Shown here: positions 1 through 64,000 of the stretch, in pieces
Numbering within the stretch: the stretch's first letter is position 1
Layout of the letters: each line of letters opens with the position of its first letter
NCBI GenBank assembly: GCA_904063045.1
Contig: CAJFCJ010000004.1
Coordinates: 985,713 to 1,049,712 of the forward strand
Reading direction: 5' to 3'
Origin: Dimorphilus gyrociliatus
Taxonomy: Eukaryota; Animalia; Annelida
Length of the DNA: 64,000 nt
Translations under genes and position numbers: made by a program
Notes under the pieces: model-generated
The model's input: the letters and a program-made list of their open reading frames with translations, nothing else
Databases searched by the model: none
Told to the model about the DNA's origin: nothing

Positions 1-370
1 AAATAATAGAAATACTTCAGATGGCTCTAGTGATTGACATAAACAAACAGCCTTTTTTCAAATGTAATCTGGTTGTATTACAGAAATATTAATCGAATTT
101 GTATTATTTATCAAAATAAATAGTTATTAGATAACTTGAGCTGGGATTAGGCCAATATTTATTGTCGAACAGAGGCGATAACTGAGAAAAAAAAGCCACC
201 GACTAGGCCTATAAAATTCAATTACTCTCCTAAACGCCATCTGATGGCCGAGTTTTTCACATTGATCAGTCAATTTCTGTATCGTGCCCAGTCAACTTTG
301 GCTCTTGTTGTTTTGAAAGATCGATAATAGAAGATCTAATAATTTTCTAATGGCATATCCGATCTAGATT

Positions 371-554
371 ATGGCATTAGCAAAAATGATAAATTCGGAT
401 AAAGAATATTCAGTAACCGATATATTCAGCTCATGCTGGAAAAACTGTTTAAAAAAGAAGACTAAGGAATACGAGAACATTGAAGGAGTTAATTTAAACG
501 GTGGGGAAAAAAATTCAGGAGATAATAATAAGGCTTTCGATAGTAGAGAGAATC
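371..554 (+). CDS. Candidate first coding exon, possibly of the synaptotagmin gene (MALAKMINSDKEYSVTDIFSSCWKNCLKKK...DSREN)
   Basis: ATG at 371 with an open frame and a consensus donor C|GTGAGT at 555. Phase 1 matches the phase-1 acceptor of the SYT exon at 6525 (C+AA = Gln). TATAAAA at 210-216 upstream. No homology recognised. Confidence 0.35.
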
Positions 555-3500
555 GTGAGTAATGTTTTTTCTTCGGAGAAAGATAAATGAAACAAATGTA
601 ATAGAATAAGAGAATAGAATATTAGAAAAAGAAAGTAACAGTCGCTTAGGAAATTGTTGAAAACACCATCAATTATATTTAGGATGCAAGTCTTGTATAA
701 GATGCGTCTTTAGAGAATATTTTTGACTATTTCTACCCGTAGAAAAAAGATAATGACCTTGCCTCTGCCTCTTCACTTTTCGTTCTTTAGTACCTCATTT
801 TTTTATCATAAAATAAATAATACAGTATTTTGTTTATAATACTCGTATAATTTATAATTAGAGTATTATTAATTTTTATCTAATAGTGTACTTATTCTTC
901 TAAGTCTATTATTTATATCTTAATTTCATTCTAAAGATAAGTAATTTAATAAATAATTGAAGTGAAATATTAGAAGCATTGACATAATTCAATTTTTCTT
1001 TTTTAAACTCCTGCCTATTTTTTTCTTATTAATCAATTGATATCTTTATAAAAAAAATGATGAACTAAAAAATAATGGTATTAGGTTAATCGCAAACTTG
1101 TCGTAATATTTACAAAAAATTGTTTAATTCGAATTGAAAACTTAGGCAATTACCTTTTGTAGAGGCAAATTGATTCTCACCATAAATTATTTAGGTATTA
1201 TTGATAATCAAAAATATTACTATTTACTAGTAGATATCCTTGCGAAAAATTCCTTTCCTTCTAAAACTGAGGCCTATTATAGATGAGAAGAATACTTAAT
1301 GCTTTTCTCGATAAATATAATATAGTTGTGATAAATTATACTAACAATATCAAATAGATAACCGTTTGTATGTATATACATATATACTGAATACAAAAGT
1401 ATGAATGGAAATAGAGTGCAATTTGCTATAAATTTCTTTAATTCGCAGTTTGAAAATATTTACCAAAAATTTTAACATAGAATTCCTTGCTTGTGACAGA
1501 CTTAAAGGTCGTAAAAATATCGATTGCTGCTACTGTTAAGCTTTATGTATTATGTATTATATGCTTATAAACATCAGGACTAGGAAAAATATACTGAGGT
1601 TTTTGTTTTTGCTGGAAAATTAAAAGAAAAAGAAACAAGCAATCTCCGTTCAAATATGCTAAACTTTAAACATATATAGTTATTTTATGAGCACTTGTCA
1701 TTTAATTATTATTATATATATACATATATATGTATACATATATTTATATATTGTATATATAGTGATATATTACAAGTATCTAAACATCCAAAAGCAATTA
1801 TACAATTGATAGATGTAAGGTTATTTTTATAGGTTTAGAAATGTTGATTTAATATTAAACAATCACTCTCCCTCTCTATGTCTCTCTGTTTCTTTCCTTA
1901 TTGAAATATTCCTCTTAACAAGTGCTGTCTTCTCTTCAAATGGCCTAGTTTGCTCTAAATTCTGATGGTGTTAAAATAATATCTATTGTGTTTCATGATC
2001 TAGATTCATTGAATGTTTTATTTAGAAAAATTCATGAGTATTCGTGCTTATAAATTTATCGATTTGAAAATATGTTGAAAGTTTAATGGAGAGATTCTTA
2101 CACATTTTTATCAAAGTTATATTGTAACTGCAATAAAGCAGACTATACAGTGAGGATTGTAGAAGGATAGAGTGAGGATAATAATGATTTGAATAATTTC
2201 TACTTAAGATTTGTCTAATATATCTTAAAAACCAAATTAGAAGTCTATTTAACAGAGGAGAAAATTGTTGAAATAAGTCTCGTGGAAATAATTACTCGAC
2301 TATCATAATTCTAACAGCGTAATGACCACTTCATCCCAGCAATGTTTTGCATTTTAATTTACTTGTTGAATACCACTAGAGAGTTTAATTAATCGATTTT
2401 TATTGTATGTTTGTAAGTCATTAGCTTATATTGATAGACACGAGTACGCTGAAACATAGAGCTTAGTATGACTATTTTCTAATAAATAATCAAGACTAGC
2501 GAGGGTTTATGAATTCCTAATAAAGATATTGTACTTGTAAAGAATGAGAAAGACTATCAATTCTTATCTTCATTCCAAATATTTCAAAGTGACAAAGTAC
2601 TTGTTAATAATGGAATAAATTAAATTCTTTCTCGCCAAATATAAAGAGGATATTTATTCTATATACTAAACTAGTATAATATTGTTAGAATTCTAATAAT
2701 AAATGATAAAAATAAATTAATTGTCTCATTTCTTTTTAAAAGAGAAATTTATTCACATTATTTGATGTTATTCATCATCAAATGCATCACGACCATACCT
2801 CGGGTTATAGATCATGGAAATATTCAACTTATCAATAATTTTTATTTGTAATTTTACCCATTTTTTCTCTATTTGCCTGCAATATTTAACAATGTTAAAA
2901 TATCTCTTCTAACAAAGGCCTCAAATATTTTATTTTATCGCTTTTACGTTTGAAAGTAGAATTTTAGACTAAATCCTACGAAGAGGATTCATAGGAATCT
3001 CCTATTCATCCTGACATTTACAGGTTGCACCGAAAACAAAAAAAAGTTTGGACTATTGATTACTTGTGGCAGTATATACAGCGTTTCTCTGTGTTAAACT
3101 ACACAGTTAGAGAGAAACATAAAAAAATGTAAAGTGCATTAGTAAAAACAAAGTTATGTATTATAGGCCTGCCGCTACTTTTTACAGCTGCAACGTAGAT
3201 ATATTTTACGTTTTATATTCCAGATTTAGTATTCCTTTTACATTTTTGCACTTGACAAGGGTTCTCATACTTCGTCAATGATTTTCACTAAGCGAAAAAA
3301 AAAGCCATAAACGTTTCATTAAATCTCTGATATTATATTTAATTTATTTGAAAATCTCTTACATGTAACGTCCAGGGTAGCATCCATTAATGAATCTAGG
3401 GAATAGAAAACATTTTCACATAAGAACGCAAAGGAGAATAAATACCTAATATAAACATACCTTAAACAAGAATATTTAATCAGGGTGTTAGAAGGATTTA

Positions 3501-6500
3501 AGATACTTTTTTTTATATTATTATATTAATATTCGGTATATTATACAATATGTAAAGAGTGTACAAACAGAATATATACAGTATCTATAAAAGTGATATT
3601 ATAAGAAAAAACTATTTAATTCTTTTCATATACATCTAAGATTCTTGTGCGTGAATACCTACATAAACATAAAGCCCTTTGTTTGTTCTGCTCTGGCGCA
3701 AAGTTTTCGTAAAAGTTGATTTATATTTCTATAAATAGTACACATAAGTTAACTAACCAAATTTTGCTTTTCTTTTCTCTTTTGAGAAGACAAAGCTTAT
3801 ATCTCTAATCAGACATTCGTAAAAAAAGACGTCATTTTCAATTTAATTATTGAGATCTTTTATTAAGAAATAGGCTAGATTCATTATCAAAATAATTAGA
3901 GTGCGAGATTCTCTTTTTTCATCCTATTTTAATTTTCCTCTTCTTTTGGTAGTACCATCTGATGCTCTATTTAATGTAAATACTGATAAATAGAAAAAAG
4001 AGGGCTATCGGAAAATCATGTTTACAAGTGTACTCTCATACAAACGTATATAATAACCATATATGTAATAGTATTTCTTTTTCTCTCTCTCTTTCTATCT
4101 ATCTATCTATCTATCTTTTCTCACTCCCTTTTTTCCTCCCCCTCCCTTTATCATTTGTAATACATGCAGAATTGATAATGCATATTGTAATTATTATTTA
4201 ATGAATTTACTTCCATACTGCTTTTATCTTCCTATGTGACTGTTTAGTAAACTAGTTTTATAATGGATAATGTTACAGGACAATTATATTAAGGATATGA
4301 AAGATTACGATTTATTAAATAATTTTGATGATAGTTAATAAAGCAGAGACTTTTAATTGAATAATAGGAATAGCAGTTTATCAACCAATTTTTTGAATGT
4401 ATATTAAAAAGAGAAAGAGCAGTTGATAAAATTTTATACAAGACACCAAAAAAAAAGACTATAATTTTTGGTTTTACAATAAATTACTTATTACTGTTAT
4501 TTTGAGTAATGATATGCTGAAGATCTTATCTTTGAACTTTTTTCTTCTTTGCCCAGCGTTTCCCTTTCATTATTTTGCCTCTAAGCAACAAGAAAATTGC
4601 AGTGTATATTTTATGCTAGTCACTTTTAATATACATAATATTAACTATATGAAAGATTTCTATAGACAGCATATGCCTTACTTGGCGTAAAATTATTATT
4701 GAATTTAACAGTCTAGTTTCAAACACATCTGTGAAAAATATTACGTATTCAATTAACTTTTATTTTTATTTCGCTATATACAGTATCTATATATATCCGT
4801 ATATGTATTAGTATGTATATGTATACGTTATTTTTGACAGTTATTGTTTATATCCGCTATCAATATATCCCGTATTTAGCTATTTTAAATTTATTTCAAC
4901 CGGAAGAGAAATTACGTCAATGTAACATATTTGCCATCCTTTCAACTTTTAGACTGAATCATGAATCCAAAAAGAACTGAGACTTTTTTTTAAAAAAAAA
5001 AAGAAAAACTTATTTAATCAGTGAGGGATAAACATTCGCTCTTTGATTTAGTATATAGATGTAGTATTTACAAACGCACAAGTACATATATTTAATAAGT
5101 CATAAAAATCTTTGATGACTCTGAATATGTAGAATTTTTGAATCTTATTAGTCTATATACAGTATATATAGTTTAGCAAGACCTCCAATAATAATAGAAA
5201 ATATTAATTGCTTATTAAATCCTGTCTGATATATGTTGTATATAAAAATTAGTAGTGTAATGAGTCTTCTCAAGTATACAAGAGTTTTTTCTTCTTTCCC
5301 ACTATGCTAACAAAAAGGGATGAATACAGCTTTTAAAGTAGGCCTAGACAAATTATATTAGTCCACCACATTGACTTTTTCACTTGTAGTAGAGCTTAGA
5401 GAAAACTTTTCGACGAATAAAACTGGCCCCTCCAGACGTGACTTATTTCCTCATAATTTCTTTTGCAGTATTGCTAATAAATTCATGATTGCTTTAGTTT
5501 ATTTGTAAAAATAAAAACAAGCTCCAATTTTATCGTAAATCCTAAAATTAAATTCTTTATATTTCTTAGTTAAGCAGCATTTCCCTGACTAAGAAAACTA
5601 TTTAAGTATTCAGGTCATATTTATACTTGATTATGCATAACTCAAGAACATATTATACTATAATATTTTATACTGTATATTTTAAAATACGCTAAAAGTA
5701 TACTAATAAGAGATGTTTCACTCCATCCAATATCAACATTCCGTGTAAGCAATTTTATACTTTTTACAGTTAATTAGGAAAAATATACTAAAAAGAAATA
5801 TCAAAAGTATTAATTATTAATTAAGGAGAATACTTTCCTATGTGTTGTTCTCTTTATATCTTTTTGTCTTTTCCTTTTCCCTTTAAATGGTTCATTATTT
5901 GGAGATTGCGTCTTATATATCTATACCTATAGAAATAAATATAATTAAAATAAGAGGATTACGTTAAAAGATTGTACAGTTTTATAAATTGCAAGCTAAT
6001 TAGTTCAAGATTATGCTAAAATTTTTCACTTTTCTTCAACCTATTAACGGTCGTTTTGATATGAATAATTGATGTAGGAAAAGCATCTCTTTATCTCCTT
6101 ATATGCTACCATTTGTTATATTCTGTTCACTTTGAAACAGGAGACCAAAACAGATATAAAATTATTATTGGCTATAATTTAGTAGCGTTTCTAAGATAGA
6201 ATAATTGGCTTTTATAAGCTCCACTCAATAGACTCTTATTAAGCGTTCTTCTGGAACAATTTTTTCGTGGTATATACTTATGTATGTCAACGATTCGTTC
6301 TGGTGATTGCGTCTATTCTGAGGCACTATACTATCAAGAGAAGACATAAGTGATTTATGCAGTTGGGAATGCACCATAGAAACTAATTCTAGCACATGTA
6401 GTAGTTACTATCATTATTTCTGTCCCATTTTTCTTTGTAATATAAATTATATATGTTGACAATTTGTTGTCATTTTTACAAAAAATTAATTTTAATTAAC

Positions 6501-6524
6501 AAAAAACCTTTTGTATATTTTTAG

Positions 6525-9500
6525 AAGCCTCATTTGGTGAAGAAGCTCGTGGCTCTAGTGGTGATGAATCTGACGAAGACGTCCGACAGCGGTTTATAGA
6601 GGTATTGTCAATAATTTCAACATTCTATTGTATAATTATCTTAAATGCCATACATATTGATTCCAATTTTGTACAATTTATTGACAAATAGCTTAAAAGA
6701 TCATCGTCCGTAAGAGCAAGCGGTCAATCCGTTTTGTGTAAGAAGAGTGCGAACGATCAAACTAAGGAAGGACAAGGTAAAGGCTTGATAATTTTATTTA
6801 ATTATATATTTTGGAGTCAGGATGCACAAAGTGTCGAAAATCCACACAAAGTTAACTAGTTGTTTATAGTTTGATGCCATAGTGTTATTTTTCATTAACT
6901 TAAGGATTAGGCTGATTAGTCACGGTACAACTATACCTCTATCTTGCTATGTGGCAAACTAAGCTTATTTTCTACTATTGCTTGAGGATTCAGATACATC
7001 CCTAATGATACCTCGTGTAGAGAGAAAGATATATTGTTTATAAAGATATTTTTAAAGAGTCATATAAAAATTTTATCAAATTAAAAAAAAGTTTGAGTCT
7101 GATAAGATTTAATAGCTAACATTATTCATACGATTAAAAAACGACATATTACAGTTGGAATTAATTATTTATAATTAAAGTTAATTATAAAAATCGTTAT
7201 TCTTTTTATAGACGAACCAGATCATCATTCTATCCCAAAGTCAAACGATTCTTCAAATAAAGACTCATCAATTCTGGCAAAGAAAGATTCAGCATCAACA
7301 AGGTCAAGAGAATAAATCCTCCTTTTCTCTCACTCAATACATTGCATAGTTCATAGACTAATTTCTTCCCTTTTTTAATTTTTATAGATCTTCTAAAGTA
7401 GAATCAAATGAGTATGATAATTACGGTTACAGTACAGAAAAAGACGTAGATATTGAGTCGAAAGTATCCAGCAACGAGGAGAATATGTCCATTGAAGGAA
7501 TCGACCATGAAGTACATTTTGCCATGTCATTTATTTTTAACGTTATTCTATTACTGATTGCTTTACAGCTTGGACAAAGTGCTGATGAAACTATAGAAGA
7601 CGAACATGAACGTCAAATTATTTCTAGATGTGGGCAAATAAATGCCACTTTCAGTTAGTAATTACAGCTTTTATTCTTTGTATTTTCTAACTTTTTTATA
7701 CTTAATTAGTCTTTGAAGAAGATAAGAAGAGAGTTTCCGTTACTATTCATAATGCTCGAGATATTCCAACGAAAGAAAGGGGAGGTATGTCCTTCACTGT
7801 CGTTCTATTTGCATTATATACCTTATACAGCATATTTATTGGAAATTTTTATTAATGTTTTATTGTAAAGCAATAATCTCATAAATGAATTTCATCTCTT
7901 AGGAGCCAATAATACTCAAGTTCGCTTACTCCTCCTACCCGTTAAGAAGGGCAAATGTAAAACAAAAATTAAGGAAGGTGAAAATCCAGAATTCGAAGAG
8001 ACGTTCAATTTTAAAATGACTGCTGGTAACTATCTATTTATAGAAAGTATCAATACATCATAACTTATTATATATCTTTTTATTTACTTTAGACAATTTA
8101 GCAACACATGCCATAAGAGTTAGGTTGTATGGTTGTGAGAGGATGAGGAGAGAACGAATGATTGGTGAAAGTGCAATTGGTTTAGGTCATCTCAAGGAAG
8201 TTAAAAATAACTCGAAGACACAAACGATAACACTGGAACCAAGAATGAATATAAACGTAAAACAATATTAATTGCATTTTCTGCCTCAACAATCCAATAA
8301 TTAAATTTTCTCCAGCCCCATATACTTTTATATAGTATACCTTATATAATCCTATAAATCACCATGAAAAACCTTAAATTTTATTAATCTAATTGAATTT
8401 GTCTCAAAAATATTTAATAGTGCTTAATTCATAATTTATTGATAGATTAATTCAATTTAAAATAATTACTAATCACGCAGACTGAAGACGGCTATGATGT
8501 CGGTTCATTGTCATTAAGCGATAGTGCATCCTCAACTCAATCGCTTCAACATGGTGGAATGCCTGAACTTCTTTTAGGATTAGCTTATAATGAAACGACT
8601 GGCAGATTGAGTGTTGAAGCCGTTAAAGGTAAATAAGAAATGTTTCTACTTCCCTTCCTTAAAATAATTTTATATCCCGTTTATCTTCCATAAAAGGTTT
8701 AATAACTAATTGATGAAATACTAATTTAATTAAAAGATAGGGTATTTACCAAAAGTGCAATGGAATATTGTTTCGTAATAAAAAAACTAAGAATAGATAA
8801 AACTATAAAACAAATTTCTACGAAGAAATTGCTTTTTCTATTGCGTAAATTAGGGACGTGTCTTTTTCTTTGTTAGCAATAAATATATTACAAGAAGCAA
8901 TTAATCTTTCTTTTTATGTAACTAGAAGTTTTTACTTCTATTGTTCCATTCAACGGTTTAATTGATAGATACATAATGACACTTGATGTACAAACGAGTT
9001 CTATATCACTATGTCTATTTGTAGATAGATAAATACACATACGTAAGTATGTGTTTACAAAGGTGTGTAAGTGTTGGTAAATCTGATTATATTGATTTTT
9101 TTTTCTATTTCTTTTCCAATAGGATCAAATTTTAGAAATCTTGCAAGCCATCGACCTCCAGATACTTATGTTAAATTTTCCCTGATGTCGCCTACGGGCC
9201 GAGAAATGTCACGCTCCAAAACTACTGTTAGACGAGGCCAACCGAATCCTTTATTCAAAGAAACTTTCATGTTCCAAGTTCCACTTTTTCAACTTCAGGA
9301 AGTAACGTTAATGGTTTCCGTGTATAATAAAAGGACAATGAAAAGGAAGGACATGATCGGCTGGTTTAGTTTAGGTAAGTGGAAAAGAAAACTGTTACTA
9401 TAAACTATATTCTTAGCTAGTTGACTGTGCAAAGAGAACGTTTCTTAGCAAACCCTCTTGGCTTTTATTGCTGATCGAAACGTCTTTATACAAATGAAGT

Positions 9501-9650
9501 TAACGTAGCCACCAAACTCCAATTTTATAAATCATCGATGTTTTTTCAGGTTTAAACAATTTAGGGGAAGAAGAACTTTCCCACTGGAATGATATGGGAG
9601 AGTCAAAAGGAGAACAAGTTTGCAGATGGCACGTACTATCTCAAACCTAA
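6525..9650 (+). CDS. SYT14: Synaptotagmin-14/16-like Ca2+-independent tandem C2 protein (5' end incomplete)
   Basis: Phase-consistent GT-AG exons 6525-6601, 6692-6776, 7212-7302, 7388-7511, 7569-7653, 7710-7784, 7903-8025, 8093-8256, 8481-8628, 9123-9374, 9550-9650 (TAA). Translation includes [93 protein letters not shown] and [22 protein letters not shown], characteristic of SYT14/16. SYT14 and SYT16 cannot be distinguished. Confidence 0.92.
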
Positions 9651-10220
9651 TCCAACAGTATATTCGTTAGAGATTACTAAATTTATTCAAAAAGAAAGGA
9701 AAAAAAAATATTAAACTTCTCTGCATTAACCTGTTCAACCTGTGATAAAATAAAGAAGAATTTAGTCTTAATATAATATCCATGCTATTAATCTGGAAAC
9801 TGCATGTTTGTAAAACATTTTTAAAAAATAAAAATTTCTTGACCTTATTTCTCCATTCAATCTTTTAACTGTCATGTGTCTTTTATTTAAAATATTTATT
9901 TATATACTAATTAATATTATAAAAAAAGTTTGTTAATTATTTTTGTTGTGATGTAATCGACAAACAAAAGATTAAAAAATGAAGCTGGTTTTTATGCGTT
10001 TAATTTTAGATACTTTTTAACACTGCAGCTAGTCATGTTGTATTTTTCCTCTTGTTCGAAACTAATACATACAAGACATTCTATTTTCTTCAGAAGCAGT
10101 CTAAGTCAAATATTATACTGTATATTATACTGTAGTACATAATTTTATTAATATCATTCACCGACAGTACACAAAAGTGTATTTATACATTTTATTAATA
10201 ATACTAATTGGTGTAAATTT

Positions 10221-10236
10221 AACCGGAAGTCCGGTT
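10221..10236. promoter_or_regulatory. ETS-type site (ACCGGAAGT) within inverted repeat AACCGGA-AG-TCCGGTT, upstream of the kinesin gene
   Basis: Exact sequence aaccggaagtccggtt, about 970 bp upstream of ATG 11203 in very AT-rich DNA. Confidence 0.4.
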
Positions 10237-11113
10237 GATAATTGAAAAGATTGAACATCATTTTTTTATTTTTAAGTAATTTATCGATTGTTTTTTACAT
10301 TTTAATCAATTTTTAAGTAGCGACAAAATAAAAACTACGATAGATATGAGGAGTATATCAAAATGATAATCGTAATAATACAATAGCATCTTTCATTCAA
10401 TAAAATCGTGTATAGAAATAGTTGTAATACTCTAAATATGTAATTTACTGTTATCGGTATTCATTATTATTAATGATAATTATTCAATAATTACTTACTT
10501 GCTTTAATATTAGAATATTAGTTACTTTTATATCATTCTACTACCGAAGGAAACAATTTAAAGTGGTTACATTAAATACAAATGACTTTAATTAATAGTC
10601 TTAATGCGTATGTTAAAAATAAATACGGATTACTTTTTAGTTAATCTTTTTCATTACCAGCTTAGCTAGTAAACAGATGGCGCTACCTTAAATACCATTT
10701 TAAACGACCGAAAATATTCGCACTACAGCATTAAAGAAATGGTCTAAGCTTTAGCCAAGCATATCGAATTTTATAGGGAATTATAATCTTATTAAAAGTG
10801 AAGGTGTTTCCTAAAGAAAACTTGTCAAAAAACATATAAATATACGAATACAATATTTGTGATAATTGACGGTAGCTGGCGCTAAATTAGTTTTAAAAAA
10901 TGATACTAACTTCTTATTTCCTAATTAAAGAAATTTGGGTGTGTTCACAACCACCTACGTTGCTTTTTTAATGATAAAACAACATATTAAAAGCTAACTG
11001 GAGATAAATGAATAGATTAGAATGTCCAACTTAACCTGACACCCACTGGATCGTACCGAAATGATATAGGCTCGCCCACTGTAGGCTAAAATACTAAAGT
11101 CTTCAGAACAAAG

Positions 11114-11121
11114 TTTGGCGC
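11114..11121 (+). promoter_or_regulatory. E2F-type motif TTTGGCGC near the kinesin start
   Basis: Matches TTTSSCGC and ends about 80 bp upstream of ATG 11203. Confidence 0.3.
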
Positions 11122-11202
11122 TCTATTGAGCAGATTAACAATGCAAAATGGATAATCCGAATTTTCTGGATAGAAAAAGTTAATCTTGCACAAAGGAATA
11201 AT

Positions 11203-12340
11203 ATGTCCAACGTGAAAGTAGCTTTGAGAATCCGTCCATCGAATAAACGGTATGAATAATAATTATTATTATAAAATAAACGGATAATTGCAAGGGATTA
11301 ATCCTCATGTCGACAATCCAGTGAACGAAGGGACGCCTCGAAAATAGTGTTAAGAGTGGAAAATTCTTCTATTACTCTAATAAACCCAAAGGTACGAAAA
11401 TTGTATGAATCATTTATGAAGCGTAAAACTATACAAGAGATTCTAGTAAAATTTTAATAAATGAAATATTCTTAATCGTTACGTCAAAAGCTATTTTGTC
11501 AATTCATTGAATTATTGATTAAAAAAGAATTTCCCAATCGATTCTTTACCAGTTTGTCTTCTTTATTTTTTATTTGTTCAAAAGGATTAGCTGTTTTGTT
11601 AATTAGGTTATGGTGTAATTCGATATTGACCCTCTTTTTTTTCAGAATATAATAGGCTTTATTATGTAGTTTATTCTTTTTAACTTAATCTATTTTCCCT
11701 AGTAATTTGTTATTAATTTGTCCTCTATCATTCAACAGTTGCAGATTCCTAATACATACGGCGATAGCCGAGATCGAGAAAAGAAATTTACATTCGATTT
11801 TGTGTACGCTCCAGAGGAATGTTCCTATAGGCCTAATGACACTCAGGAAGAGGTAACAATTTTTTTTCTCAAACATGTTTAATATTAACTTAGTATTTCT
11901 TACATATTTCTTACAAAAAACTAAGAATACTCGATTTCATATAAATTTTAAGTGACTAGAGCGCTAGAGTTAATCCACCTTTTACGTAATAGGTAAAAGT
12001 ATATTCGATTAATATTATTGTTGTATTAAGTAAAAAGATTATACTAAAAGTATAAATATAAATATATCAGGTATAAGGTAAAGAATAAAAACGAAACTGA
12101 TTATTTGACGTTTTATAATTAACAAAATGTTGAAAGTTTACTTGCCTAAACGTATATAACTAAAAAAAAATCTAGGCTATTTCGATTAAAAGGATTAAAG
12201 AATTGATGACAGTATGCGTAACTTGCATTGATACTGAAAATTTTTTTGTACTAATACTCAAGTCAATTATCACTCTTAAGAGTTATGTACTACTGAACCA
12301 GATGCCAATACTCGATGTGCTGATAATCTATTTATCTCTT

Positions 12341-12395
<55 letters not shown>

Positions 12396-15300
12396 CTCTT
12401 CTGTCATCCACTTCTCTCTATTAATTATTACTGAATGGAACAGAGTTTAATGCAATTAAATAGAGAGTAATTTTTTTTCAATAATTCCTATTACTTACTG
12501 TATATGAAATCTATGTTATTTATGTAATATCATTTAGTAGTTACAAGTACGTGATATTATTCACGTATAGTAGAATTGGTAGGATTAAGCGTATCAAGCA
12601 ATAAGAAGATGATAAATTATTTTGAAAAACAAAAACTTCTCGTGCTCAGCAAATCATTTAAAATTCTATATAAATAATATAAAGCAAGGTAGAAAAGTTT
12701 CTTTTTATGTATCATCTTCCTTTTATTTTTCAAGAAAGAAAAGAAACAATTAATCATTAACTCTTGAGCATCTTAAAAATTAATAATTAGATACAACTAC
12801 AATACCAATATATCTCTAAAATTTATATATAGAATGTTAATGTTTATTCTAAAAAAAAACACCTCTTTTATCACATCTTCGCCTTCTTATGTAACAGATT
12901 TTATAGGCTTTATTAATAATTTTGAGTATATTTTTCTTTTGTATATTTACGATATCGCTACAACAGGTACTTAACGTTTTATCAATCAGGTGGCCATATT
13001 CCCTTTGATAGCAAGTCCACCTACGAATTATTTGCATCAACATAGATTTATTACTTTTTCTTTTATTTCCTTTCAAAGAAATTTTCTAAAATAGTTTTAA
13101 GAAAATATATACTTAATCACTAAAGCTTGTGTAAAAGGTCAAATGTTAGAACCAAATGTGTGGTCATGTAAGTCAACAGTCCCCTGGAAAGCGTAATAAA
13201 AATAAAAGAATCTATTTTAATATTTAACTGTGAAATTGTGGTGTTGTTTAGTTGTTTCATATTTGAACAAACTTATTTTAAAACATATCTGTATACAGTA
13301 TACTGTATATACTTTATATATATTATGATTTACAGTGCAACTGTACACGTACACTGAATAGTACTTGTACATTTCTTTTAATAGTAGTATTTTCCCTTTG
13401 ATTAAAGTGTTTTGTCCAAAACGGAAATGGCATTTAAAAAAGAAAATAAGCCGTTAATCTATCTAGAAAAAGAAAAACAATTATTATTTTTTCGTGGTAG
13501 AATATTAGGCCTTAATTTGAATTGAAATTTATTCTAGACGATCAAATACATGCTATATGTCCATATATTGTAATTAAATGTATTACAAAAAGTTCGACGG
13601 AGTAGATAAGTTGATTAAAATTTTGCGTTCAACGCTTTTAAATCAATTTATATAGCTTATAGTGTTTTTGTACAAATTAATCTCTGAAAAAGTTATACGC
13701 AATAGGCTTAATAATTAATTTTCTATTCTAACGTTTTTCTTTAATTGTCGGCAATAAAAACTCTACTATTCCTTAAGCGTTTGGTCAATGACCCCTACGA
13801 CGATCATAAATAAAGATTTTTTTTTCAAATCAAAACTACTTAGTTATAATAGAATTAGAGAATAATAAGCCTACTTGTTGATTAGAAAGCCGTAAAATTC
13901 CAATATTTAGAACGAAATCTCTCAATTCAGAAGATTAATTATAAAATAAAATAACTTGCTATTTTTTAAAGTATCAAATGTAAAAAGAAAATTTCTATTG
14001 ATTAATAATCGATTTTTGTTCCCAAATGATGTAATAGGATTATATGTTAATCTCTTTACTATAATTGACCCAGGTTTTACTTCTCTGTAAACTAAATTGA
14101 TACCAGTGTATTTCATCTGAGTGTTATGCTTTCTTATATATCTCTCTAAATTAAATACACGTGTGGTTGATTGCAGTTGTTCAACCTGACACGTGCTGTT
14201 TTATATACTTTTTTATGAATGTTTTATAGCATGGGAACAAGAAAATATTAAGGGTTATTTTTCTTTTATCTGTAAATATACACTATTAGGGCCATTTGAG
14301 AATTGCAGGTGTTGCTATTATATTAAAATATTTTAGATTTGATATTAAACAGAGAATGAAATTTGGTGAAAATATCAAAAATACTATTTGAAAAAGATGT
14401 GGGTGGAAATTTTCTAAAAATAGGTGGAATTTCAATAATTTTCAGTCAATCAGAAATTTAAGCTGTTATCTAATTAGCGTTTATTTTTTGGATCATAATA
14501 TTCAAACCACGCCAAACCTTCTCTATTTTATCATGCCAGAAAAGTTAGAAAGTTCTATAAAAGTTGTTTAATTTCCCCCACTCCCGTATCAAACAGAAAC
14601 TTTCGCTTTTCCACTCAAACCCCTGGGATTAGCCAAATCAAAGCTTACATAAAGCAATATATAACCACCCATCCTTGGAAAAACAAACCTTTACATATCA
14701 AACCAACAAACATTCCATTGCGATCCATTCGCCAACTGCAACGTATTTTTTATTTTATAAAAAAGGGTAAAATCACAAAAAAATGGTGCAATTAATTTTG
14801 GACCCTTATGCCTTTAAAAGAGATAACGAACGATCCACAGCTGTTGGTCGTCGACTTTCAAAGCACTATCTGTTTTTACGCCTTAATTAAACGCGCGTGT
14901 AAAGCGACCTTCAACCCCGTCTGGTTTTGGGCAAACATGACGCTTCCGTTACAGCTGTGTTCAGTGTGCTGATAAACAATCTTTAGGAATGTTTGCCCAA
15001 ATGTCAACGGACGCTCTAAGTTTGCAGTTTTGTTTGCAATGTTGGTTATAAACAGAATTTTTTCTCTGGAATTCTCAAGTGTACATAGCTAACGGCAAAA
15101 CTTATGAATCAAAATATTTTGCAAGTCAAGTTTTAAAGATATTTAGTTAATCAATCCTGAATCAAATTATTATTGTATTATAGCTACGTTTATAAATCTG
15201 CTTACGTTATAACAAATGTCAATAAAACCAAACACTAACGGAACACGAAAACCCTACCCCCCCCCCTATTTTTTACATACGCGTTCAGCTATAAATTCAC

Positions 15301-16687
15301 TGATGTAATGTATATTATAACAAACGACTTTAACTTTCACCATATGCATCTTACATCCATATGTAGACAGGTTTTAACCGTAATGTAGGTCAGTTGGACA
15401 CAAGATATGTTACTCTATCCTATCCGCCCTCTCATTCTCTCTCGCCTCCCACCCTCTAGTCTAGTCTCTCTTTCTTCTCTCTTTTCTCTCTCTCTCTTTA
15501 TCTATATCTCCTTTTCTTTCTTCCTTCTTATCTTTATGTACTCAGCCCATGTATACAATAAACAAAGAATATATAATTCTATTCAATAAGCAGATAAATA
15601 CGTTTATTTTTTCTGAGATATATCTATAAAAGCCCCTTTTATTTTCAAAGATACGACAAGTAAATGTTTTTGCTGAGTAAAGTAGATTTCTCATTCATTT
15701 AATTAATGAAATAATATATTTTATAAATTTAGCATGATATTACTACAGTTTTTCTGCAAGGAAGTGGAAGAGTTTAAAAGTGCTTCACCTTGAAAAAATT
15801 TCTAGAAACATCTGCTTTACAAATTTCTTGTTTTTCCAACAAACATTATTGATTTGTTTGTAATCAAACAAACTGTTCAATTTACGAAACCTTACGGGCT
15901 AAAAACTGCCAGATAAAATATGATAAGATTGGGGCTAATCTGGAGCAAATCTCTGCACTGAAATGTTGCAGGAGTCTGCGAAATATCAGCCTAGGGTCAT
16001 AATGAGTAATCCTGTGGAATTTGATGTATTGTACAGTCTAATTGCACTTAAGTATTTATCAAGGGTCATGAAAATATAAACTTGCGGAAAAGCAGTTGAA
16101 TTCATGCAAGATTAATAGCAGTATCTCACTAAACTGCAATCCAATTTTCACCTATGATATAACCCTTTTAGGCGAGGGTAAGCTAAAATAAATTTATGTA
16201 ATATACTATTGAGATAGTAATCAAACATTAATTGAAGTTTTAACTAATAAAGAAAAGTTTGAGAGAATACTTTGTTAAATATCTATAAGAGCATATTAAT
16301 CTTTTAATAATACAAAAAGGTAAGAGTAAAGTGTTTTATCGAGTATGACCCTCTTAGATCAGCATATATTTACTTATTATAAGACATAATCTAAAAAGGA
16401 TATTTTTTGTTTTATTATCTATATCGTTTCTTAAATTTAGAAATTTAATAAATATTTAACAATTAACCTAATTTCTTTACCTATTCAAATATTTTGAATA
16501 TAGATAATTCTCGTCTAGTAGAATCTATAAAAAGAAAAAAAAATCAATGTCAATTTATTTATGTTTCAACATTAAATGTTTTGACTAGGAAAATAGGGAA
16601 TGATTGTAAGTGGTATAAAGAGAAAGAAGGATGCGTAAACCAGAAAGAACGGGGGGTGGGGGCTGGTAAAAGGTAAGAAAGACAGAG

Positions 16688-16734
<47 letters not shown>

Positions 16735-19700
16735 AAGGGCAGTAAAAAGGGTGTGTTTGCGTGTATATATGTTTTGGATAAAATGAAAATAATTCTTTCT
16801 ACTTCTACAATTCTAATGTTTCTTACTATATTGACATTGATAGCATTTTGGTACTTGAAAATATTCACAACTTTTTTCATAATTAGATTATTTAGTATTG
16901 TGTTTTTTTCTTTATAAAAATATTGTTTATCACATTATTTTTATAGCTTTATACTATGTAGTAAATCAGATGTGGTTTTTATTTCTTTTACTATTTCTCC
17001 TTACAAGCCTTTGTAGTAAAAGGATGACTGGCGTATTGCCAAATTTTGTAAGGAGAACGCCATCTACTTTCCGGACATTTTGTCATGTAATTGTGCAGGT
17101 AGTTTTACATATTATTTCAACTGTGAAACAATTGCCAATTAGGTATTAAAACTTTTATAATATGAATAAAAGGGAAATATTAAATATAGTCGTATTAAGG
17201 AATATTTAATCGGATACTGTGAAGCGTTGTTAATAATAGTTCACATTGAACTCGAAGCGTCTCTAATTTTAATGATTAAATATGAAGAAAATTGAATAAA
17301 TATGAAGTAAAATAAATCTCAGACTACACTTTATTTGATTTATTATTTCTTGTAAACAACAAAGATTAAAAGTCTCTGGTTTTCTGGCTCTATTTAGAGT
17401 TAATCATAGATCTCTAATATATTATATACGAAAGAGAAAAACATAATAACAATAACATTATGTTACCAACAAATTCGCTTATAGATGTGTAAATATATAG
17501 CCTATAAGTTCTTTATGCTCTATAGTAGTATAGTGATGAATTGCAGTTTTAACTTCGCGTAATTAATTTCCTTTTAACCTTTTTCTTGAAAGATAAAGGG
17601 TTGTAGATAAGAGTTAAGGTTCTAATTGCTTTTCACCATTTATACAAAGAAATCGCTTTGTTTTTGTTACCTGTTTACTTTTAACATTATGTTTTCTTTT
17701 TCTTAAAATATGTTTAAAGATATAATCTTTATAATATTTTCATAAGATAGAAAAGAAAATAGATATGATAAGAATACGATGCGATTTAGCACATAACTGC
17801 GTGATCAATATACATTTATCTATATATTATGTGTATGTTAAAGTTATTTAAATTTCTTTAAGTATATTTGCATAGATAGAATATTAATAATCCATTCGCA
17901 CTTCTTCATAACTTTTAATAGGAATGTTCTGGTTTTATTAACGAATAATATTAAATATTCTTTTCGGTTTAATACCATTTTTTACAATGCCTTATGTCAG
18001 AGGGACTCCGTGGCGCAACGGTAGCGCGTCTGACTCCAGATCAGAAGGTTGCGTGTTCAAATCACGTCGGGGTCATATCTGTTTTTTCTTTTCGTTATCA
18101 GTCTTATTTTTTTTATATTATTAGTAATGCTAGAAAGTAGGTAAACAGCTTAATATAGAACAAAATATTTAATTAACCTTAACAATAACATATACTTGGA
18201 GATTTGTTTTTTTCTTACAACTTGCAAATAGAGTTGAATTCCTTCCTTCCTTCACTAAACTATACTTTCAGGAAGGGATTATTGTTAATAATAAGTGTAT
18301 TTTCTCGTTACAGTATTGTTCATTTCGTTTACATTGTACATTTATAAAGATTATCGGTAAATCCCTACTGTTAGAATGACATACAATTGTTAAACATAAA
18401 GACGCCCCGACATTTATCCAGTATTTTCTTTGAAAAGTAGAAAGGTAACAACAAGAAGAAATACTATATTCTCAATAGTTTTTGATAGTTCAAGTATACT
18501 TTAACGAAATTTAACGATAAGTATCTGAATCTTATCATCCAATCAACACCATTTATTAAATAAGAAAAGAAAACATTGTTCAATAATTTTCCTTATCAAT
18601 TGCACTAAAGAGTAGTGTGGAAAGAGGAAGAAGAGTTAGAAGAAGAAGAAGAAGTAAAATTAATTAATCTTATTTTGTATTCTATTCTTAATATGACAGT
18701 TATAATGCTAATTATTCTACTATGAGAAGATTAATTAAATTCTTAAGAGGAAAGAAAAGAGAAATGAACAGAGACTGCTTTTCTTTTATAGTACCATTTT
18801 GAACTTTATAGTGCAATTGATTGTGTTTTTTTTTGTTTTAATCAGTTCTATAAGAGAAATTAATTGCCAAGGGCAATGAGCCTGTTTATCTATATCGGCA
18901 GACTTTTTTCGTTATTTTTGCATAAATGCTCATGAAAGTGTAGAGTTTCTTATCAACGAAATTATACCCATAAAATATACAACAACATTTTTTTTCTATA
19001 AAACCCAAACTTTAGGCCTAAATCTTTAACTTAATTATCTATAAAAGGTTCAGTAATTCTTAAACACGTATGCTAAATGTTTATATAAGATTATAAAGAG
19101 TTTATCAAACTTTTTCACAGATTTTTAATGATCTCGGAAGCAAAATTGTACAATCAGTTTTCGATGGATATAACGCATGTGTTTTTGCGTACGGTACTAC
19201 GGGAAGCGGTAAAACTCATACTATGATAGGATATGAGGTAACAAATTATTGTGATATTTACAATTAGATGATAAATATACCTATAAATCTATTCTAGAAT
19301 GAAATTGGTATTACTCCAAGAATATGTCAGGTAAGTAATTTGTCAATATTTAAATAATTATAATTAGTAGTATGAATATTTATATTATTTAAATGCTCTT
19401 TTTATAGGCTTTGTTCAATGGAATAAGCGAAAGTCCTCCGGAAAAAGATGATAAACAAAAAACAAACATTTATAAATTAGCTGCAAGGTTTGTAAGAATA
19501 TCATAATTTTTGACAAAAAAACTGTGATAAATATCTAGGAAATTAAGCTTATTATAATATTTTCTGGTCTATTTCGAATTAGAAGATATATCTTGAGTTT
19601 ATATACTAGATTATCTATTCTAATCCTAATCGATTAATGTTTTACAGAGATTAATTCCATGTTGATATTAAAAAAGTTCTTTTTCCTCTTAAATAGTTAT

Positions 19701-22700
19701 TTAGAAATTTACAAAGAAAAAGTTCGTGATTTACTAGCTCCGAAATCAACTCAGGGATTGAAAGTTCGTGAACATCCAAAAGACGGTCCATATGTCCAAG
19801 GTAAAGTAATCTAATATAATCTTATAGATTATAGGTCTTTTTTTCTTATTTTTAAATACCCAATAATTTTCTAACGCTTTATTTAATCCGTTAATCGTGT
19901 GAAAATATTCGTATTTGCTTCCGATGTAACGTAGATGGCGCTTTTATTTGTAAAAAAAAACTTTTTTCTTCCAGACTTATCTCAACATGCTGTAAAGACT
20001 AATTTACATCTACAAAAGCTCATTTCTGAAGGCAGTAAAAGACGTTCTGTTGCTGCTACACATATCCATGATCGAAGTAGTAGAAGTCATGCAATTTTTA
20101 TAATTTATTTTCTACAGGTTTCCCATTGAATTATAATGATATTTTATTTATTAATATTCTAAATATTTTAAATAGGCACATTTAGAAACAAACACTCCCA
20201 GTGAAAAAATGTCTAAAGTTAATTTAGTTGATTTAGCTGGTAGTGAAAGAGCCGATAATAGCTCAAATTCAAGTTCAAAACGACTGAAAGAAGGAGCTAA
20301 TATAAATAAAAGCCTTGTTACTTTGGGTACAGTTATTAAAAGCTTAGGTAAAAATTCAAGGAAATCATTCACTTTTTCTATTTCAAATAGTATAACACTT
20401 GTTCTATTCAGCTGAAATTGGGCTCTTAAGTTCTGAATCATCAGCTTCAACTGGTACAGTTAGAAGTAGAAATCTGTACATTCCCTATAGAGATTCCGCG
20501 CTTACCTGGTTGTTGAAAGATAGTTTAGGTGGAAATTCAAATACAATTATGATTGCAAGTAAGTTTACGTTAATTCTACTCCTATAGAAGAATTTACTAC
20601 ATCTTGAATTAATTTTCACTTTACAGCTATATCTCCTACCGAAAAGCAATATTCTGAAACGTTAAGTACACTTCGATATGCCCAGAGAGCAAAAAATATT
20701 GTCAATAAACCAACTGTTAATGAAGTAAAACTTTGAAATGAAATCACAATAAGAATTGTTTAAATAATTATTCTCTCCAGGATCCAAATGTAAGACTTAT
20801 CAAGGAGCTAAGAGCGGAAATTGAACGATTAAAATTACTTCTAGACTGTCGTCAAAATGGGGTATGCAATATTTTTATAGTTTATACTTCTTCGTAATTA
20901 TTTAACTCTGAAGTCATCACTTTTTTTTTTAAATAATATCTTAACTCTCCAATCAGCCTGTTCTTAATCGATCACCCTCACGTTCCCCAAGACGTAGAGG
21001 GAATAAGACAATAGAAACTCAGGTATAAAGAAAAAAAATCCTACCATATCTTATTTAGCTATGTTTTCATTTTAAAAGCATGAACTTGAGAATCTTTATA
21101 CAAGATTTTACTCATAAAATTAATAATTTATCCTATAATTCTTAAGTAATAATCTTCATCTTCTCTGCTGAAACTTTCAAATCTATGGAAAGAAATCGAC
21201 GTTATCAAAAGACAATTTTCTTTTGATTTCTTACAATTTCACTATGCTCTTACAAAACTTTTAGCCTATCTTCCTTTTTTCTGCTTAAAGATATCGGCAG
21301 TTTTTGTAAGCCTCTAATTAAAAATATCATGCTAAAAAGACAATATTTACAAGTCAACTATTAGATAAAAAAGCGTGTAGTTTATATGAGCATTTACTCT
21401 TTAGCTTGACGTAAATAGCAATATTATGCCATAATGTATTTCTATGAGACTATAATCTGTTTAATTAGTCTTTTTTCCGCTATGGTCTTGGATTTGGACA
21501 CATTCATTCCAGTCTGGCCAAAACGTTTCCTTAACTCTGAGAACATAGTCGCACAGATTTTTCAATTCTTTGGTCATATAGGCGTTTAAACATCCATCCA
21601 TAGAATGATAATATATTTGGCAAAGCAGGCCAAAAATTGCGCAATCGAATTCAGTGATCTTGTCGCCCAATAAAAACTTTTTATCACCTAGCGAAAGAAA
21701 ATATTGAAAAATTTATTGTATTTTCTCAATTATGAGATATTTATTTTACAAACCGAGAAAATCTGAAAGGGCTTTTAGGTCTCTGCGTGCAATATCAAAA
21801 ACCTCCTCTTCAGTATGTCTACCCATTCCTTGACCATAAGCATTTTTTATCTGACCTTTTTTTACAATCTAAAGACAATTAATTATTATAAAGTGATTAA
21901 AATCTTACATATAACTTACCCAGATAACATGCTGAGGTATTTTAGAGATGGTCCAAAGCTTCGGTATTTTTTGATAGACCCACCTTTCCAGAACTAAACA
22001 CCAATACAAGTTTTCCTCAGCCATTTTCTGCATAGCTCTGCCAATTGCTAATTCGGCAGGTGTATAATCGTGATCTAGGTCCACTTTAAATTTCCTTTTC
22101 ATATACTCAATACTGAATTGGGAATCAGTAACGTCATCTTCGTTATACGAAATCCAGGGAAATTTTCCTTTCGAACTCATAACAATATCATGCAGTTCCC
22201 CTTCATATTCGATATTTGTTATCTTCATAAATAGTTCGAGTTTAATTGCAAAAGGTGAAAGAGATGGGGCATAAGGACCCCTGGGACCAATATGAGCATA
22301 GACAATGTCCTTTGGATAATTGGGACGTTTCGAAGACCTAAATAATTGTTATTTTACATTTTGTAAAAATTTAAAAATTTAAAGGTTAAACTACTAACCG
22401 AAAAAATTTAAGATAGACGCCAATTCCAACAATAGGTATAGCTACTGATGCAGCCAGATAAAGCATCTTGTTTGATGTTTAATCGGTCAACACTGAATCC
22501 TAACTGATATATTTAGTAAATGTAGGGCATAATTACAATACATATTAAATAAAATGGATGACAAAATAGCAATATTATTCATTTCTTAACTTAGTTCAAG
22601 GTCGTTGAAAAACGGGTAATTCAATTATAAAATTTTTTATGTAAAAATAATATTAAATTACGAAATTTTTAGACTACAATACAAAAAGTATTATATAATT

Positions 22701-25700
22701 ACGTATTATAAATTGAAATATGCTATGCTAACTCCAATATTCTCTAATATATTACCTGGGAAGTGTCTTCAAGTCATTCATTATTATTTAATCATAATTC
22801 CCTCTTAGCTTAATCTGACTGGCATATCAATATCGTATAAAATCCTTTTTGTAAAGAGTATACCTTTCTATTCTTAAATTTCTGTATTTTTAGTCTTATG
22901 TAAAATTTGCATAACTTTTCCCTATTAGGGATTTTAAATCTTATTTATCCTAATCTCGACTTTTTCCTTTAACCAGCATCTTATATCAAGATTGAAGGTG
23001 TCTCTTTTCCAGTTTAATTAAAAACATGCAAAGATATAGACAACTTGACACCCTGATTCAATAATTACCATTACCAAATAAAATATCTGTTATAGATATC
23101 TTTTTCAATGTCTGTGAAAAAGGTCAACCATGATATGATAACTACTTTTAAACAACGGTGCTGTTCGTAAATTATCAATGATTTTCTATTCAATGTCTTT
23201 TTTTCAGCAAGACTGATTTATAAATTTAAGATATTTCGATGAAAAATACCCTATTTTTATACATTGTAATTAATATACCTAGTCTATAGAATAGGCCTTA
23301 AATAAAGGTTGATATTCAGGACATAGACAGAAAGGAAAGAGCATACATTATATTTTCTATTCACGCAATAGAATGTGAATCCTTACTAATGTCTAGATTA
23401 CAAAATATGTCAAAAATTCGTCGCACGACTAATTCAACCGAATTTTCAATTATTGTAAAATTATTCAATTTCTGTGTAACAACTTAAATTTTATTGGAAA
23501 TCGTTTGCGGAAACTGTTAAAATATCAAAAAAAATAATGATTTAATCAGTTGCAATTGAATTAATGGAGATATAGTATATCAATCATTCTCTTTTCTCTA
23601 TAATATAATCAGGAATATTGTTTATAAGCCCTTAAAGGTGTTTTTTTCCCCTAATTTATTCGGTTGTTTCATTACTAGACTTTATAATAAGAGAAAACCT
23701 TAGCATTTGGGTAGTAGTTTAATAAAGTTATATATAAAATATAATAGTTCTTTTTATGTAAAGTAGATGTCATCATTGTTACGAAAACAAAGTTTTAGTA
23801 GGGGAGATGAGTTATCTTTTTCTCTTTGGAATATTTAACTTATAAAGTCTATTTTAGATTATTTATTGTAAAAGAGAAATGTTTACAATTAAATATTTTC
23901 CCACATGTTTGCCATTCATTATCCTTGTTAGCATTCCAGCATGATACGAAAAAAATTGTCCCAAACCTTTCTATTCTCTAAAAAATACTAAAGAAATAGT
24001 CTAACAGTTTGTTTACTAATACCCTTATATTAACTTTATAAATAATACGTTTTACTAATTATTACACTAAATGATAAAAAGTAGAGCATCATCTTTAACT
24101 CTACTCAATAAGAAACAAAAGAAATTAATATAAAAGCAATATCTCTTTTTTTCAGACCGGACAATTTTTATCAGTTGCCGATAGTAATTCGACGCTTGAA
24201 ATACGCCTTGAAGAAAGCTTAAATAGGGTAAAAATAAAAGAATTTAAACTTTAATCTTTCCAAAAATAAAGAGCAATTATTATTGACTTTAATACTAAAA
24301 TGATAATTAAGCTCTAAAACTTTTCTTGTCAACTTTTCATTAGAACTTTTGCCTTTAAAAAAAATTCGCTACCACTTTTTAGTTTCTTTTCCCTTTTTGC
24401 TAATTTGAATATTTGAATATTAATTATGCTTTTTTTTTCATTTATAAAACTTAAACAATAGGAACGTTCATTAACGCAATCTTGGATTGATAAATGGCAA
24501 ACGCCAAAGTCTGTTATTAAGGAATCTGACTTTAGTATTAGACCAATTTCTAATTTTCAATCGAACGAACGATCACCTGGAATAGTATTAGATCTGCGAC
24601 TACCTCATCTTGTCAGGATACATGACGATCTCTTATTTACGGGAGTGACAGTTTTCATCCTTCAACCGGGCACGACATCTATTGGCTCCATTCGCTCAAC
24701 CTTACCACATGATATAGGTATATTCAATTTTGTTGAATAGAAAAGTAGCACCAGTTTTAATACGACTCTTTTAGAAATGTAGTAGGCATGATAACAATTT
24801 ACAAGAAGTGCCGTTTTTTTTTTTATTAAAAGTCATACATTTACTAAACTTTGAACAAGTTTGTTGAAGTGCTTAGTAACTGTAAAACTTTACTGTTTCA
24901 ACATTTTTTTAATATTGAAAATATTAATCAATTGATTTTTGTTATCGATGTTAAGAAATTTCTACATTTTTTATCCTACAGTTTTAGACGGTTCTGACGT
25001 CTTAGATGAGCATTGTACCATCGTAAATAACGACGGTGTTGTTGCGCTTCATCCAATTGGTGAAGCTTCAATTTTTGTTAACGGGCGACAGTGTAATGAT
25101 AGAGTTTCACTGACGCAAGGAGATCATATATTCTTGGGAAGTGAAAATCTGTTTAGATTTAATCATCCGCAAGAAGCAGCCAGGTTAAGAGAAGCTAGAA
25201 GGGTAAGTGTATTAGTCTATTTCATTGTTTCCTAATTAAGTGAAATAAACTATTTCACAAAAAGAGCGTCTACGGTAAAGATACGCAAGCTGGTGCTCTG
25301 TCCAGGTGTTCTAGTACTGGCTCCATTCCAACGGTGAATAGTAGTGGCATTGACGTCCATTCTCCAGTTTCATCAAGTCCTATGTCGAGAGGGTAAATAT
25401 TAATTTTACTGTGTTGCTTTTGTCACAAAATGTATTTATCTTTATTCAAATCTATATTTTATTAATCAATAATACCTTAAAGAGTATAACTATTTAAATA
25501 TTTAATTAATAAAAGGTACTCGTTATAAAAATATTCGGTCAATTAACGATCAATGATGAAAAATTATCATTTCGTATTATATTACATACTATAAGATAAA
25601 GAAAAGAACTTATTTTATCTCAACAAGTTGAAAACTGGTTGTTGAAAAGAACTTGTAATGCGATTGTTGTTAATTTAAGAATTAATTTAGGCCTATGTCA

Positions 25701-28700
25701 TAAATAATAATAATAATAGTAATAAGTTTAAAATACACATCTATATGTATATATAATAGTTTTGTATGTACGTGCAAATGTATTAATAATCCTTGATAAT
25801 TCGTCCTTTCACTATTTACCCATCTATGTCTCGTTCTCTACGCCCTTAATCCTCCCTTCCTCTGTCTGTCTCTGTTTTTTTTTCTCTCTCTCTTTCTCGG
25901 TGTTCTATTAAAAAATAAAAAAAAAGAATATCATTGATTTATTTTTAATAAAAAAAAAGCCTTATCCAGATTATTATTATTAATATCTTATCAAGTAAAC
26001 TTTTTATATTTTCATTTAACAGGCCATCATGGAACAATTTTTGGTAAGTTTTTATTATAAAAATATACATAATATTTCTGCTAACTAGCTCTATTAATAA
26101 TAAAAATATAACTTGATCTTTATTGTATAAATTTCACTTTTTGCGATAGAATAATGAATATATCTATACTGTATATACTAATATATAGATATGCCATTTT
26201 ATTAAATAATAGCTATTTAGAGTGAATTTTACTTGATTTTTGTTATATAAAGAAAGGAAAAATCATTCTTGACGGACAGTATATTCTTTTTCGTATTTGT
26301 GATATAATTTGTTAGTTTTATAAGATCGATATATTGTAGATTTGCATACTTCTCTCAATTCCGTTATTTGTAATGATTTTTAACTTAGATATTGTTGACT
26401 TAAATTCTTAAGTTTACATAGTCTTGATTTTATGATAGCAACAAAACAATAAAATTTCTATTCTTTTTTAATTTTTTTAGCACCGAAATGGAAAGGCAAG
26501 ATGAAAAATCAACTGGTTTTAGGTAAGCAATCTCATGAATATTAATAAGTTCTTAGGCGCTATTTTTTTTTCATGAATTGTTCAGAAAAATTTTTATTAC
26601 TTGTATATATAAGATATATAATGTGATTTCCATATGGGAGTTACTTTGTATCCTTTTAAATAGACTGAATAGCGAATAGTTTCCATTTCCTTCCGGGTTT
26701 TTTTTTGTTTTAACCCTTATGACTTATAAGGTTAATGCATTCATTTAATTCGCAATTTATTTTATTTATAGTCAGAGTTTCACTGATAAATCTAAATCGG
26801 TTGTCTTTGGATTTTATAGATAAATAAATCGAAAGAGTCGCCAACTCTTTCATAGGGTAATAGAGGGAGAGATAGGGAGGGAATTCCTTTCACTATTTTC
26901 TTTCAAGTCTCCTTTTTATGACATTTGAAAATATCTTATGAATAGATCTCAGCTTTTTTCCGACTGTCCTTTATTTGCTGTTTACCTTAAATACAAATAT
27001 ACGCCTACATAAGAAAAAAGACACATTCCCTCTCTCACTTTCCTCTCTCTTTCTCACTTTCCGTGTTTCTTTGTTTCTCCTATTTCTGTCCCAATAGAAA
27101 GTGACATTTTATATATAACTATCATATTTTTGGTATTTGAACTAGACCATTTTATATGTGTATACACTGTTTTAAAGATAAAAAAGGAGAGAAAGCCAGA
27201 AAATTAATATTATTTTTAAGACGGAATCGATTGCTCTTCCTTGTTTATTGTATTAAATAAAGAATTGCAATAATTTGATTAATGAATTGAAGACAGATTT
27301 AAAACACTTATCAGATTTCACAACAAACGTAATAATCAATATGTTCCGTTTGACTTTCTATAAATCGAACTAACATCTATTGACAGAATTTGGCTTATTA
27401 ATTGATTCAATAATTGAAGCAATTATACAACGCATACAAGTCATAATTAAATGTACTGCGAAAACGTGTCCCTTGCTTTTCTTTTCGCCTTTTAGATTGT
27501 TTTTTTGTTGGCTTTCTCTTTAACAACAACAAGAGTGTTTTTTTTTAAACGTTTTCCACCTTGTATTGTATGCATTATGTAATAATGTTGAAAGTATCAA
27601 TCTGACTAAATTAGCCCTATATTAAACGTATGAAAAAACAATATAACAAAAGAGTAAATTTTTTATAAATACGATTTTAGACATTTCTTTAAAAAACTAG
27701 ATTTTTAATAATAAAAAAAAAATATTCAAGAAATTGAAAAACATCGAAGGCTGCCTTATCAAGAATTTTTACCTGAGTCCTCAGCCTATCTTAATCAATA
27801 TGCCACGTGACGCTATATTTTAGTCACGTGGTGCCGTGGTTGATCATTGCTGGCCTAACGATAGAAACACGTGGAACAAACCCAGGAAGAGATCGTCTTA
27901 GGGTTAAGATTTTAAAAAAAAATTGGATATTATGCTTGTCCTGCCTCGATTCTTGAATTCAGTGGAATCAATACAATAAGAGACATTTAAAAATGACGTT
28001 ATCTAGAGGACTATAGAAAAAAAATAGGCGTTTTAATTAAAAAAATAAACAAGAGACAAAATGTTTAAAAAGCTCTTCTGCGGAAGAAAGAAATGCAAGA
28101 AAAAAGGGAATAAAATTTATCCAGATCTCGCCCCACAGAGGCTAAGTTTAATAGGAAGGCAAAAAAGGTATATTTGTTAAACCAGCATCAATACATAAGG
28201 CAGCTATGACATGTATATATGTGCTATATTTCTATATAATAACTCTACATATACGGTAGCTAAATAGTCCATATAGATTAGACTATTTTTAGATTATTAT
28301 GCATAAGTTAACAATTTCACTAACATCTGTTAGATTAAATACCAGTTTTTGAAAGTCTTAAATTCTTTTTTGAACGAGCACTCCTAAATGACGTCAAATT
28401 TATTGATTGACACCGAAATCGATAAGAAAGATAAGGTGAAAAAGGAATCTCTCTTTCCCATTGTACCGATCGTTATACTGTACTTTCGATTAATAAAGCA
28501 GGTATAATAATTAATAACAGTTTTGATTTGGTTGGATTTATTCTGAGTAGTGTCGAAATGATTGAACTCGATTTATACGGGAGAAATTCAATATTTTCGA
28601 TAAAAGAAATGAGTAGTTTTAATTACGTATACTGTTAGTAGTCTACTACGACTTTCACTTATTCGTATACAATATATATATAATCCTTCTGACTCTGATT

Positions 28701-31700
28701 GTAGATCTAACTGATTAAAAGGTTGTTTTAAAAAATCTTAAACTATACTAACTTGTTTAACCTCTTTTACGGACACTGTTATGTCTGTATGCAAAAGTGG
28801 CAATTTAATCGGTTAGTTTTAAAAATTAGGGGGATTTTACGCCTTGTTACTTCAATTATTGAAGAAAGTAGAGGGTTAGAGGTCTTTTAACAATGTTAAG
28901 TGTCATATACAATTCTTAGCGTATAGATTATAAAATAGTTTAAAAACAATCGATCTAGCTAAATCTTATATATCTAATATATAGTATATATACTGCATAT
29001 CCTACTTTTTAGACTCAATTTATCGATAATTGTTAGTTTTTATTTTCTTTGATAGGCCTACCCATCAATTTTAATCATCTAATCCGTAATATGCATTGAA
29101 ATTATTACAATTTACAACAAAAAATTTACTAATAAACTCAGAAAGGAGTTTTTTTTATTATTAGTTAGGCATATACCTATCATTGCAAATAATATACAGT
29201 AATAAAGGAAAGCTCAATTTGCTTGTTCTTTTTTTTTTTGAATAAATAGGCTAAATATTTTTACTTTTGTCAATGAGGTATTGATTATTATTACTATCAT
29301 GAAGAACAAGGTTTTATTGGGTGAAATATAATGTAAATTCACTTGTAACCCTCTCTCCTCCCCCCTCCCCCCTCTTCTTCCCTTTTCTAACGCGAATATA
29401 TATTTAGTCCGCTTAATTTTTAAGTGAACGTATAGTCAACAAGATTGCCCTTTTTATGCCCTTGTCTACGGATATAAAATAATATATACAAACAATAATC
29501 CTTAAATAGAAAATTTCTCAGTAAATATATATCGAAATGTCATAATAACAAATGAAACTAAGCATTTAACAAAATACAAAAGTAGTAAAAGAATTTTTCC
29601 TATTTTTGTTATCGTTCCTCCACAATACTGTTCACTTTACGTACCTTTGTCTTTCTATTTAACTCTTCAATTCATATATCTTTTATCTTTACCGACATAA
29701 AAATCTAATAATAATAAAAGAAAAAGGTGTTAAAAATATATATACACTAGAAAATCTTTTGAACTCTTTTTTTTCCCACTTAAAATTATTAAGTATTGGA
29801 ATTTGAAGGAAAACATTCATTTAATGGTAAATAAATTCTATCTATTTAGATTATTAAATCAAAAAATAGTTTTTTATCATTAAAAGAAATAATATTGAAT
29901 TAAGAAAGGGTTATTGATCTGAACAGTTCTTAAATAGCGCCTTTTTTATTATATCCTTTATAAATTTATATATATATATACGAGTATATTATTTTGAAAA
30001 ATTTTTCATTCTTACCCTTATATAGATCTGATCTAGAATATGAGGATCATAGGACAAATTATATTGAAACCGAAAAAGAATATTATGAAAGATCGAGGCC
30101 TCAATCTGAAGATAGGAGAAGTTTAGAAAAGGAAAAAGAAGTATTGGAAAATGATAGAAAGAAATGCAGAAATGATTATAGAACGACTTTAAATCGTATA
30201 AAACAATTAGAAAATCAATTAAAATTGACTAAACCTGAAGTGTATGAAAGAGTGCCTCGCGAAAATTTTCGTCCTTTGGAGCCTTCCGTTAGTTGTGGTG
30301 ATTTAGCAATTCAAGCTCGACCAGATATTGGTCATTTAGCCGTCCAAACGGACAGTGATGTTATTTCAATAGCTTCTACTGTTGGTAGCGTAGGATCCTA
30401 CGTATCATGCCCCCCTACCTTAATGAGGTAAGCTATTTTTTCTTATAAACAATAGCAACAATTACGTTATTTAATTAAAAAAGAATGTTAAAGATCTTAA
30501 TTGTCTGTAAGATAATTTTCTTATCTAAAACAAGAGAATTCGTTTTAATTGAAAGAAATGTAAGTGAAAATATTTAGATTATTTATGACGTTGGCGGTAC
30601 TCAGTTATTTTTAAAACTTAATAATATTGATAAAAAGAAATATTTAGTACAAATGAAATCAGTTCAAGCATCTTCCCTACTATAAATTTTTATATTTTTT
30701 CATAGTAATAAATTGATTTAGAAGCTGGCAATAAACCTAATTCTTTGAAAATATTCGTAAACAACTCCTTGAATTACTTCAATATTGTTAAACAAAGTCA
30801 TAAATTATTTATAAATTCCTTATAAAGGCCTAATAATTTATAAATTTTATTATTCTTATATAAATAATTTTTTAGACTATCTTCTTATAAAATGTATTAT
30901 ATTAACTGTTTCTATATAAATATCTAATTAAGGGTTATATCGATTTGTGTAAATTTTCTTGTTCTATTACTATTATGAATTTATATATTCGTTAATAATA
31001 ATCTAGAATTATTATTATTTTATATAAATTTTTACATTCTATTCTCATTTTTAATAGGTCATCTTCGAGACGATCTAAAAGGAAGAGGGATTTCGATATA
31101 TTTTTAGCGAACAGACATTTACAGGATGCTGAAAATAGTCGTTTAAGGAGCGTTGAAGAGGAATTAAGGCAGGATAATGAGAGAACAATTGAACAATTAA
31201 GATATGAACAAGAGAAAGTTGAAATTTTAAAGAAAAGAGAAAGACTTCTCTTGAGTTGTATGGATAGAGAAGAGCCTCTTGGTGAGAGTTATAGTGAAGA
31301 TAATTCCCGTCTACGTGTCTCTGCTGAAATCAATTTTGACTATGGTAATGATTTTACATTTCTCTTTTACAATCTCATATTCTTCTATTCCTTACCCAAA
31401 ATAGATAAGGACTGTGCCATGAAGAGAAGTACCTGCTCTTTGGATAGTCAAGTAATAAGAAAACAAGTTGAACCATCAACAGGTCTTTATAAAACATCCA
31501 GCCTTAAGAGTTTTCTTAAACAAAGAAGAGATTCATTCGAAAAAATTGAGACGAAATGCAAGTCGGATATAACCATTTTTGTCCCAAATTCAAGTAAATT
31601 AACAGGATCTAAAGATATGAACACTGAAATTAGCAATATTGATAATATTCCCAACACGGAGGTGGGCGTAAAAATTGCTTATGAAGAGGGAACGCCAATT

Positions 31701-34700
31701 ATTCAGAGAGGTCGTCGCGTAGAAGAAAAAAGGAAAAAGACACGAAAATCAAAAAAACAGGTTTTTATAGAGTTTTTCTTATTATTATCAAACATTATGA
31801 TCCCTTTTTACTTGGTGTGGTTTTTCAATCGAGTCCTCCCCTATTTACTTTTCTGCACGTTAGGTGGAACAATCTTTCGTCTGCCGAACTTTACCCGATG
31901 GAAGAGCAGATAATTCTCTTCCAGTCTGTCAAGAACTTTCTGTTGTGAAGGTTTGCATGCCAATCTAGATTGAATTGATTTACATCCGTTGATAGTGTTA
32001 ACGTTGTATTGCCTATAGCCTATTTTTAGTTTTTGATTCTGAAATTAACTTTATCTAATCTCCTAAATATGAATTATAAAGAATAATTGTTTTTCTTTTT
32101 GATTTTATAAATTCTTTAACGATTAATAATAATTATTTATTATAAATTAGAAAGGATATTTTATCTTTATCAATTTAATTTTTACTAAAATTTACATAAC
32201 AAAATACTTTTAATTTCTGTTTTTCTGTGATTCAGGATGAAAACTTGAATCAAGAAAATACAACAGATGTTGACATTTCTAACGATTCGTTAGATTTATC
32301 AAGTTCGGCTGAGTTTTCGGACGATTCCTTAGGTAACGAAGAAGAAACTGAAGGAAACGTTGATAAAGTGCCTTCGAATATCACGACAACCTGTAGCGAA
32401 ATTAATATATCACTACCTCATGTTCGTTTGGAAGCCGTCAATAAGGACGGTATTTTTATTAGGTTTGTCATCTATGTTTATTGTAATATTATATTATTTA
32501 TACTGTTTAATCGTATAAACTTGTTAATAATATATACATTCCTCATAGTTTACCGCCTGCAAATCTACCTATCCAAAAAACCGGTGCGATAAGCCCTAAA
32601 AAGGGGTCAAAACACAAGGAGCAGCAATCCAAAAAGCCTTTATCTGATTTAAGCGTCCATTCTAGTCAAGAAACTCGTCAATCTGTAAAAGACTTTCAAC
32701 AATATTCGCCTGACGTTCAACATTTTACAGAAGAGATTCAACTTGAATGTACTGAACTACTGCCAACAACTGATTCAGAAACATTCGATAACCTGAACGA
32801 GACAGATAATCGCCCTCTAGATACAAATAAAGATCTTTCTAAGGTAAAATCTTTAGAGGAGAAAACCGTTCCAATCGAAAGGATTAGCGACGATGAGAAA
32901 TACACAGGCGAAATCATTAAATATTCAAGCGATTCGATCGTGCAGCACGCACTCGCACAATCAATCGTGGAAAATATTAGGCTCGATCGAGTCGAAGAGA
33001 AAGAAGCTACTCTTATGGATAGTTCAATCTTAATAGAGCCAACAAACAAAGCGGAAAAGTTAGATACGTCTTTTACAACTTATTCGGAAGAAGAAGATGC
33101 AAAAGTTAACACAAATCTTGATAGAATTGAAAACGTACAAGAAATTCAACAGCATAATTTTAAAGTCGATAATATTGTAAGTGCAACTGATACTGTTGAA
33201 AAAGACAATGCCAACTGTTTAACAAAAGAAGAGGACAATGTGCCTCTGGATAATCCTTCATGTGAAATGATATTAGAAGAGGACGCTCAAAATAAACCTA
33301 GCTTATTAGTCAAAATTGACAATACCAACAGTAGAGCCGAGGAAAGTGAAACTACTCTATTATCAGAAGGTAAAAATATGGAAAAACTAAATGAACCGTG
33401 TAGTTCTCTTATTGAAATCAAAGATGCCGAAAACATATTAATCAATGCGACTACCGAAACAAAAATCGATGATTTATCGATTCAGGTAGTAAAATCAATA
33501 TCAAATGATGAAATTGAGCGGTTATCGTTAATAATTGAAGAGGGAGAAGACTCTACGGCTAAACATGATAATAAACTCTTACATTTGACGGCTGAGAGTT
33601 TAACACACGTTCAAGGACCTCCTGAGATTTCTGATTTAACCACAGGAGATATAAAGACTACTGAAGAGAATAAAAATACTGAAAAAGAAGTAATTTGCTA
33701 CGATACTGTTAATGTCTCAAGGGAAGAAATTCTTGAATTATCTGAAGATGCTAATCTTCATAATGAAACAATTGATTCGTATATCGTCGATAAAGCTGAC
33801 GTTCAACCCTCTAATGAATCGGATAATGAACGTCCAACTCTGAGTGACAGGGACGGGGATAATAAGACTTCAAATCCTGATGAAGTAAAAACTTTTAAGA
33901 AAGCTGATTCAACTGAAATTTGCAAAGGTGGAGTTGTTACGACGACAGATGCTAATTTTCAATTAGTTGATGCTTCTCAACAATTGCCATCCGCCGTTAA
34001 AGAAGCTGATTGCGCTGGTAAGCAGTCTAATGAAAATGAATTATCCGATCAACATGATTACGTAATGGTAACTGAAAAGAAAGAAGATTATTCTACCGAG
34101 CATATTAAATTAACTCCTGCATATCAACTTAACATTTCCGACAAAGAAGTGAATTCAGATAATTGCTCAACTATTAAAGCAGATATTGTAAATGATCAAA
34201 TAAATCCATTGGAAATTCTATCAACAGAAAAAAAGAATGTATTAGAAAGAGACGCTTCAAAAGGTGAATCAAAACATGCCAATGATGAAATTCAGCAACG
34301 AGACGATGAAAGTTTAAAAAGTGAAGAAATAAAGTCAGCTATAGAAAACGTCTATGACCCAAGTATGAGAGAAAAAGCAGCTCAAGATGAAAGTTACCAA
34401 ACAGATATTGATTCAAAGAATACTCATTTAAACGAGAAAATTAAATTCTCTGGAAGCCTTAGTCCGGAAGTTCACAAAGTCCTACCTTCTAAAAATTCTG
34501 ATAGCAAATATAAAGAAAATATTCTCTCAGAAGAGAAAACATTTGAAAAATGTCCTGAAATTGAATCTGCTTCTATAGTTATAGAAGAGAGCAAGTTTCA
34601 GTTCTTTTGTTTATCTCCAATTGATGGAAATTCAGATCAGGATAACGATGAGGAAATTGCTGATTTATCAACAGATTTGTTTGTCATTCCAAACGAAAAA

Positions 34701-37700
34701 TTGACAGAGGAAGAACTAACACTTTATGAACAAGAGAGTGAACAGATGGAAACAAACGAAAAAGTTAAAAAGAGACTAGAGCTTCAATTCGAAGACTCAG
34801 CATCTACTGATAATAATGATATGGACGAAGGTGTGTCTGATAATCAAATTGTTGAATTATCTATAAGTATTGAAGAACGTACCGAGAATATAGACTGTCA
34901 GTTAAGAGAGTCAACTCAAGCAGAAAGTTGTTTAATGAAGGGTCTAATCGAAAATAAACTTCAGGAAACTGACAATATAAAAGATTTAGACGGCAACAAT
35001 AGATTATCTGACTTGAAAAAACCTGTTACGGAAACCCACGCTATTGTTTTTTCAAATAAAGAGTCTGATCTAAACGTTTCAGAAGAGTTGACGTCACCTC
35101 TCTGCAGTGATCCCAATGAAGGTACTAATGAGCAGTTAGAGGGCGAAAAAGACACCAAACACGAGGAAATATCAAAGCAACCGCCAATCTCACCCAAATA
35201 TAGCGATGAGTCTCTTACAGATCCTCTCGTGGACGAAGCCAGGGAAATACCTCAACAAATCGACATTGAAAAGTTTACTTCGAAAGCAATCTCTGATGAA
35301 ACGAAAAGTGAATGTAAATCAACCATGGCTGATCAAATAAATTCAGAGAGAGAGGGTGAAGCCCATAGTCCAAACATAGAAGAATCTCCCGCGTTACCAT
35401 ATAAACACAATACAGATGCACAATCTGATGAAGATACTGATGATACTGCAAGTTGTCCAGGATCCGTAGATCTTAATAAAAGCTCTAATGATAATACAAA
35501 CGAAATACCTAAAAATGTTGGTGACAGTTCCATTCTAGCAGCTGGACAAGAGGATGACAAACGAAGCAGTTTGGATGATCCTTGCAAAAAATCTTCCGAT
35601 GCGAAAGCTGATGACAATGGAGCTGCAAGTGTCATTTATGAAAATCCATTCGATGAAGATATCGAACATTTCCGATCTTTAAATGAAGGAGAACCCTCAA
35701 CTACTAATGAAAATCTTAATGTTAATCTCTCCTCAATTAAGGAGATATCAGATGACAGTTATCCTGAAGATACAAATAAACATTCACGATTTTTATTTGA
35801 TACTGAACGAGATCTTGAAACTCCAGTTTCTAATCAAACTTCAAGAATTAACGACTCTGCTTTACTCAAAATGTCAGAAACTGAATTTAAGGAGCAAAAT
35901 ACAAAAGAAATTCAAGAAAAATCTGTTATAGTGCATGCAGTAGTGGATAATCAACCTGACATACTTGAAAATTTTCCTATCGTTCAACCTGTGTCGTCTG
36001 TCGTTGAACTTTCTTGTACAATTACTAGTGAAGAAAGTAAGGAAAGTATTGAGAACAGAGGAAAAGAGAATAAAGATAATAAACATGAAAACAAAGAAAA
36101 GCTAAACAAACCGGATGAGAGCGCAATTCTTGATGCTGATGAAAGTAAAGAGAGTACAATTATTACCGATGAATCAAAGGGGAGTGCCATGTTATCAACA
36201 GAAAAAGACAAGGAAAATTTCACCGATAATAAAGAGTCTAGAAGAAGAGATGGATCTCCATCGGCAAAATTTGACAACAATACCACTGCTATTGAAACAT
36301 TAAAACAAGAGTGTGATTCATTACTCATAGAGAGAGAGGAAATTATTAATGACCAGAGTTGTTTAAGTGAAAGATATAAAGGTGATGAAAATATCATTAA
36401 TTTTGAAGAAATTAAAGTTGATTCGCTTCGGGAAGAAAAGGAAATCAATGTAGAAATGATTAACATTACTGATGAGCCTGGAGACAACGTTAGTTTTCCA
36501 TCAACTGAAAAGATTATAGATGACGAAATTGGAACAAATGCAGAAGAATGTAAAGACGATAATTCTCTTTCACTAGAAAAGAATATATGCACAGATATTT
36601 CTATTGACTCGAATGAGCTTAAAAAAGACGATGGTTCTCTATCAACTGATAATGCCAAAAGCAAAGTACTTACAACTGATACTCATGAATCTGAGTTAAG
36701 AGATGCATCGCCAACAACAGAAAATATCAGACTGGACGATAGTACTATTGACCATGAAGAGTATCACCAAAGCAGCGATACACTACTGACAGCAAAGAAA
36801 ACAGCTGAAAAAAGAACAGGCAACAATAACGCTGAAAAGAATAAAAACGTCAAAAATAACACCGAAAGACCTGAAGAACTTTACTCGCTTTTAAAAGAAC
36901 GGGAAAGCGATCTCGAAAGTCCAATTAACACTGCTAAATCGAAAGAGAATTTAAATTCTATACAAGTAAAGACAGGAAGTGAACAAAATATTACTTCTAT
37001 TAAAGAACCTAATGCCAGTGACTCACTTCCAAAAGAAAGAGATATCGATATAGAAAGTTCGAAAGATACTGATGAGACTGAAGAGTATGTTAGTTCTTTA
37101 ACAATAAAGTCTGGAAACGAACCAATTATTACTTCAATGGAAGAACCAAGTGAAAGTGATTCTCTTCCCAGAGAAATAGACAGCATCAGAGAAGGTTCCA
37201 AAGAGATTCTTGAGACTGAAGACAATATTAGTTCTCTACCAATAAAGACTGGAAATGAAACAATTACCACTTCCATTGAAGACCCGAAAACAAGTGATTG
37301 TCCCTCAAGAGAAAAAGACAGCGTCAAAGAATGTTCCAAAGATACTGATGAGACAGCAGAGCATGTTAGCTCTCCAATGGTAAAGTCTGAAAGTGAACAA
37401 ATTACCACTTCCGTTGAAGAACCTAAAAAAGAAAGTTCCAATGATACTGATGAAAATGAAAAGACTATTATTCCTACACCAGTACAGGCTGAGAATAAAA
37501 AAATCACCGCTTCTTTTGGAAAACTAAATGCAAGTGATTCCCTTTCAAAAGAAGGACATACCGATGCAGAAAGTTCCAAAGATACTAATGAGAATGAAGA
37601 GAACATCAGTTCTCTACCAATAAAGTCTGGAAATAAACCAACTGTCACTTCCATTGAAGATCCTAATGCAAGTGATTCACTTCCAAAAGAAAGGGATATC

Positions 37701-40700
37701 AATCTTGAAATTTCCAAAGGTACTGATGAGACTGAAGAGTATGCTACTTCTCTACCAATAAAGTCTGGAAATGAACCAACTATCACTTCCATTGAAGAAC
37801 CAAATGCAAGTGATTCACTTCCAAAAGAAAGAGATATCAATCTTGAAATTTCCAAAGGTACTGATGAGACTGAAGAGTATGCTACTTCTCTACCAATAAA
37901 GTCTGGAAATGAACCAACTATCATTCCCATTGAAGAACCAAATGCAAGTGATTCTCTTCCAAAAGAAAGGAATATCGATCTTGAAATTTCCAAAGATACT
38001 GATAAAACTGAGGAGTATGTTAGTTCGTTACCAGTAGATTCTGGAAATGAACCAACTATCACTCCCATTGAAGACCCTAATGCAAGTGATTCACTTCCAA
38101 AAGAAAGAGATATCAATCTTGAAATTTCCAGAGGTACTGATAAAACTGAGGAGTATGCAACTTCTCTACCAATAAAGTCTGGAAATGAACCAACTATCAC
38201 TTCCATTGAAGAACCAAATGCAAGTGATTCTCTTCCAAAAGAAAGGAATATCGATCTTGAAATTTCCAGAGGTACTGATAAAACTGAGGAGTATGTTAGT
38301 TCTTTAACAATAAAGGCTGCAGATGAATCAATTACCACTTCCATTGAAGAATCTAAAACAAGTGATTCTCTTCCAAGAGAAAAAGATATCGTTAAAGAAG
38401 GTTCCAAAGATACTAATGAGACTGAAATGGATATTAGTTCTCTACTAGTAAAGGCTGGAGCCGAAAAAGTTACCACTTCTATAGAAGAACCTATTACAGA
38501 TTATTCACTTCCAAGAGAAAGAGATATCGAAAAAGAGATTTCCAAAGATACTGATGAGACTGAAAAGAACATCAGTTCTCTACCAATAAAGTCTGGAAAT
38601 GAACCAACTATCACTTCCATTGAAGAACCAAATGCAAGTGATTCTCTTCCAAAAGAAAGGAATATCGAAAAACAAATTTCCAAAGATACTGATAAAGCTG
38701 AAGAATATGTTAGTTCGTTACCAGTAGATTCTGGAAATGAACCAACTATCACTTCCATTGAAGACTCTAATGCAAGTGATTCACTTCCAAAAGAAAGAGA
38801 TATCAATCTTGAAATTTCCAAAGGTACTGATGAGACTGAAGAGTATGCTACTTCTCTACCAATAAAGTCTGGAAATGAACCAACTATCATTCCCATTGAA
38901 GACTCTAATGCAAGTGATTCACTTCCAAAAGAAAGAGATATCAATCTTGAAATTTCCAAAGGTACTGATGAGACTGAAGAGTATGCTACTTCTCTACCAA
39001 TAAAGTCTGGAAATGAACCAACTATCACTTCCATTGAAGAACCAAATGCAAGTGATTCTCTTCCAAAAGAAAGGAATATCGATCTTGAAATTTCCAAAGA
39101 TACTGATAAGACTGAAGAGTATGTTTGTTCTCCAATGGTAAAGTCTAAAAGTGAACAAATAACTACTTCCACTGAAGAACCTAATACAAGTGACTTGCTT
39201 CCAAAAGAAAAGGATATCGATATAGAAAGTTCAAAAGATACTGATGAGACTGAAGAGTATGTTTGTTCTTTACCCATAAAGTCTGAAAACGAACCAGGTA
39301 TCACTTCCATTGAAGACCCTAATGCAAGTGATTCTCTTCCAAGAGAAAAAGATAGTGACACAGAAAGTTCTAGTGATTTTGATGAGACTGAAGAGCATGT
39401 TTGTTCTCTACCCTTAAAAGCTGAAAGTGAACAAATAACTTCTTCCCCTGAAGAGTCTAAATCCGTTGATTTGCTTGTAAAAGAAGAAGGCGGCGACACA
39501 ATACACCTCAAAGATTCTGATGAGACTGAAGAGCATGCTGGTTCTCCTATGATAAAAGCTAAAAGTGAACAATTTACTGTTTACCATGAAAAACCTAATG
39601 CCAGTGATTCTCTTCCAGGAGAAAGATATATCGATGAGGAAGGTTCCATAGATGCTGATGAGACTGAAACAATTATATCTCTACCGGTTAAGGCTGCTAG
39701 TGAACGAATTTACACTTCTGTGGAAGAAGATAATGTAGACGATTCTGTTCCAAAAGAAAAGGATTACGTTAAAGAAAGTTTAGATAATATCGATGAGACT
39801 GAAGACCATATTAGTAAAGAGGACAAAGAGAAGGAAAACACTAGTACTTTTGAAGAACTGGAAAAATTTGATTCGCTTCCGAAAATAAGTGAAAGCGATG
39901 TTGATATTGATGAGCCGGAGGAGAACAATACTTCTGTATCATCCGAAACGGTTAAAAATAAAGATGGCACATGTAATCTGAAAGAACCCAATGAAGAAAG
40001 TATCAATGATAGTGATAGTCCTATGGAGATTACGAGTTCTCTATTAACAGTCAAGACTGATGGCAAACAAAGTTCTACAAATTTCGGAGAGCCTGAAGCA
40101 AGAGAATTGCTTCCGATTGAAAAAGATACGCATGTAGAAAGTTCTGATGATATTGATGAGCCTAATGATAATGCTAATTATCCATCATCAGAAAAATTCA
40201 AACATGACGAAATTACTGCTAATACTGATGAATCTGAACAAGAAGGTAGATCTTCGTTGACAAAAGATAGCAGAGTTGACGATAGCACTACTGGTCATGA
40301 AGAATATAAACAAGAAAGTGTTATCCTACCAGCCGGAATGGAGAAAACTGATGATAGTGTGAACGATAATAAAGAAGTTTGTTCTTTTTCAAACACATTG
40401 GAGAAAAACAAAGATAATACAACTGAAAATGATTATTCTAAAGAAAGTGAAGAACTCACATTAGAAAGTCCACCAGCTAGAGATGAAAAATGTACAACTG
40501 ATACTCAAGAAAGTGATATAGCATTGGGTGGAAGAGGAGGAGATGGAGAAAGTACAGTTGATACTAAAGATTCTCAAGCAGATAATAGTGAAGTATCTAT
40601 AGCAAGATACATAGATAAAGAAGGTACTTATGGTATTGAAGAACCTGAACAGCCAAGTGATTTCGTATCAAGAAACACTGACAGAGATAGAGAAAGTACC

Positions 40701-43700
40701 ATTGCCATTCAAGATCCTAAACTGAAAAATGATGCAGTGCTGCCGGAAAAAGCTGAATATAAAGCCCCAATGTCAACAGAAAAAGTTGAGGCAAAAGAGG
40801 GTACCTCTGTTATTGCAAAATCTAAACAAGACACTTCGATAGAAAAAGTAGATCGAGAAACCGATATTGATTTTATAGCACCTGAGCTAGAAAGTGGTAT
40901 TCTTTCATCAGAAAAGATCAGAGAGGAAGCAAGCGCAATTAAAGCTCAAGAGCCTGATCGCGAAACTGACTCCCAGTCGATAGTAATTCAAGGGGAGGGG
41001 AAAAATTTTCATGATATTGCAGAAAGTAATAGTGATAGAGATAGTTTTATAGAGGAGAGTAGTTCTCCATCAACAGAAAATGTTAGAGATGAAAAAAGTA
41101 TTACAAGTAAGAACAAACCTAACCAACAAGACAATACCTTATCGGTTGTAACTGACAAAAGTGATCGTATTGCTGAAGAATATATACAGGAAGATAGTTC
41201 TCTGCCAGCAGATAGGAATAAAATCGAAGGAAATATTTTCGACAATCAAGAATGTAAAGAAGAGAACAGGTCGACAGAAGTAACCATGGAAAAGAGTATT
41301 ATTGACACTAAAGAATGTGATGAAGGAGACATATCGATGTCTCAAGAAACAAGTAAATCAAATACTGTTGAATCTACTATTTCAAAGCCTCTAGTAAGAG
41401 AAAGTCCCGAAACTGTCACAGCTCGATCAGAACAGTATGGTATATCTAGGGAAAATCTCGCTCATGTTGCAGGCGAAGGAGAAGTCGATGAAAGTGAAAC
41501 AACTGAGCTATCTACTATAGACATACGCGATACAAATGTTGAATTAATACCTACAACTAAGCCAGGAGATGATAAGGAAGTTCAATCACCGACTATCATT
41601 TCCTCAACCGATCATCAGGAATTGACTATGGTGACTGATGTATCATGCGAAGGAGATAATAATAATACATTAGAAACCAACTTTCAGCAAGAAACAGAGA
41701 GTAGTAGCGAGAATGAGTCTGACGATGATTCAACCTCGAAAGATATAAATGACACAAATTATGAAAACAGTGATGATATTTTAGCGGACGATGAAATGGA
41801 ATTGGATGGATATGAGATTATTCAGCGACTATCTTCAATTGAAGAAGTTAGTGAGGAAGATATCGACGAACTCTCTCGACAAAGTGAAGGTTCAACATCT
41901 GCCAAGAAAGCAATTACAGATAGTTTTGGTGATATAGAGGATGATAGTGGCTTCAAAACTGGTGAAGTTAGCCTGCCAAAAGATGATGAATCTTGCACGG
42001 ACGATGAGTTTTCAAAGGAAAATTTAGACAGTGAATACGAGCCACAGTTGGAAGAAGCCTTGAATGACACATTTGAAGCTGAATCCGACTCGGTTGAGTC
42101 TCAAAATGAGTTTGTTGAGCCTGAAATAGTACTGTCAAACAGTGACAATGATACCAAAGTTGAAGGTGACAGTGATAAATCTTCTTACTACACGGCGTCT
42201 ACAACCAGTCTTGAAAAATGGTATTCAGCCGACGACTTAACTCCCGAAATGCTCAAAGGATCCATTTCAGAGGAATTTTTACCTTATTCATACGAAAGCG
42301 TGTTAATCAAAAGTCCTGTAGTTTATGACAGTTCAGAGACAGAATATTATACACCAGTCGCCTCGGAAGATGAATATGGTGAATGCACTATGGTTCTTCC
42401 CAAAACCAGATCTTCTGTGATCACGAAAGGGGACCTGGGTAGTTCTAGTGATGAAGATGTAACTCCTTGTCCTTCAGCAAATACGTCTCCCAAGAAAACT
42501 ATTTCAAGAGACATTGATAGCTCGGAAGAAGAGGTTTCTGATAGTGAATCTGTTATCTGTAGGCCTCTTGAAACGAAGGACCAAGAAATTACAGATGAAA
42601 ATTCTTCCAAGGAGCAACTGTTGGACGATCTTTCCACCTCAGCTGATGCTGTACATCCAGAGAGTCCGGGAAACGAACTCCTTACATTAGATGCTATAAC
42701 GAAACTCTCTGAAACGATTCAACCAACAACAGCGACATCTGCCACTGAACAGACGGATACAGAGAAATTAATAAATCGAAATATTGACAGCTCATGCAGA
42801 GCTCAGAATGAAAACATTGAACCGGTTAAGCCTCTCATGGAAGTTGAATTATCTGCGATTCAACAGGAAAGATCTTCAAATTTAGAGGGTAGTTCATGGT
42901 TGGCGAAATCGGCTCCTTGTTTGAGAGATTCTGATGAAAATGAACATTCTTTGAAGGAAGTTAAGCGTTTATCGCTTTCGGAATTATTTCTGAAATCTGC
43001 TGAAGAAGGAACAATTACAACAGATCCAATCTCTGGGGAAGTTCCTACTACTTTCTGTAAAGTAGTTCATTTTAAAGCTCCGGAACGTCGTACGAAAACT
43101 GCTTCGGAAGAAGGCGCAGAGGATAGTCCTACAGGTAGTACTATCTCTGCAAACGTAGCACCCTGTTCCGCTATTATAAAGGCTTCTTCGAATGACAACG
43201 AAAGAGAATCTATACCTGATAGTAATTCAACAAACTCTGACTTTGGAACTGAAACGCATGACGATAATCCAGAAAATATATATAAACATACTAAAGTGGA
43301 AGAAAATGACGAATCTAGTGATTCGGAATACTGGCCAGGACCGGATGAGGAGAAAAAGGAAAGTGAGGAGCTTAAAAAGTTAGATTATCCACCTTATGAT
43401 CCGGAGAGTCTTGAGAATTTAGATAAAACTTTATTATTTGAAGACCCACTTGATGTTGATGATCTCAAATCATCAGATGAGTCGGAAAAAGTTGTGATAA
43501 CAGATTATGATATAAAAAAGATCGGTAAACCTACGCCAGATGATCTAACGACTCTCGACAAAGAAATCATTGATTCAACTTGTTCAACTCCTGTAGAAGG
43601 AGATGTTGAATCGGAATTAATGCTTTCTCATACTAGGGTTGTTAATTTCAATGTTATGTCAGATTCAACGACGAATTCCGACGTGATAGAAAGTTATTCT

Positions 43701-46700
43701 GACCAAATGATTATAGAGTCCAAGTCATCTGAATTGAATGAGGAAGATAATACATCACGAAACGTTCATGTAATTGGCTTTCAACCGTCAGGGAAATTAA
43801 AAACTTCAGATGAACCGACCAAATCTAGCGAGAAAAAATTCGGTCCAGTTATTTTGGATTTAGAAGTCTCTCCAAGAAATAAGAATCAAAGGCTTTTATC
43901 AGAAAATTTATCGTCAGATTGTGATTCTAATAAAACACAAGCGTCAACAGCTGAATTAGAGACAAGAAGTTTACCGATGTCGGGTGATTCGGAGTACTCT
44001 GAAGCTAGTGTTGATAATCAGAGCATAATTATGGATCGCTATATTCTAAGTGATCTACCTTATGAAATATGTAACGAGATTGAGGCTGTCAGAGAGGAAT
44101 ATCTTAACAGAAATCCAGTTTTACAGAAATCTTTCTCAACCTCCGATATTTCGATTAAAACAATGGTAGCAGAAAGACGTCTCAGTCTCCAGGATCCTAT
44201 AATGGAGCACAGATCGACCTCAAAAGACAACATTTTTATATTACTTTTACCTGACAAAGAAGAACGAAGAGATTCTTATGAATCTACAAGTATCAGCTAT
44301 ACAGTTCCAGTTTTTGAACGATCGGCCAGTGCTGATACCCTAAAAATCATTCATCCCGATAGATATAAAAGACAATCAAGATCTCTAGAAAATATACCCC
44401 CACCTGAGGACGATATGACAGCTGACGATGTTTTTGCCGAAAGCCGTCGTCTAATGGAAAAAGATACAGAAGAAGATACTTTGAAAGAAGGTGAACCTGA
44501 AGAAATTGTTGGAGCAGCTCCTAAAAGAGTCAGTTGGGCCGACCTCCTCCAAAATGAAACGACAGATAAAAAGAGTGTCAAGTCATCAGTAGTCCCTTTG
44601 CTATCGTCTTTAGCTAAAGAGAAAATAAACCCAAATTTGTCAGCTGAAAACGAAGAAAACTTGTTTGAAGGAAAATTAGAAGAGGACCAAGAGCTAGATA
44701 ACTCATCACGAGACAATAAAGAGTACAGCACACTAAAATCCGAAATTAAAGATAGTAGAGATGAAACAGAGGATAATAATACTGACAAACTCCAACAAGG
44801 AAAAGATTCAGAATCTTTAGATACGATAATAGCTCACTCACAGGATCTCGAAAACCTTGATAATGCTAGTATCAGTAGCACTGATGACGATTACGTTCTT
44901 CAAATACAACTATCAGAATCAAGTGAAAGTACAAGTTTACAAATACCAGAAAATAATTCAACCGACGAAGAAAGTGCAACGGATGCTGAAATTTCCACAC
45001 CTGAATTGGAAACTATTGTCCTTAGTCATCCAAAAACCGACAATCAGTCAGTAGCTCAAGAAGAATTCGAAAACAAAATTTCCGACGAAACTACAACGAA
45101 GAAAGAGAAATATCAAGTATATAAAGGTGATTTTCAGAGTAAATATTTAGAATTAAAAGAAATTGAGAGCAAAGAGACGGCTTTAGGCGAATTGGATGAA
45201 ACATTGAGCGTATGTGGCGAAGAAGAAATTCAGCTAGAACAGACAGAAAATACAAAACAGTTATTGACAGAAGAACCAATAACTAAAGAAACAGATGATA
45301 TCGAGTCCCAAGAAAAAGTTACATCTTCCCTGCAAACTGAAACAAAGAAAGAAGAAAAACAAGGAGATGCGGAACAATTAGAGGACAGTAAGACCACTAC
45401 AGAAATTTCTGAAGAAGAAACTAATTCGAAATCAGTGGAAAAAGAGGAAGATACCACTGGATTGACAGCAAGTGAAAATGAAAAAATAACTTATGAAGAG
45501 GAACTTGAAATTGATGAAGTAGGCGACGCTGAGGAAACAGCGGAGAAAACAAAAAAATTGCATAGTGATGAAGAAATAGGTGATGATAAAGAACTATTGG
45601 TGAGAACGGAAGAATTGCCAAGTAATCAAGAAAGAGAAACCGAAAACTCACAAGAAACGAAACAAATTATTACTGCTGAATGCGAAGCTTCTGCTTCCGA
45701 TAAAAATGAAGAAACTAAAGAAAAGTCGCCAGAGCAAGATTCTTCCATCAATATCACAGTTGCAAAGGATGATAATACCTCATATGAAAAGGTAATTTCT
45801 AACATCCATAATGATGATATTGCCACAAACACAGACATTACGACTATACTGGTAAGCCAACATCAAGAAGAAGGACAAGAAAGCGCACAAGAAATAGGAA
45901 AGAGCGATGAAATTCCAGAAATTTCAGAAGGAAAAGATAATTTAGAGTTTGAAGAAGGAGTAACACCAACGATGAGAAGAAAAACAAAGAAAGAAGAAAG
46001 ATACGACGACACTGAACAGTGTGAGGACATTAAGACAACTACAGAAATTTCCGAAGAAGAAACCAATTTGAAATCAGTGGAAAAAGAGGAAGATGCTACT
46101 GGATCAACAAGCGAAAATGAAAGATTATCTAATGAAGAGGAAATTGAAATTGATGAAATATCCAACGCCGGAGAAACAGCGGACCAAACAAAAGACTTGC
46201 ATAGTGATGAAGTAATATGTGATGATAAAGAACAATTGGTGAGAACGGAAGAATTGCCAAGTAATCAAGAAAGAGAAACCGAAAACTCACAAGAAACGAA
46301 ACAAATTATTACTGCTGAATGCGAAGCTTCTGCTTCCGATAAAAATGAAGAAACTAAAGAAAAGTCGCCAGAGCAAGATTCTTCCATCAATATCACAGTT
46401 GCAAAGGATGATAATACCTCATATGAAAAGGTAATTTCTAACATCCATAATGATGATATTGCCACAAACACAGACATTACGACTATACTGGTAAGCCAAC
46501 ATCAAGAAGAAGGACAAGAAAGCGCACAAGAAATAGGAAAGAGCGATGAAATTCCAGAAATTTCAGAAGGAAAAGATAATTTAGAGTTTGAAGGAGTAAC
46601 ACCAACGATGAAAAGAGAAACAAAGAAAGAAGAAAGATATGAAGATACAGAACAATTAGAGGACACTAAGACAACAACAGAAATTTCCGAAGAAGAAACC

Positions 46701-49700
46701 AATTTGAAATCAGTGGAAAAAGAGGAAGATACTGCTGGATCAACAACAAGCGAAAATGAAAAATTATCTACTAAAGAAGAAATTGAAATTGATGAAATAA
46801 GCGACGCAAGAGAAACAGCGGAAAAAACCAAAGACTTGCATAGTGATCAAGAAATAGATGATGATAGAGAACAAGTGGTGAGACGAAAAGAATTACCAAT
46901 TAAACAAGACATAGAAAGCGAAACACCAGAAGAAACGAAACAAGCTCTTATTGCTGAATGTGAAGCTTCAGTTTCCGATAATAACGAAGATACTGACGAA
47001 GAGTCAACACAGCAAGATTCTTCCATCAATGTCACGGATGTAAAGGATGATACTATCTCTGATGAGAAAGTAACTCCTAACATTCGTAAAAATAAAAAGA
47101 CTGCTGAAGAGTCACCACAGGAAGATTCTTCCATCAATGTCACAGCTGTAAAAGATGACACAAATTCGCAGAAAAATGTTATGTCTAACATCGATAATAA
47201 TAATATAGTAACAAACATAGAAATGACGCCTATTCAGGTAGGCGAACTAGAAGAAAAAAGACACGAAGACTTTGAAGATGCAGGAAAGCACGACCAAATT
47301 CTAGAAATTTCAGAGGAACAAGATAATTTGGAGTCTGAAGAAAAAGTCACACCTTCTGAGCAAAACGAAACAAAGAAAGAAGAAAGATATGAAGAGATAG
47401 AAAAATCGGAAGATAATAGGATTACTATAGATACTGCTGGATCAACAACAAGCGAAAATGAAAAATTATCTGCTAAAGAAGAAATTGAAATTGATGAAAT
47501 AGGCAACGCTGAGAAAAAAGCGGAAAAAACAAAAGAATTGCTTAATAATCAAGAAATAGAAAGCGAAACACCAGAAGAAACTAAACCAATTCTTACAGCT
47601 GAATATGAAACTTCTGTTTCCGATAAAAATGAAGATACTACTGAAGAATCACCACTGCAGGATTCTTCCATTAATGTCACAGATGTAAAGGGTGATACTA
47701 TCTCTGATGAGAAGGTACCTCCTAACATTGATAATGATAATATTGTAACCGGCACAGAGGTTACACCTATATTGGTAGGTGAACTACAAGAAGACGGACA
47801 GGAAGACTCAGAACAAACGGAAAAAAGTGATGAAATTCTAGATATACCCAAAGAAAAAGATAATTTAGCGTATGATGAAAAAGTCACACCTTCTGCGCAG
47901 TACGAAGCAAAGAAAGAAGAAAAAGAAGAACACACAGAACAATCAGAGGACAGTAAAATAACTGCAGAAATTCCCGAAGAAGAAACCAATTTGAAATCAG
48001 TGGAAAGTGAGGAAGACACTACTGGATCAACAACAAGCGAAAATGAAAGATTGTCTAATGAAGAGGAAATTGAAATTGATGAAATAAGCGAAGAAAAAGA
48101 AACAGCGGACAGGTTAAAAGAATTACCTGTTAGTCAAGAAGTAGGTGAGAAAGAAAAGGTGGAGAGAGCAAAAGAATTACTAAGTAATCAAGAAACAGAA
48201 AGCGAAAAACGAGAAGAAACGAAACAAACTCCTACTACTGAATGCGAAACTTCTGTTTCGGATAATAACGAAGATACTGGCGAAGAATCAACACAGCAAG
48301 ATTTTTCCATCAATGTCACAGATGTAAAGGATGATACTATCTCTGATGAGAAAGTAACTACTAACGTTCGTAATGATGGTACTGTCACGAGCACAGAAGT
48401 TACACGTATATCGTTAAGGGAACTACAAGAAGATGGACTGGAAGACTCGGAACAAACGGAAGAAAGTAATGAAATTCCAGAAGGAAAAGATAGTTTGGAA
48501 TTGAGAGAAAAAGAAAAGACTACAAGCGCAACAACGTCGAAATTTTCTGTGAATAATGAAGCAAAAGTAGTTGAATTTCAAATTAGGGAAGAGACCGTAG
48601 AGGAACAAGATAACTTGGAATTTGAAGCCGAAGAAGAGGAAATGTTCAAATTAATAACCAATACAAGTGATAATTTACCTATTGAAACCAAGATTTCCTA
48701 TGAATTGAAAGAAAAAGATGGTAAAGATTTTGTTGAGGAATCGTCAAAATCATCGGAAGAACACATGGAAACAGAAGAATGCATATCTGTCGTCTCTCAT
48801 GGAAATGAACATTCTAATGAAGACTCATTGATACAAGTTTCTACTACTAATGTTGTGGATGTGAAGTTTGACGAAATTCTTGGTGATGGAACAGTTCTTC
48901 ACCTAGATTATGATAATATTAAAACACAATTAGAAGATATCCCAGCTTCAAGAGGCCAAATAGATGAAAATATCACGGATGATGAAAGAAGTTTAGGGAA
49001 ATGCGAAAGAACTTTGGAAAGGAATGATAATGTGAAAGCTGAGGAAAAAGGTGAAGATATTGAAGGTAAAGAAGGGCTTGGAATGATAGAAATAGATTCT
49101 GGAGCAGAGGAAAGAGACAAAGTAATAGATAAGCAAGATGTATTAAAGAGAGAAAAGGGAAATAATGATGGTTTGAAGACGAATGATGAAGACTTTCAAG
49201 ACGATGACTCTGAAATATCAGAAAGAAAAGAAGAGACTTCTGAACTGACTAGTATTGCAAAGGAATATCTTCTTATTGATGATGAAAACAAACTTGAAAT
49301 GGAACAAGTTGAAGATGTTGATGAAAGCAATAAAGTATCAACATTACCTGACCGCGAAGAATCAAAATTAGAAACTCCAGCAGAAAGAAAGGAAGTTATG
49401 TCTGATAAGGGCACAACTCTTCTTTCTGATATTCAAGGGTATAATATTGAAGTTTCAGAGAAAGAAGACTCTGTTAATATAGAGAAAGATATGAAAACTA
49501 ATAACACTCTTGATGAAGAAGCAATTCGTCGTTCTAATGACGATAAGGATATGCTAGAATCTGAAGACTTACCCAGTGTGAAACATGAAACAAAAGAAAA
49601 TATTGATAAAGATGATGAAAAGCTAATGGAGAGTCGTGAAAATACAGAAAGCATAGATAACTTGAAAAAATCGGATGAAAGAGAAAGGGAAATATTTGAC

Positions 49701-52700
49701 TCGACAAGTAGCCAAAGTGAAAACTTTCAAACTGAAGCGGCAGATAAACATGAAACAAAAGAAGAAGCTGTGGAACAAGTTGATGAAAAGTTTGAATTTT
49801 CGTATGATTACGAAATAGAATCTGAGAAACGAGAAGAAATAAAAGAATTAGCACCTGATGAAAGCGAAGCAATTACCTCTGAAGGAGTTGAGCAAATTAA
49901 TAAAGATGAAGAAACACTAGGTTCTATTAGTAATGTTAGAGATATGAAAAGTGATATTGAAGACGATGACTCTGAAAATGTCTTTAATACTAATAATGAT
50001 AGTATTTCCACAAAATTAGAAGATCTGGCTAGTGTACGAAGTAAAACAGGGGAAGAAAAAGAAGAAGAAATGGAAAAGAATGAAGAAACCTCAGATGAAG
50101 AAAATAACTCGGAATTAGAAGAAAAAGACAAAGAATTACCAAAATCGACAACTAGTGATAAAGAAAACTCTTCCATGGCTGTTGCAGATAAATCACAAAT
50201 GGGTGAGGCGAATGAAGTTAAAAAACCAGTTGACAAAGAATTACAATTACCTGACAATCAAGATTTAAAATCAGAGAAATTAGAAATTACGAAGGAAAAG
50301 TCAACAGAGGAATACAAAACAATTGTTTCCGACACTAAAGATGATATTAATGAAGATTTAGAAACAACAAATCCTAACACCAATGTTGTGGATGTGAAAG
50401 GTTATAGTACTTCTGATGAAAAAACAGTTGCTCATACCGCTAGTGATAACGTTGCACTACAATCAGCTGATGAATCTAATGCGAGAAGCGAATCAAGGGT
50501 AGACGAAAGAAAAGGCAAAAAGGAGCATTCGGAAGCGAGTGAAGAATTTTCAGAAATTTTGGAAGAAGATAATTTGGAGTCAGGAGAAAAAGAAACATAT
50601 ACGACTGAAACAGCAACGAATGAAAAAGAAAATTTTCTTACAGACCTTGAAGATGAGTCTAAAATAAGGGAAATAGAGAATGCTGCGGAACAAGTTGCCA
50701 AAGCAGCAGAAGTATCTTATGGTCGAGAAATAGAACCAGAAGAATCAAAAGAACTACAAATTGTAACAGATGAAATTTCCGATGGAAACCAGCAGATTAA
50801 TAATGATTTAGCACTTCGAGATTCTACTGGCATTGTAAAAGATTTACAGACTCACAATATCCTTGATGAAGAATTTGTTCTTACCGACGACGATAATATT
50901 CCAATAAAATCAGAAGATATGCCAAAAGTGGAAGAAGGAGAGATACATGAAAAAGTGGAAACAAGACGTGAAATTGTGGAAAGAGAAGACAATTTGATAT
51001 CGGAAGAAAGAGAAAGAAATATCATCGAGTCGACAGCGAATGAAAGAGAGAGTCAGTCTATTATATCTAAAGATGAGCCTAAAAGAAGGGAAATAGAATT
51101 TGCTAAGGAATCAGTTGGTAAAGTACTGGATTTACCCGATGAATATAAAATAAAGTCAGAAGAAACCGAGAAAGTTTCAACTGATGAAGATTCGATAGTA
51201 CAATATCCTATAGAGGAAAATATCTCTGCACTAAATGAAGTAGAGAAGCCAGGAGAAATTTATCACATTGAGACTTCAAAAATAAAAGATTCCGAAGAAT
51301 CAGCTATCGATAGCGATAAAACCGAAATCGAAGGAAAGTCAGGCGAAATAGCTGAAGGAGGAGGTAAAGAAAAAGGATTAGAAACTAAAGATGCTTCTGT
51401 TGAAGAGATAGATCAAAAAATAGAATCTGAAGAAACAGCAGAAATTATAGATGAGGAAATGGAAATAGCTGTTCCCAACTTAACAGGATCTAATGGTGAG
51501 GACTCCGAAACTGAATATTGTGCTAGCAATGCTTCTGTAGTAGAAAATATTTGTGACGAAAGTGTTAAACGAGAAATAAACGTTTCTTCACCCACCGAAG
51601 GAGTTGCCACACATTTAAAGGTAAAGCATCTTGAAGATGATTTATTTGCAAAGGACAGCGAACCATCTCTAACTGAAGAAACACAGAAGGAAAATGTTAC
51701 CTTCGAAATTGATAGTGCATATGATTCAAAGGCTGATAGCGTAATTAATGACTCATCTCTGGCTTGTATACGGGAAGAAGAGAATGAACCAGAGCAAAAG
51801 TCGGAAGCAGCACTTTCAATTGATGAATCTATTCCTGCAATGTCAATATTGAACACAGAGGATTCAGAAGAAACATCATCTATGTCTGAGTTACAATCAA
51901 ATTATAAAGATTCACAAAACAGAGAAGTTTATAAATATGAAGATACTGATGAAGCGAAACTAGAGCCCGTTTCAGCTACAAGAATATCTGAACAGGAATC
52001 TCTCTTACCTACAACACAAACTGAAAATATTCCGTCTCTACACATATCTGATTCTGAGTTAGTTGCTCAATACTCTTCATCAAATATTGAACAACAACCC
52101 GCTGTTGAACAAACAAAGACATCAAACCTTAGTGAATCCTATAAAACTAACACAGACTCTGATAAAATAGAAAACGAAGAAGAAGAAACGTTTGAAGATG
52201 CTTTATCAGAAGTTTCCGCGGATAAAACAATACGAAGAACCAAAGATGATGACAAAGATTATCACATTAGTGACAACGATGACGATAATAACGATGATGA
52301 TAAGAAAGATAATGACAATGAATTCGAAATAATTCAAAAATCCTCTTCTTTGGAACCTTCTTCGATTGAAACATTTTCTAGTGTTAGAGATACAAGCGGA
52401 GACACAAATTTCACGGAGGAAGTAGGCGTATCAAATGAACAAGAGAGCCCTGAAAACATAACAGACTTATCTGATCAATCTGTAAAATCAAAAGTTGATG
52501 CAAAAGAAAAGGAAGACAAAACGGACGAAGAGCCCCTAACGTCAGGAAACACTTTGGAATTTTCTTCCATGAAAAATTCTGTACTACAGCCTGAATCAAA
52601 GCTAGAAAACTTTCCAATTGAAAGTACTAGAGCTATTGTTGATTCAATTTCATCTGATATAACAGAAGGCATTGTTACTCAAACAAAAATGTCAGACGAT

Positions 52701-55700
52701 GAAGTAGTTACATCGAAAGCTACAGATTTTTCAGAAGTCGAGATCGAAGGAGAAAGAGAAATGAGTAAAACTTCATCGACAGAATTTGGTGAGCTTGAGA
52801 GCGAACAACTAAATGCTGATGCTACATCTAGAAAGACGGAATTTGTTGTTTTAGTAGCAAATAACAATAAACGCGATCCTTCTTTGGTAGAAGAAGCGCA
52901 GGAGAGTACAATGACATCTTTTGATGGAAATATCGATAATAATAGTAACATCAATAATAATAACAATAACAATAACTTAAATTTCGAAGTCCAAGGAGAA
53001 GAAACAAACATTAAAGCTCTGTCTTTCGTAGAAAAAGAGGATCAAGAGTTTGTTCAGCTAGATTCTATCACAAAAAGCTCTTGTAAAGACAATGATGATA
53101 TGGTTACAGCTGAACACTTACAAGACACAAATCAAAATGTTCCTGAATCAGTCTTGGAGGCCACAATCGAACAACCACAAATTTTGCGTGACGAAAACGA
53201 ATCGTCAATGCATGTTCAAGAAAATCTGTTAGAAGAGCATAAGACACTTCTGCATGACGAATTAAGCATAAGTCAAGAGGCAAACAGGCAACAAGTTAAA
53301 CCAACAGAAGTAGGAGATTCATACAAAGACAGTTCCATTGATCTTCAACAGGAAGATGAAAATGTCAGTGAGAAAAAGAAAGGTATAACTCGAGAATTAA
53401 TTTTTGCACAAGATCCACTAAGTGGTGATAAAAAACATGAGGGTGGTGAATCAGACGCTAAATCAGATATAATACCTGAGCTAAAATATGGTCCTAACGA
53501 CAAACAACCTGTTTTGAATATAAGTAAAAATGTTTCAAATAAAAGAGAAAGTTTACTGATGGAAGATGAAGAAGGAACAGTATCTGCTTCTTTAACGACC
53601 GAGGAAAAAGTTACATCTTCTGAAAAAGAGGATAGTAATCTAACAAAACATCCTCTTGATATTATGAAGAATGACAATGAACAATCACAAGAAACTAAAG
53701 ACAAAAGTAACGATGACAAGAGTAAAGAGGGAAAACTATCGACTGACCAAGAAAATCAAACAGAATATTTGAAACAAATCGACGACTCTGCTGCTAGTAT
53801 TGCTGGTGCTCACTCAGAGGATAAAACTCATAATGTCGCAAATGTGACCAAACAGGAACAACAGGAAGACTTCTTGAGCACGAAGCCAAAGGAATTGTTT
53901 AGAGAAATTGAAAGAATTTCTGAAAATGAGAACGAGGATGGTATAGAAAACAAAAATGTGGAGGTTATGAAAGAAAGCAAAGAGCAATCAAATGATAATG
54001 AAAATAATTCCTGTGATCAATTAGCAATCGACCAGGAACTCGCACTAGAAGAAGCCACTGAAATCTCTGAAACAATCAAAGAACATTACATTGAAACTAC
54101 AACGAAACAAGAGAAAGGTGAATCACAGAAAAAAGATTCTGAAAGCGAAAATATTATGTCAGAAGAGATTGATAGCAACTCCGGAGATTCGATGGAAGAT
54201 ATAAATATAGATTTGCAACAAACACGTGAAAATATTGAATTAAAAGAAAACGATGACACTAAACTGAATACCAATGAACAAGACCAAATATCTTCATATC
54301 AAATAGCCCAGTCAGATGTAGTAAAACCTGATTCGATTGATGAAATTCCTTCTGATAAAGAAGATACTACTAATGAAAACTCGAAAATAAAGGAATATTC
54401 TAGTAGTGTTAGTGATACGGAAATTGGACATAACCTTGCAGAAGAATCTACCTCAAATATTGCTGACATCAAAGTACAAACCGAACCAACAGAAATTTCT
54501 TCTTCGAAAAACGACACAACGGAAAAAGAATTACAAATAAATAAATTAGCATCAAGAGAACATAATAATTTGCAATTAGACAAAAAAGAAAAAGAATTAG
54601 CTGCATCAAAAACCGAAGCAAAACAGAATCTGCCTACTGAGGATGAAGATAAGCATAAAACGAAAGACAATATAGAATCACTTGCCAAGACACCGACAGA
54701 ATGTGACGATGCAGAAATAGTCCCAGAAATGTCAGCAGGAGAGAAGCAAATTATATCAGATCAATGCGAAATTGTAGATAACCCTCTTGATGAAGCTATG
54801 GAAGTTTCTGCTGGTAATACAATCGACTTCAAAAGTGACGCTACCTTTGAAGTAGAACCCAGTTTCCACACTGATAGTCACGATATTACAAAACAAAGAG
54901 AGATTATTCCAAATGTGAGAAACCAAACAAAAGAAAACATTGGAAACGATAAAGGACAAATGGATAAACCTGATGAAATTTTGGAAAAGCAAGATAATTT
55001 GGAATCACAGGAAAGTGAAGAAAATATTGCTGGATCAGCAACAAGCCAAAACGAAAAACTATCCGATGAAGCACAAATTGAAATTAAAGAACTAGGCGAT
55101 GCTAGACAGCAAGCGAAGAAGACGATAGAATTAACTAGTAAACAAGAAATAGAAAACGAAAAACCAGAAGAGACACAACAAATTATTACTGCTGAATATG
55201 AAGCTTCTGTTTTCGATAAAAATGAAGATTCTGACGAAAAATCACCACAGCAAGATTCCTCCATTAATGTCACAGATGTAAAAGATGATAATACCTCTGA
55301 TGAGAAAGTAATTTCTAACATCGATAATAATGATATTGCTACAAACGCAGAAATTACGACTATACTTGTAAGCCAACAAGAAGAAGAAGGACATGAAAGC
55401 GCACAAGAAATAGGAAAGAGCGATGAAATTCCAGAAATTTCAGAAGAAGAAGATAATTTAGAGTTTGAAGAAGGAGTAACACCAACGATGAGAAGAGAAA
55501 CAAAGAATGAAGGAAGATACGATAACACTGAACATGCTGAGGACATTAAGTCAACTATAGAAATTTCCGAATTAGAAACCAAGTCTAAATCAGTGGAAAG
55601 CGAGGAAAATACTACTGGGTCAACAACAAGCGAAAATGAAAGATTATCTAATGAAGAGGAAATTGAAATCGATGAAATAAGCGAAGCAAAAGAAACAGCG

Positions 55701-58700
55701 GACAAAACAAAAGAATTGTGTAGTGATCAAGAAATAGGTGATGTCAGAGAGCAAGTAGAGAGAACGAAAGAATCACTAAGTAATCAAGAAATAGAAAGCC
55801 AAACACCAGAAGAAACGAAACGAACTCTCACAGCTGAATCCGAAGCTTCTGTTTCCGACGCTACTGAAAAATTAACAGAGCAAGATTCTTCTATCAATGT
55901 TACAGATGTAAAGAATGATAATACCTCAGATGAGAAAATCACTTCAAACATTGATAATGATGGTATTGTAACAAGCACAGAGGTCACACCTATATCGCTC
56001 GGCGAACTTCGAGAAGGATATGAAGATACAGAATATACAGAAAAAGATGAAGAAATTCTAGAAATGTTTAAAGAAAACGATAATTTGGAGTCAGAAGAAA
56101 AAGTCATACCTTCTGTGCAAAACGAAATAAAGAAAGAAGAAAGATTTGAACACCCAGAACAATCAGAGGACGGTGAGATAACTGCAGAAATTTCCGAAGA
56201 AGAAACCAAGTTGAAATCGGTGGAAAAGGAGGAAGACACTACTTTATTAAAAACAAGCGAAAATGAAAGATTATCTAATGAAGAGGAAATTGAAATTGAT
56301 GAAATAAGCGAAGAAAAAGAAACAGCCGACAAAACAAAAGAATTGGTTAGTGATCAAGAAATAGGTGATGTCAGAGAGCAAGTAGAGAGAACAAAAGAAT
56401 TACTAAGTAATCAAGAAATAGAAAGTGAAAAACCATGGGAAACGAAACAAAGTCTTACTGCTGAATGCGATACTTCTGCTTTCGATAAGAATGAAGATAC
56501 TGACGAAAAATCAACACAGCAAGATTCTTCCATCAATGTCACAGATGTAAAAGATGATAATACCTCAGATGAGAAGGTAGTTCCTAAAATCGATGATGAT
56601 GATATTACAACAAGCAGAGAGGTTATTCATATCCAGGTAGGCGAATTAGAAAAAGACAGATATGAAAACGCAGAACAAACAGAAAAGAGTGACGAAGTTT
56701 TAGAAGGAAAGGATAAATTGATATTCGAGACCAAAGAAGAGGAAATGTCCGAATTAATAACCAATACAAGTGATAATTTACCTATTGAAACCAAGATTTC
56801 CTATGAATTGAAAGAAAAAGATGGTAAAGATTTTGTTGAGGAAGCGTCAAAATCATCGGAAGAACACATGGAAACAGAAGAATGCATATCTGTCGTCTCT
56901 CATGGAAATGAACATTCTAATGAAGACTCATTGATACAAGTTTCTACTACTAATGTTGTGGATGTGAAGTTTGACGAAATTCTTGGTGATGGAACAGTTC
57001 TTCACCTAGATTATGATAATATTAAAACACAGTTAGAGGGTATCTCGAACGTGAAAAATGAGGCGAAGGATAGAATCTCAAAAGATAGAAGTGAAAAAGA
57101 ACAAAAAGAACAGAGTGGTGAAAGGGAGGATGACTTGGAATATGAACGAAAGGAAAGTAATTTAACTATATCAGAAAGTAATGAAAAAGGTAGCTTACCA
57201 AGCAAAGAACTTGAAGAAAAGGAAAATGAAGATGTTGAGGAAGCTAACCAAATAGTAACATTACCTGGAGATGAAGGAGAGAAAATACAAGAACAGGACG
57301 AAGCTAAACCAATTCTAACTGCTGAATCTAATGTTGATTTATCCGGTAAAACTAAAAATGCTGACGAAGATTTTGAAACACAAGACCTTACCATGAATAC
57401 TCTTGATGTAAAAACAGATGCAACTTCTGATAAGGTGTCAATAGTTCACATTGATAATGATGATATTCCGAAAAAATATGAAACCACTTCTATTCTAAGA
57501 GAAGAAACAATAACGGCAGAAAAACATGGAGAGATACAACAAACGGAAAAGAGTGATATAATTTTGGAGACTTCAGAAAGAAAAGATAATTTACAGTTAA
57601 TAGAAAGGGAGAAAGATAGTACGAGATCAACAACAAGTGAAAAAGAAATAATGTCCGGTGAAGAAGAGATGGAAACTAAAGAACTAGTCGATGCAAGAGA
57701 AACAGCGGACAAAACAAATGAATTGGTTAATAATCAAGAAATAGACGATGCTAGAGAACAAGCGGAAAAAGCAAACGAACTACTCAATAATCAAGAAAAT
57801 GAAAACGAAAAACGAGAAGAGACGCAACAAATTATTACTTCTGAATGCGAAGCTTCTGTTTTCGATAAAATTGAAGATACTGACGAAAAATCACCACAGC
57901 AAGATTCCTCCATTAATGTCACAGATGTAAAAGATGATAATACCTCTGATGAGAAAGTAATTTCTAACATCGATAATAATGATATTGCTACAAACGCAGA
58001 AATTACGCCTATACATGTAAGCCAACAAGAAGAAGAAGGACATGACAGCGCACAAGAAACAGGAAAGAGCGATGAAATTCCAGAAATTTCAGAAGAAGAA
58101 GATAATTTAGAGTTTGAAGGAGTAACACCAACGATGAGAAGAGAAACAAAGAATGAAGGAAGATACGATAACACTGAACATGCTGAGGACATTAAGACAA
58201 CAATAGAAGTTTCAGAAGACGAAACCAATTTAAAATCAGTGGAAAAAGAGGAAGATACTGCTGGATCAACAACAAGCGAAAATGAAAGATTATCTAATGA
58301 AGAGGAAATTGAAATCGATGAAATAAGCGAAGCAAAAGAAACAGCGGACAAAACAAAAGAATTGTGTAGTGATCAAGAAATAGGTGATGTCAGAGAGCAA
58401 GTAGAGAGAACGAAAGAATCACTAAGTAATCAAGAAATAGAAAGCCAAACACCAGAAGAAACGAAACGAACTCTCACAGCTGAATGTGAAGCTTCTGTTT
58501 CCGATAAAAATGAAGACTCCGCTGAAGAATCACCACAGCAAGATTCTTCCATCAACGTCACAGATATAAAGAGTGATACTACATCTGATGATAAAGTAAC
58601 TCCTAACATTGATAATGATGGTATTGTAACAAGCACAGAGGTCACACCTATATCGCTCGGCGAACTTCGAGAAGGACATGAAGATGCAGAATATACAGAA

Positions 58701-61700
58701 AAAGATGAAGAAATTCTAGAAATGTTTAAAGAAAACGATAATTTGGAGTCAGAAGAAAAAGTCATACCTTCTGTGCAAAACGAAATAAAGAAAGAAGAAA
58801 GATTTGAACACCCAGAACAATCAGAGGACGGTGAGATAACTGCAGAAATTTCCGAAGAAGAAACCAAGTTGAAATCGGTGGAAAAAGGAGAAGACACTAC
58901 TTTATCAAAAACAATCGAAAATGAAAGATTATCTAATGAAGAGGAAATTGAAATTGATGAAATAAGCGAAGAAAAAGAAGCAGTCGACAAAACAAAAGAA
59001 TTACTCTATGGTCAAGAAATAGGCGATGGTAGAGAAAAAGTAGAGAGAACAAAAGAATTACTAAGTAATCAAGAAACAGAAAGCGAAAAACGAGAAGAAA
59101 CGAAACAGAGTCTTACTGCTGAATGCGATACTTCTGCTTCCGATAAGAATGAAGATACTGACGAAAAATCAACACAGCAAGATTCTTCCATCAATGTCAT
59201 ACATGAAAAAGATGATACTATCTCTGATGAGAAAGCAACTCCTAACATTGATCACGATGATATTAGAGCAAGCGCGGAGGTTACGTCTATACTGGTGAGG
59301 CAACAACAAGAAGAAGGACATGAAGATGCAGAACATACAGAAAAAGATGATGAAATTTTAGAAATACCCGAAGAAAAAGACAATGTAGCATATAATGAAA
59401 AAGTTATACATTCTGTGCAATACGAAACAAAGAAAGGAGAAAGATTTGAACACCCACAACAATCTTTGGACAGTAAGGTAACTGTAGAAATTTCTGAAGA
59501 AGGAACCAAGTTGAAATCAGTGGAAAAAGAGGAAGACAGTACTTTATCAATAACAAGCGAAAGTGAAAAATTGTCTAATGAAGAGGGAATTGAAATTAAA
59601 GAACTAGGCGACACAAGAGAAACAGCGGAGATAACAAAAGAATTGGTTAGTGATCAAGAAAGAGGTGATGTCAGAGAACAAGTGGTGAGAACGAAGGAAT
59701 TACTTAGTAATCAAGTTATAGAAAGCAAAACACCAAAAGAAACGAAACAAATTGTTATTGCTGAATGTGAAGCTTCTGTTTCTAATAAAAATGAAGACGC
59801 TACTGAAGAATCAACAGAGCAAGATTCTTCCATCAATGTCACAGATGAAAAGGGTGATACTTTCTGTGATGATAAAGTAACTGCAAACATTGTTAATGAT
59901 GGTATAGTAACAAATACAGAAGTTACTTCTATACTGGTAGGCAAAGTACAAAAAAGATGTGAAGACGCAGAACAAACAAAGGAAGATACGGATAAAAGAG
60001 AGCTGGAATATATTGAAGATGCAGAGAAAAAAGAGAATTTTGACAAGGAAATAGGTTTACTCATTGAAAGCGAAGGTAAGCCAGAAACAATTAAAATCGC
60101 AGGTGTGAAAGAATCGGCTCGTGAAGTATCGAAATTACCTGAAAATCAAAAAAGAATATTGGAAAAATCTGAAGACAGAGACAAGTTTTCAACTGATAAA
60201 TGCAAAGAAATTATTTCTGACATGAAAGCACATATTGACAAAGACACAGAAGTTGTGGATGAAGTAGTAGATCCTATTACTAATGTGATAAATGAAGATG
60301 CAAACCTTCATTTCGATGCTGACAATGATACAAAGAACACTGAGAAAGAATCAGACAAAGAACTAGAAAGTAATGTTGAAAGCAAGGAATTTTCAACAGA
60401 AATGAAACTAATAGAATCAGATGTATTGTTGACTCAAGATGATGACAGTGTTCAAACAACAACAGGTGGAAATATTAACGTTATTGTTAATGTAAATAAA
60501 GAAAAATATACAAACGAAGAAACTACTGTTGAATCCGGTAGTGCTAAACCATCACAATTTGACATCGATAGTACAACAGATCAGGAACAAGGCGGGGAAA
60601 ATATGACCCAGCTGGAAAACAAGTCTAAAACAGAACCTAAGATAAAAGTTAAAAGACAACAATTAATAAAGAAAGATAATATAGAAGCAAAAGACCAAAT
60701 TCCAGTAATTGAACATAAGCCTTCGATTAAAATGGAATCTGCTAAGTACGCTCAGACTGAAGAAACTGTTCTTAATACAGAAGAAGTTTTAATTGCAGCT
60801 GAACTAAGTAAAGATGAATTAAGCGAAGGTTTTACATCAGAAAAGCTGCATTACGATAACATAATTACTAGGGTAGAGGAAAGAGATTCAAATGTTGATA
60901 TTAGTCATCAATTTACTTCCTCTGATGAATCAGAAATTAAACATATAGACTCTGATCGTAGTCCCTCTGATCTAAGTATTTTAATTGACAAACCAAAAGA
61001 AGTTACAGAGGAGAGCGAACATAATTCTACTGAACAGATTGTGGACGACTCAGTAAATACAGATTCAAACATTGAGCATATCGATGAAGCGAAACTAGAG
61101 CCCGTTTCAGCTACAAGAATATCTGAACAGGAATCTCTCTTACCTACAACACAAACTGAAAATATTCCGTCTCTACAAATAGCTGATTCTGAGTTAGTTG
61201 CTCAATACTCTTCATCAAATATTGAACAACAACCCGCTGTTGAACAAACAAAGACATCAAACCTTAGTGAATCCTATAAAACTAACACAGACTCTGATAA
61301 AATAGAAAACGAAGAAGAAGAAACGTTTGAAGATGCTTTATCAGAAGTTTCCGCGGATAAAACAATACGAAGAACCAAAGATGATGACAAAGATTATCAC
61401 ATTAGTGACAACGATGACGATAATAACGAGGGTGACAAGAAAAATGATAGTAATGATGAATTCGAAATGGCTCAAGAGTTTGTCACGTTTGAACAATATT
61501 CAAAAAATTCAACTTCTGATATTATAATAACTGAAAATAATGATATTGTAGTCCTAAGAGAAGTTGTGGATGAAAACATTTCTTCAGCAAATGCGATTTC
61601 TGAGGAAATGGCTTTTCAAAAACCAATTGCGCAAGAAAATATTATTAGGGAAGAAACTCCAGAAATTATTGGAGGCGAATTACATATACCTGATGAAGCA

Positions 61701-64000: not shown

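Follow-up and report, generated by a model that had tools for sequence, protein, structure and literature searches.

A short exon carrying its own initiation codon, located in a long intron of a kinesin-3-type gene of Dimorphilus gyrociliatus, is used in RNA, is joined in frame to the acceptor at 30026 and is unlinked to the motor and FHA exons, so that an alternative first exon is the best reading. It is probable that this exon gives rise to a kinesin-3 isoform without the motor and the FHA domain, and that this isoform is translated. Assembled RNA showed the exon itself, its donor, the junction, the reading frame and the absence of a link to the preceding exon. All coordinates are those of the window, the whole stretch of 64,000 nucleotides that was analysed.

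Exons were searched individually by reference and the frames were checked by arithmetic. The exons of the host gene on which the argument depends are as follows.

19112-20557, plus strand: kinesin motor exons, missing from the predicted alternative isoform (PF00225 positions 55-302 at C4:1004824-1006269, C4 being the contig that carries the window)
24982-25202, plus strand: FHA-domain exon, missing from the predicted alternative isoform (PF00498, E 9.5e-8)
26481-26522, plus strand: last canonical exon before the shared acceptor, ending in AG and leaving two bases (RNA run X5, record 7)
30026-30427, plus strand: first exon common to both isoforms, 134 codons, coiled-coil-like, next joined to 31058
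32544-64000, continuing to the window-equivalent position 64511, plus strand: giant exon, a single open frame, predicted to be kept by the alternative isoform

A motor followed by an FHA domain, the arrangement that marks a kinesin-3, was present, with PF00225 and PF00498 each matching on single exons. The closest solved relatives of the FHA exon were the FHA domains of KIF1B, KIF1A and KIF13B, and with a motor and an FHA domain of this kind the gene is of the kinesin-3 type. Among the kinesins described to date it is probably the largest. The exon at 30026-30427, whose acceptor is preceded by ...cttatatag, had no Pfam match and no paralogue in the genome; the loose end of X5 record 11 was found at 31060, which joins this exon to 31058. 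RNA was seen to 31058 and somewhat beyond, and frame-compatible GT..AG paths would carry the message from there into the giant exon.

The giant exon encodes 10,656 amino acids, of which 26% are Asp or Glu, with a net charge of -1592, and contains 138-nt tandem repeats. No Pfam family was found in the exon as a whole, in its last 667 residues or in its last 404 residues, residues 1-2000 had no match among proteins of 5,500-17,500 amino acids, and the last 404 residues gave no usable Atlas match. A paralogue of the last ~400 residues was present on contig C5 in a gene of ~2,400 amino acids or more, and no kinesin exon was found within ~400 kb of it, which suggests that the end of the tail is a module found in the absence of a motor as well. 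The preliminary description of this DNA had supposed that a START domain was presumably retained. This supposition fails: PF01852 had eight matches in the genome, none of them on contig C4, and the tail is without a Pfam family. The next gene downstream of the giant exon is glutamate-receptor-like.

The alternative first exon lies within the intron that separates the last canonical exon from the shared exon, and its unique part (27729-28167) is situated downstream of every motor-domain exon and of the FHA exon. The two features that define its coding end are given below.

28061-28167, plus strand: coding part of the alternative first exon, 107 nt (35x3+2), from sequence, translation and an RNA junction of depth 33.8
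28168-30025, plus strand: intron of 1858 nt, GT..AG, spliced out of the alternative transcript, with an RNA joint

The plus strand at 28061-28167 reads as an ATG-initiated run of 35 codons and two leftover bases, AG, followed by GTATAT. An in-frame stop codon at 28046-28048 makes the ATG at 28061 the first of its frame. The AG remainder and the A at 30026 form AGA (Arg), and the frame then continues through the 134 codons of exon 30026-30427. The canonical spliced RNA contig also leaves two bases before 30026, as determined by counting bases along that contig from the FHA exon, whose frame is anchored by its Pfam match. Both of the exons upstream of 30026 end in AG, so there is an arginine at the junction in both isoforms. 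The peptide, the AG/GTATAT donor and the phase 2 that matches 30026 had all been given correctly, to the base, in the preliminary description, and the reading frame was indeed missing from the list of open reading frames because, at less than 60 amino acids, it was too short. The exon that ends at 24717 has a donor of the same type, AG/GTATAT.

Such an exon is easily found by chance. In Markov shuffles of intron 26523-30025, an ATG-initiated reading frame that was 30 codons or longer and ran into some phase-2 GT occurred in 74% of cases, and one with a donor of the form GTA[AT][GA]T or GT[AG]N[GA]T in 6-7%. The sequence by itself thus puts the exon hardly beyond chance, and it is rated as more than chance because the 28167-to-30026 junction was seen in RNA.

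Four RNA runs that contain 27940-28260 were aligned to 24900-30500. All of the RNA data were assembled contigs, not reads, and from contigs neither the true 5' end of an RNA nor its strand or level can be read. The run type of X5 is unrecorded, but introns are spliced out of its contigs at GT..AG, which identifies it as cDNA. Record 9 of X5 (467 nt, depth 33.8) aligned without gaps over 27729-28165 and continued over 30 nt from 30024; the joint, given as 28165(+2) to 30024(+2) with two ambiguous bases, resolves to 28167 joined to 30026 on a GT..AG pair. The preliminary description had called for a junction between exactly these two positions, and it was found as predicted, in contigs rather than in reads. 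The canonical contig, record 7 (depth 34.9), aligned successively to 24980-25201, 25264-25393, a microexon, 26475-26519(+3) and 30026, which corresponds to a junction of 26522 with 30026. Records 9 and 7 both end 30-31 nt into the shared exon, where record 11 (depth 48.1; 30024-30429) takes over, and this is what an assembly with k=31 does where two paths merge. The junction of 28167 with 30026 comes from one data set, X5. Run X1, a coral metatranscriptome from a separate study, contributed a contig of 192 nt and depth 2.6 (27964-28157) that lies wholly within the exon, and this contig is weak but independent support for it.

If the join were an assembly artefact, record 9 would be a chimera in which the downstream exon had been fused to intron sequence from unspliced RNA or from DNA. 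False joins do occur among Logan contigs, and the window is touched at 27704 by a contig that belongs elsewhere, on C13. Against this, the join coincides to the base with a GT..AG pair, at the acceptor of the canonical mRNA and with the frame kept; a de Bruijn assembly joins two sequences through a common word of ~30 nt, and no such word is shared by 28140-28167 and the sequence from 30026 onward; and the depth of the contig is four times that of the neighboring intron contigs. We regard an artefact as scarcely credible. The contig at 27704 was also considered as an upstream exon joined at that position and was rejected: its 255-nt loose end has its place on C13, another contig of this genome, and shares only ~17 low-complexity bases with the window, so the overlap is due to chance and there is no upstream exon.

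A genuine exon could instead be an internal cassette, or poison exon, of the full-length mRNA, with an acceptor at about 27680-27700. Its stop codons would then truncate the motor protein and the ATG at 28061 would not be a start. Contigs cannot prove a 5' end, and there are acceptor-like sequences, ttttag/a at 27680 and ctag/a at 27700, just ahead of the point where the contig starts. However, RNA coverage does not extend to them: X5 depth was 8.7 over 26705-27616, fell to zero at 27617-27704 and was 33.8 from 27729, and among the X5 contigs over 24900-30500 there was no joint into the alternative exon from any upstream exon. Moreover, record 7 is unbroken across the junction of 26522 with 30026, whereas an equally abundant second exit would have broken it, so that RNA leaving exon 26481-26522 takes no other route at a comparable level. 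The surroundings of the contig start, described below, also argue against a cassette, in that a TATA-like box and a GC-rich island with E-boxes stand where a promoter would be expected. A cassette exon is accordingly a very unlikely account of these data.

The features that bear on a transcription start within the intron are listed here.

27664-27671, plus strand: TATA-like TATAAATA (copy count in the window, RNA contig start)
27804-27873, no strand assigned: cluster of three CACGTG E-boxes in the stretch of highest GC content of the intron (motif count; function putative)
27729-28060, plus strand: 5' leader, minimum extent seen in RNA (X5 record 9, X1 record 1)

The X5 contig begins at 27729, right after an A-run, and the TATA-box-like element lies 58-65 nt ahead of its first base. 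There are 12 plus-strand copies of this element in 64 kb, which gives a chance of ~2% of finding one within a 60-nt zone. It is placed where the TATA box for a start at ~27.70 kb would be, and may be taken as a candidate promoter element. The GC content of the intron peaks at 27750-27974, with 41-45% as compared to ~27%, and three of the six CACGTG motifs in the whole window fall within 70 nt in this island. The segment 27700-28200 is single-copy in the genome. For 26.4-30.1 kb, the possibility of a transposon, a tRNA or another known RNA was rejected on the basis of this single-copy status and the lack of an Rfam match, and a scan for bacterial-type promoters was set aside as irrelevant to an animal gene.

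Dimorphilus gyrociliatus has a genome of 73.8 Mb with a median intron of 66 bp and no trans-splicing, and its open chromatin is found preferentially in unusually long introns (10.1101/2020.05.07.078311). The assembly analysed comprises 77.9 Mb in 349 contigs. Intron 26523-30025, at 3.5 kb, is ~50 times the median length, and because open chromatin favors long introns in this species, its size hints at regulatory content. The lack of trans-splicing excludes an explanation by a spliced leader. ATAC-seq and histone-mark tracks have been published for Dimorphilus (10.1101/2020.05.07.078311; PMC12153100).

The preliminary description had placed the start of transcription at 27.9-28.0 kb. The X5 contig points to an earlier position, 27.70-27.73 kb, while the X1 contig, which begins at 27964, falls within the range originally given. 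The choice matters for the leader. If transcription begins near 27.70 kb, three short upstream reading frames lie in the leader, beginning at the ATGs at 27800 (7 codons), 27932 (15 codons) and 27993 (7 codons), all closed before 28061; with a start at 27964, as in X1, the last of these alone remains. The three upstream ATGs may lower or prevent translation of the main reading frame, whose own ATG at 28061 has a context, AAAATGT, that was rated good.

Taken together, these data suggest the following sequence of events. An internal promoter, placed in the 3.5-kb intron past the last of the motor and FHA exons, would drive a transcript whose first exon would start at ~27.70-27.73 kb and end at 28167. 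This exon would be spliced to the acceptor at 30026, as in the full-length mRNA, and translation would begin at its own ATG at 28061, in frame with everything downstream. In the product, the motor, neck and FHA domain would be replaced by a strongly basic head of 35 residues with two cysteines, and the coiled-coil exons and the acidic tail of ~10,700 residues would presumably be retained, provided that the message is continuous into the giant exon. A motor-less isoform by way of an alternative first exon was also the proposal of the preliminary description; of that proposal the in-frame RNA junction to 30026 stands and the retention of START does not. An isoform of this type would occupy or anchor the partners of the tail without moving on microtubules, and a role as a static tether, or as a competitor of the motorized form, is the likeliest function of the predicted isoform. 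The head may supply a new address.

The head has a net charge of +11 overall, +9 of which is in residues 1-18. Cys7 and Cys12 stand beside the hydrophobic residues F2, L5 and F6, and there is a KKCKKK run. N-terminal cysteines flanked by hydrophobic and basic residues, the sequence signature of a palmitoylation anchor, are therefore present; there is no signal peptide and no Gly2. An amphipathic helix was rejected, as the helical hydrophobic moment was not above that of shuffled sequences. Anchoring or tethering to a membrane by S-acylation combined with charge is a possible but doubtful role for the head, put forward as a hypothesis, and the KKCKKK run may fit a nuclear-localization pattern or a patch that binds tubulin tails equally well. 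The head would sit on a chain carrying some 1600 net negative charges. Trypsin would release from the head IYPDLAPQR, a peptide unique to this sequence.

Few relatives were available for comparison. In the genome there was no convincing paralogue of the head, the sole other match being on C5 with an E-value of 0.23. A search with the 43-residue open frame around the head found no candidate relative, and an exact look-up of its 39-residue genomic reading frame was empty. When the shared exon was used as the query in a representative search, one fragment of 80 amino acids, 89% identical and derived from a Tara-Pacific coral sample, was obtained together with two coiled-coil look-alikes; in JGI metagenomes no relative of the shared exon was found. 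Contigs L012-L015, from relatives, have ~75% DNA identity to the shared exon and keep its acceptor. They hold 1173 nt or less upstream of it and are no evidence of the head's absence: L012 has no head-like peptide in the 1173 nt that it covers upstream of the exon-20 homologue, a distance to be read against the 1858 nt that separate the head from the shared exon here. A form closer than the source of L012 was seen in run X2. The contigs matched via the FHA exon (L016-L018) are 1.6 kb or shorter and end before the head region.

These properties of the head and leader bear on a further explanation, that the transcript is real and its product non-functional. An intronic enhancer or cryptic promoter would fire, the RNA would by chance contain a workable donor and be spliced to the acceptor that follows, the message, laden with upstream reading frames, would be translated poorly or not at all, and the basic peptide would be a by-product of A-rich DNA. 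The three upstream frames, the frequency with which shuffled introns yield a reading frame with a decent donor, and a head without an amphipathic signal or a genomic paralogue are all in keeping with this, as is the base composition, since the A-rich stretch (AT skew +0.4) by itself favors Lys codons. Several observations argue to the contrary, 1) the depth of the X5 contig is close to that of its canonical counterpart (33.8 vs 34.9) and above trace noise, 2) the exon also occurs in a second study, X1, and 3) the ATG, in a good context, is in the one frame of the three that enters a frame of more than 10,000 codons. A non-functional product is in our judgment unlikely, though far from negligible, and translation of the alternative first exon into a motor-less isoform remains the preferred reading.

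The most elaborate version of the preferred reading joins all of these elements. The head would be S-acylated and polybasic, and the locus would produce a walking kinesin of ~12,000 residues and a lipid-anchored, motor-less acidic tether of ~11,000 residues that have a partner-binding C-terminal end in common, with an E-box-controlled intronic promoter as the switch between them. As a complete scheme this is quite unlikely to hold in every part.

Tail-only forms of motors are usually competitors or static anchors, and for this reason, if the motor-less form is made at a similar RNA level, knock-down, antibody and expression studies of the gene must distinguish both forms. More generally, the case shows that a compact genome can hide short first exons in its few long introns, and that these can be recognized from sequence and then verified with public RNA data. 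As a principle, headless motor isoforms made from an internal promoter are already known, from myosin-X and from nesprin-type tethers, and the case is of moderate interest, chiefly because of the extraordinary host gene.

GAP-43, with Cys3 and Cys4 next to basic residues, and RGS16, with Cys2 and Cys12, are examples of N-terminal membrane anchors with a dual signal. As read from its sequence, the head resembles them in having cysteines within the first dozen residues, close to hydrophobic residues and a Lys/Arg run. In comparison with both, its amphipathic moment is not above that of shuffles, and its KKCKKK run also fits a classical nuclear-localization pattern.

In design the host gene itself resembles STARD9/KIF16A, a giant kinesin-3 with a C-terminal START domain (PMC10203878, PMC3383713). 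Both combine an N-terminal motor of the kinesin-3 class and an FHA domain with a very long central region, for the most part disordered, whose coding sequence lies mainly in a single huge exon. Unlike STARD9, the present gene has no START domain, and its strongly acidic tail has over twice the length. The name STARD9 should not be given to it.

The nesprin-1 and nesprin-2 genes offer another parallel. They are giant tether genes with internal promoters, whose short products are without the N-terminal module that binds the cytoskeleton but retain the C-terminal portion (PMC3981789). The module lost differs, in that nesprins lose the actin-binding CH domains, whereas the kinesin would lose the microtubule motor and FHA domain. 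The part retained differs as well: nesprins keep the KASH membrane anchor (PMC3981789), while the C-terminus that the kinesin would keep is without a recognized domain.

The nearest precedent among motors is headless myosin-X (Hdl-Myo10), which arises from an alternative transcription start inside Myo10 (PMC6345916, PMC5725431). The headless form is located at the plasma membrane and does not induce filopodia (PMC6345916). The differences are that Hdl-Myo10 is a myosin, vertebrate and brain-specific and that it binds membranes through domains of its tail rather than through a new N-terminal peptide; moreover, the short kinesin form is known here from RNA contigs and its protein is predicted. 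The common features are a motor gene, an internal start and a second product that is without the motor and in which the tail is kept (PMC6345916, PMC5725431).

The giant exon, which encodes the acidic tail of the kinesin, remained open to the end of the window and beyond it, in L004, a stretch reaching downstream, and contained two repeat arrays:

32544-64000, on to window-equivalent 64511 (L004): open giant exon, 10,656 aa
37527-39668: tandem array within the giant exon, about 15 copies of a 138-nt (46-codon) unit, copies 82-84% alike
36943-37423: weaker tandem array, giant exon

The composition of the 10,656-aa product was 16.6% Glu, 11.3% Ser and 9.4% Asp with only 8 Trp, and its net charge was -1592. 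Together with what the upstream exons encode, this predicts a full-length kinesin of more than 11,500 aa. A paralogue of part of this tail was located on C5, another contig of the same assembly:

G000:C5:1583089-1590729 (stretches L019 and L002): paralogue of the last ~400 aa of the giant tail

The two were 72% identical in DNA over 330 nt, and their common motifs included a 14-residue stretch and ...PNAPIYAESLTP.QRMKYLA.KRRRL... The gene that hosts the paralogue encodes roughly 2,400 aa or more, and no kinesin exon was found nearby. The C-terminal module common to both corresponded to no Pfam family.

Upstream, the canonical kinesin mRNA was found to include a microexon, placed between exons 25265-25392 and 26481-26522, which accounts for 14 unplaced letters, plus shared bases, in an assembled contig of the cDNA run X5:

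26023-26043: 21-nt microexon, acceptor aacag/G, donor TTTTTG/gtaagt
14158-14195: two CACGTG E-boxes spaced 32 nt apart, 5' of the kinesin motor exons

The E-box pair is possibly at the main promoter of the kinesin gene. CACGTG occurs six times in the 64 kb, and five of these lie in the pair or in a triple at 27804-27873, which hints that one bHLH-ZIP factor acts on both starts of the gene.

Several other genes flank the kinesin gene, the downstream ones being in L004 and L005 at window-equivalent positions:

7362-9400, + strand: upstream exons, by eye resembling a C2-domain (synaptotagmin-like) protein
68.3-71.3 kb, + strand: next gene downstream, apparently an ionotropic glutamate receptor
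72.9-76.1 kb: large conserved unknown gene, beyond the glutamate-receptor-like gene
77.9-78.5 kb: Kazal-type repeat ORF

The Logan contig of a relative, L012, carries Illumina adapter at its start (L012:1-23, …GTGTGCTCTTCCGATCT); the 5' end of this contig therefore stems from the library and does not mark a boundary in the genome. Contigs of the public run X2 (organism A) were 91-94% identical to 24900-25059 and 27329-27534, intron included, indicating that a closely related species or strain is present in public data, possible material for a conservation test.
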